From an uncultured candidate division Zixibacteria bacterium (GTDB lineage Bacteria > Zixibacteria > MSB-5A5 > RBG-16-43-9): 64,000 nucleotides of DNA. The position numbers and the translations under genes are program-made. The stretch lies in contig OY970208.1 of NCBI GenBank assembly GCA_963713865.1, positions 1,568,001 through 1,632,000 of the forward strand, in the 5' to 3' direction. The notes under the pieces are model-generated. The model was given only the letters and a program-made list of their open reading frames with translations, made no database searches and was not told the origin of the DNA. Below, in pieces: positions 1 through 64,000 of the stretch; position 1 is the first letter of the stretch, and every line of letters begins with the position of its first letter.

Positions 1-635
1 GCATCTTTATGGGTTACCAGGATGCTGTTACCTGTAACCTGGATCAGAATAGAATCCGGAGTAGATGGAGATGAACTACCTCCACTTATTGAACTCCTTT
101 CGGAAAGACATTCACTCTGCAGGTTAAGGACTTTACGGGTGCAGGGGGAGGGACCAGATTTGAAAAGATAGTTTATTAGCCAGACTACATCGGATAGGCT
201 GATTTTTCGGTCCAGGTTACAGTCACCAATCCAGGAGGGATTAGGTGGATTCCCGGATTTTAGAAGATAGCTAATTAAATAAATTATATCTGAAATTCCT
301 GAAAGACTGTCTCCATTCATATCTCCGCAGGTATAGCTCAGAAGTGGAAGCTCTTGGATGCCTTGTGATATTAAAGGAGTACAACTACAGAATTCATCCC
401 TTATACCCGAGATCTCAATATGTTTATTCTGATAGAGATAAAGGTCAAATAAATCCAGTTGGACCTGGGTTTCAGCATAACCTGAATCCGGGATTAACCT
501 GGCAAGCACCTGACATCCACAGGTAATTCCTTGTGGATGATAAACTAAAACACCTTTTTGAGTCTCCAGGGATAAGGCTGAAGAGGAGAGAAATAATAAG
601 ATAAATGAAACCAACAAAAAGTTTTTGCAAGACAT
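1..635 (-). CDS. Secreted protein with internal type I dockerin domain (5' part only, runs off window; absent from ORF track)
   Basis: Hand translation from ATG at 635 (GGAGG RBS at 641-645): MSCKNFLLVSFILLFLSSSALS signal peptide, then CGDMNGDSLSGISDIIYLISYLLKSG and GDCNLDRKISLSDVVWLINYLFKSGPSPC (nt ~141-330). Frame is open to the window edge. Confidence 0.85.
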   Translation of the reverse strand, partial: MSCKNFLLVSFILLFLSSSALSLETQKGVLVYHPQGITCGCQVLARLIPDSGYAETQVQLDLFDLYLYQNKHIEISGIRDEFCSCTPLISQGIQELPLLSYTCGDMNGDSLSGISDIIYLISYLLKSGNPPNPSWIGDCNLDRKISLSDVVWLINYLFKSGPSPCTRKVLNLQSECLSERSSISGGSSSPSTPDSILIQVTGNSILVTHKD

Positions 636-680
636 AAAATCCTCCAGCGATGAAGATTAAATTTTGTTTTTCCTGAGATA

Positions 681-708
681 ATTTTAACTCTTAAAAGTGT
701 TTTGTCAA
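681..708 (-). promoter_or_regulatory. Sigma70-type promoter
   Basis: Minus strand TTGACA-N16-TAAAAT upstream of the 635 start. Confidence 0.6.
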
Positions 709-925
709 GTAAAATCCACAGATTAATAATACTTAACAGGTAGATTACATCCTAATATTTTACAAAACATTTCGTAGTTTTTAATTGAAGGAAAGGTTTT
801 CTTGCACAGGTAGATATTTTACAAACAAAAACCGACAAAAAGGTTGAAAACTTATGATCCTTGCCTTATATTAGTGAAAGTTGAACTTAAAAGTAATCTT
901 AGATTAGATACAGGACAGCAAAGGT

Positions 926-2176
926 ATGGACATAGAAAAGAAAAACGAATGTATCCCGGGAAAGGGCTCGGCTGGATTAGATAGACACTTTTCTTCATTG
1001 TTTTTTAAACTGGCAGTCTTCTTCGGGATAATAATACTTGCCTTTGTCTATGTTTTTTATACCCAATATGTTATTAACCGGCTGAAAGAAGACTCAAGGA
1101 GAGTCGTTTCCGCTTATGCCAGGCTCTGGAGTCTGGTAGCCTCTGAATCTACTACTGGTGCAGAAATAGATTTAATTTTCGATGAAATTATAAAGAAAAG
1201 TAATTTCCCTATAATCGTAACCTCACCTGTAGGAGAACCTCAAGCCTGGAGAGGTATTGAAATCCCCTGGGACGACACTACCCAGGAGGCCAAGCTCAAG
1301 CTCAGGAAACTGGTCAGCAAAATGGATAAAGAAAAAAAACCGATTCCCATCTATTATGGTGAGGAGAAAAAAATTATTAATTACCTGCATTATGGTGATT
1401 CTGAGTTGATCTCCCAGCTCAGGATTATGCCTTATTTAGAAATAGGGTTATTGCTGATTGTCATCTGGGTTGGCTTTGTGAGTTTCAGAAATATACAAAG
1501 GAGCGAGAAAAGGTCTATCTGGATCGGGATGGCAAAAGAAACTGCTCATCAGCTGGGAACACCTATCTCCTCCCTTTTAGGCTGGGCAGAGCTTTTGAAA
1601 TCCCGCTCAGAAAAGTCCCAAAATGGATCCGCAGGAAAAGATGATTATTTGGAAAAAATGGAAATAGATATAAAAAGATTGGAAAAGGTCGCTTGCAGGT
1701 TTAGCCAGATAGGTTCTCTGCCGGAATTAAAAGAGACGGAATTGAATGAGCTGGTCTCAGAAGTGGTGAATTATTTTAAAGAAAGAATCCCTGAAGGTGT
1801 AGAGATAAAAGAGAATTTAGGTGAATCGATCAAGCTGGAGATAAATCCGGAGCTGTTAAGCTGGGTAATAGAGAATCTTCTGAAAAATTCAGTGGAAGCA
1901 GTCGAGTCACAAAATGGAAAAATAACGGTTTCGACAGGGATAGATAAAAGCAGAAGAAACGTATATGTTCTGGTGACGGATAACGGCAGAGGGATTTTGG
2001 CAAGGGAGCAGAAAAAGATTTTCACTCCAGGATATACTACAAAAATAAGAGGCTGGGGTTTGGGCTTGTCCTTAGCTAAAAGGATTGTGGAAGAATACCA
2101 TAAAGGGAAGATAACTTTAGTAGAGAGCATCCCTAACCAGAAAACGACTTTTTCAGTTAGTTTACCCCTGAGATAA
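926..2176 (+). CDS. Membrane sensor histidine kinase (2 TM, HisKA + HATPase)
   Basis: H-box AKETAHQLGTP, N-box ENLLKNSVEA, DNGRG, F-box FTPGYTTK, GWGLGLS. Confidence 0.93.
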   Translation: MDIEKKNECIPGKGSAGLDRHFSSLFFKLAVFFGIIILAFVYVFYTQYVINRLKEDSRRVVSAYARLWSLVASESTTGAEIDLIFDEIIKKSNFPIIVTSPVGEPQAWRGIEIPWDDTTQEAKLKLRKLVSKMDKEKKPIPIYYGEEKKIINYLHYGDSELISQLRIMPYLEIGLLLIVIWVGFVSFRNIQRSEKRSIWIGMAKETAHQLGTPISSLLGWAELLKSRSEKSQNGSAGKDDYLEKMEIDIKRLEKVACRFSQIGSLPELKETELNELVSEVVNYFKERIPEGVEIKENLGESIKLEINPELLSWVIENLLKNSVEAVESQNGKITVSTGIDKSRRNVYVLVTDNGRGILAREQKKIFTPGYTTKIRGWGLGLSLAKRIVEEYHKGKITLVESIPNQKTTFSVSLPLR

Positions 2177-2230
2177 AAAAAAAGCTGAAAAAGGGCATAG
2201 ATGAGATGTCAATTTTTAACAGGATAATTT

Positions 2231-2301
2231 TGGAATGTAAACCTTCAGGTTTACTCGGGTGAATAAAAGATTTAATAGTAAAGCTAAAGCTTTACTATCC
2301 A
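2231..2301. repeat. REP-like composite palindrome, GGAGTGTAAACC family
   Basis: tggaatgtaaaccttcaggtttac...gtaaagctaaagctttactatcca; related copies at 13586, 21048, 42817. Confidence 0.75.
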
Positions 2302-2332
2302 GGAGTTCTACTAAAAATATTAAGAGGTTCAA

Positions 2333-3898
2333 ATGAAGGAAGAGATAAAAAGCATTCTCTGGGTGGATGATGAGATAGATAAGCTGAAATCCCATATAAT
2401 TTTCTTGGAGGAGAGGGGATATAAGGTAACCCCGGTCAGTAATGGTGATGATGCGGTATCTTTAATTGGAAAGAAGAATTTCGATTTAGTTCTGTTAGAT
2501 GAGATGATGCCGGGGAAGGATGGGCTGACTACCTTGGAGGAAATAAAGGAAAAAAATCCCCATTTGCCGGTGATTATGGTGACGAAAAGCGAGGAGGAAA
2601 ATTTAATGGATCAGGCTATCGGGCAGAAGATCGATGATTATCTGACCAAGCCGGTTAATCCCACCCAGATTTTGTCTGCAACTAAAAGAATTTTAGAGAA
2701 AAAAAGGATAAGGGAAGAGCATCTTTCTAAACAATACGTAACGGATTTTAACCAGATCCGCACAACCCTTTCAGGTCCTCTTACCTGGAGAGAGTGGATA
2801 AAGGTCCACCAGCTTCTTTCAGAATGGGATCTGGAAATGGAGGATTTTAAAGATTTAGGATTAACCGAGACCCATCTAACCCAGAAAAGAGAAATGCAAC
2901 TTAGAATTTGGCAAGTTCATTGAAAAAAGTTATTCTTCCTGGATTGAGAAAAAAGATTCACCTGCTTTATCCGTAGATGTAGTTTCAAAATACCTTTACC
3001 CGCTTCTTCTGGAGAAGAAACCAGTTTTCTTCATAGTGGTCGATTGCATGAGGCTGGATCAATATCTTTTTATTGAGCCGATTTTGAATGAATATTTTAA
3101 CCTGAAAAGGGAATATTATTATTCCATACTTCCAACTGCAACCCCTTATTCCAGAAATGCTATTTTCTCCGGTCTTTTTCCAGGTGAGGTAGCACGGCTC
3201 TATCCGGAATTGTGGAAAGCAGGCACAGAAGACGAGTCCAGTCGGAATAGATATGAGAGACAGTTATTAGATGCTCAATTACAAAGATTAAAGTTGAGTT
3301 TCAAGATAGAGCCTAAATATGTTAAAGTGCTGGATATTGCTGAGGGTGATAATTTAGCAAGGAAGATTTCTTCTTATAAAAATAGTTCTCTTCTTTCAAT
3401 AGTTTACAATTTTTTAGACATATTATCCCATGGAAGGTCTGAATCGGAAATTCTTCTTGAGATTGCGCCAGAACGAGGCGGCTTTTCGTTCTCTTATGAA
3501 GTCCTGGTTTTTGCATTCCTCTCTTTTCGAGATTCTGAAATATCTTTCCAGAACAAGACTGCTCTATCCTTTTGACCACTGATCACGGGAGCGTTTTAGG
3601 AACCAGAGGGACGGTGGCTCATGGAAAAAAAGACACCTCTACCAATCTTAGATACAAATACGGAGATAACGTAAACTGCGATACCAAAAATGCTCTATTG
3701 ATCAAAGAACCTAAAAGATATAAGCTTCCAGCTTATACCATGAGCACTACCTATATTATTGCTAAAGAGGATTACTATTTCGTCTATCCTACAAGGCAGA
3801 GCGAGTATGAAAAGCAGTATAAAAACAGCTTTCAACATGGAGGTATCTCATTAGAGGAGATGATTCTGCCTGTAGCAACCCTTCGCCCGAAAATATAA
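2333..3898 (+). CDS. porX: PorX-type response regulator (receiver + PglZ/alkaline-phosphatase domain), split by three +1 indels (~2893, ~3472, ~3553)
   Basis: Receiver WVDDE..LLDEMMPG..KP. Removing three extra A's gives QKRECNLEFGKFIEKSY, VDCMRLDQ, SILPTATPYSRNAIFSGL, DILSHG, APDEAAFRSLMKSWF, TTDHGS, FQHGGISLEEM. Lies directly upstream of tsaE, as porX commonly does in Bacteroidota. Confidence 0.85.
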
Positions 3899-3912
3899 AA
3901 ACACGCAGAGGT

Positions 3913-4335
3913 TTGGTTAAAGGTAAGATCATAACCTCCTCCCCGGAGGAGACTAAAAAGTTAGGAGAGAGTTTAGCTCAAGGTTTTTCTCCTGGCCTGG
4001 TAGTGGCACTATTCGGTCCATTGGGCAGTGGTAAGACCTGCCTTACTCAGGGGATTTGCTCTGGTCTGGGAGTAAAAGACTTTGTGGTAAGCCCAAGTTT
4101 TGTTTTAATTAATGAATATGAAGGTAGATATAAGGTTTATCATCTCGACCTTTTTCGCTTGGAGAAGTTATCTGAAATCATTAACTTAGGGTATGAAGAG
4201 TATTTTTACGGAGATGGGATTTGTATCATCGAATGGGCGGAAAAGACAAAAGAGCTTTTGCCGGATAAAAGACTTGAGATACATCTTAAGATTTTATCAG
4301 AGAAGAAAAGAGAGATAAGGATAGAGGAGTTTTGA
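3913..4335 (+). CDS. tsaE: tRNA t6A biosynthesis ATPase TsaE
   Basis: GPLGSGKT, SPSFVLINEY, YHLDLFRL, IEWAE. Confidence 0.95.
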   Translation: MVKGKIITSSPEETKKLGESLAQGFSPGLVVALFGPLGSGKTCLTQGICSGLGVKDFVVSPSFVLINEYEGRYKVYHLDLFRLEKLSEIINLGYEEYFYGDGICIIEWAEKTKELLPDKRLEIHLKILSEKKREIRIEEF

Positions 4336-4448
4336 AAAAGCCTCAGGCGGATTAAACCTCATCAGCTGAGCCTTGAAGGCTCAGCTACGCGTTGCGAAAA
4401 TGATGGAAGGCTGAAGCTTGCCGTTACATTTTCAATTAACAAAATTCT

Positions 4449-5135
4449 ATGAAAATCTTAGGGATAGATACTACGACTCCTTATTTAGCTTTAGGAATTA
4501 TAGAAGAGGATAAGGTTCTGTCTGAGTTAAGGTTCAATGCTAAGCAGACTCATGCTCAGGTCCTTTTACCAAGCATTGAAAAGATTTTGAAGCAAACTTC
4601 TCTTGAATTGAATGACTTAGACGGGATCGCTCTGTCGATTGGTCCGGGCTCTTTTACGGGCTTGAGGATTGGACTGGCTACTGCTAAAGGGCTATGCTTT
4701 GCTTCAGGAAAACCTTTGCTGACTGTGCCCACTTTAGATGGTTTAGTCTATTTTAACCTAAATTCTCCTTATCCTTTAGTACCGGTTTTGGATGCGAAAA
4801 AGAATGAAGTTTATTCAGCAGTTTATAACAGCAGAGAAGGTGTATTGGAAAGGATCTCCGATTACTGGGTTTTAAGTGCTGAAAAACTTGTTGCTAAAAT
4901 TCCAGAGGAGGTTATATTTTTAGGTTTAGGCCTGGAGGTTTTCCAGGATAGACTGAAAGAGCTTTGTGGAGAAAAAACCCATTTCCTTGCAGGAGAAAGA
5001 AATTTACCCAGCGGAAGCTCAATCGCTTTCCTGGGTCTGGAGAAGTTTAAACGTTCGGAGTTTGAGGACTTAGAGAAAGCAGAGCCTTTATATTTAAGAA
5101 GCTCTGAAGCAGAATTAAAATTCAAAAATGTCTGA
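4449..5135 (+). CDS. tsaB: tRNA t6A biosynthesis protein TsaB
   Basis: ILGIDTT, GPGSFTGLRIG, DAKKNEVY, EPLYLR. Confidence 0.95.
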   Translation: MKILGIDTTTPYLALGIIEEDKVLSELRFNAKQTHAQVLLPSIEKILKQTSLELNDLDGIALSIGPGSFTGLRIGLATAKGLCFASGKPLLTVPTLDGLVYFNLNSPYPLVPVLDAKKNEVYSAVYNSREGVLERISDYWVLSAEKLVAKIPEEVIFLGLGLEVFQDRLKELCGEKTHFLAGERNLPSGSSIAFLGLEKFKRSEFEDLEKAEPLYLRSSEAELKFKNV

Positions 5136-5583
5136 ACAATTCAAAGACTTAACAATAGAGAGAATGAGAGAGGATGACCTGGCTGAGGTATTAAAGATAG
5201 AGAAGGAGAGTTTTTCTGATCCCTGGACAAAGGAATGCTTTCTTGAAGACCTGTATAAAGATTTTACTTATCCTGCAGTGGCAAAGATAGCTGAAAAGTT
5301 GGTTGGCTATATCTGCTTGTGGAAAATCGTGGATGAATTACAGATCGCTAATTTAGCAGTAGATAGTTTGTTTAGAAAGAGAGGGATTGCTCATCAACTT
5401 CTGCATTGGGTTATCGAGTATGCGCTCAATAAGAATTGTAGAACCATTACCCTGGATGTAAGAGTATCGAATTTAGTCGCTTCAGAGCTTTACCGGAAAT
5501 TTGGTTTTGAGGAGGTAGGTCGAAGAAAAAATTACTATCGTTATCCGGTTGAAGATGCAATTATAATGGGGAAAAAACTTTAA
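5128..5583 (+). CDS. rimI: Ribosomal protein S18 alanine N-acetyltransferase
   Basis: GNAT motifs NLAV..RKRGIA, LDVRVSN, GRRKNYY..EDA; follows tsaB. Confidence 0.9.
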   Translation: MSEQFKDLTIERMREDDLAEVLKIEKESFSDPWTKECFLEDLYKDFTYPAVAKIAEKLVGYICLWKIVDELQIANLAVDSLFRKRGIAHQLLHWVIEYALNKNCRTITLDVRVSNLVASELYRKFGFEEVGRRKNYYRYPVEDAIIMGKKL

Positions 5584-5594
5584 GGAAATACTTT

Positions 5595-6449
5595 ATGGAA
5601 TGGTTCAAAAAGGGCAAAGAGGGTTTAGTTCCACAGCAAAAAAAGGAGATTCCAGATGGATTGTGGACTAAATGTGAAAGCTGTGGAGAGATTATATATG
5701 TTAAAGAGTTAGAGAAGAACCTCTGGGTCTGCCACAGTTGCAATTTTCATTTTAGGATAAAGTCTAGAGATTATATTGAGCTTCTATTAGATGAAGGGAG
5801 ATTAGAAGAATACGACCGGGAGTTAATCTCCGGCGATCCGCTCAGGTTTAAGGATTCCAAAAAGTATCCGGACAGGATCAGGGATTCCCGTAAAAAGACC
5901 GGTCTCAATGATGCGGTAATTGCGGGCATAGGAAAAATTGAAGGTAAAGAGGTCAGTTTCGGGGTGATGGAGTTTGGTTTTATCGGTGGGAGTATGGGTT
6001 CAGTGGTTGGGGAAAAGATTACCCGGGCTATAGAAAGGTCCATGGAGAGGAAGATGCCCCTGGTGATTGTCTCCTGTTCAGGTGGAGCCAGGATGCAGGA
6101 AGGGATTTTATCCCTAATGCAGATGGCTAAGACCAGTGCCTTGCTTGCCAGGCTTTACGATGAGAATATTCCTTTTATCTCAGTTTTGACCAATCCTACC
6201 ACAGCCGGGGTTATGGCAAGTTATGCCTCCCTGGGGGATGTTATAATTGCCGAGCCCAAGGCACTTTTAGGGTTTGCCGGTCCCAGGGTGATTCAGCAGA
6301 CTATCGGACAGGAACTTCCATCGGGTTTCCAGAGCTCTGAATTTTTCCTGGAGCATGGTTTTCTGGATAAGATCGTTGAGAGAAAAGACCTGAAAAGAAC
6401 AATTTCACTTCTATTAGAATATTTTTCTTCCCCGGACAAAAAAAGCTAA
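5595..6449 (+). CDS. accD: Acetyl-CoA carboxylase carboxyltransferase beta subunit
   Basis: Zn finger CESC..CHSC, GGSMGSVVGEK, SGGARMQEG, GFAGPRVI. Confidence 0.96.
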   Translation: MEWFKKGKEGLVPQQKKEIPDGLWTKCESCGEIIYVKELEKNLWVCHSCNFHFRIKSRDYIELLLDEGRLEEYDRELISGDPLRFKDSKKYPDRIRDSRKKTGLNDAVIAGIGKIEGKEVSFGVMEFGFIGGSMGSVVGEKITRAIERSMERKMPLVIVSCSGGARMQEGILSLMQMAKTSALLARLYDENIPFISVLTNPTTAGVMASYASLGDVIIAEPKALLGFAGPRVIQQTIGQELPSGFQSSEFFLEHGFLDKIVERKDLKRTISLLLEYFSSPDKKS

Positions 6450-6486
6450 TTTCAAGCGGGTTATTTTTCCCCTGATAGATTTAAAG

Positions 6487-7764
6487 ATGAATGATCAACA
6501 AGCTGTAGACTTTCTGTTCAATTTAGAAAAGTTTGGTATAAAATTAGGCCTGGAAAATACCTTAGCTTTGATGCATAAGTTTGGTAATCCCCATCTGAAA
6601 TTTTCTTCACTGCATATAGCTGGCACTAATGGTAAAGGGTCCTGCTGTGCTATGCTTCATTCGATCTTAAATCGAGCAGAGTATTTCACCGGTCTTTATA
6701 CTTCCCCTCATCTTTTAGACTTCAGAGAAAGGATTAAAGTAGGGGACTCTCTCATAGAAAAGGATTTTTTAGCAGATTTCGTCTCAGAGTTAAAAGAGGA
6801 GATTTTAGAAAAAAAGTACACTTTTTTTGAAGTCGCTACTGCCTTAGCTTTTTTATATTTCGCTTATAAAAAGATCGAAATTGCAGTGGTTGAGACTGGT
6901 TTAGGCGGCAGATTAGATTCTACCAACATCCTCAAACCAGAGGTTGCCATAATCACCAATATTGGCTTAGAACACACTGACAGATTAGGCAGGACTCTGG
7001 AGAAGATTGCCTGGGAGAAGGGTGGGATCATCAAAGAAAATGTGCCGACTGTAACTTCAATTGGGAGAGAAAAACCTTTTAAGGTAATTGAAGCTTTATG
7101 CCGAAAGAAACAATCAGAGCTGATTTCGGTTTTCAGAGCTTCCAGATGGGAGATTAAAAAAAGCTCAATCGAAGGAATCGAGTTTGACCTTCATACTAAA
7201 AAAGATAACTATACAGGAATCAAGCTCAGTTTAACCGGGGAACACCAGATTAAAAATGCTGCCTGTGCGATTTTAGCCCTGGAAAGGCTCGACCCTGAAA
7301 AGTTTAAAGTTGACAAGTCTGCAATTAAGACTGGATTGGCAGAGGTTAAATGGAGAGGTAGATTAGAAGTATATAGGAGAAAACCTCTAGTTATTTTAGA
7401 TGTGGCTCATAATCCAGATGGGATAAAAATCTTAGTTGAAACCTTGAAAAATACTTTTCCGGATAAAAAAATAGATTTCATCTTCGGAGTAATGGAGGAT
7501 AAGGATTATAAAAAGATGCTTCAGATTATATCCAGGATTGCCAATGAATTAATATTAACCCAACTGCAATATAACAGGTCAGCAAAGCTTCAGTCAATGG
7601 TGAAAACAGCTAAAGAGCTCGGACTAAAATTCAGAGCCATCCCGGACATTAAAAAAGCCTATGAGCTTGCATTGAATAATACAGAAGAAGAGAAGATTAT
7701 ATGTATAACCGGGTCTCACTTTACAGTGAGTGAATTCCTGTCCGGACAGAAGATAAGATCTTAA
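6487..7764 (+). CDS. folC: Folylpolyglutamate synthase/dihydrofolate synthase
   Basis: HIAGTNGKGS, YTSPHL, ETGLGGRLDSTN, DVAHNPDG; accD-folC synteny. Confidence 0.95.
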   Translation: MNDQQAVDFLFNLEKFGIKLGLENTLALMHKFGNPHLKFSSLHIAGTNGKGSCCAMLHSILNRAEYFTGLYTSPHLLDFRERIKVGDSLIEKDFLADFVSELKEEILEKKYTFFEVATALAFLYFAYKKIEIAVVETGLGGRLDSTNILKPEVAIITNIGLEHTDRLGRTLEKIAWEKGGIIKENVPTVTSIGREKPFKVIEALCRKKQSELISVFRASRWEIKKSSIEGIEFDLHTKKDNYTGIKLSLTGEHQIKNAACAILALERLDPEKFKVDKSAIKTGLAEVKWRGRLEVYRRKPLVILDVAHNPDGIKILVETLKNTFPDKKIDFIFGVMEDKDYKKMLQIISRIANELILTQLQYNRSAKLQSMVKTAKELGLKFRAIPDIKKAYELALNNTEEEKIICITGSHFTVSEFLSGQKIRS

Positions 7765-7773
7765 ATTTTTTGG

Positions 7774-7842
7774 GTAGGAGCGGATTTGAAGTCCGCCTTT
7801 ACAGATAAGAGATGTAGGGGTTCAAAATTTTGAACCCCTACA
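7774..7842. repeat. Two tandem GTAG-type REP hairpins
   Basis: gtaggagcggatttgaagtccgcctttaca and tgtaggggttcaaaattttgaacccctaca. Confidence 0.75.
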
Positions 7843-7913
7843 AAAGATTAGAAAATAGGGATTGACAAATCGTATAGATAGTTAATAACTTAATTCAGAT
7901 TTCAGGAGGCTGG

Positions 7914-8792
7914 ATGATTTTAAGTATGACCGGTTACGGGAAAGCAGAAGCGATTGGACCTGAGTTTAAGGTAATAGTGGAGATAAGCTCAGTTAATAAT
8001 CGCTTCTGCGAGATACAGTTTCGACTACCTAAGTTCCTTTCCTCTTTAGAGTCAAAACTGAAGGAAAAAATATTGGGGAAGATAACCAGGGGTAAAATTA
8101 CCTATAGTTTGACCTGGGAAAAGAATCTACCTTTATCTTCTTATGTGAAATTAAATGAGGAAGCGGCTGAGGTTTACTATATTATTTTCAAACAGCTAAA
8201 GGAAAAATATAACTTATCTGGAGAATTAGAAGTGGAGGATTTTGTTAATCTTCCAAACTTAATTAAGATGGAAAAAGAGGAATATGATCTGGATAAAACC
8301 TGGGAAGTAATCTCTGAAGTCACAGGGAAAGCATTATCTGAGCTTAACTCGATGAGAAGTTCAGAGGGATCAAGCTTAAGCACTGATCTCAGGACCAGAG
8401 TGGAAAGCTTAGATAAGGCTCTGAAAAAGATAGAAAAACTTGCCAGCCAGAACGTGGAAAGCTACAGGATGAGATTACAGGGCAGGATATCGGAACTTAT
8501 AGGGGAAATGAATTTAGATGAACAGCGATTAGCCCAGGAAGTGGCTTTGTTAGCCGAGAGGTCTGATGTGACCGAAGAATGTATAAGGTTTAAAAGTCAT
8601 AATCAGCAGTTTCGGAGCGCGCTGGAAGAGGAGGTTCCGGTTGGAAAAAGGTTGACATTTCTTTTGCAGGAAATGAATCGCGAGGCTAATACCATAGGCT
8701 CTAAAGCCTTAAGTGCGCCCATTTCTCAGTTAGTTATCTTTTTGAAAGAGGAAATCGAAAAAATCAGAGAGCAGGTGCAGAACATAGAATGA
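7914..8792 (+). CDS. yicC: YicC/YloC family endoribonuclease
   Basis: MILSMTGYG, SVNNRF, QEMNREANTIGSK, EKIREQVQNIE. Confidence 0.95.
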   Translation: MILSMTGYGKAEAIGPEFKVIVEISSVNNRFCEIQFRLPKFLSSLESKLKEKILGKITRGKITYSLTWEKNLPLSSYVKLNEEAAEVYYIIFKQLKEKYNLSGELEVEDFVNLPNLIKMEKEEYDLDKTWEVISEVTGKALSELNSMRSSEGSSLSTDLRTRVESLDKALKKIEKLASQNVESYRMRLQGRISELIGEMNLDEQRLAQEVALLAERSDVTEECIRFKSHNQQFRSALEEEVPVGKRLTFLLQEMNREANTIGSKALSAPISQLVIFLKEEIEKIREQVQNIE

Positions 8793-8899
8793 ACTATCAT
8801 TAACCATCATGGTAAGCGATTATATAATATTTTTGACCCTTGAATCTGCTACGCTGGTTTAAAGATTGGTTGAAAACTTAAAAAAGTCGAAAATCATAA

Positions 8900-9514
8900 G
8901 TGATGAGAAAAAGTAACAAACCTCTATTAGTGGTTTTATCGTCTCCCTCTGGCGGAGGGAAAACGGTTATAGCAAACCTGTTACTCAGAAAACATCCTGA
9001 ATATTCCCGCTCGATCTCAATCACCACCAGAGAAAAAAGAAAAGGTGAAAAGGAAGGGGTTGATTATTATTTTGTTGACCAGAAAGATTTTCAGAGAAAG
9101 ATAAATCGGGATGAGTTTGTGGAATGGGCTAAGGTTTTTGGAGATTATTACGGAACTCCTAAAAAAAGCATCCTAAAAACCGTTGGTAAGATTAAAGTGT
9201 TATTATTGGTCTTAGATGTGCAAGGGGGATTGACTATCAAACGAAGATATCCAGAAAGCGTATTGATATTCATTTTACCACCTTCTCTTCCAGAGCTGAA
9301 AAAAAGGCTGGTCAATCGAAATACCGATAGACCGGATATGATTAAAAGAAGATTGAGAACCGCCATAAAGGAAATAGAATTTTGTAAAAAATATGATTAT
9401 CTGGTGGTCAATAAAACTCTCGGAGAAACGGTTGAACTGATAGAAAATATCATCATCACAGAGGAACATAGAGCGGGAAAGGTGTGTTCGGGTCGTTTCT
9501 TTAGAAAAACTTAA
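8900..9514 (+). CDS. gmk: Guanylate kinase
   Basis: SSPSGGGKT, SITTREKRKGEKEGVDYYF, YYGTP, DVQGG, FILPPS. Confidence 0.95.
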   Translation: MMRKSNKPLLVVLSSPSGGGKTVIANLLLRKHPEYSRSISITTREKRKGEKEGVDYYFVDQKDFQRKINRDEFVEWAKVFGDYYGTPKKSILKTVGKIKVLLLVLDVQGGLTIKRRYPESVLIFILPPSLPELKKRLVNRNTDRPDMIKRRLRTAIKEIEFCKKYDYLVVNKTLGETVELIENIIITEEHRAGKVCSGRFFRKT

Positions 9515-9529
9515 GCTTGAGGTGATTTA

Positions 9530-9766
9530 ATGACAAACCTTTCAAAAGATAGCTTTAATAAGTTACCAGCGAACAGATTTGCGGTAGTTATTATTGCAGC
9601 CAAACAATCCAGAAAGATTAACAAGGTATTTTTAAACGAAAGTGAAAAGGAAAAGGAAGAAAAAGAAGGGAAAATATTTAAACCTGCAGTTGAAGCACTA
9701 AAATCCCTCTCAAAGGGGGAAATCGAATTTCGATATCCTGAGTTCAAAATTCGAAAGGTAAGATAG
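9530..9766 (+). CDS. rpoZ: RNA polymerase omega subunit
   Basis: NRFAVVIIAAKQSRKI..KPAVEALKSLSKGEI; follows gmk. Confidence 0.8.
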   Translation: MTNLSKDSFNKLPANRFAVVIIAAKQSRKINKVFLNESEKEKEEKEGKIFKPAVEALKSLSKGEIEFRYPEFKIRKVR

Positions 9767-9778
9767 GTCAATAAATTT

Positions 9779-12019
9779 ATGGAGAAAAATTTAGTCATCG
9801 TTGAATCGCCAGCCAAGACTAAAACCTTAAAAAGGTTCTTGGGTGAAGATTACCAGTTAGAAGCCTCTTTAGGGCATATTAAGAATCTACCTCAAAGAAC
9901 CTTAGGGGTTAATATCAAAAAGTATTTCGAGCCAAAATATGTAATAATTCCTGGCAGAGAAAAAGTAATTGAGAGATTAAAAAAGGAAGCCAGGAAAGCC
10001 AAAAAGGTTTATCTGGCTCCTGATCCGGATCGGGAAGGGGAAGCCATTGCCTGGCATATAGCCGAGGAGATCAAGAAAAGTAATTCTCATATTTTTAGGG
10101 TCTCTTTTAATGAGATTACCAAAAAGGCAGTCTTAAAAGGGATAGAAAAGGCTGGTCCTATCAATATGAATAAGGTAAATGCCCAACAGGCTCGCAGGAT
10201 TTTAGACCGTCTGGTAGGCTATAAGGTCAGTCCCTTTTTACGTAAGACGGTTTGTCGGGGCTTAAGCGCTGGAAGAGTGCAATCAGTGGCTTTGAGGATG
10301 ATCTGCGAAAGAGAAGAAGAGATCGAGAAATTCGTTATACAAGAATACTGGAGCATTACCGGATTTTTCGAGACCGAAAAGAAGGAGGTTTTCTCTGCTG
10401 ATTTAGTTAAGATAAAGGGAGAAGATCTCAAGATAGAAAACCAGGCTCAGGCAGAGGAAATCCTCAGGGACTTAGAACAGAAAAGGTTCGAGGTTACTTT
10501 ATTTAAGACCGGGAAAAGGAAAAAATTCCCTTATCCCCCTTTTATTACTTCTACCTTAGAGCAGGATTCTGCAGGGAGGCTACATTTTTCGCCAAAGAAA
10601 ACTATACTTTTAGCTCAGCAGTTGTATGAGGGCGTGGAGTTGGGGGAGAAGGGCTCAGTTGGGTTGATCACCTATATGCGCACAGATTCAGTCAGGATCT
10701 CTGATTCGGCAAAGAAAGCCGCTTATGATTTTATAAAAGAAAATTTTGGCTCAGAATATCTTCCGGATAAGCCCAGAGAATATAAATCTAAAAAGACTGC
10801 CCAGGAGGCGCATGAGGCGATTCGACCCACTTATCTGGAATATACACCAGAGGAGATAAAAAAATATTTAAGCGCAGACCAGTTCAAGCTTTATCAGTTG
10901 ATCTACAATCGCTTCTTAGCCTCGCAGATGAAGGAGGCGCTCTATGATACTACCACAGTGGAGATCGACGGGGATGGATACACCTTCAGGGTAACTTCAT
11001 CCGAATTGATATTTGATGGTTTCTTAAAAGTTTATCAGGTGATCAAAGAGAATAATGAGGAGGAGGAGAAGGGGGGTAAACTTCCGATTCTGAATAAAGG
11101 TGAGAGGTTAAACCTGTTAAAACTTGAACCACAACAGCATTTCACCGAACCACCTCCAAGTTTTTCTGAAGCTTCTCTTATAAAAGAATTAGAGGCTAAC
11201 GGTATCGGCAGGCCCTCAACCTATGCCCAGATCTTAGGAACGATTGAGGACAGAAAATATGTGGAAAAAGAGGAAAAAAAGCTTTATCCAACAGAGTTAG
11301 GGAAGACGGTCAACCGGATTTTAGTTGAGAATTTTCCTGATCTCTTTGAAGTTGGTTTCACCGCGGAGATGGAGGAGGAGTTGGACCGAATTGAGAAGGG
11401 TAAGGATAACTGGGTGGAGGTTTTAAAGGACTTTTACACCCCATTTAAGTCTATCTTAGAGGAGGCGGAGAAGAAAAGAAAAGAGATCAAAAGCACGCTC
11501 CAGGAAAAAACCGAGGAGACCTGCGAGAAATGCGGCAGTCCTATGGTGATAAAATGGGGAAGGCATGGAAGGTTCTTAGCCTGCTCAGGTTTTCCGGAAT
11601 GCAAAAATACTAAACCTTTGAACAATGAAGGAAATCTTCTGACCGAGGAAAAGTGCGATCTCTGTGGTTCTCCTATGGTTCTGAAGAATGGGAGATTCGG
11701 TAAGTTCTTAGCCTGCTCTAAATATCCTGAATGTAGGAATACCAAACCCTACTCTTTAGGGATTACCTGCCCGAAAGAAGGGTGTGGGGGATTTATTGTG
11801 GAGAAAAAGAGCAGAAGGGGTAAAATCTTTTTTGGCTGTTCAAATTATCCGGCTTGTAAATTTGCCACCTGGGACAAACCTGTCAAGGAAAGCTGTCCAC
11901 AATGCGGGGCGAATTTTCTGGTTTTTAAAGAAAGCAAATCCAAGGGGGAATATCTTTTATGCCTGAAATGTAAATATGAAAAAAGCCAGTCCGAGGAAAA
12001 GATAGAGATAAAAGAATAG
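9779..12019 (+). CDS. topA: DNA topoisomerase I (type IA) with C-terminal Zn ribbons
   Basis: IVESPAK, DPDREGE, SAGRVQS, ITYMRTDS, GIGRPST, repeated C4 zinc fingers. Confidence 0.97.
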   Translation: MEKNLVIVESPAKTKTLKRFLGEDYQLEASLGHIKNLPQRTLGVNIKKYFEPKYVIIPGREKVIERLKKEARKAKKVYLAPDPDREGEAIAWHIAEEIKKSNSHIFRVSFNEITKKAVLKGIEKAGPINMNKVNAQQARRILDRLVGYKVSPFLRKTVCRGLSAGRVQSVALRMICEREEEIEKFVIQEYWSITGFFETEKKEVFSADLVKIKGEDLKIENQAQAEEILRDLEQKRFEVTLFKTGKRKKFPYPPFITSTLEQDSAGRLHFSPKKTILLAQQLYEGVELGEKGSVGLITYMRTDSVRISDSAKKAAYDFIKENFGSEYLPDKPREYKSKKTAQEAHEAIRPTYLEYTPEEIKKYLSADQFKLYQLIYNRFLASQMKEALYDTTTVEIDGDGYTFRVTSSELIFDGFLKVYQVIKENNEEEEKGGKLPILNKGERLNLLKLEPQQHFTEPPPSFSEASLIKELEANGIGRPSTYAQILGTIEDRKYVEKEEKKLYPTELGKTVNRILVENFPDLFEVGFTAEMEEELDRIEKGKDNWVEVLKDFYTPFKSILEEAEKKRKEIKSTLQEKTEETCEKCGSPMVIKWGRHGRFLACSGFPECKNTKPLNNEGNLLTEEKCDLCGSPMVLKNGRFGKFLACSKYPECRNTKPYSLGITCPKEGCGGFIVEKKSRRGKIFFGCSNYPACKFATWDKPVKESCPQCGANFLVFKESKSKGEYLLCLKCKYEKSQSEEKIEIKE

Positions 12020-12031
12020 GGTTTAATTTTT

Positions 12032-12953
12032 ATGAAGGAACTGAAAGATTATATTGATGAATATTTAACTTATATACGCGCGGAGAAAAATTTCTCCCCA
12101 CATACCGTTCTCGCCTATAAAAAAGATCTTAACTCCTTTTTGGATTTTCTTCAATCTGAGCTGAAGGTAAAGATTACACCGGATTTCATACACAGGAATA
12201 ATATCAAAAATTTCTTGATCCATCTAAGCCAGGAAAGTTTTGATCCAAGCTCTATTGAACGAAAGCTTTCTGCCTTAAGGTCTTTTTTCAATTTTCTACA
12301 AAAGAAGCTAAAAATAAAGTCAAATCCTACCTTGAGCCTGAAAGGACCGAAGAGAAAGAGAAGATTGCCCCTGATTTTGAGCCAGGCTCAAATGAAAAAT
12401 ATCCTGGAGCCACATCTATATGAGGAAAAAGTAGCGGGATGGAGAGATAGAGCCATTATAGAGCTTTTATATAACACCGGAATTAGATTATCCGAGATAA
12501 GCTCCCTGAGCAAAGAGGATGTCGATTTTAAAACCGGCGAAATAAGAGTTTTAGGAAAAGGGAATAAGGAAAGGATTGTTCCCTTAGGGGAAAATGCTTC
12601 CAAGACCTTAGTTGAATATCTCGACTCAAAAGATAAGGTAAGCAGTCTAAAAAACAAAGAAACTGATTTCCTTTTTTTAAATAAATATGGAGAGAGGCTC
12701 AGCCGGAGAGGGATAGCCCGGATAGTTAAAAAGTATGGGGCTAAAGTGACCGAGGATCAGAAAACCAGAACCTCATATTTTAAGGCACAGTTTTGCCACT
12801 CATCTTTTAGATGAAGGGGCAAACCTTTTAGCAGTTAAAGAGATGTTAGGACATGAGAGTCTATCCACTACTCAGATTTATACTCACGTATCTATGGATA
12901 GACTGAAGAAGGTCTATAAAAAAGCTCATCCGAGATCAGGATATAAAGCTTAA
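12032..12953 (+). CDS. xerC: Tyrosine recombinase XerC, +1 indel at ~12770
   Basis: [19 protein letters not shown]. The shifted frame continues [45 protein letters not shown] to TAA at 12951-12953. topA-xerC-hslVU synteny. Confidence 0.88.
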
Positions 12954-12975
12954 AGTAAAAAAATAAAGGTGGTTT

Positions 12976-13521
12976 ATGATTGAATCTGCAAAGAAATTCT
13001 ACGGGACGACTATTTTAGGAATCAGGCATAAAGGGAGGGTGGCTATTGGTGGGGATGGGCAGGTGAGCCTGGAGAATACTATAATAAAACAGAATGCCAG
13101 AAAGCTAAGAAGGCTTTACAATAATACCATATTAGCTGGTTTTGCCGGGGCTTCTGCAGATGCCTTTGCTTTGTTTGATCGGTTTGAGGCAAAGATAGAA
13201 GAATTTCATGGTAATCTTTATCGAGCTGCGGTGGAGTTAGCTAAAGAGTGGAGGATGGATAAATACTTAAGAAGGTTAGAAGCTCTCTTAGCAGTTATAG
13301 ACAAAGAGCATGCTTTAATTATCTCTGGAAACGGTGATGTGATAGAGCCGGATGATGGAATCATTGCCATAGGCTCAGGTGGTCCTTATGCTTTGGCAGC
13401 TGCTCGCGCTTTAGTGGAATTCTCGGATTTAGATGCCAGGGGAATTGTTAAAAAATCCTTAGAGATTGCTTCCTCCATCTGTGTCTTCACCAATGATAAG
13501 ATAACAATTGAGGAATTATAG
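12976..13521 (+). CDS. hslV: ATP-dependent protease subunit HslV
   Basis: GTTIL (N-terminal Thr), GDGQVS, GFAG, IGSGG. Confidence 0.96.
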
Positions 13522-13585
13522 GATAAGATAGAGTATTAAATAACTGGGGCAGGAGTTTAACTTCTACCCCAGCAGAAGAGAGTTT

Positions 13586-13639
13586 TGGAGTGTAAACCTT
13601 TAGGTTTACCAAAAAGTAAGGCTGAAGCTTTAAACTCCA
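13586..13639. repeat. REP-like palindrome, GGAGTGTAAACC family
   Basis: tggagtgtaaacctttaggtttac..gtaaggctgaagctttaaactcca. Confidence 0.75.
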
Positions 13640-13669
13640 GAAAACAAGGATAACTTGAGAGAGGAGAAG

Positions 13670-15034
13670 ATGAAAGAGTTTACACCTAAAGAGATTGTGG
13701 AAGAGTTAGATAAATATATAATCGGACAGGATAATGCCAAAAAATCTGTGGCTATAGCTTTAAGAAACAGATGGAGAAGACAGCAGGTTAAAGGTGAGCT
13801 AAAAGATGAGATAATGCCTAACAATATCATAATGATCGGTCCAACTGGAGTCGGGAAAACCGAGATAGCCAGAAGATTGGCTAGTTTAGCCAGTGCTCCT
13901 TTTATTAAGGTTGAAGCATCTAAATTTACCGAGGTGGGTTATGTGGGAAGGGACGTTGAGTCAATGGTTAGGGATCTGATGGATTTAGGAGTGAATATGG
14001 TGAAGAAGGAAAAATCTTTTGAGGTGAGTCAGAAAGCGGCTGAATTAGCTGAGGAAAAGATTTTAAATCTGCTCCTGCCTCTTCCGTTCAAGAAAAAAAC
14101 CACAGCGAGGGAGGAACCCTTAGCTTCGATTAAGGATTTAGAAGAAAAGAGAAAGAAAACCAGGGAGAAATTGAGAGAAAAATTGAAATCAGGTAAGTTA
14201 GACCAGAGGCCTATAGAGATAGAAATTCCAGAGGATAGATTCCCCATAGTGGAGATTTTCTCCCCGGCCGGGATTGAAGAATTAGGGTTTAATTTCCAGG
14301 AGATGTTCTCCGGAATGCTCCCCAAGAAGACCAAAAAGAGGAAACTAAGCGTGGGTGAAGCCCAGAAGATTCTTACTCAGGAGCAGGTAGGGAGGTTGGT
14401 GGATATGGAGGAGGTCATTTCCACTGCTGTAGAAAGGGTGGAGAATTCCGGAATAATCTTTGTAGATGAGTTAGACAAGATCGTAGGAGAAAAAGTTAAA
14501 GGCGCAGGTCCGGATGTATCGCGTGAAGGGGTGCAGAGGGATTTATTGCCAATTGTAGAAGGGACAAATGTAATGACTAAATATGGTATGGTCAAGACCG
14601 ACCATGTTCTGTTTATAGCCGCAGGTGCTTTTCATGCCTCCAAACCAGCAGATTTAATCCCTGAATTACAGGGCCGGTTTCCAATTCGGGTTGAATTAGA
14701 TAGCCTTACCACCAATGATTTTATTCGGATCCTGACTGAGCCTAAAAATGCCTTGATCAAGCAATATATCGCCCTCTTAGCTACTGAAGAGGTAGAGATT
14801 GAATTTGAAAAAGAAGCGATTGATGAGATCGCTCAGATTGCCAATCTGGTAAATGAAAGGACTGAAAATATAGGTGCCAGAAGGCTTCACACGGTTATGA
14901 CTACGCTTTTAGAGGATATTATGTTCAAAATACCGGAAATGAAGCTGAAAAATATTGTGATAACAAAGAAGATGGTGGAAGAGACACTGAAGGCAATAGT
15001 GGAGGATAAGGATTTAAGTAGATATATACTTTAA
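13670..15034 (+). CDS. hslU: ATP-dependent protease ATPase subunit HslU
   Basis: [58 protein letters not shown] before ATG at 13670. Confidence 0.96.
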
Positions 15035-15120
15035 CAAAAGGAAGATGGAAAAGAAATGTCGAATGACAGATATCGAATGACGAATAAAAATTAAATAAGA
15101 GCATTTATTTGTTTGTATTT

Positions 15121-15232
15121 TGTAGGGGCAGACCTCCGTGTCTGCCCTGACTTTTTGTTAGGACGACTTTTAGATACTTGTCCGAAGATCTGAGATCTCG
15201 CGTAGGGGTGGAGCATATCTCCACCCCTACGC
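15121..15232. repeat. GTAGGGG-type REP hairpins
   Basis: gtaggggcagacctccgtgtctgccct and gcgtaggggtggagcatatctccacccctacgc. Confidence 0.75.
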
Positions 15233-15413
15233 ATTTCAAGGAACGTTGTTATACCTAACGTATAGCTATAATAAAATACGAAAAAGTTTGACTATTATTA
15301 CCATAAATTAGAACCTTAATAAAAACAAGCAAGGGAATAATCTTATGAGAAGAGCTAACTTAGATGTTACCATCAAAGAAACGCATCTTCTTTAAAGTTT
15401 AACCCCTCTTTTA

Positions 15414-15458
15414 AAAAGTTATGGGACTCCGTTTTGGAACGGAATCCCATAAACTTTA
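15414..15458 (-). terminator. Intrinsic terminator-like hairpin between convergent genes
   Basis: TTATGGGACTCCGTT-TTGG-AACGGAATCCCATAA followed by a T-tract on the minus strand. Confidence 0.55.
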
Positions 15459-15485
15459 AATCTCTAACCTGCCTTGAAGGAAAGC

Positions 15486-18400
15486 TCACTCACACCAAAT
15501 TGGTATAGGACCAGTTACAGGAGGAGGACCGCCCTTAAACAGGTAATTAATCAGGTAAACCACATCCGAAACCGAAATCTTTCCATCGCCATTGGCATCA
15601 CTTGGATTAACCGGTAGCGGACCACCTTTGAATAGATAATTTATAAGATATACCACATCCGAAACCGAAATCTTTCCATCACCATTGGCATCTCCAGATA
15701 AAGAAGTACACTGTGCAATTATCTCAGATAACTTAGCCGCGTTGGCTTTCAAACTATCTAAACCCTTATCAGTTACCAGTAATAAATATTTCAGCTCAAT
15801 TACAGTGGTGGGATCAGGAGCAGTTACCTGAGCCATTGACATCAGCATATTATTATCCTGCATAGAATCTTCCTGCTCAACTGAAAAGCCAGTTGTTGAC
15901 ATAAACTTATACAGGGAATCATCATTATACCCGCTATAAGGATAGAGCTGTTTAGCGTTGTTCAAAACGTAAGCGCTCAACGGTGCGGTGCCGTGGTAGA
16001 TGGTAGAGCCACCTTGCGTTACTTCCGCATCTAAGAATTGGAAGGCACCATAGTAGTTCAGGAACTCAGCACTGTCTCCCTGCTGCCAGATTAGATTCAA
16101 ATCCTCATCATAACCACCCCAGTTATCTGAGCCATGTTTAGCTTGGATATCCCAGTCAGCCGCTATGCCAAAATAACCTCCTTGCGGATTTGTAGATCCG
16201 GTAAGATCATCCCACCATATCGGAGGCGGATTCCAGTACCACCAGTTGTATACCAGAATAACCGGAGGGGAGTCGAAGACCATGACCTGAGAATACTTAG
16301 TCCAGTAGCTCCACCATGAGTGGAAGTCGCCATGAGAAGTAAGACGTCCTGGAAAAACAAGGCTAAACTTATCGTATATTACTTTGACCTTTACGGACGA
16401 TGATGTGCTCAATAGATAGTTATAAGTCTGCGACTTCACGTGAGCTTCGGGTAAAAAGTCATGGTGATCATGTAACCAGGTAAAGCCCACAGGACCCTCT
16501 CCACCGATATCATCAGTAACAAAAACCGGAGTAAACTCAAATAGATAATTATATCCATTATAGTTCATCCCGTTGCCGGTCAGATCGTCATCTTCCTGGT
16601 GTCCTATGTTCCCTACGTTGGAAACGACCGCTCTAACATGTAAATTTGCTGTGTCATATTCAGGATAGTAGAAGGTGTCAGTTACCACAAAGTGGAACTT
16701 CGCATACTCAGTATCTACATAGGTCTCTCCACCACCTAATAAGCCATTGTTTGACTCAATCATTATCTGGCCTACTAAGAAGGTATCTTGTTTCCCGGCT
16801 CCGCTGAAGGTCAGGTTGACATTTACCGGTGCCCGAGCTCTGGGATAGAAAAATGGACCTGATCTGCAGTTACATAGGGAGGTGTACTGATCTTCACCCA
16901 CAAAGTCGCTGTTCCGGTATTCTCAAAGGTTAAAGCATCAGCTTTGCTTGCTCCGTTTTTAGCCCATCTGACCGGACTAATCAACATTTTTGGGCTAAAG
17001 TCCTTACCGGGAACTGCTGGAACTAACTCGCGTGGATCCTTCAGGTAGCGAATCGGATTGAGGGTGAATGCCCCCTCAGGAGCAGCCTGGATAGCACCAG
17101 AGGCATCTAAATCATAAACATAGCTGACATACATAAAGTCTCCCACCCTCTCGGCTACTGTAGACCAAGCCTCACTTTTGCAGTCCCCGACATCACAGCC
17201 ATCTGTATTGGTATTGGTCAGGTTCACCTCAGGTCCCCAGTTCCGGCCGCCAGTGGCAGATACTTTCTTATATATATCCGCATTGGCATAACCAGCTAAA
17301 GATACGTCGTCATCCCTGTACCCGGAGTAAACCACATAGAGATAATTGTAAGCCGCATTTCCCACCTGATATTCTACACCCGCGGATGGCTTGGAAATAG
17401 GAGACATCCAATTACCGCAGTTCGCGGTAACTAATCGAGAAGCCACTTTGTGAAGGCTATCAGTAGCTGAACTCCAGTGGAATAGAGATATATCATCTCC
17501 TTCGTTTCCAGTTGCATCGGCAGTAAAGAATACATGGAGCACATTATTATAGTCGTACACTGCAGCCACCTCAGTCCTATAGAAATCGTAATCTTCCCAA
17601 TTATTGTCGCCCCAATGGGTTATCTTTATGGGTGTTAGGTTATTCCCGGCCATCCAGTCGCTACCGTCAACGGTGGACTCTAAATAATATATCTCTCCCT
17701 GATACTCGACAGAAGCTGTCTGATCATACCAGATTATAGCAACGCGACCTGATCCAGTGGGAGAAGTAACTACCGGGGCTGAAATATAAGGGAGCTTACC
17801 ATCAGCAGGGAAGAAATAGGGTATTTTCGTTGGCTGCGACACATTGGGTGGAAAGGTCACCGCAGCCTTACCAGGTGATTGACAGATCATATTTTGGTTT
17901 CCTGCAGGTCCATTTGGATCCTGGAAACAGCGTACATAACCTGCCTCATCATCCGTCCCGAACTCAGTTATGTGAATAAAAACAGTATCACCTTTATATC
18001 CCTTAGCAGTACCCACAAAGGGCCAATGTAAAAATTCAGCCCTTGCATGAGCAGCTATTGAATCATAAGGCATATCATACAAGTTGAACTGCCCTAATCC
18101 AGGAGTGATCTTCTCTATGGCTAAGACAACGCCGCCCAAGCCGGTCATGTCGTGGAAAGCTAATACCTCCCTTGAATTCGGCAGTATATCTAAACCACAA
18201 TACCCGCCTCTGCCTGTGGGTTTAGTAACATGCATACCCGCGCCAGGATTTAGCCAGCTTCCATCTGAGTAACGAGCATTATAATCGATATAGCGGTTCT
18301 CGCTCAAATCCGGACCCACCATATTCATCCAGTCGAAATGCAGATTCCCCAGATAATCATAGGCTATCCGGCGGTGTGCGGAAGCGTTATCCTGGTAGTC

Positions 18401-18619
18401 ATAATAAGTCCAGCCTACGGTGTCATCTGTAAATGGGAAGAAGAACTTAGGTTCTAGAGTGGTCGTAGTACGATACGGGTAGATTATACTCTCATCTACG
18501 GGCTTCATTTTCTCCATGCTCGGGAGCACTTTCTTCGCCACCGGCTTCATGGTCCCAAAAACACTTAAGCTTGCTACCAGCAATAAAACCAGACTTAGTA
18601 ATAAAACTTTTTTAAGCAT
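15486..18619 (-). CDS. Large (~1040 aa) secreted protein with C-terminal type I dockerin; -1 indel at ~16833
   Basis: AGGAGG RBS and signal peptide MLKKVLLLSLVLLLVASLSVFG. Adding one G joins the two ORFs (SIPELGAPVNVNLTF). C-terminus has DANGDGKISVSDVVYLINYLFKGGP twice. Confidence 0.85.
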
Positions 18620-18838
18620 TTCAGCCTCCTTATTATTTTTGTATATATTAACTTTATTTTTAGATATGAAATTTTCACATAAAAACCTCCTTTATAAAAA
18701 GGTTAATGATTTACTCTTCAGAAGAAATAATGAAATTAAAGAGAGAAAACTAATCCAGTGAATCTTTCTTCCTTTTACCTCCCCTGAAATCAAGTGTAAA
18801 AGTTTACAAATTACTGTTGCTTATAAGATTACCTTAAT

Positions 18839-18866
18839 ATTATATCTTTTTAAAAGCCGTTGTCAA
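18839..18866 (-). promoter_or_regulatory. Consensus sigma70 promoter
   Basis: Minus strand TTGACA-N16-TATAAT upstream of the dockerin gene. Confidence 0.7.
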
Positions 18867-19064
18867 GTAAAATAAAACAAGACAAAGTTGGTCTGTTAAA
18901 CCAGCTATTAAAGTTATAAGATTAAGATGTTATATTACATAGCGTTGCTTATTCAAAAGTTCTGATAAATAATTTTGGTAATTAACCGCCACTTGACCTT
19001 TAATTTGTTCATAGATACTTTAGTGGCGTAAACCTCAATAGCACTTAGTAGATAAGTAGTATTT

Positions 19065-19136
19065 CGTAGCATCCGGGTTTATCCCGGACGTTTTTGTTTC
19101 GTTGGACCGTAGGGGCAATTCATGAATTGCCCCTAC
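19065..19136. repeat. GTAG-type REP hairpins
   Basis: cgtagcatccgggtttatcccggacg and cgtaggggcaattcatgaattgcccctac. Confidence 0.7.
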
Positions 19137-19150
19137 CAATTTTTTTATCC

Positions 19151-19179
19151 TTGACTTGAAAGTAAATCATCCTTAAATT
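19151..19179 (+). promoter_or_regulatory. Sigma70-type promoter of argF
   Basis: TTGACT-N17-TAAATT. Confidence 0.5.
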
Positions 19180-19209
19180 AGAAGCGATTCATAGACTAAG
19201 GGAGCTAAA

Positions 19210-20148
19210 ATGAAAAAAGATTTTTTAGCAGTTTCAGATTTTTCTGTAAAAGAGATAAAAGAGATTTTTAAATCAACCGCTGATATGAAAAAGGGGAAGA
19301 TTAAACCTTTACCTCTTAAAAATAAAGCGGTTGCCTGTATCTTTCATAAACCCTCTTTAAGGACCAGGATAAGTTTTGAGGTGGGGATCCAGCAGCTGGG
19401 TGGTAATTCTCTCTACATTACTAAGGATGAATTCAAGCTGGGAAGAAAAGATGACCCGGAAAAGAGGGAATGGTTCTATGATGGGGCTAAGGTTTTGTCC
19501 CGGATGGTTGACCTTATAGTCATCCGAACTTTTGAGCATTCAGGCGTGGAGGAATTAGCTAAATTTGCTGAGATTCCGGTTGTCAATGCCTTGACTGACC
19601 TATATCATCCCTGCCAGATTATGGGAGATATGTTCACTATCTGGGAGAAGAAAAAGAAAATTGAAAACGTTTCCATTGCTTATTTAGGGGATGGGAACAA
19701 TGTCTGCAACTCCTGGCTGGATGCAGCTTCTTTAATTCCTCTGGATTTGAGAATTGGCACCTCTCCTGAAACTCCACCGGACAGAGATGTTCTGGAAAGA
19801 GCTAAAAAATCGAAGATAAGCAAGATAACTTTGGCTTATGACCCGATTGAAGCAGTTAAAAATGCAGACGTGGTCTATACGGATGTATGGGCGAGTATGG
19901 GGCAGGAGGATTTATATGAGGTAAAAACCAGTCTCCTGCGAAAGTTTCAGGTTAATTCTGATTTAATCAGATATGCTAAAAAAGATTGTCTGGTAATGCA
20001 TTGTTTGCCTGCACATCGAGGGGAGGAGATTACAGATGAAGCAATGGATGGAAAAAACTCAGTGGTTTTTGACCAGGCGGAGAACAGGCTCCACATACAA
20101 AAAGGGATTATCCTGAAATTAATGAAAGGGTTTAAGAAAAAAGTCTGA
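19210..20148 (+). CDS. argF: Ornithine carbamoyltransferase
   Basis: KPSLRTRISFE, HPCQ, GDGNNV, DVWASMG, HCLP, QAENRLH. Confidence 0.88.
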   Translation: MKKDFLAVSDFSVKEIKEIFKSTADMKKGKIKPLPLKNKAVACIFHKPSLRTRISFEVGIQQLGGNSLYITKDEFKLGRKDDPEKREWFYDGAKVLSRMVDLIVIRTFEHSGVEELAKFAEIPVVNALTDLYHPCQIMGDMFTIWEKKKKIENVSIAYLGDGNNVCNSWLDAASLIPLDLRIGTSPETPPDRDVLERAKKSKISKITLAYDPIEAVKNADVVYTDVWASMGQEDLYEVKTSLLRKFQVNSDLIRYAKKDCLVMHCLPAHRGEEITDEAMDGKNSVVFDQAENRLHIQKGIILKLMKGFKKKV

Positions 20149-20219
20149 AGGCTATAGGCTTAAGTCTAAAGTCAGAAAGCGAACAGCAAATCGCAAATCA
20201 CAAAACAGAAGGAGGTTTT

Positions 20220-21011
20220 ATGTTCACCAAAAAATCTTTACTCTGGCTCGGCTTGATCTTCTTTTTTGCTCAAATGGCGAGCGCCCAGATGCCCGGAATT
20301 CCCATGCCGGGGAAAACCCCCAAAATGTTCGGTGAGTTCAAGATGCCGGAGGTGGGGAGTTATGCAGAATACAAGTTGACTTATCCAGGTGAAAAGGTTG
20401 AGGTCATTGCGAGGTTTGCTATTGTAGGGAAAGAAAAATCTTCAGAGGGGAAAGAACTTTTCTGGTATGAATATCAGACGAATGATCCGAAAAGTAAAAG
20501 CATTGATATTGTGAAGATGCTGATCTCTGGAGATCCACAAAAAGAGGGTAACATTGTCCGGATGATCCTCAAGCAAAATCAGGATAAGCCTATGGAGCTT
20601 TCTGCGGAGATTATGCAGATGGTAAATGCTCCAATGAAAGGAGAAAAAGAGAAGGTTAAAGCTATAGGGGAGGTCAAGAATTTAGGTAAGGAGACTTTGA
20701 AAACTGCGGCTGGTGGTTTCGATTGTACTCATATGCAATACGTCTCGGAGAAAAACGAAGTATCAGATGTATGGCAAACTCCACAGATCCCATTTTTTGG
20801 CCTGGCTAAGTCTGTTATGCAGGGAACGAGTATGGAGATTCAAAAATTCGGTAAAGACGCTAAGTCCGGTATAACTGAAGAGCCTGAAAAAATAGAAATT
20901 CCGGGAATGGAAAAACCAGGAATGAAAATGCCAGGAATGGAAAAAGTAAAAGTTCCACAACTTGATACTTTGAAGGAAGGTATTCCGAAATCAACCCAAC
21001 CTCCTAAATGA
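20220..21011 (+). CDS. Secreted hypothetical protein with Pro/Met-rich termini
   Basis: AGGAGG RBS, signal peptide ending ASA, PGMEK-type repeats. Confidence 0.75.
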   Translation: MFTKKSLLWLGLIFFFAQMASAQMPGIPMPGKTPKMFGEFKMPEVGSYAEYKLTYPGEKVEVIARFAIVGKEKSSEGKELFWYEYQTNDPKSKSIDIVKMLISGDPQKEGNIVRMILKQNQDKPMELSAEIMQMVNAPMKGEKEKVKAIGEVKNLGKETLKTAAGGFDCTHMQYVSEKNEVSDVWQTPQIPFFGLAKSVMQGTSMEIQKFGKDAKSGITEEPEKIEIPGMEKPGMKMPGMEKVKVPQLDTLKEGIPKSTQPPK

Positions 21012-21047
21012 GATAAGAGCTCTGAGGAGTGTTTTTTAAGATGCTTT

Positions 21048-21168
21048 TGGAGTGCGAACCTTTCCTACGGTGGCTACGAGCCAGACGGAGTCTCCGTTTC
21101 TTTGATAGGTTTGCCAATTTCACGTGGGCGGACAGGTAAAGCTATCCGTCTAAAGCGGATACACTCCA
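21048..21168. repeat. Expanded GGAGTGTAAACC-family REP with nested hairpins
   Basis: Terminal tggagtg...cactcca; internal tccgtctaaagcgga. Confidence 0.65.
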
Positions 21169-21187
21169 GAGGTTGAAAATAAGATAG

Positions 21188-21229
21188 AAATGGTGGCTTT
21201 TCCAGAGTTGAGGGGAGGCCACCATTTTT
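21188..21229 (+). terminator. Terminator-like hairpin
   Basis: aaatggtggc...gccaccattttt. Confidence 0.45.
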
Positions 21230-21256
21230 CTATAAAAAGAATTTAAAGGAAAATAT

Positions 21257-21688
21257 ATGGAATTGATAAAAAGATATTCTAACTGCTTTGTGTGCGGGGA
21301 TAGAAATGAATCCGGTCTGAAAGTTGATTTTTTCTATGACCAGGGCATATCTAAAGCGGAGTTTATAGCAGATGGAAGATTCCAGGGGTATAAAAATATC
21401 CTGCATGGTGGAATTATCTCTTCACTTTTGGATGAGGTAATGATTAAAGCTGTTATTGCAGGAGACCTTTTAGTGGTTACCGCAGAGATCGAAGTGAAAT
21501 TCCTGAAACCAGTAAAGATTGGCGAGAAACTTTTTCTGGAGGGAAAAGTCGTTAAGGAGAAAGGGAGGATATTTGAAACTGAGGGTATGGTCAGGAATTT
21601 ATCAGGTGAAACAGTAGCTACTGGAAAGGGAAAGTTTTTCAAAGCCACTGAGGAAATGCAGAAGATATTGGAAGAAAGTGTAGAATAG
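21257..21688 (+). CDS. PaaI family (hotdog fold) thioesterase
   Basis: CFVCG..N..GL, FQGYKNILHGGIISSLLDE, FLKPV. Confidence 0.9.
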   Translation: MELIKRYSNCFVCGDRNESGLKVDFFYDQGISKAEFIADGRFQGYKNILHGGIISSLLDEVMIKAVIAGDLLVVTAEIEVKFLKPVKIGEKLFLEGKVVKEKGRIFETEGMVRNLSGETVATGKGKFFKATEEMQKILEESVE

Positions 21689-21793
21689 AGTTTTTGGATA
21701 TAATATTTATATGACGATTACCCCTTAATCTCAAGAGGAGGAGTAAGCGGGGCGAGTTTAATGTGAATTTACAGGTTTATGAATAGAAAGTTG

Positions 21794-21818
21794 AGCAAGG
21801 CTTTAGCCCTGCTTTTTT
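21794..21818 (+). terminator. Intrinsic terminator
   Basis: AGCAAGGC-TTTA-GCCCTGCT-TTTTT. Confidence 0.55.
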
Positions 21819-21901
21819 ATTTAGCATCTTGACTTTATCTTTTTTTTGTTTAAATTATAGATCAATGAAACTTTCTTTCTCAACTTTAAAGGAAAAGACT
21901 T

Positions 21902-24841
21902 ATGTTCTGGAGAAAAATCTGGTTTAGTAGTTTAGGGATGTTACTAACTTTATTTTTTATTAATATCACCAGTGCTTCAAATCCTGTGCTGATTAAAATC
22001 AAACTTAAAATGGAAAAAGATTATCAGAAAGCAAATGAATCAGGGATTAAAGCCTATGTGAAGCTGGATGATGGTTATATAGCTGAAGTCGAAAAAGATA
22101 AAATCGAAAAGCTGGAAAGTTACAACTTATCTTTTCAAATCTTAGATGAGGTTCCCTGGACTCAGGATTATTTTCTAATCTCAAAAGCATTTTTTAGAAC
22201 GAAGGCAAATCTTTCAAGTTATGGTCAGGTTCTGCTTGATGAGGATAATCTTACTTTATTAAAAACTAATCAGAGTAAAGCTATGGAACTGTTCAAAGCT
22301 GGTTACCGTTTGAATAAGATTTCACCTCAAACCATTCCTTTGAAATACACACCACCTCCTTCGCCCACTATACCTGCTCTATCTTATTCACAAGACAGAG
22401 ATAGCATTGTTTCTTTAATCTCGGCAGACTCATTGAATTCTTATCTTTTAAAATTGCAGTCTTATTTAACCCGATTTGTTTATTCCGACTCGGTTAAAAA
22501 AGCGCGCCACTGGCTTTTTGATAAGTTTAAAGAATTCGGGATCGATAATGTTTATTTCTACCCTTTCACTGCTTATGATCATTATGTAACAGGATCATTG
22601 TTGCAGGATTCGAATGTAGTTGCAGTTATTCCAGGAACAGTCAATCCGGATAAAGTCATAGTGGTAGGTGGACACTACGATTCTGTGAACTGGAATGATT
22701 CTCCTTATGATTTCAATGCACCGGCACCCGGAGTAGATGATAACGGTAGCGGTACTGCAGCAACAATGGAAATGGCAAGAATTATAGCTGAACACCCTCT
22801 TCCCAAAACAGTTATTTTTATGCCTTTTGCAGCTGAAGAGCTCGGTCTTTTAGGAAGCTGGGCTTATGCCTGGGATGCATATTACAGCGGGATGGATATT
22901 CAGTTGATGATTAATTTCGACATGATCGCACACGAAGACAATACTACTGATATGGATATTCATACCGACACCCCTTCCCATCCCTATGCTCAACTTCTGA
23001 GCCAGATGGCAGGTTTATACACCAGTTTAACTCCTCATATATTAGGGAATTCATCCGGTAGTGATAGCTGGTCCTTTTCTCAGGCAGGTTATAACATCGT
23101 ATATAGTTTTGAAACTATTTTCAGCACCCATTATCACAGTTCTTCAGATTCAGTTGTTTATCTGAACATTCCCTATATGAGCCAGATAGTTAAGATGAAC
23201 ATAGCCACCTTAGTGGAGGTAGCAGAGTCACCGGGACCGGTAAAGGATTTGCAGGCGATGGATGCCGGAGATGGAGAGGAGCTTTATCTGAACTGGTCTC
23301 CTTTGGATGAAAATGATTTAACTGGATACAGGATATATTATGGCACCCAGAGCGGGGAATATACCGATACACATTTTGTATCTTCGGGGCTTTTCTCGGA
23401 TACAATGCGTAGTCTTCAAAATGAGGTGCCTTATTATATAGCAGTTTCCGCAGTAAACGCCTTAGGCAAGGAGAGTATATATAAAAGTGAGATCGTTGGG
23501 ATACCCCGGGTAGTTCCACTTTCGCCTTCAGGACTTACCGCCGAGCCTGGCTATTTTAAGATAACTTTATCCTGGCAGGCCAATAAAGAGGCGGATTTAT
23601 CACATTATAATATATATCGTAGCACCACATCTGGCACAGGTTACGACAGCATAGCCACGGGGATAACCGGTCTTACTTATCAGGATACTACCGTTGAGGG
23701 AGGTATCTGGTATTATTATCTCTTAACTGCTGTGGATACATCCGGAAATCAAAGCAGTTATTCCAATGAGGTAAGAATGATCGCCATAACCCTGGATCAG
23801 GGTATTTTGGTAGTAGATGAGGCGGCAAACAGTCGTGGTATACCGCCCTGGCCCAGCAGTGATGCTCAGCAGGATAGTTTTTATGCTGAGGTATTTTCCG
23901 GGTATCGGGTGAGTTTTTATGAATATACCAATGTTTCCTCTCAGCCTTCGATCACCGATGTAGGTTCTTATTCTACAGTAGTTTGGCTGGATGATGATTA
24001 TCTTAAGTCCAATTTTGTGGATAACAAGGATTATGAGCTGATAGAGGAGTATTTAGGGTATGGAGGGAAGTTTATTTTTTATAGCTGGACAGGTTTAAAG
24101 AGCTTTGATGGTTTACCTCGGTTTTTTTATCCTGGCAGTTTGGTGTATGATTATCTGCATATCAGCTGGGCGAATGAGAATATCCTGGGTGATTTTGCCG
24201 GAGCTTTTTCTTATGACACTTTCTCTTATCCTGATCTGGAGGTGGATACAGTTAGGTCTAAGAATGTGAATAATTGGGGAGGTCGGTTAGGGTATGCGAA
24301 TATATTTAATTTAAGGTCGGGGGCAGATTTGCTATATTATTTTGATTCCTATACAGATGACACCGTGTATGAGGGTAAGGTTTGTGGGTTGAAGTATATG
24401 GGCACAGATTATAAGTTAGCTTTTTTTGGTTTTCCCTTATATTATCTGGAAGAGGAAGGAGCAAAGGGGATGGTAGCATCTTTGATGCGCGATTTTGACG
24501 AGCCTTTGGCAGTAAAGGATAGTCCAGCCGAAAATATACCAGAAAGATTTACTCTGAGTCAGAACTATCCCAATCCGTTTAACCCATCCACCACCATACC
24601 CTACCTAGTCAATGGTTCGCAGTTCATGGTTCATAGTCCCGTCCGCACCACCCTCAAAATATATAATATCCTCGGGCAGTTGGTGAGGACACTGGTAGAT
24701 GAAGCTAAATTGCCCGGCAGATACAATATCGTCTGGGATGGAAAAGATAGCTACGGTAAGGAGGTAGGAAGCGGGATATATTTCTATCAGTTGAGAACCA
24801 AGAAGAACAATACTTCCAGAAAAATGGTTTTATTAAGATAA
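21902..24841 (+). CDS. Secreted M28 family Zn peptidase with two FN3 domains and C-terminal FlgD/T9SS-type sorting domain
   Basis: Signal peptide, GGHYDS, GVDDNGSG, AEELGLLGS, NFDM, HYHSSSD; FN3 repeats; SQNYPNPFNPST..WDGKD..SGIYFY..RKMVLLR. Confidence 0.92.
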   Translation: MFWRKIWFSSLGMLLTLFFINITSASNPVLIKIKLKMEKDYQKANESGIKAYVKLDDGYIAEVEKDKIEKLESYNLSFQILDEVPWTQDYFLISKAFFRTKANLSSYGQVLLDEDNLTLLKTNQSKAMELFKAGYRLNKISPQTIPLKYTPPPSPTIPALSYSQDRDSIVSLISADSLNSYLLKLQSYLTRFVYSDSVKKARHWLFDKFKEFGIDNVYFYPFTAYDHYVTGSLLQDSNVVAVIPGTVNPDKVIVVGGHYDSVNWNDSPYDFNAPAPGVDDNGSGTAATMEMARIIAEHPLPKTVIFMPFAAEELGLLGSWAYAWDAYYSGMDIQLMINFDMIAHEDNTTDMDIHTDTPSHPYAQLLSQMAGLYTSLTPHILGNSSGSDSWSFSQAGYNIVYSFETIFSTHYHSSSDSVVYLNIPYMSQIVKMNIATLVEVAESPGPVKDLQAMDAGDGEELYLNWSPLDENDLTGYRIYYGTQSGEYTDTHFVSSGLFSDTMRSLQNEVPYYIAVSAVNALGKESIYKSEIVGIPRVVPLSPSGLTAEPGYFKITLSWQANKEADLSHYNIYRSTTSGTGYDSIATGITGLTYQDTTVEGGIWYYYLLTAVDTSGNQSSYSNEVRMIAITLDQGILVVDEAANSRGIPPWPSSDAQQDSFYAEVFSGYRVSFYEYTNVSSQPSITDVGSYSTVVWLDDDYLKSNFVDNKDYELIEEYLGYGGKFIFYSWTGLKSFDGLPRFFYPGSLVYDYLHISWANENILGDFAGAFSYDTFSYPDLEVDTVRSKNVNNWGGRLGYANIFNLRSGADLLYYFDSYTDDTVYEGKVCGLKYMGTDYKLAFFGFPLYYLEEEGAKGMVASLMRDFDEPLAVKDSPAENIPERFTLSQNYPNPFNPSTTIPYLVNGSQFMVHSPVRTTLKIYNILGQLVRTLVDEAKLPGRYNIVWDGKDSYGKEVGSGIYFYQLRTKKNNTSRKMVLLR

Positions 24842-25210
24842 TTCCTTGCAGGACAGAATCCGCTCAAAGCGGTTATAAAAGTTGTAGTAGCCAAAAAGAG
24901 ATTGATTTTAAAGTAATTATGAGTTAAGATTTAATGAGTATTTTCTCGAAGCTTGAGATATTGCGAGAGCGACAATGATTAAACCATTAAGAGAAACTTT
25001 ACACAGGATATACCTAAAGGGGATGACCTAAATTTTAACCTCACCTTAATCTTCTCCTTAGAGGGGGAGGGATGTAACCTTATATCCAACAAATCAAAAG
25101 AATAGAGTCAGGATATACCCTGATCACTATTTAAGGTTAAGATTATTGCGATGCATATTTAAAAAAGTCTTAATCAAAGTTTATTGTGAGTTTATTGAAA
25201 GGATAATTAA

Positions 25211-26605
25211 ATGATTAATAAAAAGATACCTCATATTGGCACTAAACTTCCCGGATCGAAAAGCAAAAAGCTCATTATCAAGGATGAAAGTTTTGTTTCT
25301 CAGTCCTACACCCGGGCTTATCCAACGGTTATCGACCACGCTAAAGGTGCTTACATTTATGACGTGGATGGTAATGCTTTTATAGATTTTCACGCTGGCA
25401 TAGGAGTTTGCTGCACTGGCAACTGCCATCCGGAAGTGGTGGCCGCAATAAAGAAGCAGGCTGAAAAAGCAATCCATATTGCCAGCGCCGATTTCTATCA
25501 TCCTTTGGTTGGAAACTTAGCAGAGAAATTAGCTAAGATTACGCCAGGTAGTAAAGAGAAAAGAGTTTTCTTTACCAATTCAGGAACAGAAGCGGTTGAA
25601 GCTGCTTTAAAATTAGCTCGCTATAATAAGAAAAAACCCAGGATGATTGCTTTTATCGGAGCATTTCACGGCAGGACTATGGGTGCCTTATCTTTAACCT
25701 GCAGTAAAATTAACCAGAGAAGGTATTTTGCACCGATGCTGCCCGAGGTTACTCATGTGCCCTACGCATACTGCTACCGCTGTCCTTTTAATCTGGAATA
25801 TGGTAAATGCGATATGGCTTGTGTTAAATTCATCGACGAAGTTGTTTTGCAGAAAGTTGCTCCGGCCGAAGATGTTGCCGCCATATTCGTTGAGCCGATT
25901 CAGGGAGAGGGCGGATATATAGTCCCTCCTAAGGAATTTCATCCGATGCTTAAAAAGATTGCGGAGAAATATGATATGTACTACGTAGCGGATGAGGTTC
26001 AGTCCGGCATGGGAAGAACGGGTAAAATGTTCGCCATTGAACATTGGGGTGTGGTGCCGGATATTGTCACAGTATCCAAGGCTTTAGCCTCAGGGCTTCC
26101 TTTGGGAGCCTGTATCGCTCCCAAAAAGTTGATGTCCTGGGTCCCCGGTGCTCATTCCACTACCTTTGGAGGTAACCCGATTGCCTGTGCCGCTTCGCTC
26201 AAAACGATCGAGCTTTTAGAAAATGGATTGATGAAAAATGCAGAGAAGATGGGTAAATTCATAATGTCCAGATTACAGAAGATGTGGGAGAAATATGACA
26301 TCATCGGGGATGTCAGGGGTAAAGGGTTAATGATCGGGATAGAGTTTGTTAAAGATAAGAAGAGCAAAAAGCCGGCTGGAGATTATGCGAATGAGGTAGA
26401 GCAGGAATGTTTCAGAAACGGGCTTATGATCTTGACCTGTGGACCTAATTCTGTCAGGCTTATACCTCCTTTGATAATCGACGAGGAGATTGCCGATAAG
26501 GGTTTGAAGATTTTCGAGAAGGTGGTGAAAAATGTTTCTGGAAAAAAGAAAATAATTGCCGGGGTGAAGAAACAATTGAGCGTAGAGAAAACCTATCTTC
26601 TGTAG
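25211..26605 (+). CDS. Class III PLP aminotransferase (4-aminobutyrate/acetylornithine family)
   Basis: [48 protein letters not shown]. Confidence 0.92.
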
Positions 26606-26647
26606 GTGGAACGTATAAGGGCGGAGATTATCTCCGCCCGGTGATTT

Positions 26648-26733
26648 TGTCATTCTGAGCCCCTACGGGGCGAAGAATCTCATTTTTTTGAGTTATAGAG
26701 GCTTAGTCCACCTGTGGCGGACTCAACATGACA
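26648..26733. repeat. TGTCATTCTGAG-family composite palindrome
   Basis: tgtcattctgagcccctacggggcgaagaatct...ctcaacatgaca; copies at 28106 and 49983, related half copy at 29289. Confidence 0.8.
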
Positions 26734-26773
26734 GTGGATTAAGGCGGAAATTATTTAATAGCCGGAGGGTTAG

Positions 26774-27958
26774 ATGAGACTGTATGAATTTGAAGCTAAA
26801 AAGCTTTTCTCCAAGGCTGGGATACCGATCCCTTCAGGAGAAATAGTAAAATCACCGGAAGAGGCTAAACTTTTTGCCGAAAAACTTGGCAGGCCAGTGG
26901 TGCTTAAATCTCAGATTCTATCGGGTGGTAGAGGTAAAGCTGGAGGGATAAAGTTTGCTCAAAATCCTCTTGAAGCAAAAGAAAAAGCTTCTGAACTGTT
27001 TTCTCTGAAAATCAAAGGTTTTCCGGTGGAGATGGTTTTAGTTGAGGAAAAAATCGATCTGGAGAAAGAGCTTTATTTAGGGGTAACAATTGACAGGCTG
27101 AACTACAAATTGGTCATCATCGCCTGCACTGAAGGTGGAATGGATATTGAGGAGGTGGCTAAGAGATTCCCGGATAAAGTTAAGAGGCTAAACTTAGATA
27201 TAGATGAGAGGCTTTATAATTTCCAGGCTCAAACTTTAGCCAAATGGTTAGGTGTAAAAGGAGACCAGATCAGGAATGTAGGGAATATAATATCTTATCT
27301 GTTTAAAGTATTTAAGAGCTATGATGCAAAACTGGTGGAGATAAATCCTCTGGTTTTAACTAAGGAAGGGAAATATATTGCATGTGATGCCCGGATGAGC
27401 GTGGATGATGATGCGCTGTTCCGCCATAAAGAACTTTCCGAGATGGGGATTGAGAAAAGGCACGAGGAGGGGGAGATGACTGAAAGGGAGAAAAAGGCAA
27501 GGGAATGGGAGATACCATATCTGGATTTGGAGGGTAATATAGGGATGTTTCCAGGAGGTGCAGGTTTCGGGATTATGGGAAATGACTTTATTCATCATTT
27601 TGGCGGAGTGCCTGCAAATTTTATGGATTCAGGCGGTGGTCCGACTCCGGAAAGATTAGCCAAAATGTTGATTCTTTTAGATGAAAATCCCCAGGTGAAA
27701 GCTATCTTCGGGGCAAGGTTTGGCGGGATTTCCCGTTGCGATGATTTTGCCAAAGGCGTGGTTATGTTTTTAAAAGAGCACGGGCTTTCCAAGCCGATGG
27801 TTCTGCGGATGACCGGGAATATGTGGGAGGAAGGGGTAAGGATCTTCGGGCAGGCAAAAAAGGAGCATCCTGAGATATTCAAGAATATAGAGATTCACGG
27901 GATAGAAACCCCGATCGAGGAGATTGCCAAAAGAGCGGTGGAGTTAGCGAGGAAATAA
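26774..27958 (+). CDS. sucC: ADP-forming succinyl-CoA-ligase-like beta subunit (divergent)
   Basis: MRLYEFEAK, GGRGKAGG, EINPL, DAR, PANFMDSGGG, FGGISRCD. Confidence 0.8.
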   Translation: MRLYEFEAKKLFSKAGIPIPSGEIVKSPEEAKLFAEKLGRPVVLKSQILSGGRGKAGGIKFAQNPLEAKEKASELFSLKIKGFPVEMVLVEEKIDLEKELYLGVTIDRLNYKLVIIACTEGGMDIEEVAKRFPDKVKRLNLDIDERLYNFQAQTLAKWLGVKGDQIRNVGNIISYLFKVFKSYDAKLVEINPLVLTKEGKYIACDARMSVDDDALFRHKELSEMGIEKRHEEGEMTEREKKAREWEIPYLDLEGNIGMFPGGAGFGIMGNDFIHHFGGVPANFMDSGGGPTPERLAKMLILLDENPQVKAIFGARFGGISRCDDFAKGVVMFLKEHGLSKPMVLRMTGNMWEEGVRIFGQAKKEHPEIFKNIEIHGIETPIEEIAKRAVELARK

Positions 27959-28105
27959 AGTAAGACGCAAGATGTGAGACGTGGCGTCGGGCTTTACGCC
28001 CGACGTGGTATTTCGTAGTGCGGCCATTTTCCTTATAACGGAGGCCACGTCTGGCGTAACCACAGTAATCCAGGGTCGCTTGAGCGAGGTTAAAGTTTGT
28101 CTTTT

Positions 28106-28189
28106 CTGTCATTCTGAGGGAGTCCCCGTAGGGAACGACCGAAGAATCTGTTTTAGGTTTTAGATGCTTCGCTATGCTCAGCATGACAG
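28106..28189. repeat. TGTCATTCTGAG-family composite palindrome
   Basis: ctgtcattctgag...gaagaatct...agatgcttcgctatgctcagcatgacag. Confidence 0.8.
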
Positions 28190-28206
28190 TTGGAGTAAAA
28201 GGTAAG

Positions 28207-29199
28207 ATGAACAAAAAGCTAAAGATAGTTGTGGCTTTAACTGAGAAAGAAAAGGATTTTGAGGATTTTTCCGGGGTAATATCTTTCTCTCCTCAATTAA
28301 GAAATCGAGTTGAGCTAATTCGCTCAAAGAATAAAGAACATCTTAAAGAGTTGATTCCCGAAGCTGATATTCTGATTTGTTTTTCAATCTCTCCTGAGAA
28401 TTTTCAAAGAGCAAAAAATCTCAAATGGATTCACCTGGCAGTAGCTGGAGTTGATAAATCGGTCTTTCCTGAACTTCTGCAAAGCAAAGTTATAATCTCT
28501 GCCTCTAAAGGGATTCACAGCCATACTATCGCTGAGCATATCATGGGAATGATTCTATGTTTTGCGACTGGAATCCATTTATGCACCCTTCGTCAAATCC
28601 AGAAGATATGGACTTTTGATGAAGTGATGAATAAAAGATTTGAGCTGAGAGGAAAAACCTTGGGAATAGTTGGTTTGGGAAGTATCGGAAGAGAATTAGC
28701 GAAAAGAGGGAAATGTTACGGGATGGGGATAATCGGAATGAAAAACAGGTTAAAAAATAGGGGAAAAATTAGATACGTAGATAAAATATTTCCGAAAGAA
28801 AAATTGCCCGAACTTCTAAAACTTTCCGATTTTGTGGCTTTGACTTTACCTCTGACTGAGGAAACTTTTCACCTGATTGGAGAAAAAGAATTGGCATTGA
28901 TGAAAAGCTCAGCTTATCTTATTAATACCTCCAGAGGGAAGATAGTAGATGAGAACGCTTTAATTGAAGCGCTGGAGAATAAAAAGATTGCTGGTGCAGG
29001 TTTGGATGTTTTTGAGGAGGAGCCTTTAAGCCCGAACAGTAAATTATATGATTTTGAAAATGTGATAATCACTCCCCATATTGCCGGCTCGATGGAAGAT
29101 TACTTTAAGAAAGTGTCACAAATTTTTAAAGAGAACCTGAAAAGATTCTTGAGCGGAAGAAAAATGATTAATCTGGTGGATAAGAAATTAGGATATTAA
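28207..29199 (+). CDS. D-isomer-specific 2-hydroxyacid dehydrogenase
   Basis: GIVGLGSIG, LPLTEET, INTSRG, LDVFEEEP, TPHIAG; start placed downstream of the repeat. Confidence 0.92.
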   Translation: MNKKLKIVVALTEKEKDFEDFSGVISFSPQLRNRVELIRSKNKEHLKELIPEADILICFSISPENFQRAKNLKWIHLAVAGVDKSVFPELLQSKVIISASKGIHSHTIAEHIMGMILCFATGIHLCTLRQIQKIWTFDEVMNKRFELRGKTLGIVGLGSIGRELAKRGKCYGMGIIGMKNRLKNRGKIRYVDKIFPKEKLPELLKLSDFVALTLPLTEETFHLIGEKELALMKSSAYLINTSRGKIVDENALIEALENKKIAGAGLDVFEEEPLSPNSKLYDFENVIITPHIAGSMEDYFKKVSQIFKENLKRFLSGRKMINLVDKKLGY

Positions 29200-29351
29200 T
29201 ATACTATAAATAATGATGGATGACGAATGACGGATAAAAAGATAGATGTGCGTCGGGTTTTATGCCTGACGATTTTCCTTATAATAATGAGATCGCTTCG
29301 TCGTTTAACCTCCTCGCAATGACAACAGAGGCAGGTTCCGAAAGGTGAACT

Positions 29352-30218
29352 ATGGCAATATTAGTGGATAAAAACAGCAAGGTGATCGTGCAGGGGATTA
29401 CGGGTGGGGCAGGGAGGTTTCATACTGAAAGGATGCTGCAGTACGGAACTAAGATTGTAGCAGGGACTTCTCCGGGAAAAGGTGGAGAAAAGGTGTTTGG
29501 TCTTCCGGTTTATGATACTGTAGAAGAATGTGTGAAAAGTCATAATGCTGATACATCGGTTATCTTTTTGCCAGCCCAGTTTGTGCTTGAAGCCTGTGTT
29601 GAGGCGATCTACGCTGGAATTAAATTTATCGTGGTTATTCCTGAGCATATCCCTATATTCGATATGATGCAGATAAGAAAAGAGGCTTTGAAACATAATG
29701 CTTTGGTGATTGGCGGGAATACAGCAGGGATAATTACTCCAGGCGAAGCCAATTTAGGGATAATGCCGGATATCGCTTTTTCTCCAGGAAGAGTTGGAAC
29801 TGTTTCCCGTTCTGGCTCTCTGACCTATTATGTGGCTGATACCTTAACCCGTACCGGCTATGGAGAGACGACCTGCGTGGGTTTGGGGGGTGACCCGGTT
29901 TTAGGGACTACTTTTGATGAGATTCTACTCCTTTTTGAAAAAGATGTGAATACTAAAGCGATAGTTTTAGTTGGTGAGATTGGTGGAGTATATGAGGAGA
30001 AAGCAAAAGAGACTATAAGCAAGATGAAAAAACCGGTTATTGTTATGGTGGGAGGTCTTTTTGCACCTCCGGGAAAAAGGATGGGACATGCTGGAGCAAT
30101 AGTTGAAGGTGAGATGGGTACAGCTCAGAGTAAGCTTAAAGCCTTGGAAGAAGGCGGAGCACATATTGCCAAAACTTTCTTAGATATTCCGGAGATTTTG
30201 AAAAAATTGGGGATTTAA
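29352..30218 (+). CDS. sucD: Succinyl-CoA-ligase-like alpha subunit
   Basis: VQGITG, SRSGSLTY, GLGGDP, GEIGG, MGHAGA (phospho-His). Confidence 0.88.
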   Translation: MAILVDKNSKVIVQGITGGAGRFHTERMLQYGTKIVAGTSPGKGGEKVFGLPVYDTVEECVKSHNADTSVIFLPAQFVLEACVEAIYAGIKFIVVIPEHIPIFDMMQIRKEALKHNALVIGGNTAGIITPGEANLGIMPDIAFSPGRVGTVSRSGSLTYYVADTLTRTGYGETTCVGLGGDPVLGTTFDEILLLFEKDVNTKAIVLVGEIGGVYEEKAKETISKMKKPVIVMVGGLFAPPGKRMGHAGAIVEGEMGTAQSKLKALEEGGAHIAKTFLDIPEILKKLGI

Positions 30219-30226
30219 TTTTTTTC

Positions 30227-30323
30227 GTAGTGCGACCCTTTCAGGGTCGAAAAAAAATGTAGCGGAGGTCTTCAGACCTCCATTGATAAGAATAATGATG
30301 CAAGGCTGAAGCCTTGCCCTACG
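30227..30323. repeat. GTAG-type REP cluster (GTAGTGCG and GTAGCGGAGGTC families)
   Basis: cgtagtgcgaccctttcagggtcg; tgtagcggaggtcttcagacctcc..gcaaggctgaagccttgccctac. Confidence 0.75.
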
Positions 30324-30365
30324 AACTACGAACGTAACTTGGCAAATTTTAGAAAGAAATAAAAT

Positions 30366-32297
30366 ATGGCTATAGTTGAAGGGATTTCGGGTAATCTCAT
30401 AGCCGCCTTAATTTATGATGGATTAAAAAACGGGGGTAAATTTTTTCTTGGACCTCATTTTAAGACTTTTCTGTTAGCTCAAAAGAAAGCACAAAAACAG
30501 TTAAGAAAAGAATTTACTGAGGGTGAGTTGCTCTCTGTTTTCACCACCTTCAATAATTTGAAATGGAAGCTGAGTTTCGGCAAGGAAGCCAGAGAAGAGA
30601 TAAAAAGAAATTTGAAAAAAGGGGTAGTAGCAATTAATGGCAAGGTTTTTGTAGATGAGCTAGTGGAAGAGCTTCATCAAAATAACAGGCAATATGATAT
30701 AAGACTGGTGGAGAAGGTGATTGGTAGATTTGTGGAAATTGTAGGCGAGGAGATGAAAACAGACCACGAGATTCTCAATTATTTGCAGAAAATGGATCTT
30801 GAAAACATCATAGATAAAATTGATTCAGAGTTTGGGGAAGTTAGAAAAAGATTAGAACGTATAGAACAAAAGATTGAGAGACTTCCTCAAAAAATGGGAG
30901 AGCCAATAAAATACGAAGACGGGATTCCTCAAAGTGAAAACCTAAGTTTAAGAAATCTTTTTGATGAAGGAGATAAGCATTTAGAAAATTATGAATATGA
31001 CCAAGCCATAAAAGCCTTTAGAACCGCTCTTGGATTGCAAGGGCTGAAACCATCAGAGTCCTGTGCTCTTTTGGTTTCCATTGGGAATGCTCAGTATAAG
31101 CAAAGTAGATGGGACGGGGCTAAAGGGAGTTACTTAGAAGCTTTAGACTGGGCTGAAAAAGGAAAAGATGAATGGGGTCAAGCCGCCGCATTCGGAAATC
31201 TGGGTTTGGTTTATAAGGATAAAGGAGAATGGGACAAGGCGATAGAGTTTTATAATAAAGCTTTAAAAGGATTAGAGAAGATAGGGGATGAGTATGGGAT
31301 GGCATCTACCTTTAACAATCTTGGTCTGGTATATGCTTCAAAAGGAGAATGGGACAAGGCGATAGAGTTTTATAATAAGAGTTTGAAGATTGATGAGAAG
31401 ATAGGGGATGAGTATGGTATGGCACAGACCTTTAACAATCTTGGTCTGGTATATGCTTCAAAAGGAGAATGGAACAAGGCGATAGAGTTTTATAATAAGA
31501 GTTTAAAGATAAAAGGGAAGATAGAGGATGAGTATGGGATGGCACAGACCTTTAACAATCTTGGCTCGGTATATTATTCAAAAGGAGAATGGGACAAGGC
31601 CATAGAATTCTATAATAAGAGTTTAAAGATAAAGGAGAAGATAGGGGATGAGCATGGGATGGCATATATCTTTAACAATCTTGGTCTGGTATATGCTTCA
31701 AAAGGAGAATGGGACAAGGCCGTAGAGTTTTATAATAAAGCTTTAAAAGGATTAGAGAAGATAGGGGATGAGAATGGGATGGCATATACCTTCAACAATC
31801 TTGGTATGGTATATTATTCCAAAGGAGAATGGGATAAGGCGATAGAGTTTTATAATAAAGCTTTAAAAAGATTAGAGAAGATAGGGGATGAGTATGGGAT
31901 GGCACAGACCTTTAACAATCTTGGCTCGGTATATGCTTCAAAAGGAGAATGGGACAAGGCAATAGAGTTTTATAATAAGAGTTTAAAGATAGATGAGAAG
32001 ATAGGGGATGAGTATGGTATGGCACAAAGATATCGTAATCTGGGTAATGTTTATCAGCTTAAAGATGAATGGGACAAGGCAATAAAGTTTTATAATAAGA
32101 GTTTAAAGATAGATGAAAAGATAGGGGATGAGCATGGGATAGCACAGACAAAAGTAAATATAGGGATTTTGTATAAAATACAGGGCAAGAAAAAGGAGGC
32201 GAAGAAATTATTAGAGGAGAGTTTGAAAGTATTTGAGAAAATTGGTGATAGACCTACTGCGGAGATTGCGAGGAGTTATTTGGAGGATTTGAAATAA
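30366..32297 (+). CDS. TPR protein: N-terminal helical/coiled-coil region plus near-identical 40-aa TPRs
   Basis: Repeated FNNLGLVYASKGEWDKAIEFYNKSLKIDEKIGDEYGMA. Confidence 0.92.
   Translation: MAIVEGISGNLIAALIYDGLKNGGKFFLGPHFKTFLLAQKKAQKQLRKEFTEGELLSVFTTFNNLKWKLSFGKEAREEIKRNLKKGVVAINGKVFVDELVEELHQNNRQYDIRLVEKVIGRFVEIVGEEMKTDHEILNYLQKMDLENIIDKIDSEFGEVRKRLERIEQKIERLPQKMGEPIKYEDGIPQSENLSLRNLFDEGDKHLENYEYDQAIKAFRTALGLQGLKPSESCALLVSIGNAQYKQSRWDGAKGSYLEALDWAEKGKDEWGQAAAFGNLGLVYKDKGEWDKAIEFYNKALKGLEKIGDEYGMASTFNNLGLVYASKGEWDKAIEFYNKSLKIDEKIGDEYGMAQTFNNLGLVYASKGEWNKAIEFYNKSLKIKGKIEDEYGMAQTFNNLGSVYYSKGEWDKAIEFYNKSLKIKEKIGDEHGMAYIFNNLGLVYASKGEWDKAVEFYNKALKGLEKIGDENGMAYTFNNLGMVYYSKGEWDKAIEFYNKALKRLEKIGDEYGMAQTFNNLGSVYASKGEWDKAIEFYNKSLKIDEKIGDEYGMAQRYRNLGNVYQLKDEWDKAIKFYNKSLKIDEKIGDEHGIAQTKVNIGILYKIQGKKKEAKKLLEESLKVFEKIGDRPTAEIARSYLEDLK
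31189..32148 (+). repeat. Intragenic tandem repeat, 8 x 120 bp
   Basis: Lines starting 31201, 31321, 31441 ... 32041 align with an exact 120-nt period. Confidence 0.95.
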
Positions 32298-32300
32298 AAT

Positions 32301-32433
32301 TGTAGAGGCACGTTGCTACGTGTCCCTACGGTTCTAACGGGATTTTCCTGACTTTGGAGACGCATTCAATGCGTCTCTACGTAATTACATCAGGTCAGGG
32401 TCGAACAAGCGAGGTTAAAAGCCTCGCACTACG
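32301..32433. repeat. REP cluster
   Basis: tgtagaggcacgttgctacgtgtccctacg; ggagacgcattcaatgcgtctctac; gcgaggttaaaagcctcgcactacg. Confidence 0.75.
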
Positions 32434-32447
32434 AAAGAAATAAAATC

Positions 32448-33467
32448 ATGAATAACATCTTAGTCAAAGTATATCGAGGAGATACCGTTGAGAGCATCCA
32501 CTGCGGCTCAGTGGCGGTGGTTGATTCTAAGGGTAAGCTGATCTATTCTTTTGGAGACCCTTATTTTGTTACCTATCTCCGCTCTTCTGCTAAGCCCTTT
32601 CAAACTATTTCTTTGATAACTTCCGGTGCAGCAAAAGAGTTTGGATTGACCCGGAAAGAGATTGCCATAATCTCAGGCTCGCATAATGGTCAGAAGATTC
32701 ATACGGATACGGTAAAAAGTATTCTCAAAAAGATAGGTCTTTCGGAGAAGAATCTACAATGCGGTGTTCATATTCCTCATTATTATACAGCAAATAATAT
32801 CACTCCTCCACTGGGTAAAAGATTTACTCCGGTTCATCACAACTGCTCAGGAAAGCATTCCGGGATTTTAGCCCTGTGCGTTTATTTCGGATGGGATATA
32901 AAAAGCTATTTAGATAAAAATCATCCTGCACAAAAGATGATTTTAAAGGCAATCTCTGAGATATGCCGGTATCCGAGGAAAAAGATTGGAATAGGAATAG
33001 ATGGATGCGGGGTGCCGGTTCACGCGATGCCTATTTATAATATGGCATTGGGATTTTCCAATCTTGTGAATTTCAACTCCAAAGATGATGAAACCGCTGA
33101 AGCTTATAAGTTGATAGTTGAATCCATGAAAAAATATCCGGAAATGGTATCAGGTGAAGGGAGATTGGATTTAAGCTTGGCTTTGGCTTCAAAAAATAAT
33201 ATATTAACCAAAGCCGGAGGGGAAGCTTTGAGCTGTTCCGGGATACTGGATAAGGGTTGGGGAATGACAGTTAAAATTGCGGATGGAACCCAGAGAGCGA
33301 TTGGCCCAGCAGTGATTGAGTCTCTTAAGCAGATGGGATTATTAAATGAAAAACAGATTGGTAAGATTAAAAAATTCTCCCATCCACTAATTAAAAATTT
33401 CAGAGGAGATCAGGTAGGATTTATACAGGCGGAGTTCAGGTTAAAAAAAGAGAGAAGGGATATGTAA
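32448..33467 (+). CDS. Class 3 (Rhizobium etli-type, asparaginase II) L-asparaginase
   Basis: ESIHCG, RSSAKPFQ, SGSHNG, HNCSGKH, DGCG, KIADG. Confidence 0.9.
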   Translation: MNNILVKVYRGDTVESIHCGSVAVVDSKGKLIYSFGDPYFVTYLRSSAKPFQTISLITSGAAKEFGLTRKEIAIISGSHNGQKIHTDTVKSILKKIGLSEKNLQCGVHIPHYYTANNITPPLGKRFTPVHHNCSGKHSGILALCVYFGWDIKSYLDKNHPAQKMILKAISEICRYPRKKIGIGIDGCGVPVHAMPIYNMALGFSNLVNFNSKDDETAEAYKLIVESMKKYPEMVSGEGRLDLSLALASKNNILTKAGGEALSCSGILDKGWGMTVKIADGTQRAIGPAVIESLKQMGLLNEKQIGKIKKFSHPLIKNFRGDQVGFIQAEFRLKKERRDM

Positions 33468-33477
33468 GACGTTAAAA

Positions 33478-33628
33478 GTAGCGTCGGGCTTTATGCCTGA
33501 CGAAATAAAATGACGTCGGGGATTAACCCCGACGCTACAAAAACAAAAAAAATAATTAAGTGCTTGCCAGGTCCCCTGACCTGGCAAGGTTACCGTCGTC
33601 GGGTCAGTCCGCCTGAGGTGGACGACGG
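33478..33628. repeat. GTAGCGTCGGG-family REP elements
   Basis: gtagcgtcgggctttatgcctgacg..cgtcggggattaaccccgacgctac; related copies at 27980, 29250, 34249. Confidence 0.75.
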
Positions 33629-33666
33629 ACACAGAAAACATAAAATAAATCTAACCCAAAATTATT

Positions 33667-34206
33667 ATGAAAAAAGAAATCCTAAGAATTTTACCGGAGA
33701 TCAGAAAGATTAAAAACAAGGAGCTCAGGGAAAAGGTTATTTTAACCTGGGAAGAGGGGATAAAAATTGGCGGGTGGAAGACAGAAGATCTGAAAAAGAT
33801 TCCTTTTACCCTGCTTATTCCGGATTGCAAAGTGAATTTGATAGAGCATACTCGTGCAGTTACCAATACTGCATTGAGAGTGGCAGAGACACTTTCCAGA
33901 GCTTATAAGAGTCTGGTTAAAATCGACAAAGATATACTGATCGCTGGCGGGATTCTGCATGATGTTGGGAAGGTCTTGGAATATGCTAAAACAGGTGGGA
34001 AGATTTTCAAAAGCCCTAAAGGTAAATTCTTAAGGCATCCTTTTTCCGGGTCAGCTTTAGCTTATAAGTATGGGGTTCCCGAGGAGGTCGTTCATCTGAT
34101 AGCAGTTCATTCTCACGAAGGGGATCAGGGTTATCGTTCAATCGAAGCTATTATCATCCATCATTCGGATTTTGTAAATTTTGAAGTCCTGGGAGGAAAA
34201 ACCTAG
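33667..34206 (+). CDS. HD-domain (HDIG) metal-dependent phosphohydrolase
   Basis: EHTRAV, LHDVGK, RHP, HSHEG, HHSD. Confidence 0.88.
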   Translation: MKKEILRILPEIRKIKNKELREKVILTWEEGIKIGGWKTEDLKKIPFTLLIPDCKVNLIEHTRAVTNTALRVAETLSRAYKSLVKIDKDILIAGGILHDVGKVLEYAKTGGKIFKSPKGKFLRHPFSGSALAYKYGVPEEVVHLIAVHSHEGDQGYRSIEAIIIHHSDFVNFEVLGGKT

Positions 34207-34386
34207 TTCAAAAGTTTAAAGGTTCAAAAGCTCAAAGGTTAAATGCAACGTAGCGTCGGGCTTTATGCCCGACGAAAAAATGCGGGAAATCCAATTTCAG
34301 TACAATCAAGTGATAGGAAATGGTTGCAAAAGCAAGGCTGAAGCCTTGCCCTACAATCTTAGGTGGGAAGGTTAAATAAGTAGGAT

Positions 34387-36228
34387 GTGAAACGTAAGAT
34401 GGAAGAAGGGAAAAGTAAGAATCTTCTACCTATCCTGATTTTTATTTTAGCCTTCGGGATAAGATTTGTCTACCTTTTGGGAATAAAAAGGCTTCCTCTT
34501 TTTGAATTCCCCCTCGCAGATGCACTTTATAATTTAGACTGGGCAAAAGAGATCGTTTCAGGCAGCCTGTGGGCAAAAGCTCCTTTTTTTAGAGCTCCAC
34601 TTTATCCTTTCTTCTTATCTTTACTGATAAAAATCTTTGGGAAAGACCTTTTTGTTTTAAGGATTATTCAGATTTTCATAGGCTCTTTAAGTTGTGTTTT
34701 GATTTATCTATTAGCCTGGAGGTTGTTTAACTCAAAAGTTGCCATTCTTTCAGCCATCTTTGCTTGCTTTTATGCACCCTTGATATTTTTTGACGTAGAG
34801 TTTCTAGATACTTTCTTTATAATCTTTTTTGGTCTTCTTTCTGTTTACATCTTGATTTGTGCTCAGAAAAGACCTTCAATTTACAGATTCTTCCTGGGTG
34901 GTATTTTTATCGGTATTTCTGCCATAGCTCGTCCCAATATCCTTCTTTTTGCAGTTTTTATCCCTTTCTGGGTCTTTTTTTATTTCCGGAAAAATTTAAA
35001 TCTAAAGAAGATATTTAGCTTCATACTCTTTTTCATCCTAGGTCTTTTTTTGATCGTTTTACCGGCGATTTTAGTTAACTATTTTGCAGGCAAGGATTTT
35101 GTTTTAATTGCCTGGCAGGGGGGGATAAATTTTTATCTGGGTAATAATATCAATGCCTCTGGCTATAAGGCAGTTGCCTCTGGTATAAGGACGACCTGGT
35201 ATGGCATTTATTACGACAGTGTCAATCTGGCTGATAAAGTTTCTGGAAGAACGCTTAAATTCTCAGAGACCTCTGATTTCTGGTTTAAGCAGGGGTATCA
35301 TTTTATTTTGACGCAGCCTTTATTTGCATTAAAACTTTATTTGAAAAAGATTGCCCTTTTTTTGAGTGGATATGAGATTTCGGAGAATCCGAATATCTAT
35401 TTTTTCTGGTCACATCCCCAAAACATTCTCAAACCTTTACTCTGGAGAAAACTCATCTCGTTTCCCAGCGGGATACTTCTGCCTTTAGCCTGGCTGGGGA
35501 TTTTCTTAGCCTTTAGAGAGTGGAAAAGGTTATCTTTAATCCTGGGATTTATCTTTACCAATATGTTCTCGGTGATACTATTCTTTGTGAATACCAGATT
35601 TCGTATACCGGTAATTCCATTTCTTCTGATCTTCTCAGCTTTTGCTATTTTCAAGATAATCGAGAGCGAGAAAGTCAGGACAAAACTCTTATTGATATTT
35701 TTTAGTGTCATACTAATCATTTTGGCAAATATCGACCTGACCAGGCAGATGGATCCGGTTTATGAGGCGCAATTTCATTATATCTTAGGGAATGCCTATC
35801 TGAAAGAGAAGTCTTTTCAAAATGCAGAAGATGAGTTCACTCAGGCTATCCAGATCTCGGAAGAGCAGGCACGGGCTTTTACCGGACTGGGTGTGATTCG
35901 ATATGTCCAGGGGGATTACGTTCAGGCGGAAAGTTTGTTAAATAAAGCTCTACGGGTTGATTCAACTGAAGTCTATGCCTATCGCTATTTAGGTGATATC
36001 TATGCTAAGAAAAGAGAATATTCAAAAGCCTTACAGGAATATCAAATGGCTTTGGCTTTAAATCCTGAATATGGAGAGGCATATTTTGGGGCTGGTTATG
36101 TTTATGCAAATTTTGGGGATTTAAAAAAAGCTATTGAAATGTGGGAGAAAAGTTTAGTATATTCTCCTGATTTGCCTGGAACCAGGAAGAACCTGGAAAG
36201 AGCAAGAAGGCTGTTACAAAAACAGTGA
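34387..36228 (+). CDS. GT-C (ArnT/PMT, GT39/83-like) glycosyltransferase with C-terminal TPRs
   Basis: Multi-TM; DALY..WA, FFRAPLYPFFL, ARPN, NFYLGNN, RFRIP; TPRs at the C-terminus. Confidence 0.85.
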   Translation: MKRKMEEGKSKNLLPILIFILAFGIRFVYLLGIKRLPLFEFPLADALYNLDWAKEIVSGSLWAKAPFFRAPLYPFFLSLLIKIFGKDLFVLRIIQIFIGSLSCVLIYLLAWRLFNSKVAILSAIFACFYAPLIFFDVEFLDTFFIIFFGLLSVYILICAQKRPSIYRFFLGGIFIGISAIARPNILLFAVFIPFWVFFYFRKNLNLKKIFSFILFFILGLFLIVLPAILVNYFAGKDFVLIAWQGGINFYLGNNINASGYKAVASGIRTTWYGIYYDSVNLADKVSGRTLKFSETSDFWFKQGYHFILTQPLFALKLYLKKIALFLSGYEISENPNIYFFWSHPQNILKPLLWRKLISFPSGILLPLAWLGIFLAFREWKRLSLILGFIFTNMFSVILFFVNTRFRIPVIPFLLIFSAFAIFKIIESEKVRTKLLLIFFSVILIILANIDLTRQMDPVYEAQFHYILGNAYLKEKSFQNAEDEFTQAIQISEEQARAFTGLGVIRYVQGDYVQAESLLNKALRVDSTEVYAYRYLGDIYAKKREYSKALQEYQMALALNPEYGEAYFGAGYVYANFGDLKKAIEMWEKSLVYSPDLPGTRKNLERARRLLQKQ

Positions 36229-36330
36229 GACGTAAGAAGTAAGACGGGAGACGATCAAAAGCAGGTAGCTTGTAGCAAAAATCGAATAGCAAATAGCGAA
36301 TACCTAAACCCATAATTACAGGAGGAACTG

Positions 36331-37632
36331 ATGAGTTCAAAGAGAAGACAGATTTTACTGACCACGGATGAGATGCCTAAAAGATGGTATAATATTCAAC
36401 CTGATCTTCCAGAGCCTTTGCCGCCGCCCAAGGATCCGGAAAATGGTGAGTCGCGCATAAAAACGCTGCCGGATATACTCTTAGCGGAGTGCTTGAAACA
36501 GGAGTTCTCACAGGAAAGATGGATCGATATACCGGACGAGCTTTTGAGCATTTATCAGCAGGCGGGAAGACCCAAACCTTTGTTCAGAGCATTGAATTTA
36601 GAGAAAAGATTGGGTACTCCTGCCAGGATGTATTATAAAAGCGAATTTTATTCACCTACCGGAAGCCATAAGGTCAACACTGCCTTAGCGCAAGCTTTTT
36701 ATGCAAGGGAACAAGGGTTTGAAAGGTTGACTACTGAGACTGGAGCGGGTCAATGGGGAACTGCTTTAGCTTATGCCGCCAGTTTATCTAACCTGAAATG
36801 CACTGTTTATTGGGTCAGAGCAGTGCATGACTGGAAAAACGACCGCAGGGGGTTTATGCAGTTATTCGGAGCAGAGGTTTATGCTTCGCCCAGCAGTAAA
36901 ACTGAAATGGGAAGAAAGCTCTGGGAGAAAGACCATAATCATCCCGGTTCTTTGGGAATTGCCATATCTGAAGGTATGGAGGATGCCAGGAAAGATAAAA
37001 AGGCGATCTATTGTCTGGGTTCGGTTTTAAATCACGTATTAATGCATCAAACCATTATTGGTCTGGAAACCCAGGCTCAATTTGAGAAGATCGGAGAATA
37101 TCCGAATCTGGTTATTTCCTGTTTAGGCGGGGGCAGTAATTTCGGTGGGTTTGCATTGCCCTTTGTGAGTGATGTTCTGACCAAGGGCAAGAAGATAAAA
37201 TTCATTGCGGCTCAAAGCCAGTCTGCCCCCAATTTACAGGGTGAATATAAATATGATTTCGCAGACCACGGGGAATTGACGCCACTTTTGAAAATGTACA
37301 CGCTCGGTCACCTGACGAATATGGCTCCGATCAAGGGGGATGGTTTAAGATACCACGGCTGTTCCCCGATTATCAGTCTGCTCCGGGACAAAGGATATAT
37401 CGATACTATCGCCTATCCCCAGGATGAAAAATACGTTTTTGAAAAAGCCAGGATTTTCATCCGGGCAGAAGGGTTTTTACCTGCACCAGAATCAGCTTAC
37501 AGTGTCGCCTGTGCTATAGATGAGGCTATGAAATGCAAGAAGACTGGTGAAGAAAAGGTTATCGCTTTCAATATCAGTGGACACGGGTTTATGGATATTC
37601 CGGGGTATAGAGAAGTTCTAAATTTAAAATAA
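36331..37632 (+). CDS. trpB2: TrpB2 (stand-alone tryptophan synthase beta-like PLP enzyme)
   Basis: GSHKVNTA, TETGAGQWG, GSLGIAISE, GGGSNFGG, GLRYHG, APES, SGHG. Confidence 0.9.
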   Translation: MSSKRRQILLTTDEMPKRWYNIQPDLPEPLPPPKDPENGESRIKTLPDILLAECLKQEFSQERWIDIPDELLSIYQQAGRPKPLFRALNLEKRLGTPARMYYKSEFYSPTGSHKVNTALAQAFYAREQGFERLTTETGAGQWGTALAYAASLSNLKCTVYWVRAVHDWKNDRRGFMQLFGAEVYASPSSKTEMGRKLWEKDHNHPGSLGIAISEGMEDARKDKKAIYCLGSVLNHVLMHQTIIGLETQAQFEKIGEYPNLVISCLGGGSNFGGFALPFVSDVLTKGKKIKFIAAQSQSAPNLQGEYKYDFADHGELTPLLKMYTLGHLTNMAPIKGDGLRYHGCSPIISLLRDKGYIDTIAYPQDEKYVFEKARIFIRAEGFLPAPESAYSVACAIDEAMKCKKTGEEKVIAFNISGHGFMDIPGYREVLNLK

Positions 37633-37877
37633 GGTTTAAAGGTTCAATGGTTCAAAAGTTCAAAGGGTTAAAGTAAGAAGTGAGAAGTAAGATGTAAGAT
37701 GAAAAAAAGCGTAACGTCTCTACGAGTCGTAAAGCTTTTATCGACCGACAGTTCTATCCTAATTACGGATCCGTAGGATCGGACGTTACGAATTTAAAAT
37801 GTAGCGGAGGTCTTTAGACCTCCATATAAAGATATATGGAAGGCTGAAATCTCAAGACCTTGAGACCTTCCGCTACA
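37633..37877. repeat. 8-mer/7-mer short tandem repeats followed by REP palindromes
   Basis: GGTTCAAA-like 8-mers, GTAAGAN-like 7-mers, cgtaacgtc..gacgttacg, gtagcggaggtc..ccttccgctac. Confidence 0.75.
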
Positions 37878-37978
37878 AAACAATGATAAAATACGATAAA
37901 GGTAATTTAAAAGAGGTCAAGGGATTAAGGGTTGTAGTTTGAAGGATAAGTTTAAAGGAGTAAACGTTCAAAATATCA

Positions 37979-39229
37979 ATGGGGAATAAGATGGTCAAAA
38001 AAATAATTTTAGTAATTTTAACTGGTTTATTGTTACTTAATATCTACCAGGGATTAGTTCTGGCTCAAGAGAAGGTGGATATCACAACTCAATCTCAAAT
38101 CCAGGATGAACAGCAGAAAAAAGAAAGGTTAGACCAGGCCATAAAATATCAGAAAGCTAAGAATATTCACTTTTTCTTAGATCAGGGTTATACGATTATT
38201 TTTCTAATCTTATTTCTTTTCTTGGGATTATCAGCTTTCTTAAGACGCCAGATTGAAAAATTGACTAAAAAAAGGTTCTGGTTAGTTTTTTTCTATGCTC
38301 TGATTTTCATCATCTTAGCCTTTATCGTGGGTTTGCCCTCAAGCTATTATGGTTTTCAGCTAGAGCAAAAATACCAGCTTTCCAATCAGAATTTCTCCCA
38401 GTGGTTCGGGGAACAATTGAAAGGACTCCTGGTTTTGTTCATTATAGGGGTGATTGCGATTGAGGGGATATATTTAGCTTTAAAGAAAGCTCCCAGGAGC
38501 TGGTGGATTTACGTTTCCATCGTGTTTGTTTTCTTCACGGTTATTCTGATAAATTTAGCTCCGATTCTAATTATGCCACTTTTCAATGTCTACACACCTC
38601 TACCTCAGGGAGAGATTAGAGATAAATTGATTGCTCTTTCAGAGAAAGCTGGCGTCAGGATTGAGAATATCTACCAGATGGATATGAGCAAGCAGACCAA
38701 AAAGGCGAATGCCATGTTCACCGGGATTGGGAATACTAAAAGGATTGTTTTAGGAGATAATCTTGTCAAGGAATATACTCCAGATGAGATCGAGGTAGTG
38801 ATTGCGCATGAAATGGGGCATAATATATTGCATCATATCTGGAAATTGATTGCCTTTATGTCTTTTATCTCTGCAATTGGATTTTTGATTATTCATTTAA
38901 CAATGGGGAGGATTATCGATAGATATAGAGCCCGACTTAAAATCGAGGGGATGGCAGATATTGCGAGTTTGCCTTTGTTTATGCTGATATTTGTCGTATT
39001 TAGTCTGATAACTTTGCCAGTTTCTCCTACCTATTCACGTTATTTAGAACGTCAAGCAGATAAATTCGCTCTGGATTTAACTGGTAAACCGGATGCTTTT
39101 ATTACAGCGATGGATAAGCTGGCTTATCAAAATCTTTCGGACCCGAATCCAAGTCCGGTAATTGAATTTTTACTGTATGACCATCCACCTTCTTCTAAAA
39201 GGATTAAGTTTGCGGAGACGTATAAATAA
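37979..39229 (+). CDS. M48 family (Ste24-like) membrane Zn metallopeptidase
   Basis: Multi-TM, NAMFTG, AHEMGH, ERQADKFA, DHPP. Confidence 0.93.
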   Translation: MGNKMVKKIILVILTGLLLLNIYQGLVLAQEKVDITTQSQIQDEQQKKERLDQAIKYQKAKNIHFFLDQGYTIIFLILFLFLGLSAFLRRQIEKLTKKRFWLVFFYALIFIILAFIVGLPSSYYGFQLEQKYQLSNQNFSQWFGEQLKGLLVLFIIGVIAIEGIYLALKKAPRSWWIYVSIVFVFFTVILINLAPILIMPLFNVYTPLPQGEIRDKLIALSEKAGVRIENIYQMDMSKQTKKANAMFTGIGNTKRIVLGDNLVKEYTPDEIEVVIAHEMGHNILHHIWKLIAFMSFISAIGFLIIHLTMGRIIDRYRARLKIEGMADIASLPLFMLIFVVFSLITLPVSPTYSRYLERQADKFALDLTGKPDAFITAMDKLAYQNLSDPNPSPVIEFLLYDHPPSSKRIKFAETYK

Positions 39230-39381
39230 TAAAATAAAAAGTTCAAAGGGAAAAAAAGTAAGAAGTGAGACGTAAGACGTGAGATGAAAATCATAGGGCG
39301 ACCCTTTCGGGGTCGCAATGCGAGGCTAAAAGCTTCGCACTACGAACTATATTGGGATTCCGCACGAACGGAGAGAAATAT

Positions 39382-40644
39382 ATGCCAGGCAAAACCATAA
39401 TTGAAAAGATATTATCCAGAGCTTCGGGCAAGGATGTTCAAACGAATGACCGGATCTGGTCAGAGGTGGATTTGGCGGTGGTGCGGGATTTTGGTGGCCC
39501 AAATGTGGTCTTAGAATTTGATGAGTTCACCAATAAGGGGAAGGTGAAAGACCCGGATAAGATAGCTATGACCTTTGATTACCAGGCACCGGCTAAGGAT
39601 TTGAAAGTTGCCCAGAATCAGGCTTTGTGCCGGGATTTTGCTAAAAGGCAGGGGATTAAAAATCTTTTTGATGTGAACTGGGGGATCGGCCAGCATGTTC
39701 TATTAGAGCAGGGTATGATTAAGCCTGGCTCAGTTATTGTGGGAACTGATAGCCATATGAATCTTTTAGGCGCAGTAGGTTCTTTTTCATCAGGTGTTGG
39801 CACGACTGATGTTGTGGCTACCTGGTATTCGGGAAAGCTCTGGTTCAGGGTACCGGAAACGATTAAGGTAATCTTTAAAGGAAGATACAAAGAGCCAACT
39901 TCAGCTAAAGATTTAACTTTGAAATTTGTGAAAACCATCGGGATGGATAAGCCGAATTATAAATCTTTAGAGTTTACTGGTGAACCGATAGAGAATCTTT
40001 CCTTAGCAGGGAGATTAACTTTAGGGAGTATGGTGACTGAGGTTAATGGGAAAGTCTGCTTTATCGAACCTTCAGGCGAAACTCTTTTATTCTTAAAGCA
40101 AAGGATAAAAGATAGATTTGATATGGTTAAAAGTGACAAAGATGCAAAATACTTAGAAGAAGTTGAGGTTGATGTAGAAAACTTAATTTCGCAGATTGCC
40201 TGTCCTCATTCTCCGGATAATGTCGTGCCAGTTGAAGAAATTGAAGGGAAACCTTTTAATGAAGGTTTTATCGGCTCCTGTACTAATGGCAGATTTGAGG
40301 ATTTTGAAGCTGCAGCAAAAATTTTAAAAAAGGCAGGGAAGATTCATCCGGAGGTAAGATTGGTTATAGTTCCAGCTACCAGAGAAGTTGCCAGGGAGAT
40401 GTTGAAATCAGGTTTTTATGAGGTTTTTATGGAGGTGGGAGCAATGATTGCCAATCCGGGTTGCAGTCTGTGCACAGCCGGGCATCATGGGGTGTTGGGA
40501 AAAGGGGATGTATTACTTTCAACATCCAATAGGAATTTCTTAGGTAAATTAGGGAAAGGGGCTGAGGTTTATCTATGCAGTCCGGCAACAGTTGCGGCAT
40601 CAGCAATAAATGGAAAAATTACTGACCCGAGAAATTACTGGTAA
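39382..40644 (+). CDS. Aconitase-family (LeuC/HacA-like) dehydratase large subunit
   Basis: KTIIEKIL, GTDSH, GVGTTD, IGSCTNGR, PGCSLC, STSNRNF, SPATVAASA. Confidence 0.88.
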   Translation: MPGKTIIEKILSRASGKDVQTNDRIWSEVDLAVVRDFGGPNVVLEFDEFTNKGKVKDPDKIAMTFDYQAPAKDLKVAQNQALCRDFAKRQGIKNLFDVNWGIGQHVLLEQGMIKPGSVIVGTDSHMNLLGAVGSFSSGVGTTDVVATWYSGKLWFRVPETIKVIFKGRYKEPTSAKDLTLKFVKTIGMDKPNYKSLEFTGEPIENLSLAGRLTLGSMVTEVNGKVCFIEPSGETLLFLKQRIKDRFDMVKSDKDAKYLEEVEVDVENLISQIACPHSPDNVVPVEEIEGKPFNEGFIGSCTNGRFEDFEAAAKILKKAGKIHPEVRLVIVPATREVAREMLKSGFYEVFMEVGAMIANPGCSLCTAGHHGVLGKGDVLLSTSNRNFLGKLGKGAEVYLCSPATVAASAINGKITDPRNYW

Positions 40645-40795
40645 AACGGAATGGTTCAACGGTTTAATCGTTTAAAAGTTCAAAGGAGAAAAAAGTAAGA
40701 AGTAAGAAGTAAAACGTGAGACGTGAGACGAAAATCGTAAAGCGACCCTTTTAGGGCCACCTAAGCCCTACGGGCACTACGAAAAAGAAAAAAAC

Positions 40796-41473
40796 ATGAA
40801 AGGAACATTAGTTAATACTGCGACTGTGATCATTGGCAGTCTAATCGGTCTGGCTGTTGGGAGCAGGTTCACGGAAAAGATTAAAACGATTGTCCTGCAG
40901 GCTCTGGGTCTGTGTACTTTTTTAATTGGGATTAAGATGGCTTTTAAAACAGATAATATATTATTGGTTATTTGCAGCTTAGCCCTAGGTGGGATAACGG
41001 GTGAGCTTTTAAAAATCGAAGATGGTCTGGAGAAAATCGGAGAAATTATAAAAAGCAAAGTTAAATCTGGGTCTGGAACTTTTGTCTTAGGTTTTGTAAC
41101 TGCCAGTCTGGTTTTCTGCGTGGGACCTATGACCATTGTAGGCTCAATCCAGGATGGAATCTCCGGTAATGCTGACACCCTGTATGCCAAGTCTATGCTG
41201 GATGGTTTTGCTTCGATCGCTTTTGCTTCGAGTTTAGGTGTGGGTGTGTTTTTTTCTTTCTTAACTGTATTAATATTTCAAGGGGCCTTAACCATTCTGG
41301 GAAGTCAATTGACATTTTTAGTTGAGCCTTCCATATTAAATGAATTGACTGCTACTGGTGGATTGATGATTTTGGGAATCGGGTTTTATCTGTTGGATAT
41401 AAAAAGAATCAAAGTAGGTAATTTTCTTCCAGCTTTAGTTTTTGTGGTGATCTTAGCTTTAATTTTTAAGTAG
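40796..41473 (+). CDS. DUF554 (YdfK-like) membrane protein
   Basis: GTLVN, GFVTASLVFCVGPM, KSMLDG, NFLPAL. Confidence 0.9.
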   Translation: MKGTLVNTATVIIGSLIGLAVGSRFTEKIKTIVLQALGLCTFLIGIKMAFKTDNILLVICSLALGGITGELLKIEDGLEKIGEIIKSKVKSGSGTFVLGFVTASLVFCVGPMTIVGSIQDGISGNADTLYAKSMLDGFASIAFASSLGVGVFFSFLTVLIFQGALTILGSQLTFLVEPSILNELTATGGLMILGIGFYLLDIKRIKVGNFLPALVFVVILALIFK

Positions 41474-41483
41474 TTCTTTAAAA

Positions 41484-41580
41484 CGTAGCGGAGGTCTCTA
41501 AACCTCCATAGATTGAGACAATGATTCAGAGAAAGCTATGGAAGGCTGAAGTCTCAAGACCTTGACGGTCTTCCGCTACA
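41484..41580. repeat. GTAGCGGAGGTC-family REP
   Basis: cgtagcggaggtctctaaacctcc..ggaaggctgaagtctcaagaccttgacggtcttccgctaca. Confidence 0.75.
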
Positions 41581-41667
41581 AAAAACAAAACTCTTTTACA
41601 TTAATGATAGAGTATTTTTATCCGATGTAAAAGTTAGATAAACCCAGGAAAACAAGAGAGGTGAAAT

Positions 41668-42756
41668 ATGGCAGTAACAGCTGAAGTTAAGCTTTTAGAT
41701 TTAAGGCCGGATTATATCAAGGAGAAATTAGGGAGTAAGAGCAAAGCCTGTTTACTTAATTCGCATGATATTTTCAATGCAATCAAAGATGAAAAGGTCA
41801 TCGTGATGGCGTGTAATACCAGGATAAAGCATGTAATTCCGGGCATAATGAGAGCGGCTGAGAAGTTAGATTCGATAGTGGCATTCGAACTGGCAAAATC
41901 TGAAGGAAACTTAGATGGCGGATATACCGGGATGACCCCTGAGATCTTTTTCGATACGGTAATCGGATATGCGGAGAAGGCTGGTTTTTCAAAACCATTT
42001 TTCATTCATGGTGACCATATCACTACTAAAAATACCTCTAAGGAAGAGATCGAATCCTCCAAAAAGCTTATTGCAGCAGAATTGAAAGCTGGTTATACTT
42101 CCTTTGCTATCGATTCCTCCTTTAACGAGTTAGAAGATAATATCTGGATAACATCTGAACTTGCTAAGCCGATTGTAGAATCAGGTCTGGGTTTAGAAGT
42201 TGAGGTAGGCGAGGTAAAATCTGCCGGGCAGGAAGCGGTGATTACTACAGTGGGAGAAGCAGCAACCTTTATAAATGGACTCTCGAAAAATAATATCAAA
42301 CCGGATCTTTTAGCTATCAATAATGGCTCCAAGCATGGAAATTATTTAGAAGGAGAGAAGGTTTTCATTGATCTGAGCAGGACCAAAGAAATTTATGAAG
42401 TGATAAAAGATAATGGAGCCTGCATTGCCCAGCACGGGATCACCGGCACTCCTTTGCATTTAGTTGGTAAATTTGCAGATTGTGGTATTCGCAAGGGGAA
42501 TGTAGGGACTGAATGGCAGAATATCGCTCATAAAGGTCTGCCAAAGGATTTAATGGAGCAGATGAAAAACTGGTCTAAGGATAATAAGAAAGATATAAAG
42601 TTCGCTACCAAAGTTTTCATAAAAGAGATAAATTCTATTCCGGAAAAGAACCAGAACGCTATTGAGGAAAAGGCATACCAGGAAGCCTGTGAGTTTATTC
42701 ACGCCTTTAGAGCAGAGAAGTTAGCTTCCAAGTTAAAGGATAGGCTATTCAAGTAA
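41668..42756 (+). CDS. Class II fructose-bisphosphate aldolase family protein
   Basis: HGDH, YTSFAIDSS, EVEVGE, NGSKHG, QHGITG, KGNVGT. Confidence 0.88.
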   Translation: MAVTAEVKLLDLRPDYIKEKLGSKSKACLLNSHDIFNAIKDEKVIVMACNTRIKHVIPGIMRAAEKLDSIVAFELAKSEGNLDGGYTGMTPEIFFDTVIGYAEKAGFSKPFFIHGDHITTKNTSKEEIESSKKLIAAELKAGYTSFAIDSSFNELEDNIWITSELAKPIVESGLGLEVEVGEVKSAGQEAVITTVGEAATFINGLSKNNIKPDLLAINNGSKHGNYLEGEKVFIDLSRTKEIYEVIKDNGACIAQHGITGTPLHLVGKFADCGIRKGNVGTEWQNIAHKGLPKDLMEQMKNWSKDNKKDIKFATKVFIKEINSIPEKNQNAIEEKAYQEACEFIHAFRAEKLASKLKDRLFK

Positions 42757-42816
42757 AATCCTTAGAAAAATATTGAAAAGGTCTGGCAGGGTGCCTGACC
42801 TACGAGGGATTGAATC

Positions 42817-42899
42817 TGAATTGTAAAGCTTTAGCTTTACCTTTAATTCATTAACAACCTGTGGTACAAATGCTGGCAAACCTAAAGGTTTACACTTCA
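42817..42899. repeat. GGAGTGTAAACC-family REP (inverted)
   Basis: tgtaaagctttagctttac..ggcaaacctaaaggtttacacttca. Confidence 0.7.
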
Positions 42900-42949
42900 C
42901 GAAGTCTGGTAAATATTTGAACAATATAAAATTATCCTCAAAAAAAGGC

Positions 42950-42977
42950 TTGACAAATTTCGTTTATTAGTTATAAT
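42950..42977 (+). promoter_or_regulatory. Consensus sigma70 promoter of the porU-porV operon
   Basis: TTGACA-N16-TATAAT with an upstream A-tract. Confidence 0.75.
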
Positions 42978-43170
42978 GTTGGCAAGAAAAGAAAGGATTT
43001 GCCTATAGATTATAGTTAAAGGGTATTTTGTGTTTTTGAAAGACAAATTTTGGTTCTAAAAGAGGAGTATCCCTTTAACTATGAGGCATCTTATCTTCCG
43101 AGCAGAAAACCCACTAAGGCGGATTAAAACTTCTCGGTTTTTTATTTGTTCAGATTTGAATCCATTAGAT

Positions 43171-46100
43171 ATGACTAAAAGGATAGTATTACCTCTTATC
43201 CTCCTCTGCCTGATTCTGCCGCTTTACGTTTACGCTTCAAATGAGTATAGCGATATCCAGATTTTAAGGTCAGACGAAAAGGGGATAGTTTTCAGATATA
43301 AGGTTCCTGAATTGACTTCGTCAAAATATAACAAGGGTGATACTCTTTTCGATATCTTGAGTATTGATAAATGTCCCCTTTCCAAGGATCCGGGATACCC
43401 TCAGGGTGCCAGCAAGAATTGTGGTGATCGGGATTCCACTGGGAAGTCAGATAGATGTTAGAATTTTAGAAGGGAATAGTCTGGAGAAAGGAAAGCTCAA
43501 TTTACCACGTTTTGAAGAAAGGCTTATAAACGAAGAAGGGCAGGAGTCAAGGAAATTACCAGAAAATATATATAATAAAGATATATTTTATCCTGAGAAG
43601 ATTGTGAGTTTTGACTATCCTACTTTTATGCGGAACCAGAGGATTTTGAGGCTGAAAATATTCCCGGTTCAATATAATCCTCTGAGAAAAGCGATAAAAT
43701 ACTATTCCGATATCACCATAGCAGTCGATTTTGCTGGAGGTGAAAAGAACGAGGGTAAAATAGAAAAAGATTTATTTGAAAACGTATTCAGAGAAACCAT
43801 TTTGAATTATGAGGTAGCGAAAATCTGGAGGAAAACCAAGGAGACAGGTTTAAAGAAAGTTTTACAGGTTAATCCTTTCAGTTACTCGGACACCTGGTAC
43901 AAAATTACTCTCAGGGATAATAGCATCTATAAATTAGATGGTAACTATCTGGCTAATGCCGGGATAAACCTGTCTTCTATTAATCCGCAGAAGATAAGAA
44001 TCTTTAATGGGGGAGGGAAAGTCCTTCCACTGTTGAATAAAGATCCTCGTCCAGAGTTGAAAGAGGTTGCTATATTTGTTTCAGATGGAGGGGATAATAA
44101 ATTCGACTCATCTGATTTTATCTTATTTTATGGCTGGTCTGTGAATAACTGGGAATATGATTCTACTTATGGGGGATACAAATATTATCTAAACCCTTAT
44201 ACCAGGGAAAATGTTTTCTGGCTTACTTTTACAGGAGACTTTCCGGATTCTGCTAAAAGGATGGAGATAAAAGATGGGAGTTTGCTTGATCCACATCCCT
44301 TTATCTTCACAAAATCTAAGGAAAGAATTCATATGGAGAGTGATGTAATGCTCCATGAAGTTGATGGGACCCCTTATGATTATTTTCAATGGTACTGGAA
44401 AGACGGCACTTCTTTTACCTTATACCAACCTTTATCCAATGTCCTTCCGGGAGATACTGCTGTTATTAAGGTCAGGCATACATCCAGTAGTATCTCTTCT
44501 ATTGTTCTTAACTCCACTCCTTCAATGATAGACTCAACCAAAAGAGACAAACTGTTTAATTATATCACCACAGCACGTTCTATAGACTTAGATAGCGGAT
44601 TAAACACCCTTCAAATCAGTTTTCCCTCTTGGATATATTTAGATTACTATGAAATCGAATACTGGAAAAAACTTATCTGTTCTGATAATCAGCTCTGGTT
44701 TGAAAATCAGGATACATCTGATATAATAGAGTATAGGATCACTGGTTTCAATGGAATCGCTCCCTATCTTTTTGAGATAGACGATAGATTTGAAGTAAAG
44801 AAATTTGAGAATCTAACCAGAAGTGTTGATACGATAAGATTTCAGGATCAGGTTACAGGAGGAGAGAAAAAGCAGTTTTACTTAGCGGATCAGTCTAAAT
44901 TCAAGACTCCGATTTCACTGACTTTAAACCAGATGGCTGATTTGAGAGATGTTTCAAATCAGGCTGACCTTTTGGTGATTACCCATTCTGATTTTTATGA
45001 CCAGCTGCAGGAATATAAAAGTCTTAGAGAAAACCTGAATCTTAGAGTCAAGTTAGTTGAAGTTCAAGACATATATGATGAGTTCTCCTGGGGGCTTTTC
45101 GATCCGGTAGCGATTAGAGATTTTATTAAATTCGCTTATGAAAACTGGGATGGTCAGGCACCAGCTTATGTTCTTTTAGTAGGGGATGGAACCTATGATT
45201 ATAAAGACCTTTTAGGCACCCATTCACCTAACTGGATCCCTCCTTTTGTAGCTAATCCATCGATCGATATATCGGTCTCGGATGATAACTACGCTTATTT
45301 CGGCAACTATGGCTATCTGGATGAGGATAGTAACGGGGTGGTGGATATGTTCATAGGGAGATGGCCTGTTAAAACTAATCAGGACGTGCAAATTATAATA
45401 AATAAAATCAAAGATTATGAAACTTCTCCAGAATTGAATACCTGGAGAAATTTGATAACCTTAGTGGCAGATGATGAGTTCGGACCACCGGGGATTAATG
45501 ACGAATGGGAACACACCGTTTATACAGAAAGTTTATCTAAAGAGCATATTCAAAAGAGTTTTAATCTGAACAAAATTTATCTAATGGAATATCCCAAAGA
45601 TGTCAACGGGAAAAAGCCTGAGGCAGAAGAGGCTATTGTAAATGCCTTTAATAACGGAACAGTAATTATCAATTATATGGGACACGGGAATCCCAATGTC
45701 TGGGCACATGAATATGTTTTTAAAAGGGAACAGGATATCCCACGGTTGAAGAATAAAAAAAGATTACCCTTAGTTTATGTAGCATCCTGTAGTATAGGAA
45801 ATTTCTATAATCCTTATGCTGAAGGGATGGGCGAGGAGTTTTTGAGAGCAGAGGAAAAAGGCGCAATCTCTGTAATCTCTGCTACCTGGCTGGTCTATGC
45901 CACGGAAAATGCCATGTTAAATTACAAAGTTTATGACCTGCTTTTAAGATCTAACTCACTATACTCCATATCCGAAGCATTATATATCGCCAAACTTTTA
46001 AGGGGCTATAATAGTAATGATCGCCAGTATATTATCATAGGAGACCCATTGACTTTTTTAGCTTCTCCTGAACTACAGGTCAGGTTGAAAGATTTGAATC

Positions 46101-47165
46101 CGGATACACTTTCAGCTCTGAGCCGGATCAATTTTAAAGGCGAAGTAACAGGCAGAGAAGGAAATATTAAAGCAGATTTTAATGGAACTGCTAATCTTTT
46201 AGCTTTTGATTCAGAAAGACAGAGGACTCATATGATCCGTAATCAGTCTGGTGAAATAGTGGATAGTGTGAAATATAATCTGCCGGGGAATGTGATGTTC
46301 AGAGGAATCGCCCTGGTTCAAAATGGAGAGTTTACAGGTAACTTTATAGTGCCTAAGGATATTGGTTACGGAGGTAAAAACGCAAAGATCAGTGCTTATG
46401 TGGTTAATTCTGATTCCAGCATTGATGGTGCAGGAGCTTTAGATTCCCTTATAGTAGCTGGGACTGATACCACGGTAAAAGACAATTTGGGTCCACAAAT
46501 ATCGATTTTATTTGAAGAGAATCTGAAATTTACAGATGGGGATACAGTTAAGCCAGAACCCTAACCTTATAGTTTATATAAATGATCCCCAGGGGATTAA
46601 TCTCACCGGTGAATTAGGACACGGGATCACGTTAATTATTGATGATGATTGGGAAAATATACAGGATTTGACTTCAAATTTCCAATACGATTTAAACAAT
46701 TACACACAGGGAAGTCTCAGACAAAAATTGAACTTAAAAGATGGGGAACATACGCTGAAAATAAAAGCCTGGGATAATGCCAATAACTCAACTCTTCAAA
46801 GTTTTCTGGTGAAGGTCTTGTCCGTAGATAAAGAATTATCAATTACCGAGGCGATGAACTATCCAAATCCTTTTTCCACAAAGAATCATGGTTCCACCCA
46901 ATTCACCTATGAGCTTTCAGTTCCTGCTGAAAAGGTGGAGGTAAAGATATTCACTATATCAGGCAGGTTAATCAAAATTATATCTGGAACTGGCTCCCCC
47001 GGGTTTAACTCCGGGGTAATCTGGGATGGAAGGGATGAAGATGAAGATAGGGTAGCTAATGGAGTGTATATTTATAAAATCATAGCAGAAACAAAATATA
47101 ATTCTGGAGGAAAGGAAACAACCAAAAAGGCTGAAGCCATAGGAAAAGCAGTGGTTATGAACTGA
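43171..47165 (+). CDS. porU: T9SS sortase PorU (C25 gingipain-family peptidase); +1 indels at ~43405 and ~46550; start could be 43081
   Basis: Signal peptide; C25 propeptide (PGYPQVPARIVVIGIP after repair); QDIYDEFSWG..AIRDF, LLVGDG, IGRWPV, NYMGHG (His), ASCS (Cys), FIVPKDI, KAWDNANN; C-terminal NYPNPF..WDGRD CTD. Confidence 0.88.
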
Positions 47166-47238
47166 AACTGTTTCTTCTTGCTCAGCTTAAAGCAAAATTA
47201 TATATTAAATTGATAACAAACTCAAGGAGGTAGCATTT

Positions 47239-49929
47239 ATGCGACGTTTTCTTCTTACTGGCTGGCTTTTCATAGTAGTGCTTTTTCTGGCAGTAGAATC
47301 TTTTGCGCAGGTAAGTCTATCCACTGTTCTTTTCTTAAGGATTGCGGCTGGCGCAAGAGCTGCAGGTATGGGTGAATCTTTCGTAGCTATAGCGGATGAT
47401 GCCACAGCCACTCACTGGAATCCGGCTGGTTTAGGGCTTTATCCTTTAGCCAGTACCTGGTTAGATTATAAGGGAAAAGCTGAGTATAGATTCAAATCCT
47501 TAGCCCTTTTAGGCAATGACAATCCAGAGAGCAATTATAAAAGACATGATCTCTGGGCTATCTCCGGGACTGAGCTTTATACCTGGACCGGTCAAGAATG
47601 GCAGAGTTTTCTTTCTTACCCGGTTTCTTCTGGAGAGACGGCTGAAAGTATTGTGAGGAAATATACTCAGGAAAAAGATGAAAATAGATTGAAGAAGATG
47701 TTAGCACAGGTGGGCTGGCAGAATTGCGGAATAAGCAAAGATTCACTGGAAAATCTAAAAGGAACAGTTTTATCTTTTATGCCACAGGACTCCTCCCGTC
47801 TGGCAGACTTAGAAAAAGGTTTGGGTGATCTTATTACTGCCCTGGAAAATTCTCTTTTAGAGCGTCAAGCTCTTAAAGAGTTTTTAAACCTTACTGGAAA
47901 TGCAGTTAAAGATAGTTCCATTACCGTCCAGGAAGAAGAGTTGATTTTAAATTCAGCCAGAAAGACCATCCTAAAGTCACTTCCAGTGGTTCTTGAGCTC
48001 CCTTATAGTATTATATTTTTAGATTCTCTCAACTCTCTATCTTCAGACGATAAAACTCTCTGGGTAGGTGCTAATAGTGGATTATATAAATTCGATGGTA
48101 AAGAGTGGAGAAGATTTACCTCAGTAGATGGTCTTCCTACAGATGGGGTTTATTCCCTGGCTTTCAGTCCTGCTGGCACAATCTGGATCGGAACAGACAG
48201 CGGAGTAGTCAAGTTCGATGGCAAAGTATTTAACAGAATCTATTTAGCCCCGGAGGTCAGGGATTACAGGGTAACACATATTGCAGCCAGAAGTGATAAA
48301 GAGGTCTGGGCCGCCACTTCCAAGGAGCTTATGAAGTTCGATGGAGCTCTTTTTATTCCCTATTATATCTTTAATGTTAAATCCTTTGAAGAACTAAGCC
48401 AGGGGGTAAAGAAGTTTTTAGACCGAGAGGACGAGGAGAATCTGAACTTGGTATTGAAAAGGGTCGAGGCTCTAAATTATGTAGTGAATGAGCAGGTTTA
48501 TCCAAACCAGCCTATAAAGATAGAGTATGGTTTAGCTTTAGAGGGAAAGGTAACCTGCCTGACTTTTGACCGGAAAGGGAGCCTGTTGGTCGGGACTGAA
48601 ACCGGTTTCCTAAAATTTGAAGATGGAAAGTGGAAAAGATATGGATACAGAAAATATGAAGTAAAAAATGAGAAAACAGTTGAAGAGGTAGCAGAAAAGT
48701 TTTTACCTTACAAAGATAAAGAGAGGGTCGAGGATATCGCTGGGAAGATTATGGAGTACAATCACCTGTCAACCAACGAGTTGAAACCAGGGCAAAAGCT
48801 TTATGTGTATGCCAATTCCTTGGGCAGTCAGATACTTTCTATAACTATGGCAGGTGAGGATAATCTTTTCGTGGGAACTGAATTCGGAACTTTGAGATTT
48901 GACGGAGAGAACTGGGGAAAATATTATCATGCAGACTTAGAGAGAGCAAAGGCCCATACTGTTATCTATAAAGATAAAGATATTTTCTTTGGCACAGATA
49001 ATAAAGCGGTGATCTATGCTCATGCCAAAAGGGAGCTTACTTTTATGCACGCTAACCTTTTGCCAGAGCTAGCTGAGGACGTTTATTATGAATACCTGTC
49101 CTATGTTCAGAACACTGAGAACTGGGGAACTCTTGGCGGCAACATTACTTTCATATCCTATGGTTCAATCCCCCGGACAGAATCCAGTCCAGAAGTGGTA
49201 GGTGAACTAAATCCATATGAAGCTGCGATAACTCTCTCCTACGGTACAAGTATGGGAAAGAGATTATCCTTAGGTCTGGGTGCAAAGTTTATCTATAGTC
49301 ATCTTTCTGACCAGGGAGCTGGTAAGGAGCGGGGAAGTGGCACTGGTTCCTCTTTTGCCATTGATGCGGGGATCATTAATAAGGAAGCTCCTTCATGGGC
49401 CAAGTATCTAATTTCTACTGGGTCTCTTGGTGCGCTTATTACGGATTTTAAAGTATTTAGCAAGTATCCGATGGTTTATCTTTCACCTCTATCCGCAATC
49501 CTTAGCAAAAGACTAACTTTAGGTGCGGCGGTTACCAATTTAGGACCGGATGTTTCCTATATTGACGTGGATCAAGCTGATCCTTTACCCCGGAACTTAG
49601 CTTTAGGGTTTGCCGCTAAGATTTTCGATACACCTTATAACAAACTCACTGCAGTTGGTGAGGTCAATAAGGAGTTAGTGGATGTGAGTGGAGATGTAAA
49701 GAAGATGATGGAGCAGGCAGTCAAAAATGTGGGATTAGAATATTGGTATGCTAATTATATAGCTCTGAGAGCAGGTTACATCTATGACAAGGTTGGAGAT
49801 ATAAAGACTTACACCTTCGGCTTTGGGTTGAGGATTAACCTTTTGAGAATAGATTTTGCCTATGTTCCAGCCAATCAGAATGTGGCTCTGGCTAATACTA
49901 CCAGGGTCTCAGGAACAATGAGATTTTAA
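47239..49929 (+). CDS. porV: PorV/PorQ-family (FadL-like) outer-membrane barrel with large LysM + beta-propeller insertion
   Basis: FLRIAAGARAAGMGE..ADDATATHWNPAGL; barrel resumes at ~aa 597 (LTFMHANLL, GAKFIYSHL, AIDAG, NLGP, DPLP, GLEYWY..LRAGY, IDFAY, terminal F); directly follows porU. Confidence 0.85.
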   Translation: MRRFLLTGWLFIVVLFLAVESFAQVSLSTVLFLRIAAGARAAGMGESFVAIADDATATHWNPAGLGLYPLASTWLDYKGKAEYRFKSLALLGNDNPESNYKRHDLWAISGTELYTWTGQEWQSFLSYPVSSGETAESIVRKYTQEKDENRLKKMLAQVGWQNCGISKDSLENLKGTVLSFMPQDSSRLADLEKGLGDLITALENSLLERQALKEFLNLTGNAVKDSSITVQEEELILNSARKTILKSLPVVLELPYSIIFLDSLNSLSSDDKTLWVGANSGLYKFDGKEWRRFTSVDGLPTDGVYSLAFSPAGTIWIGTDSGVVKFDGKVFNRIYLAPEVRDYRVTHIAARSDKEVWAATSKELMKFDGALFIPYYIFNVKSFEELSQGVKKFLDREDEENLNLVLKRVEALNYVVNEQVYPNQPIKIEYGLALEGKVTCLTFDRKGSLLVGTETGFLKFEDGKWKRYGYRKYEVKNEKTVEEVAEKFLPYKDKERVEDIAGKIMEYNHLSTNELKPGQKLYVYANSLGSQILSITMAGEDNLFVGTEFGTLRFDGENWGKYYHADLERAKAHTVIYKDKDIFFGTDNKAVIYAHAKRELTFMHANLLPELAEDVYYEYLSYVQNTENWGTLGGNITFISYGSIPRTESSPEVVGELNPYEAAITLSYGTSMGKRLSLGLGAKFIYSHLSDQGAGKERGSGTGSSFAIDAGIINKEAPSWAKYLISTGSLGALITDFKVFSKYPMVYLSPLSAILSKRLTLGAAVTNLGPDVSYIDVDQADPLPRNLALGFAAKIFDTPYNKLTAVGEVNKELVDVSGDVKKMMEQAVKNVGLEYWYANYIALRAGYIYDKVGDIKTYTFGFGLRINLLRIDFAYVPANQNVALANTTRVSGTMRF

Positions 49930-49945
49930 GTCAACAAGGGATTAA

Positions 49946-52900
49946 ATGGATAAAAATCATAGCTTGAATAAACGAACGAATACTGTTATGTTGAGTCCGC
50001 CACAGGCGGACGAAGCATCTAAATCCCAGGCAGAAGATAGATTCTTCTCCTGCCTTTGGCGGGATCAGAATGACAGGTCTGTTTTTATTTTATTTTTTCT
50101 TTTTCTCTTTTCCCTGATAGCTTATCCCTCTTTTGCTGACGAGAGCAGGATTTTTGAAATCAAAGGGTTAAAGAAAACTGAAAAACAATTGCAGGAAGCA
50201 AAACCCGAATTTATAAGCCGGATCTCCCAGAAAAACCTGTTGGGATTGAAAAGAAAAGGGAAATTTGCACTGCCAGTTTTAGGAGAAGAATATTATGCAC
50301 AAGCAGAGACATTAAAGGTTCTGGGAATCAGGGTTGAATTCGAAGAAGAAATTCCCGATGATCCCAAAACTACGGGAGATGGACTGTTCGACCGCAGAAC
50401 CTACCAACAGCATTATGCAGATGAAGGGTATATTATCGATCCTCCGCCTCACTATAGAAAGTATTTTTTAGCTCACCTGAGAGCTCTTAACAATTACTGG
50501 AATACGGTCTCTAATGGAAAATTAGTTTTAAAATATGAAGTCTATCCATTAGATGAAACCTTAACTTATCAACTGCCTCATACTATCTCTTATTATGGAG
50601 ATCCTGCATCCCCTTATTATCCTTTTGAAGGGTTAAGGCAGTTCTTTCATGATTCTTTTCATTTAGCGGATTCGGCCTCCTCCCCGAAAATAGATTTCTC
50701 AGAGTATGATTGTTTTATAATCTTTCACGCTGGCTCAGATAAACAGAGCGATCTGGGGAGTTTCTCACCTACTTATACCCCGAATGACCTTTTTACCGGT
50801 TTTATCGTTACCGGAGATACAGTTCTGGTAGATGGTGGCAGTTTTGGGATCACCGAGGGAGTACTAATGCCCGAAACCAGGTCCCAGGATAGCCGTATCG
50901 GGGCTTTGAATGCGGTTTTTGCCCATGAGTTCGGGCATCAATTGGGACTGCCGGATTTCTACAATACTAATACCTTTACCACCCAGATAGGGGATTTCTC
51001 CCTAATGGATAATAATGGGTTGGATGTGGGGATCGATCTGGACAGCTGTAGAAGTCCAGTTAACGGTCTTTTACCGGTTTATCCGGATGCCTGGGGAAAA
51101 GCTTATTTAGGTTATATACAACCAGTTGAGATTTTGAACCAGAATGATGTTCAGCTTTATGCATCTGAGTTGTTAAGTGCAGGAGACACACAAACAGTTA
51201 AGGTGCCTATCAATTCAGAAGAATATTTTCTTATTGAGAATCGGCAGACTGATATTGATAATTCAGTTACTAATCTTTTAGCAGACAGTACTACTGGTGT
51301 AGTTTTAGGTCCGGTAAACAACTCAAAACAGCCTAATCGCGAATACGATTTTCTTCTGCCCGGCTCAGGGATTTTGATCTGGCACATTGACGAAGGGGTG
51401 GCTTATTCTGATTTTGATAACGATGGGATAAATAACTTTGATGAGAATGAATTACAAAATAACAAGGACCGGAGATTTATAACCCTGGAAGAGGCGGATG
51501 GAATCATCGATTTCGGCGGGAATTATTATACCGGTTATGGATCGCAGGAAGATATGTATTATCTGGGGAACAACTCCAATTTCACTCCTTACACTTTCCC
51601 CTCCAGCCGGTCTAATAATCGATCTGAAACCCATATATATGTAACCAATATCGGGAGACAAGATACAGTGATGAGCTTTAATGTAAAAAACGATATTTTC
51701 CTTTCAGGCTGGCCTCAGAGGATTATCCCTGGTTCTGATAACAGCTCTTTAGTCTATGGGGATTTAGACGGGGATGGAAAAGAGGAGATAGTCACCGCTT
51801 CAGGAAGACTGATTTATGCTTGGAGAAAGGACGGCTCTAAATTTATTCCAAATTCGGATTCAATCGGAATTTTGGGACTGGATGAGGAATATCATTATTA
51901 TCCTCTGGCTGTTTTTGCAGAAGCGGATACCACCGTTGTTGGCACGCCTTCTTTAGGAGATTTAGATGGAGATGGGATATTAGAGGTAGTCGTGGGAACT
52001 ATGAGTGGTGAGCTTTGTATCTGGCATGCTGAGGACTCAGATTCAAATGGAAGAGCGGATCATTTTATGAATTATAAAGTAGGCAATAAAATCTCAATGA
52101 CAGCTGTCATTGCAGATTTTAATTCTGACGATCCTGGTCCTGAGGTATTTGTCGGAGCGGAGGATGGTAAATGGGTAATGCTGGCTTTTGGTGAATATGT
52201 CATAGCTATCACTGAGGGGAATTATAATGAAAAAATTATCGGGCTGGCTACTACAGATATTGATAGTATAAGTTTTGTTTTAACTGAGAATGATCAATCA
52301 GGTCATTTAAGAAGAACAGATGATTCAGCGGGCTGGATAAAAGATATTCCCTCCAAAAATAATTTCCCTCCAGTGGTTGGGGATATAAACCGGGATAATA
52401 AATTAGAGGTGATAGTTCTTTCTGGAGATGGAAAAATCTATGCCTGGGATATTGATGGTAACCTGTTATCAGGTTTTCCGGTTATAGTAGGGGATATAAG
52501 ATCAGGTCCGGCCTTAGGGGATATTGATGCAGATGGGTATTTAGAGATTATATTTGGCGGTGATAATAAAGTTTATGCTTATAATTATAATGGAGCAATG
52601 GTTACTAATTTCCCGTTTATCATAAATAAAGTGGAGCCAGCCGGGGCAATTTCTTCAACGCCTGTTTTGGGAGATTTGAACGGAGATGGAAATGTTGAAA
52701 TAATTTTCGGACTAAAAGATGGTCAGGTTTTTGCCTTACAGGGTGATGGTTCCAGGTTTACCAGTTTTCCTTTAGCTCTGAGCGGAGAGATTACTTCTTC
52801 CGGTATAGTTTTGAATGATTCGATAGAGATTTACAATGAGGTCATAATTTATATGAGAAGAGACCTTTTCTTTAAAACTGGAGATGGCCTGGTCTATGGT

Positions 52901-53305
52901 TTCTCCCTGGATTTTCATAATACTGATGGAAATGAAAAGACTCCCTGGTTGATGTATGGCTATAATGCAGGACATACTAATTGTCTGCCAACGACTTTTC
53001 TTCCAGAGATACCGGTATATGCTGATCTTATGCCTGAGAAATCGGTCTATAATTATCCTAATCCAGCTAAGGATGAGACTACTATTCGATATTTTCTGAG
53101 CAGAGATGCTTCAGTTGATATAAAGATTTATGACCTTTCAGGAGATCTGGTTGCAGAAACAACCCAGATGGGCAGGAGTAATACTGAGAATGAATATAAA
53201 TGGGATTGCTCTAAATATGCCAGCGGAGTCTATCTCTGCCGGGTAGAAGTAAAATCTTCTGAAGGGAAGAAAGTAGCTTTCTGTAAGATAGCTCTGATAA
53301 AATAG
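49946..53305 (+). CDS. Secreted M6 (immune inhibitor A-like) metalloprotease with FG-GAP repeats and T9SS-type CTD
   Basis: IFHAG, HEFGHQLGLPD, EYFLIENRQ, GILIWHID; GDLDGDG repeats; YNYPNP..ASGVYLCRVE. Confidence 0.9.
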   Translation: MDKNHSLNKRTNTVMLSPPQADEASKSQAEDRFFSCLWRDQNDRSVFILFFLFLFSLIAYPSFADESRIFEIKGLKKTEKQLQEAKPEFISRISQKNLLGLKRKGKFALPVLGEEYYAQAETLKVLGIRVEFEEEIPDDPKTTGDGLFDRRTYQQHYADEGYIIDPPPHYRKYFLAHLRALNNYWNTVSNGKLVLKYEVYPLDETLTYQLPHTISYYGDPASPYYPFEGLRQFFHDSFHLADSASSPKIDFSEYDCFIIFHAGSDKQSDLGSFSPTYTPNDLFTGFIVTGDTVLVDGGSFGITEGVLMPETRSQDSRIGALNAVFAHEFGHQLGLPDFYNTNTFTTQIGDFSLMDNNGLDVGIDLDSCRSPVNGLLPVYPDAWGKAYLGYIQPVEILNQNDVQLYASELLSAGDTQTVKVPINSEEYFLIENRQTDIDNSVTNLLADSTTGVVLGPVNNSKQPNREYDFLLPGSGILIWHIDEGVAYSDFDNDGINNFDENELQNNKDRRFITLEEADGIIDFGGNYYTGYGSQEDMYYLGNNSNFTPYTFPSSRSNNRSETHIYVTNIGRQDTVMSFNVKNDIFLSGWPQRIIPGSDNSSLVYGDLDGDGKEEIVTASGRLIYAWRKDGSKFIPNSDSIGILGLDEEYHYYPLAVFAEADTTVVGTPSLGDLDGDGILEVVVGTMSGELCIWHAEDSDSNGRADHFMNYKVGNKISMTAVIADFNSDDPGPEVFVGAEDGKWVMLAFGEYVIAITEGNYNEKIIGLATTDIDSISFVLTENDQSGHLRRTDDSAGWIKDIPSKNNFPPVVGDINRDNKLEVIVLSGDGKIYAWDIDGNLLSGFPVIVGDIRSGPALGDIDADGYLEIIFGGDNKVYAYNYNGAMVTNFPFIINKVEPAGAISSTPVLGDLNGDGNVEIIFGLKDGQVFALQGDGSRFTSFPLALSGEITSSGIVLNDSIEIYNEVIIYMRRDLFFKTGDGLVYGFSLDFHNTDGNEKTPWLMYGYNAGHTNCLPTTFLPEIPVYADLMPEKSVYNYPNPAKDETTIRYFLSRDASVDIKIYDLSGDLVAETTQMGRSNTENEYKWDCSKYASGVYLCRVEVKSSEGKKVAFCKIALIK
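49983..50076. repeat. TGTCATTCTGAG-family palindrome inside the 5' end of the protease CDS
   Basis: Left arm nearly identical to the reverse complement of the right arm of the 26648 copy; ends cagaatgacag. Confidence 0.8.
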
Positions 53306-53396
53306 TAGAATAATAATGTAGCGGAGGTCTTCGGACCTCCATTGAAAATCAAAAATAAAAAGCAAATAGCGAACAGCAAATTACAAAGGAGGAAAG

Positions 53397-54275
53397 GTGA
53401 ATTACAAAAGATTTAAAATCGCAGGATTGGCTGTAATGATTTTGATTTTATTCTTTTGCTGGTCAAGAGCTGAGTCTTTAGATACTAACGAGGAAAATAC
53501 TCCTTCGATTAATGGCTATTTCGATCAGATAGATTATCAGAGCTCAAAACAGCTCTATAGTTTAACTCAATCTGATTCAGCAAGTAAGCCAAAGCCAAAC
53601 ATAGACGTTTATCATTTTAAAGGGAAATCCACCAAGAGAGGGTTTCTCTACTCTTTGATTTTACCCGGTGCGGGTGAATTTTATGCGGGGTCCAAAATCA
53701 AAGCTGCATTATTTGTTGGTTTAGAAACAGCTTTCTGGACTGGATATTTTACAAATCATAAAAAAGGGAAAGATAAAGAGGATCAGTACATAGATTTTGC
53801 AAATACTCACTGGAGTGAAGAGGCTTATAAAGACTCTTTGTTAAATCGTTATTTAGTAAATATTGATACGATAAAATCCGGCACCAGAATTGGTAATCCC
53901 TACGATAATACAGATTCGATTGATATCATCGAAACACTGCCTTCATCCAAGACCCAGCAGTATTATGAGATGATCGGAAAATATGACCAGTTCAGGTTCG
54001 GCTGGGACGATTATAATGGAGTCGCTTTCGAGACTGCTCACCGGATTTTTTATCTGGACTTGCGACATGATTCCAATGATCTGTTGAATAAAGCTAACCG
54101 TTATGTGATGATTTCATTGGCTAATCATTTATTGTCTGCTTTTGATGCGGCTCTGGCGGTTCGTTCCCATAATCGAAAAGGTGAGAAGTTTTCCACGATC
54201 GACGTAAAGCTGAGGCTGGCAGAATATAACAAGAATGAGATTATACCCAAACTTACGGTTAGTACAAAATTTTAA
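53397..54275 (+). CDS. Exported DUF5683-like protein (paralogue 1)
   Basis: Signal peptide; KSTKRGFLYSLILPGAGEFY; ends LTVSTKF. Confidence 0.65.
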   Translation: MNYKRFKIAGLAVMILILFFCWSRAESLDTNEENTPSINGYFDQIDYQSSKQLYSLTQSDSASKPKPNIDVYHFKGKSTKRGFLYSLILPGAGEFYAGSKIKAALFVGLETAFWTGYFTNHKKGKDKEDQYIDFANTHWSEEAYKDSLLNRYLVNIDTIKSGTRIGNPYDNTDSIDIIETLPSSKTQQYYEMIGKYDQFRFGWDDYNGVAFETAHRIFYLDLRHDSNDLLNKANRYVMISLANHLLSAFDAALAVRSHNRKGEKFSTIDVKLRLAEYNKNEIIPKLTVSTKF

Positions 54276-54290
54276 ACTGAATAAGAGAAG

Positions 54291-55187
54291 ATGAATAAAA
54301 GGTTTTTAAATTATATATGGGTAATAGTCATTTCTCTCCTCTTTGATCTGGTTTTTATAAATCTGGCTTTTGGTGAGGGAAAAAGGTTAGTCAGAACAGA
54401 ACACTATTCTGTCCCTGCACGGTTGAATCAGGGATTGTCGTCAATACCTTTTTCCAGGGAAGTCACTAACCACCTAAAGCTTGTACAGTCCGGGGAAGAA
54501 GGGCAATTCCTATATGGACAGAACTTGCAAAACGAGAAAGAAAAAGGCTCACTCTGGGAGGATGAGTTTCAGAAGACCAGCGGAAGAAAGTCTACCAAGA
54601 AAGCTATGCTCCTTTCGTTACTCTTACCAGGAGCGGGGGAGCTATATGCAGGTAACAAAACCCACTCAAGGATATTTTTAGGGATAGAAGGGTCTATCTG
54701 GGGCAGCTTTTTTGCTTTCAGGACTTATGGTTCCTGGAAGAAAAGAGATTATAAAGGTTTTGCGGCTTTGCACGCTGGGGTGAGTTTAAGTGGAAAAAAT
54801 GACGATTTTTTCGAGGATATAACCTATTATAGTAACCGGGATGAATATAATCAATTTGCCAGATTATATAATGGGGATCAAGCGATAATCTATCCGGAGA
54901 ATGATTTCTGGAACTGGGAATGGGATTCTCAGGATTCCAAGGGGCACTATCGGGAATTACGTAATCAGAGTAAATCAGCTTATAGAAGAGCCTTATATAT
55001 GGTAGGCTTAGCAGCTTTAAATCGAGTAGTGAGTGTCCTGGATGCAGTTCGGAGTGTGAAGAAATTCAATCGTATGCTCGGCTCAGAATTTTCATCTGCC
55101 GATCAAACCGGTTTAAAATTAAGCCTGGATGCTAATTTATTTGGCAAAAATCCTCATTTCAGCTTCAGTTTAAGTAAAAGCTTTTAG
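54291..55187 (+). CDS. Exported DUF5683-like protein (paralogue 2)
   Basis: Signal peptide; KSTKKAMLLSLLLPGAGELY; ends FSLSKSF. Confidence 0.65.
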   Translation: MNKRFLNYIWVIVISLLFDLVFINLAFGEGKRLVRTEHYSVPARLNQGLSSIPFSREVTNHLKLVQSGEEGQFLYGQNLQNEKEKGSLWEDEFQKTSGRKSTKKAMLLSLLLPGAGELYAGNKTHSRIFLGIEGSIWGSFFAFRTYGSWKKRDYKGFAALHAGVSLSGKNDDFFEDITYYSNRDEYNQFARLYNGDQAIIYPENDFWNWEWDSQDSKGHYRELRNQSKSAYRRALYMVGLAALNRVVSVLDAVRSVKKFNRMLGSEFSSADQTGLKLSLDANLFGKNPHFSFSLSKSF

Positions 55188-55220
55188 CTTTTTTATAAAA
55201 TATCCGCCCAAGGCGGGAAA

Positions 55221-56192
55221 ATGAAAATCGATATTGTGAATAACTCCTTTCAAAAGTTAATGTTTTTCTGCCTTTTTATTTCGATGGGTGGTTGTGCTTC
55301 GGTCCCTTCCTGGCAGGTAGATAAAGATACCACATATTCATCTCCTAAAGGGGTTATACCCGTAAAGGTCATAGGAGAAGGCGAGTTAGGCTCGACTGAG
55401 CTCAATCAGCCTCAAGGAGTGGTTATCGATCCAGCCGGGAATCTTTATATAGTTGATTCTGGAAACAATCGAATAGTAAAGTGCAGTCAGGAGGGAGATT
55501 TTCTTAAAGAGATCGGTGGGTTTGGATGGGATAATGGGGAATTCAATCTTCCCAGCTACATCACTATGGATAATGGTCTCTCTCTTTATGTTACTGACAC
55601 CCAGAATAAAAGGGTCCAGAGGTTAGATAACTATTTGAATTTTATTCAGTCGATAAGTTCAAATAATCAGGAGAAGCCTTTTGAAAATAGTCAGCTAAAA
55701 GGGGTAGCTTTATCCAGAAGCGGTGAGCTTTTTTTAGCAGATGCGGAAAACGATTGCATAATTAAACTGGATAATCAATTTGCTTTTCAACAAAAATTTG
55801 GTGGTTTTGAATCTGGTTATGGAGCCCTTAACGATCCACAAGGGATATCAGTTGATACTCGAGGGAATCTCTATGTGGCTGATTCAGGTAACGATCGGAT
55901 TGCCGTATATGATTCTTTTGGGAATTTTCTCAAAGAGCTTGGCAGAGGGCATCTAAACAGACCATATGGTGTAGAGGTAAGTAGAAATGGGGTAGTATAC
56001 GTGGCTAATACTTTTGGGGATAATCTGGTAGCCCTGGATGAAAACGGTAAAATCCTTTTTAAGTTCGGGAAGAGTGGGAGAGGAGAGGGGGAGTTTTCCA
56101 AACCAAAAGATTTAAAAATCTATGAAGGTAAAAAAATCTGTATCGTAGATAGTGGGAATAACCGGATTCAAATATTAGAATTAGTTGAGTAA
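55221..56192 (+). CDS. NHL-repeat beta-propeller probable lipoprotein
   Basis: Lipobox-like SMGGC; repeated P.G..D..GNLY.ADSGN.RI. Confidence 0.88.
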   Translation: MKIDIVNNSFQKLMFFCLFISMGGCASVPSWQVDKDTTYSSPKGVIPVKVIGEGELGSTELNQPQGVVIDPAGNLYIVDSGNNRIVKCSQEGDFLKEIGGFGWDNGEFNLPSYITMDNGLSLYVTDTQNKRVQRLDNYLNFIQSISSNNQEKPFENSQLKGVALSRSGELFLADAENDCIIKLDNQFAFQQKFGGFESGYGALNDPQGISVDTRGNLYVADSGNDRIAVYDSFGNFLKELGRGHLNRPYGVEVSRNGVVYVANTFGDNLVALDENGKILFKFGKSGRGEGEFSKPKDLKIYEGKKICIVDSGNNRIQILELVE

Positions 56193-56201
56193 AAAAGGCA
56201 G

Positions 56202-59200
56202 ATGATACTCTTTTTGGACAGATATTCTGGAATAGCTCTTATCGGTATATTTATCTGTCTGACTACTTCTGATCTTCAGGGACAGCTTTTAGTAAAGAAA
56301 ACTGAAATCAAGTTAAAAGGGGAGGAGACTGCTGGTCCATTTTTTCTCTCAAAAAATTATATCCTTATACATACAGAAAAAGTTTTGAAGGATAGTATTA
56401 TTCTGGAAAGAGAAAAAGATTATATTATCGATTATAATAAAGGGCTCCTCTGGCTTTTTATGCCATTAGAAAAAGACGACACTCTAACAGTAAGTATTGA
56501 GGAGTTTTCATCCGGGATTAAGAAAAGATATTTTCACCGGGAACTTTCCTTTGACCAGGAATCTTTTAATTCAAATGGAGGTCTGATCTACCTCGGGCGG
56601 ACTTCTACATATCCTCTGGATCTTTCTGGTGAAAATTTATCCAGCAGAAAATCTGGTTATAATTTTAAAAAGTCGATTTCGCAAATACCACGGGATAAGG
56701 CTTTTTCCTCCAGTCTTCAGATCTCGGGAAGCAAGAGTTTCTCCCTGGGTTTAGGTAACTCTGATGATTTTTCATTATCTCAGGGGTTAAATCTTACAGT
56801 TTCTGGAAATTTGACCAAGGAGGTTAAGGTCTTAGCCTTGATCTCAGATCAAGGTAAAGGAGGAACCCCGGCTGGTACTACTAAAAGGCTGGAAGAATTA
56901 GATAAGATCTTGATGCAGGTTACCTCTCCCAATTTTAATGGGTTCTTAGGTGATCAGTATCTTACCCTGGAGGGGAATCTTGCTGGCAGATATGAGAAGA
57001 AATTGCAGGGAGCTTCATCTGAGGTAAAATTCAAAGAAAATAGTTTATCTGTTTCCTATGCTTCCTCCAGAGGGAAATATTTTCATAACATCTTCTCAGG
57101 AATGGAAGGGAAGCAAGGTCCCTATTATCTTAAAGGAGAAAATGGAGAAAGGGGAATTCAGATTCTTCCAGGAACAGAGAAGGTTTATCTGGATGGCGAT
57201 CTTCTGGAAACAGGTTCGGATAACGATTATACCATGGATTACCTTAGAGGTGCGATTTATTTTTCATCTACCCGGCTGGTAACAGGTGATTCAAGAATCA
57301 GGGTAGAATTCGAATATTCTGACCAGAGCTATGAGAAAAGTTTCTATAACAGCAAAGCAGAGTTTAATCTGTTTCAAGGTAAGCTGAAGCTTAAAGGTCT
57401 TTTTATAGATGAAAGGGATGATAAGGATAATCCATTATCATTGGCTTTTTCTTCGGAGGACAAAAATATCTTAAAGAATTCAGGCGAGGATAAAAGCAAA
57501 GCTTTTAAAGATGGAGCTCAGTTCGCAGGAGAAGGGAAAGGAGATTATATCCTTTTAGCTGATTCTTCAGGGAATCCATATTATCAATATGCTGGAAAAG
57601 ATAGCGGAACTTATCTGGTTTCCTTTAGCTGGGTAGGTGCTTCAAAGGGGAGTTATGTCTATAAGGGTGGAGGGATTTACAGTTATGTATATCCGGGCAA
57701 TGGTGATTATCTGCCGGTGATATTTCTGCCTTTACCTTCAACTCATTCCCTTCTGGATTTGAGTCTGGATATTAACCTATTTCCGGGGTTTTCATCCGAG
57801 ATAGGCTGGGGCTTGAGCAGAAAAGACCTCAATTCATTTTCGGATTCGGGAGATGAGGATAATTCAGGAAATGCCTTTCTTTTTAGAACAGGACTGGATA
57901 AACAAAACCTATCCGTTTTCGGTCATAACCTCTCCAAACTGAAGTTTGAGGGATTGTATAGAAATCTTGGCGAAAACTACCAACCTCTGGGAAGACTGGA
58001 TGAAATAGAAAAGGAGAGGGTCTGGGGTTTTTCGGATGATTCCACAAAAGGTTCGGAAAAAGTAATAAGATTTAAAAGCGATTTTTCACCAGTTGAAAAT
58101 CTAAGCCTAAACACAGATCTGGGGGTTCTTAAAAAAGGTGATTATTTTGAATCCAGGCGCAGAAGGTTTGAGATTGCCCTTCGCCCTTTCAAAAACTTAG
58201 AAACTAAAGGTTCAACTGAAAATATAAAAAGTAATCAAAAAGATGAACTAATTGACCGGGCTGGAAGTTGGCAGAGAAGGAATTTTTATCTGGAACACAG
58301 ATGGAAAAAGCTCAATACTCAACTTGGCTGGCAGAAAGAGATGCAAACGTTTACTCCACAGGATTCAGCTTTTATAAATAAAAAATATGATGAGCTGAAA
58401 GGGAAGATGAGTTTAGAATCGAGCAGATTATGGGGTGTATCCAGCCAGTTAGTTTATCGAGACGAAAAAAGAAAAGATATTTCCTGGAGAAAAGAGTCGA
58501 ATTCCTATACCTGGCAAAATCGATTAGCTTTAAGAGATTTTAAAGAGGTATTTTCTTCTAATCTTGAACATATATACCGGGAAAAAAATCTTAAATCCGG
58601 AGATAAGACCAGGGGTAATCTGGGGGTTTTGAAATTAGATTATTATCCGATTAATCAATCTATGATTTTGAATCTTTATTATTCAGTCAACCAGTTGGGC
58701 TCGGAGAAAAGAGTAGATAATTACCTGGAGGTAGGGGAAGATAGAGGGGAATACCGGCTTGAGAATGGGGAATATGTTCCTGATCCAGATGGGAATTTTA
58801 TATTACAAAGGGAGATTTTAGATGAATATCTACCCGGGGTAAAATTAGATAAAAGCTGGAGATTGGTTTTTAAACCGGGTAAACTTTTTACCAGAGGTAA
58901 ATTTTTAAAGGAATTTTATACTGATACTTTTATCAGGTCCTCTAATCAGATCTCTGGCAGAGTAAACTGGAGTAGTTTTCTTTTAAACCCTTTCAGCGGA
59001 GGTTCTGCTAAAGAAACAATCCTTAAGGATTGTTTCTGTAGTCAGGACCTTTACCTTTTCCCTTCTGCCCCTTTGAATCTCAGGTTAAGATGGACTCAGG
59101 ATAAAAAAGAAAATCTACTTCTGCTCTCCGGAAAAGACAGAGATTATAAAACCGCTCTGTCCGCTCTTTTTCGTTACAGAGTATCTTTCAAAAATCTTTT

Positions 59201-59657
59201 AGAATCGGAAATCTCTCAGGAGAGAAGAGAAAGGGAGAAATATTATTCTGATTATCTTATAATCGAGGGGAGAAGCCTGAAACTTAACTTTACGCGAAGA
59301 GAAAAGAACTCCCTGGAGATAACTTTAGCCACTAAATTGAAGAGGGAAGTTGAAAAAGAGCTTGGGCTTCAAGTTTACCTATTTGAATTTTCACCCAAGC
59401 TTTCCCTTTCCTTTCTTGGACAGGGAAAAGTTCGCTCTGAGTTTGGTTGGTCAAAGGTTAGCTTTTCACCTGCAGATGAAATATTACCCTGGGAAATGGC
59501 AGAAGGGAAAAAAGAGGGTAATAACTATTCCTGGATTTTAGGTTTTGATTTTAAACTAAATCAAGGTTTTTCAGCTAATTTTAATTATTCGGGGTTAAAA
59601 GAACCGAAAAGAGAGATGAAACACAATGGTAAATTTGAGGTCAAAGCTTATTTTTAA
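56202..59657 (+). CDS. Large (1151 aa) predicted outer-membrane beta-barrel with SprA-like E.V..DG..L....DY..DY..G motifs
   Basis: Two DYIIDYNKG / DYTMDYLRG motifs, long run of amphipathic strands, terminal EVKAYF. Confidence 0.6.
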   Translation: MILFLDRYSGIALIGIFICLTTSDLQGQLLVKKTEIKLKGEETAGPFFLSKNYILIHTEKVLKDSIILEREKDYIIDYNKGLLWLFMPLEKDDTLTVSIEEFSSGIKKRYFHRELSFDQESFNSNGGLIYLGRTSTYPLDLSGENLSSRKSGYNFKKSISQIPRDKAFSSSLQISGSKSFSLGLGNSDDFSLSQGLNLTVSGNLTKEVKVLALISDQGKGGTPAGTTKRLEELDKILMQVTSPNFNGFLGDQYLTLEGNLAGRYEKKLQGASSEVKFKENSLSVSYASSRGKYFHNIFSGMEGKQGPYYLKGENGERGIQILPGTEKVYLDGDLLETGSDNDYTMDYLRGAIYFSSTRLVTGDSRIRVEFEYSDQSYEKSFYNSKAEFNLFQGKLKLKGLFIDERDDKDNPLSLAFSSEDKNILKNSGEDKSKAFKDGAQFAGEGKGDYILLADSSGNPYYQYAGKDSGTYLVSFSWVGASKGSYVYKGGGIYSYVYPGNGDYLPVIFLPLPSTHSLLDLSLDINLFPGFSSEIGWGLSRKDLNSFSDSGDEDNSGNAFLFRTGLDKQNLSVFGHNLSKLKFEGLYRNLGENYQPLGRLDEIEKERVWGFSDDSTKGSEKVIRFKSDFSPVENLSLNTDLGVLKKGDYFESRRRRFEIALRPFKNLETKGSTENIKSNQKDELIDRAGSWQRRNFYLEHRWKKLNTQLGWQKEMQTFTPQDSAFINKKYDELKGKMSLESSRLWGVSSQLVYRDEKRKDISWRKESNSYTWQNRLALRDFKEVFSSNLEHIYREKNLKSGDKTRGNLGVLKLDYYPINQSMILNLYYSVNQLGSEKRVDNYLEVGEDRGEYRLENGEYVPDPDGNFILQREILDEYLPGVKLDKSWRLVFKPGKLFTRGKFLKEFYTDTFIRSSNQISGRVNWSSFLLNPFSGGSAKETILKDCFCSQDLYLFPSAPLNLRLRWTQDKKENLLLLSGKDRDYKTALSALFRYRVSFKNLLESEISQERREREKYYSDYLIIEGRSLKLNFTRREKNSLEITLATKLKREVEKELGLQVYLFEFSPKLSLSFLGQGKVRSEFGWSKVSFSPADEILPWEMAEGKKEGNNYSWILGFDFKLNQGFSANFNYSGLKEPKREMKHNGKFEVKAYF

Positions 59658-59658
59658 A

Positions 59659-61200
59659 ATGAAAAAGATTAATTTTTCTTTTATTCTGGGGATGCTCTTT
59701 ACGTTTTGCTTTTTTAATACTGGATATTCTTCTGAAGTGAAGGACAGGATTAAAGAGATCCAGATCAGCGGGAACCAATTTTATGACTTAAATAAACTTC
59801 GTTCCTGTATGAAGCTTAAGCCAGGCGATTCTTATTCAGATAAGCTTTTAGAGAAAAGCACGGAAGCTATTTTAAAGCTATATGATGATAACGGATTTCC
59901 ATACTGCCAGATCGATTTTGGGGATTTTAATTCGAGGGTAAATCCAGATGATGCTTCTCCCTGGCTTTCTTTTAAACTGAAGATAACTGAAGGTCCCCGG
60001 GTGAGAATACGTAAAACGGAGTTTGAAGGGAATAGATATACCAAAGAAGAAGTTTTAGAAAGGACGATAGCCATTGATAGCCTGGACTATTTTTCTCAGA
60101 AGAGACTGGAGGCAGGATTATTCAGGCTTCGCCGGCTTTATTTTATAAAGGAAGTTAAAAGCGCAGAGCTTATGCCAGAACCTGATCCCTCCTGGGCTGT
60201 TCTGAGCATAGAAGTGGAGGAGAAAAGACAGAACAGCGTCTTTGGCGTTTTAGGTTATGTCCCCTCGGTCCAGAATCGCAAAGGCTATTTCAGCGGAAAA
60301 CTGAATTTTGTTTTTGACAACATCTTCGGAACCGGGAAAAGAGCTGAGATCGACTGGAGCAAAAAAGACCCGTATTCTTCTGACCTTTTATTCTCTTACC
60401 GTGAACCATACCTCTTCCAGCTGCCTTTAGGCTGGGAATTGAACTTACGGCAAATAGATTATGATTCGAGTTATTTAAAGTTAGAGTTGAACACTTCTCT
60501 TAGTTATTTTCCAAAAGAAAAAATTATCTTAGGAATCTCTACGGGCTGGGAGAGGACAACTGCGGATGAAAGGTTGAAAAACAGTTTCCCTTCCAGCCGG
60601 AAGTATAAAGCCGGTGTTAAATTTTGTTTAGATTTATTAGACTTTCCGGTTAATCCAGGCAAAGGATTCTATTACCAGACCGAGATAATCTATGGAAGGA
60701 AAAATTACTTATCCACACCGGAGTCTAAGCCAGCAGAACTTTTAGCTTATGAGGCCAGAGTATTGATGGATTTAGATAACTTCATTCCGGTTTATAAGGA
60801 CCAGGTATTAGCTTTATCTTTTCATTTGCGGGAGATCAAAAGCTCAGAGGAAAAAATCTCTATACCGGACTTATTCTATTTAGGAGGTCTTAATTCGCTG
60901 AGAGGATACCGGGAGGAGGAATTTTCAGGTGATAAGCTTTTCTGGTCAAATTTAGAATACAGATTAATCTTAAGCTCAAACTCGCGAGCATATCTTTTCT
61001 GGGACTATGGATATTTCAGTCGCAAGTTAGAAAATCCTTTAACGAAAACTCTGTATGAGGTTTCAGGGAGTAAATCCGGATTCGGGTTAGGCTTGAAAGT
61101 TGATACCAGACTGGGAGTATATGAAGTGGATTACGCCTTAGGGGAGAAAGACAGGTTCTCAGAAGGGAAGATTCATTTCGGGATTTCTAATCGTTTTTAA
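59659..61200 (+). CDS. Omp85 (BamA/TamA family) protein with POTRA domains
   Basis: Signal peptide from ATG at 59659; POTRA I.ISGN and EGN.YTK; NIFGTG; lid motif LGGLNSLRGYRE; ends KIHFGISNRF. Confidence 0.9.
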   Translation: MKKINFSFILGMLFTFCFFNTGYSSEVKDRIKEIQISGNQFYDLNKLRSCMKLKPGDSYSDKLLEKSTEAILKLYDDNGFPYCQIDFGDFNSRVNPDDASPWLSFKLKITEGPRVRIRKTEFEGNRYTKEEVLERTIAIDSLDYFSQKRLEAGLFRLRRLYFIKEVKSAELMPEPDPSWAVLSIEVEEKRQNSVFGVLGYVPSVQNRKGYFSGKLNFVFDNIFGTGKRAEIDWSKKDPYSSDLLFSYREPYLFQLPLGWELNLRQIDYDSSYLKLELNTSLSYFPKEKIILGISTGWERTTADERLKNSFPSSRKYKAGVKFCLDLLDFPVNPGKGFYYQTEIIYGRKNYLSTPESKPAELLAYEARVLMDLDNFIPVYKDQVLALSFHLREIKSSEEKISIPDLFYLGGLNSLRGYREEEFSGDKLFWSNLEYRLILSSNSRAYLFWDYGYFSRKLENPLTKTLYEVSGSKSGFGLGLKVDTRLGVYEVDYALGEKDRFSEGKIHFGISNRF

Positions 61201-61225
61201 CATATAAATCATTACTGTCTTCGAG

Positions 61226-62059
61226 ATGGAAAGAATTAAAAGCTATTTTAGTTTAGTCCGTATTCAGAACAACTTTATCACCTTGGTCTCGGTATTATTA
61301 GGTGGTTTTGTAGGTGATGTATCTTCCTGGTTAAAATTGATTTTAGCAGCAAGCTCAGCCTTTTTTATTTCTGCTGGAGGTTATGCTCTAAACGACTATT
61401 TCGATTTAGAAATTGATAGAATCAATCGTCCACGACGGGTCTTGCCAGAAGGGCTTATCTCTCCAGAGAGGGCACTTTTATTCTCTATTTCTCTTTTTGT
61501 TTCAGGTTTTATTTTAAGTCTTCTTCTTAAACCTATTTCTGTGGTCATGTCAGTTGTAGCCATAATATTTCTCTCACTTTACAGTGCCAGATTCAAACGT
61601 GAGCTTCTGATTGGGAATATAACTGTCAGCCTTATATGTGCTCTGACTTTTATCTATGGTGGAGTTTTTTCTTATAATCCTGAAGTCTCTTTTATCCCGG
61701 CAATTTTTGCTTTTCTTTTTCATATGGGCAGGGAATTGGTTAAAGATATGGAGGACCTGGAAGGGGATAAAGCTTTAAAATCCGAGACTTTTCCAATTGC
61801 CTACGGGATAAAAAATTCACAATTGTTAGTTATTGCCATTTTTCTGATTTTAATCATCTTGACTGTTTTCCCATATAGACTGAACATCTTTTCCATATAT
61901 TATCTGATACTAGTTTTGGTTATGGATTTGATTCTGTTCTATATTATACTCTCCTTGTGGAACAATCCTTCAAGAGAAAATTTAAGTTCTTTAAGCCGGC
62001 TTTTAAAATTTGAGATGCTCTTAGGGCTTCTGGCGATTTTTACCGGTAAATTGATTTAA
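61226..62059 (+). CDS. UbiA-superfamily prenyltransferase, DGGGP-synthase-like
   Basis: NDYFDLEIDRINRPRRVLPEG and RELVKDMEDLEGD..TFP; multi-TM. Confidence 0.82.
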   Translation: MERIKSYFSLVRIQNNFITLVSVLLGGFVGDVSSWLKLILAASSAFFISAGGYALNDYFDLEIDRINRPRRVLPEGLISPERALLFSISLFVSGFILSLLLKPISVVMSVVAIIFLSLYSARFKRELLIGNITVSLICALTFIYGGVFSYNPEVSFIPAIFAFLFHMGRELVKDMEDLEGDKALKSETFPIAYGIKNSQLLVIAIFLILIILTVFPYRLNIFSIYYLILVLVMDLILFYIILSLWNNPSRENLSSLSRLLKFEMLLGLLAIFTGKLI

Positions 62060-62060
62060 A

Positions 62061-62160
62061 TGTAGTGGAGGTCTTCAGACCTCCATTGTAAAAATAAAGT
62101 TTGAGGAAAGAGAAGAAATGGATGACTAAAGTCTCAAGGCCTTGATAGCCTTCCTCTACA
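62061..62160. repeat. GTAGCGGAGGTC-family REP at end of operon
   Basis: tgtagtggaggtcttcagacctcc..gtctcaaggccttgatagccttcctctaca. Confidence 0.7.
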
Positions 62161-62432
62161 TTTTTTTCGCAGTTTTTCATAATGCTCGGTAAATTTCTGC
62201 GAGAAGGTAACTTAATATAAAATAAAGAGTTAAAAATTAGTTTCTTATTTTGAAAAGCAAAACCCTGCATCTTTTTAAAGTTAAGTTTTAAGTTCTACCC
62301 CTAATACGTTGCATTGTAAATAGATAGCCCTCATTCAATATTTTAAATATTGTTCTTTTCCTGGCACATTTTTTTATTATATTTACAATATAACTAATTA
62401 GTGTTTAGTGAACATTTTTCAAGGGGTGAAAA

Positions 62433-64000
62433 ATGAAAAAAGCGATACTACTTTTGGGTGTCTTCTTGTTTGCTTTTAATCTGACAACTGGGAAGGACTT
62501 AAAAAGTGTAAATCTATCTCTGGAATCTCAAAAGAATATATACGTCCCATCTGGAGATGTTTGTGTTCAACAATTGGTTCACAAAGAATCTAATCTTTGG
62601 CTAACTATTACAAACTGGGGTCTTCTGGGTAGTCTGGCTGGTTCGCTTAACGATTCAGAAACAGGTCTACCCGCACCTTCTGCAGAGTTTCCTGGTGGAT
62701 CTGATCTGGACTATCTTTATCAGGGGGCTATCTGGGTTGGAGGAGTGGTGGAAGGGGAGACTTTAGTTTCGGTAGGAACTGATGGCTGGCTTATGGATTA
62801 TGAGATGTCTCCGGATGTCTGTCCTGAAGGAGGGATAAAGAAACTCGATGAGTTTGGAGACCAAGAATTTTTAGCAGTCTATGTTGATACACTGCCTCCT
62901 TCTGCCTGGGATCACTGGGAACCTTATGAATATAGATACCACAAGCCTTTAAATGTTGAAATCAGCCAGCACAGCTATTCCTGGATAAGTCCACCTTATG
63001 ACGATTTTGTTCTCCTGGATTATACGATTAGAAATTTCGGGGACAAGTTCATATCTAAGGCTTATATCGGGTTTTATATGGATACGGATATATATCACTT
63101 ATCAAATGCTGATTCAGGTTATAGAGATGACATTACTGGTTATGTTGAAAAAACAATTGGATTGCCTGAAGGAGTAAAAAAGATAGATATGGCCTGGGCG
63201 GCTGATAATAATGGGGATTTAGATAAAGGTCAAATCACTCAAAGAAGTCCAATCGGAGTTTTCGGGTTCAAGCTTTTAGGTTCTTCCAGCCTAGAGCCTA
63301 CAATATCTTTTAATTGGTGGGTATGTAATGGTGAGGATCCAGATAGCTTAGATTTTGGACCCTGGGAAAAATCTAATTGGGATTTATGGAATAATACTTA
63401 TGGTATCTGGTGCGAAGGTGGTAAAGGAACTCCCTGTGGTGATCGGGCGAAGTATTTCTTGATGTCCAATGGAGAATTCGATTACGACCAGATCTATGCC
63501 TGTATCGATCAGAGCGATTCCGGCTGGTTGCCACCACCAGCCATCTGTGCAGATTTAGCCGATGGGTATGATACCAGATTTCTTTATTCATTTGGACCTT
63601 TTGATATTCCAGCCAAGGATAGTATTAATTTCGCAGTCGGGATAATAATGGGGGATAGTCTTCACATAGGGGAAACTCCTTTTGATAATCAAAATCCGCA
63701 AGATTTTTACTCCAAACTAAATTTCGATGACTTGATTTTTAATGTTATTATGGCTCAAAGAGTTTTTGAGTCAGGTTATACTCTGCCACCGCCGGGTCCA
63801 CCAAGAGATTTAAAAGCTCTGAATTTGTCTGATTCAACCTTGCTTTTGTCCTGGTCTCCCAAAAAACATCATGATTTAAAAGGGTATAATATTTACAGAA
63901 GCTCGATTTCAGGTGAATATTCAGATATTCCAATTAATTCTGAGGTAATTAAAGATACTTTCTATCTTGATAATGGATTGGTTGAAGGTGATACCTACTA
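62433..64000 (+). CDS. Large secreted protein with FN3 domain (5' part only, runs off window; absent from ORF track)
   Basis: Hand translation is open from ATG at 62433 to the edge: MKKAILLLGVFLFAFN.., HKESNLWLTITNWG, SAEFPGGSDLDYLYQGAIWVGG, DTRFLYSFGPF, then PGPPRDL..LLSWSP..GYNIYRS. Confidence 0.85.
   Translation, partial: MKKAILLLGVFLFAFNLTTGKDLKSVNLSLESQKNIYVPSGDVCVQQLVHKESNLWLTITNWGLLGSLAGSLNDSETGLPAPSAEFPGGSDLDYLYQGAIWVGGVVEGETLVSVGTDGWLMDYEMSPDVCPEGGIKKLDEFGDQEFLAVYVDTLPPSAWDHWEPYEYRYHKPLNVEISQHSYSWISPPYDDFVLLDYTIRNFGDKFISKAYIGFYMDTDIYHLSNADSGYRDDITGYVEKTIGLPEGVKKIDMAWAADNNGDLDKGQITQRSPIGVFGFKLLGSSSLEPTISFNWWVCNGEDPDSLDFGPWEKSNWDLWNNTYGIWCEGGKGTPCGDRAKYFLMSNGEFDYDQIYACIDQSDSGWLPPPAICADLADGYDTRFLYSFGPFDIPAKDSINFAVGIIMGDSLHIGETPFDNQNPQDFYSKLNFDDLIFNVIMAQRVFESGYTLPPPGPPRDLKALNLSDSTLLLSWSPKKHHDLKGYNIYRSSISGEYSDIPINSEVIKDTFYLDNGLVEGDTY

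Follow-up and report, generated by a model that had tools for sequence, protein, structure and literature searches.

In textbook accounts of type IX secretion (T9SS), PorV is a mobile carrier, which binds the CTD of its cargo and shuttles the cargo from SprA to the attachment complex. Current models of the T9SS were built on two Bacteroidota species, and they require PorV to move away from the translocon and over to the sortase. The window analyzed here (the whole stretch of 64,000 nucleotides from an uncultured Zixibacteria bacterium) encodes a giant PorV in which a large module separates the hatch from the barrel. An earlier note, made from the sequence alone, had described this module as beta-propeller blades with three LysM-like domains. 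Is PorV in this organism still a free shuttle, or is it tied to the cell wall?

The giant porV gene (47239–49929; this and all features below are on the + strand) is a single open reading frame of 896 aa plus stop. It begins with a signal peptide (aa 1–23, 47239–47307; cleavage after SFA was read by eye), which aligned with that of the solved PorV 6h3i_F in a profile alignment. The signal peptide is followed by the hatch, or plug (aa 24–66, 47308–47436), which ends in WNPAGLG at aa 60–66 of the translation. The C-terminal part (aa 598–896, 49030–49926) formed a 14-strand PorV barrel in the DSSP string of the AF2 model and ends in Phe. The hatch was the most conserved segment of the protein (mean majority fraction 0.92); its AF2 pLDDT was below 50, and that of the barrel was mostly 55–80, below that of the inserted module.

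The identity of the gene was supported by both structure and sequence comparison. VIA-align matched the model (24..896) to 6h3i_F with a Z of 23.5 over 292 of 345 residues, the Z values to solved PorV structures ranging from 23.5 to 24.4, with a profile E-value of 5.8e-40; Foldseek gave 1.6e-16 for 8gl6_F. The Pfam PorV model (PF19572) scored 73.5 bits (cut-off 27) in three stretches, and the NCBIfam model PorV_fam (NF033709) scored 220.5 bits, passing its family cut-off of 90. The score of 164.7 bits on the PorV equivalog NF033710, presumably built on Bacteroidota proteins, lay below the 250-bit cut-off; the insert splits this match, and the score was nevertheless the highest in its own genome, compared with 39.7–103.9 bits for seven small paralogues. 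Together with the hatch carrying NPA and the 14-strand FadL-type barrel by which a PorV is recognized, these results identify the gene as the Zixibacterial PorV, the FadL-type barrel of the outer membrane that acts together with the PorU sortase in type IX secretion. The turn between barrel strands 6 and 7 contains an extra stretch of 44 aa (aa 715–758, 49381–49512), predicted with low confidence (pLDDT below 50). The length of this turn was 4–6 aa in most family members, 44 in the close relatives of the window and 70 in three others. A repeat element was ruled out as the origin of the 44-aa stretch, as its DNA is unique in the genome.

The insertion point was located by aligning a profile of 43 family members to 6h3i_F. 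Profile positions 1–63 matched PorV residues 1–63, positions 594–776 matched residues 68–258, and positions 762–858 matched residues 295–395; downstream of the NPA motif, the module takes the place of about four residues, those separating residues 63 and 68 of PorV. The alignment confirmed that the gene is a PorV with an insert between the hatch and strand 1. The earlier note had placed the end of the hatch at NPAGLG (aa 66) and the resumption of the barrel at about aa 597, and the barrel was indeed found to restart near aa 598; the insert as it was first delimited (47437–49026) corresponds exactly to aa 67–596 of the 896-aa frame.

The inserted module (aa 67–597, 47437–49029) consists of a single Reg_prop propeller of seven blades, which bears three LysM-type units, and was modeled with a pLDDT of about 90 over aa 70–600 (pTM of the model, 0.71). 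Residues 71–597 formed this one propeller: VIA aligned 278 of them to residues 21–359 of BT3049, its first propeller (Z 24.8), and complete chains with seven blades, among them 2z2n (293 aa), were aligned over model 71..596. Pfam Reg_prop (PF07494) scored 39.3 bits (cut-off 20.4) and matched all 43 family members. In a profile search, the insert matched the propellers of hybrid two-component sensors (4a2l, 9e-40; 3v9f, 3e-33). The LysM-type units start directly after the outermost strand of blades 1, 4 and 5 in the DSSP string. The blade motifs and the LysM stretch that the earlier note had quoted (four and one, respectively) are present in the translation, and its description of blades interleaved with LysM was right, being refined here to one propeller with units after three of its seven blades; the Pfam scans that it had proposed for LysM, Reg_prop and PorV all gave scores above cut-off. 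A free-standing propeller-LysM donor protein was not found among 53 shorter matches (30–491 aa), which were fragments of the giant PorV family and ordinary Reg_prop propellers of about 360 aa, and a search of the ESM Atlas with the insert gave no usable match. Among representatives, the insert had 53,710 matches at E ≤ 0.001, mostly to repeated Reg_prop blades, and only about 13 of the 150 listed spanned the entire insert, in one stretch or two.

The three LysM-type units proved to be real repeats of one another. With slices of the family alignment, hhalign gave probabilities of 99.1% for unit 3 against unit 2 (54 columns), 96.2% for unit 3 against unit 1 (40 columns) and 97.4% for unit 2 against unit 1, the E-values each applying to one pairwise comparison. 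Unit 2 spans aa 373–430 (48355–48528; fold present in both models), and the first strand and both helices of unit 1 span aa 124–166 (47608–47736). Unit 1 is interrupted by a helical bundle of 79 aa (aa 167–245, 47737–47973; helices 167–179, 188–203, 209–224 and 230–243), which was missing in 5 of the 43 family members and was the least conserved part of the module (0.40). The strand that follows, within aa 246–258 (47974–48012; LPVVLELPY, strand 251–255), probably closes unit 1; its Pro255 was kept in 40 of the 43 members. Unit 3 (aa 469–526, 48643–48816) had a Pfam LysM match and a VIA alignment to the AtlA LysM domain 2mkx (Z 6.4, rmsd 1.9 Å, 51/51 residues). Pfam LysM (PF01476) scored 23.1 bits at aa 473–523 of unit 3 (cut-off 20.9; 23.3 bits in the genome-wide search) and matched 34 of the 43 family members scanned at E ≤ 0.01; units 1 and 2 had no Pfam LysM match of their own in the protein scan or the genome-wide search.

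All three units showed the strand-helix-helix-strand pattern (DSSP, two AF2 models), and LysM folds were thus predicted in the insert, whose failure to form them the earlier note had named as grounds for abandoning its reading. A separate AF2 model of aa 370–530 (pLDDT 89.2) was compared with 48,161 chains by VIA, and the 14 best (Z 5.2–6.5) carry a LysM or LysM-like domain, judged mostly from entry titles; some phage and injection-system baseplate chains and Kbp are taken to be LysM-like. Tandem-LysM 4uz2_A aligned across units 2 and 3 (94 residues, Z 6.4, model 6..158). VIA with this model gave no match reaching Z 8, and Foldseek gave nothing at E ≤ 0.001 (best, 0.012); modest Z values are usual for domains of 50 residues. 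Several of the VIA matches were LysM-fold units of phage or injection-system baseplates, which are structural pieces. LysM domains characteristically bind glycans that contain GlcNAc, such as peptidoglycan and chitin, and their signature residues were partly kept. The hallmark Asn of helix 2 was present in 38/43, 43/43 and 43/43 members for units 1, 2 and 3, respectively (Asn413 in unit 2 and Asn508 in unit 3), and the position-6 Gly of LysM in 30/43, 27/43 and 22/43. Units 1 and 2 retained the canonical G-D/E-x-L motif in most lineages; in the lineage of the window, the canonical Gly-Asp is replaced by Phe-Glu in unit 2 and by Glu-Lys in unit 3. The link between helices 1 and 2 was longer than in the Pfam LysM model in all three units.

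The insert was present in 281 of 285 genomes of the phylum, including 198/198 high-quality genomes, and in 128 of 130 genera; the four genomes without it were 52–81% complete. The occurrence of the same architecture in other genomes, for which the earlier note had suggested searching, was therefore established; a fusion without homologues, which the note would have taken as a sign of misassembly, was not what was found. Segment lengths were almost invariant across identities from 35% to 95%, and the segments of the module nearest the barrel (aa 67–123 and 527–597) were better conserved (0.64 and 0.69) than the middle of the module (0.40–0.60). A homologue search yielded 294 proteins of 492–1568 aa at E ≤ 0.001; among the 120 of these that were listed, PorV was found in 120, Reg_prop in 118 and Pfam LysM in about half. 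The fusion was not found outside the phylum, and all named full-coverage homologues were Zixibacteria. The best 80 named genome loci comprised 43 titled Zixibacteria, 28 titled "uncultured Ignavibacteria/-ales/-aceae", 7 "uncultured bacterium", 1 Terriglobales and 1 FCB group. On a FastTree tree of the 80 proteins and that of the window, the Ignavibacteria label required 21 changes against a shuffled mean of 23.3 (79 of 500 shuffles were as low) and split near-identical pairs. Because of this scatter and these split pairs, we read the Ignavibacteria titles as the submitters' labelling rather than as a second phylum.

The operon context of the giant porV gene was also conserved. Immediately upstream lies porU, the T9SS sortase (peptidase C25; 43081–47165), and the order porU-porV was found in the window and in 12/12 sampled genomes of the phylum. 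In the window, porU is broken by two frame changes into three frames (43081–43461, 43364–46564 and 46536–47165); a genome of the same genus has one open frame of 1359 codons. NCBIfam T9SS_sortase scored 583.3 bits on the middle piece and 145.8 on the last, and Pfam Peptidase_C25 matched at 3e-87. Downstream of porV is an M6-like metalloprotease gene (49946–53305) with FG-GAP repeats and a T9SS C-terminal sorting domain (Pfam, NCBIfam), present in 12/12 sampled genomes. It is followed by two DUF5683-like genes (53397–54275 and 54291–55187; weak Pfam DUF5683 matches below cut-off), whose products each have a signal peptide and a C-terminal Phe and were kept in 12/12 sampled genomes. An NHL-repeat propeller, probably a lipoprotein (55221–56192; Pfam NHL 5.8e-34; a GGC motif after a hydrophobic N-terminus, read by eye), completes the cluster, and an NHL match followed the DUF5683 pair in 11 of 12 sampled loci. 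In the twelfth (L042), no NHL match above 50 bits was listed in a fetched stretch that ends about 780 bases past the pair. Elsewhere, the genome contains a SprA frame of 1987 codons and about 45 CTD-like matches.

A FadL-type barrel has an even number of strands and a periplasmic C-terminus, and the junction between hatch and strand 1 lies at its periplasmic end. Because the insertion is at this junction, the module should be periplasmic, at the periplasmic mouth of the barrel; this placement derives from chain topology and not from model geometry. The LysM-type units of the insert make a tether to the cell wall a reasonable proposal, and it is plausible that the normally mobile carrier is tied to the cell wall here. 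A wall-tethered PorV with a predicted periplasmic propeller-LysM module is to us the best explanation, to which we give about an even chance of being right. The giant PorV would be exported by its Sec signal peptide, and its barrel would then insert in the outer membrane. As strand 1 begins at the periplasmic rim, the module would stay in the periplasm directly beneath the barrel, where the LysM-type units would bind peptidoglycan glycan strands non-covalently and the propeller would provide a rigid spacer as well as a docking platform. The giant PorV would then no longer diffuse as a free shuttle but stay at fixed positions on the sacculus, together with the PorU sortase and, whenever it is docked, the SprA translocon.

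We found no paper in the literature on a PorV with a propeller-LysM module. Bacteroidota PorV (LptO), for example that of Flavobacterium johnsoniae (6H3I / 8GL6 chain F), shares with the giant PorV the WNPA hatch, the 14-strand FadL-type barrel and a gene beside porU. The solved PorV has 402 aa and about four residues between hatch and strand 1, where the giant PorV has 530. The Bacteroidota protein is described as a mobile shuttle in two sources (bioRxiv 10.1101/2020.05.13.094771, PMC9143113). The closest functional analogue appears to be the PorP-PorE pair of Porphyromonas gingivalis, here in effect fused in one chain. According to PMC7192894 and PMC9143113, PorE, in which a propeller is combined with OmpA_C, binds a fragment of peptidoglycan and is located beneath PorP, a FadL-type barrel; through this arrangement, components of the T9SS are proposed to be anchored to the wall. 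In PMC9143113, PorP-like barrels with a PorE-like partner are further proposed to hold non-mobile cargo. Both systems would have a 14-strand FadL-family T9SS barrel with a periplasmic propeller joined to a peptidoglycan-binding-type domain below it. PorP-PorE consists of two proteins, and the lipoprotein PorE combines TPR, a CRD and an OmpA_C domain with a propeller of five blades, whereas the giant PorV is one chain with a seven-bladed Reg_prop propeller, LysM-type units in place of OmpA_C, and a barrel that is PorV-like and not PorP-like. The giant PorV gave no OmpA, TPR or CRD match in Pfam and showed no lipobox Cys by eye; it is an analogue of PorE and not a member of that family. A PorE-like architecture was not found among six OmpA_C-bearing frames of the genome (177–531 aa), and the two longest, which were scanned, were porin-like. 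OmpA-type proteins, which also occur in this genome, share the design of an outer-membrane barrel with a non-covalent periplasmic peptidoglycan-binding domain. In OmpA, however, OmpA_C is C-terminal to an 8-strand barrel, whereas in the giant PorV the LysM-type units lie on a propeller before strand 1 of a 14-strand barrel.

The components of the ring and motor were also sought. Searches with five models (TIGR03525, TIGR03513, TIGR03517, PF12081 and TIGR03523) gave no GldK, GldL, GldM or GldN in this genome, which is 94% complete; the control genomes were without a T9SS. A T9SS of Zixibacteria that lacks the PorK/N ring and the PorL/M motor, with the anchored giant PorV replacing the proposed job of the ring, namely keeping translocon, carrier and sortase together, is an idea that we consider unlikely. 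If it were true, secretion and attachment would occur at fixed, sacculus-defined stations without a shuttle step, and the propeller could sit under SprA as a periplasmic gate.

The module could instead serve mainly as a protein-docking platform, for the periplasmic face of SprA, other periplasmic machinery or cargo, with the LysM-type units as structural decoration; in the manner of the Plug protein, it might even gate the translocon. Propellers often serve as scaffolds for protein binding, several of the structures matched by the LysM-type units are baseplate pieces, and units 2 and 3 show a decayed Gly-Asp motif in the window's lineage. The barrel-nearest segments are the best conserved part of the module, and the probable NHL lipoprotein and the two DUF5683-like genes of the conserved cluster are possible partners. 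In PMC9143113, the PorE propeller is also considered to bind PorP. However, the three LysM-type units are kept phylum-wide, with the hallmark Asn in 38–43 of 43 members and the canonical G-D/E-x-L in units 1 and 2 of most lineages, and we regard docking as the main role as somewhat unlikely. We assign a smaller chance, and consider it rather improbable, that the module is a periplasmic sensor of a soluble glycan, such as wall turnover products, signalling to the hatch and tuning secretion or cargo attachment. Its closest blade relatives are indeed the periplasmic sugar-sensing domains of Bacteroides hybrid two-component systems (the 4a2l, 3v9f and BT3049 matches given above), and it is joined directly to the hatch, the most conserved segment. 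BT4663, BT3049 and BT4673 share with it the blade repeat (LWVGT..GL..FDG), the seven-bladed fold and the predicted periplasmic place. Hybrid two-component sensors, however, have two propellers per chain and signal via a membrane helix to a kinase, and the BT sensors are without LysM insertions; the giant PorV has one propeller, set within an outer-membrane barrel protein, and no signalling domain in Pfam.

The earlier note had offered, as another possibility, that PorV had absorbed a PorZ-like propeller. PorZ (5M11) shares Reg_prop-like propellers with the insert and belongs to the PorU-PorV attachment complex; it has two propellers and a CTD and is found at the cell surface. On the PorZ model (NCBIfam NF052228; cut-off 260), the insert scored 19.9 bits, and it matched solved PorZ 5m11 at E 0.0041, against 9e-40 for 4a2l. 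The giant PorV has one propeller and gave no Por_Secre_tail match in the Pfam scan, whereas a PorZ is recognized by its equivalog score, two propellers and a C-terminal sorting domain. A separate full-length PorZ-like gene of 742 aa exists elsewhere in the genome (225.6 bits against the cut-off of 260, model positions 1–757). Capture of a PorZ propeller was therefore rejected; moreover, the module should be periplasmic, whereas PorZ works on the cell surface. That the module is surface-exposed and acts like PorZ by offering the anchor glycolipid to PorU would agree with this weak Reg_prop-level similarity, but the insertion point at the periplasmic end of the barrel (profile alignment and FadL topology), the missing CTD and the separate PorZ-like gene argue against it, and we judge it very unlikely. 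An assembly or gene-calling artefact was brought to mind by the two frame changes in the adjoining porU. The same uninterrupted frame of about 860–1070 aa occurs, however, in 281/285 genomes from many independent assemblies, and all 120 homologues listed of the 294 carry PorV; an artefact was thus ruled out, its chance being practically nil.

The module is a compact, well-predicted domain that could be expressed alone. A whole phylum with a predicted periplasmic propeller of 60 kDa, bearing units of a wall-binding type, on its PorV suggests that the shuttle step may not be universal in type IX secretion. It further suggests that the T9SS may repeatedly need anchoring to the sacculus, a task that falls to PorE, acting in trans, in Porphyromonas.

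The giant porV gene is a single open frame of 896 codons on the plus strand of the window (47239..49929), with no GC shift along its length. Its product exceeded the cut-off of the NCBIfam PorV/PorQ family model (220.5 bits versus 90), and a Pfam scan found PorV (73.5 bits, in three stretches), Reg_prop (39.3 bits) and LysM (23.1 bits, aa 473-523) above their gathering cut-offs. The Sec signal peptide, recognized by eye, and the Phe at the C-terminus are what an ordinary outer-membrane barrel would have. The earlier note had described a PorV with an insertion between hatch and barrel at 47437-49026, which corresponds to aa 67-596. To map where the insertion sits, 43 homologues were aligned (A1) and their profile was compared with the solved F. 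johnsoniae PorV (6h3i_F, 402 aa). Profile positions 1-63 matched 6h3i_F 1-63, comprising the signal peptide and the hatch up to WNPA, followed by 594-776 on 68-258 and 762-858 on 295-395 (E = 5.8e-40). Because the aligned pieces flank PorV residues 63 and 68, a hatch/strand 1 linker of about 4 residues is replaced by one of about 530, in agreement with that description.

The whole protein was modelled by AF2 on A1 with a mean pLDDT of 76.8 and a pTM of 0.71; confidence was about 90 at aa 70-600, whereas most of the barrel reached 55-80 and the hatch stayed below 50. By DSSP, aa 598-895 formed 14 long strands. The top Foldseek ranks were PorV chains (8gl6_F, 1.6e-16; 6h3i_F, 5.9e-13), followed by periplasmic Reg_prop sensor domains of Bacteroides hybrid two-component systems and by seven-bladed Ycf48. 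VIA-align superposed model residues 24..896 on 6h3i_F 21..395 (Z 23.5, 292 residues), and 71..597 both on the first propeller of BT3049 (Z 24.8, 278 residues) and on the whole 293-aa seven-bladed chain 2z2n (Z 22.9). Since single seven-bladed propellers align over the full 71..597 stretch, the insert is predicted to be one seven-bladed propeller, with about 270 blade residues and about 260 extra ones. The two ends of the modelled propeller meet, as is required of a domain placed in a short linker. Barrel strands 6 and 7 are joined by a turn with an insert of its own (window 49381-49512, aa 715-758), which by strand count would lie on the periplasmic side, adjoining the module. Most family members have 4-6 aa in this turn, against 44 aa in the window's clade; one relative has 23 aa, and three others have 70 aa. 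The added stretches begin alike, with W-x-K, are hydrophobic and are poorly modelled. The DNA of the window's own insert is unique in the genome, so a repeat element was rejected as its source.

The extra residues of the insert make up three LysM-type units, each with a strand-helix-helix-strand pattern (DSSP) and each beginning where the outermost strand of blade 1, 4 or 5 ends. Three such units had been proposed from the sequence alone, and both the model and profile comparisons bear this out. Unit 3 is a LysM domain at the Pfam level, and comparison of A1 slices matched it to unit 2 with 99.1% probability (54 columns) and to unit 1 with 96.2% (40 columns), and unit 2 to unit 1 with 97.4%. 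Unit 1 is split by a 79-aa four-helix bundle ahead of its probable closing strand. As a test of the LysM fold, aa 370-530 (unit 2, blade 5 and unit 3) were folded on a separate 21-sequence alignment (A2), with a pLDDT of 89.2. Foldseek returned nothing for this model at E <= 0.001; its best rows were tandem-LysM proteins, namely 4uz2_B (0.012) and then MltD, CEBiP and CERK1-type ectodomains. VIA-align against 48,161 chains gave Z >= 5 for 14 chains and Z >= 8 for none. The 14 are carriers of LysM or LysM-like domains, most of them assigned by entry titles, and include Kbp and some phage or injection-system baseplate chains, which we take to be such carriers. SleL led (Z 6.5), with the AtlA LysM 2mkx (Z 6.4, rmsd 1.9 A, 51/51 residues) and the tandem LysM 4uz2_A (Z 6.4, 94 residues across units 2 and 3). 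At unit 3, the A2 profile also matched the sequences of the LysM-bearing LytE 8i2e_B (3.4e-4) and 4uz2_A (0.011). The ancestry and fold of the three units are LysM. Units 1, 2 and 3 retain the helix-2 Asn in 38/43, 43/43 and 43/43 sequences of A1, and the position-6 Gly in 30/43, 27/43 and 22/43. In the window's own PorV, Gly-Asp is replaced by Phe-Glu in unit 2 and by Glu-Lys in unit 3; judged from these residues, putative ligand binding may be weakened in the window's lineage.

A word-indexed search yielded 294 proteins (492-1568 aa) at E <= 0.001. Among the 120 matches listed, all had PorV, 118 had Reg_prop and about half had Pfam LysM, and every named protein belonged to the Zixibacteria PorV/PorQ family. 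With the insert alone as query, 281 of 285 species genomes of the phylum carried it (128/130 genera), including all 198 of at least 90% completeness; the four genomes without it were 52-81% complete. The corresponding open frames ran to about 860-1070 codons. The 294 homologues and 281 genomes rule out an artefact: the fusion is shared by homologues and is not a misassembly. Segment lengths were nearly constant from 35% to 95% identity in A1, with variation in the helical bundle (missing in 5/43), the first-blade segment (about 190 aa longer in the four 1050-aa forms P0115, P0117, P0119 and P0120) and the strand 6-7 turn. Two of the bundle-less members (P0017, P0019, P0022, P0104 and P0108), forms of 729-788 aa, also lack most of LysM unit 1. 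Conservation was highest in the hatch (0.92), followed by the barrel (0.73-0.75), the two barrel-adjoining propeller segments (0.64 and 0.69), the LysM units (0.50-0.60) and the bundle (0.40).

No free-standing module was found among shorter proteins. When 1.84 billion representatives were searched, about 13 of the best 150 matches covered the whole insert, and their named cluster members were Zixibacteria; the rest were repeated Reg_prop blades. Among the best 80 named genome loci (L053-L132), 43 were titled Zixibacteria and 28, all third-party assemblies, 'uncultured Ignavibacteria/-ales/-aceae'. The giant PorVs under the two titles interleave on the tree down to near-identical pairs, and the Ignavibacteria label required 21 changes versus 23.3 for shuffled labels, with 79/500 shuffles as low. 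Because this clustering is no stronger than in shuffled labels, we read these titles as labelling noise, and record titles for the phylum look unreliable. The named homologues and best 80 named loci gave no evidence of the architecture outside the phylum, which does not imply its absence elsewhere.

In 12/12 genomes sampled across the phylum, porU is followed by the giant porV, the M6-like protease and a pair of DUF5683-like genes, with an NHL match next in 11; the remaining stretch (L042) stops about 780 bases beyond the DUF5683 pair. In the window, all these genes lie on the plus strand. Upstream of porV, porU (43081-47165), the T9SS sortase (583.3 bits), is split over three frames by shifts near 43404 (an extra G in a G run) and 46560. 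A same-genus genome carries it as a single open frame of 1359 codons, with a DNA identity of only 86.5% and many indels; the shifts reflect either assembly error or a decaying sortase gene. Directly downstream of porV, 49946-53305 encodes an M6-like protease that carries FG-GAP repeats as well as a T9SS sorting domain. Its top match, the NCBI 'T9SS-dependent M6-like inactivated metalloprotease', reached 452.5 bits, below the 600 cut-off, and the HEFGH motif is intact despite that name. The DUF5683-like genes and the NHL propeller, a probable lipoprotein, follow at 53397-56192; both DUF5683-like proteins have a signal peptide, a common LLPGAGE.YAG motif and a C-terminal Phe. Between 56202 and 61200 lie a 1151-aa protein, which belongs to no Pfam or NCBIfam family and matches the SprA model faintly (E 5.6e-4), and a 524-aa POTRA-Omp85 protein whose start it overlaps; the two look like a TamB/TamA-like pair with the order reversed.

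At 2.72 Mb on one contig (94% complete), the genome also encodes seven ordinary PorV/PorQ-family barrels of 304-349 aa (L001-L007); one resembles PorQ (191.6 bits) and another PorV2 (167.9 bits). Against the PorV equivalog model, the giant protein scored 164.7 bits versus 39.7-103.9 for these seven. Two of them, L004 and L006, are adjacent, and further FadL-like barrels of 419-501 aa occur. A SprA frame (1987 codons), a PorZ-like gene (742 aa) and about 45 matches resembling the T9SS C-terminal sorting domain were found. Five models gave no match to GldK, L, M or N in this 94%-complete genome; the control genomes hold no T9SS. Of six OmpA_C-bearing frames, the two longest resemble porins rather than PorE.

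The PorV-propeller-LysM architecture is thus confirmed as an observation, and the earlier interpretation of the insert is partly supported. In full-text searches, we found no description of a Zixibacteria PorV or of type IX secretion in Zixibacteria; judged at abstract level, a PorV-LysM fusion is likewise not described.

In FadL-type barrels, the chain passes from the hatch into strand 1 at the periplasmic rim, and 14 strands with a periplasmic C-terminus force a periplasmic start of strand 1. A folded 60-kDa domain at this junction would therefore stay periplasmic. Since GlcNAc-containing glycans are the ligands of LysM domains, the module is most simply read as a non-covalent tether of the giant PorV to peptidoglycan, in which the propeller would serve as a spacer or platform. 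The main rival readings are a platform for docking proteins, which seems unlikely to us, and a glycan sensor, which seems more improbable still. For the tether, the T9SS itself offers a precedent in PorE and PorP. PorE, a lipoprotein of the periplasm, combines a propeller with an OmpA_C domain that binds a fragment of peptidoglycan. It is located beneath PorP, a FadL-type barrel, and has been proposed as an anchor for T9SS parts that also tells non-mobile from mobile cargo (PMC7192894, PMC9143113). PorV has been viewed as a shuttle, proposed to be confined by PorK/N rings (bioRxiv 10.1101/2020.05.13.094771). If tethered, the giant PorV would provide fixed stations in place of shuttling, a proposal to which we give an even chance.
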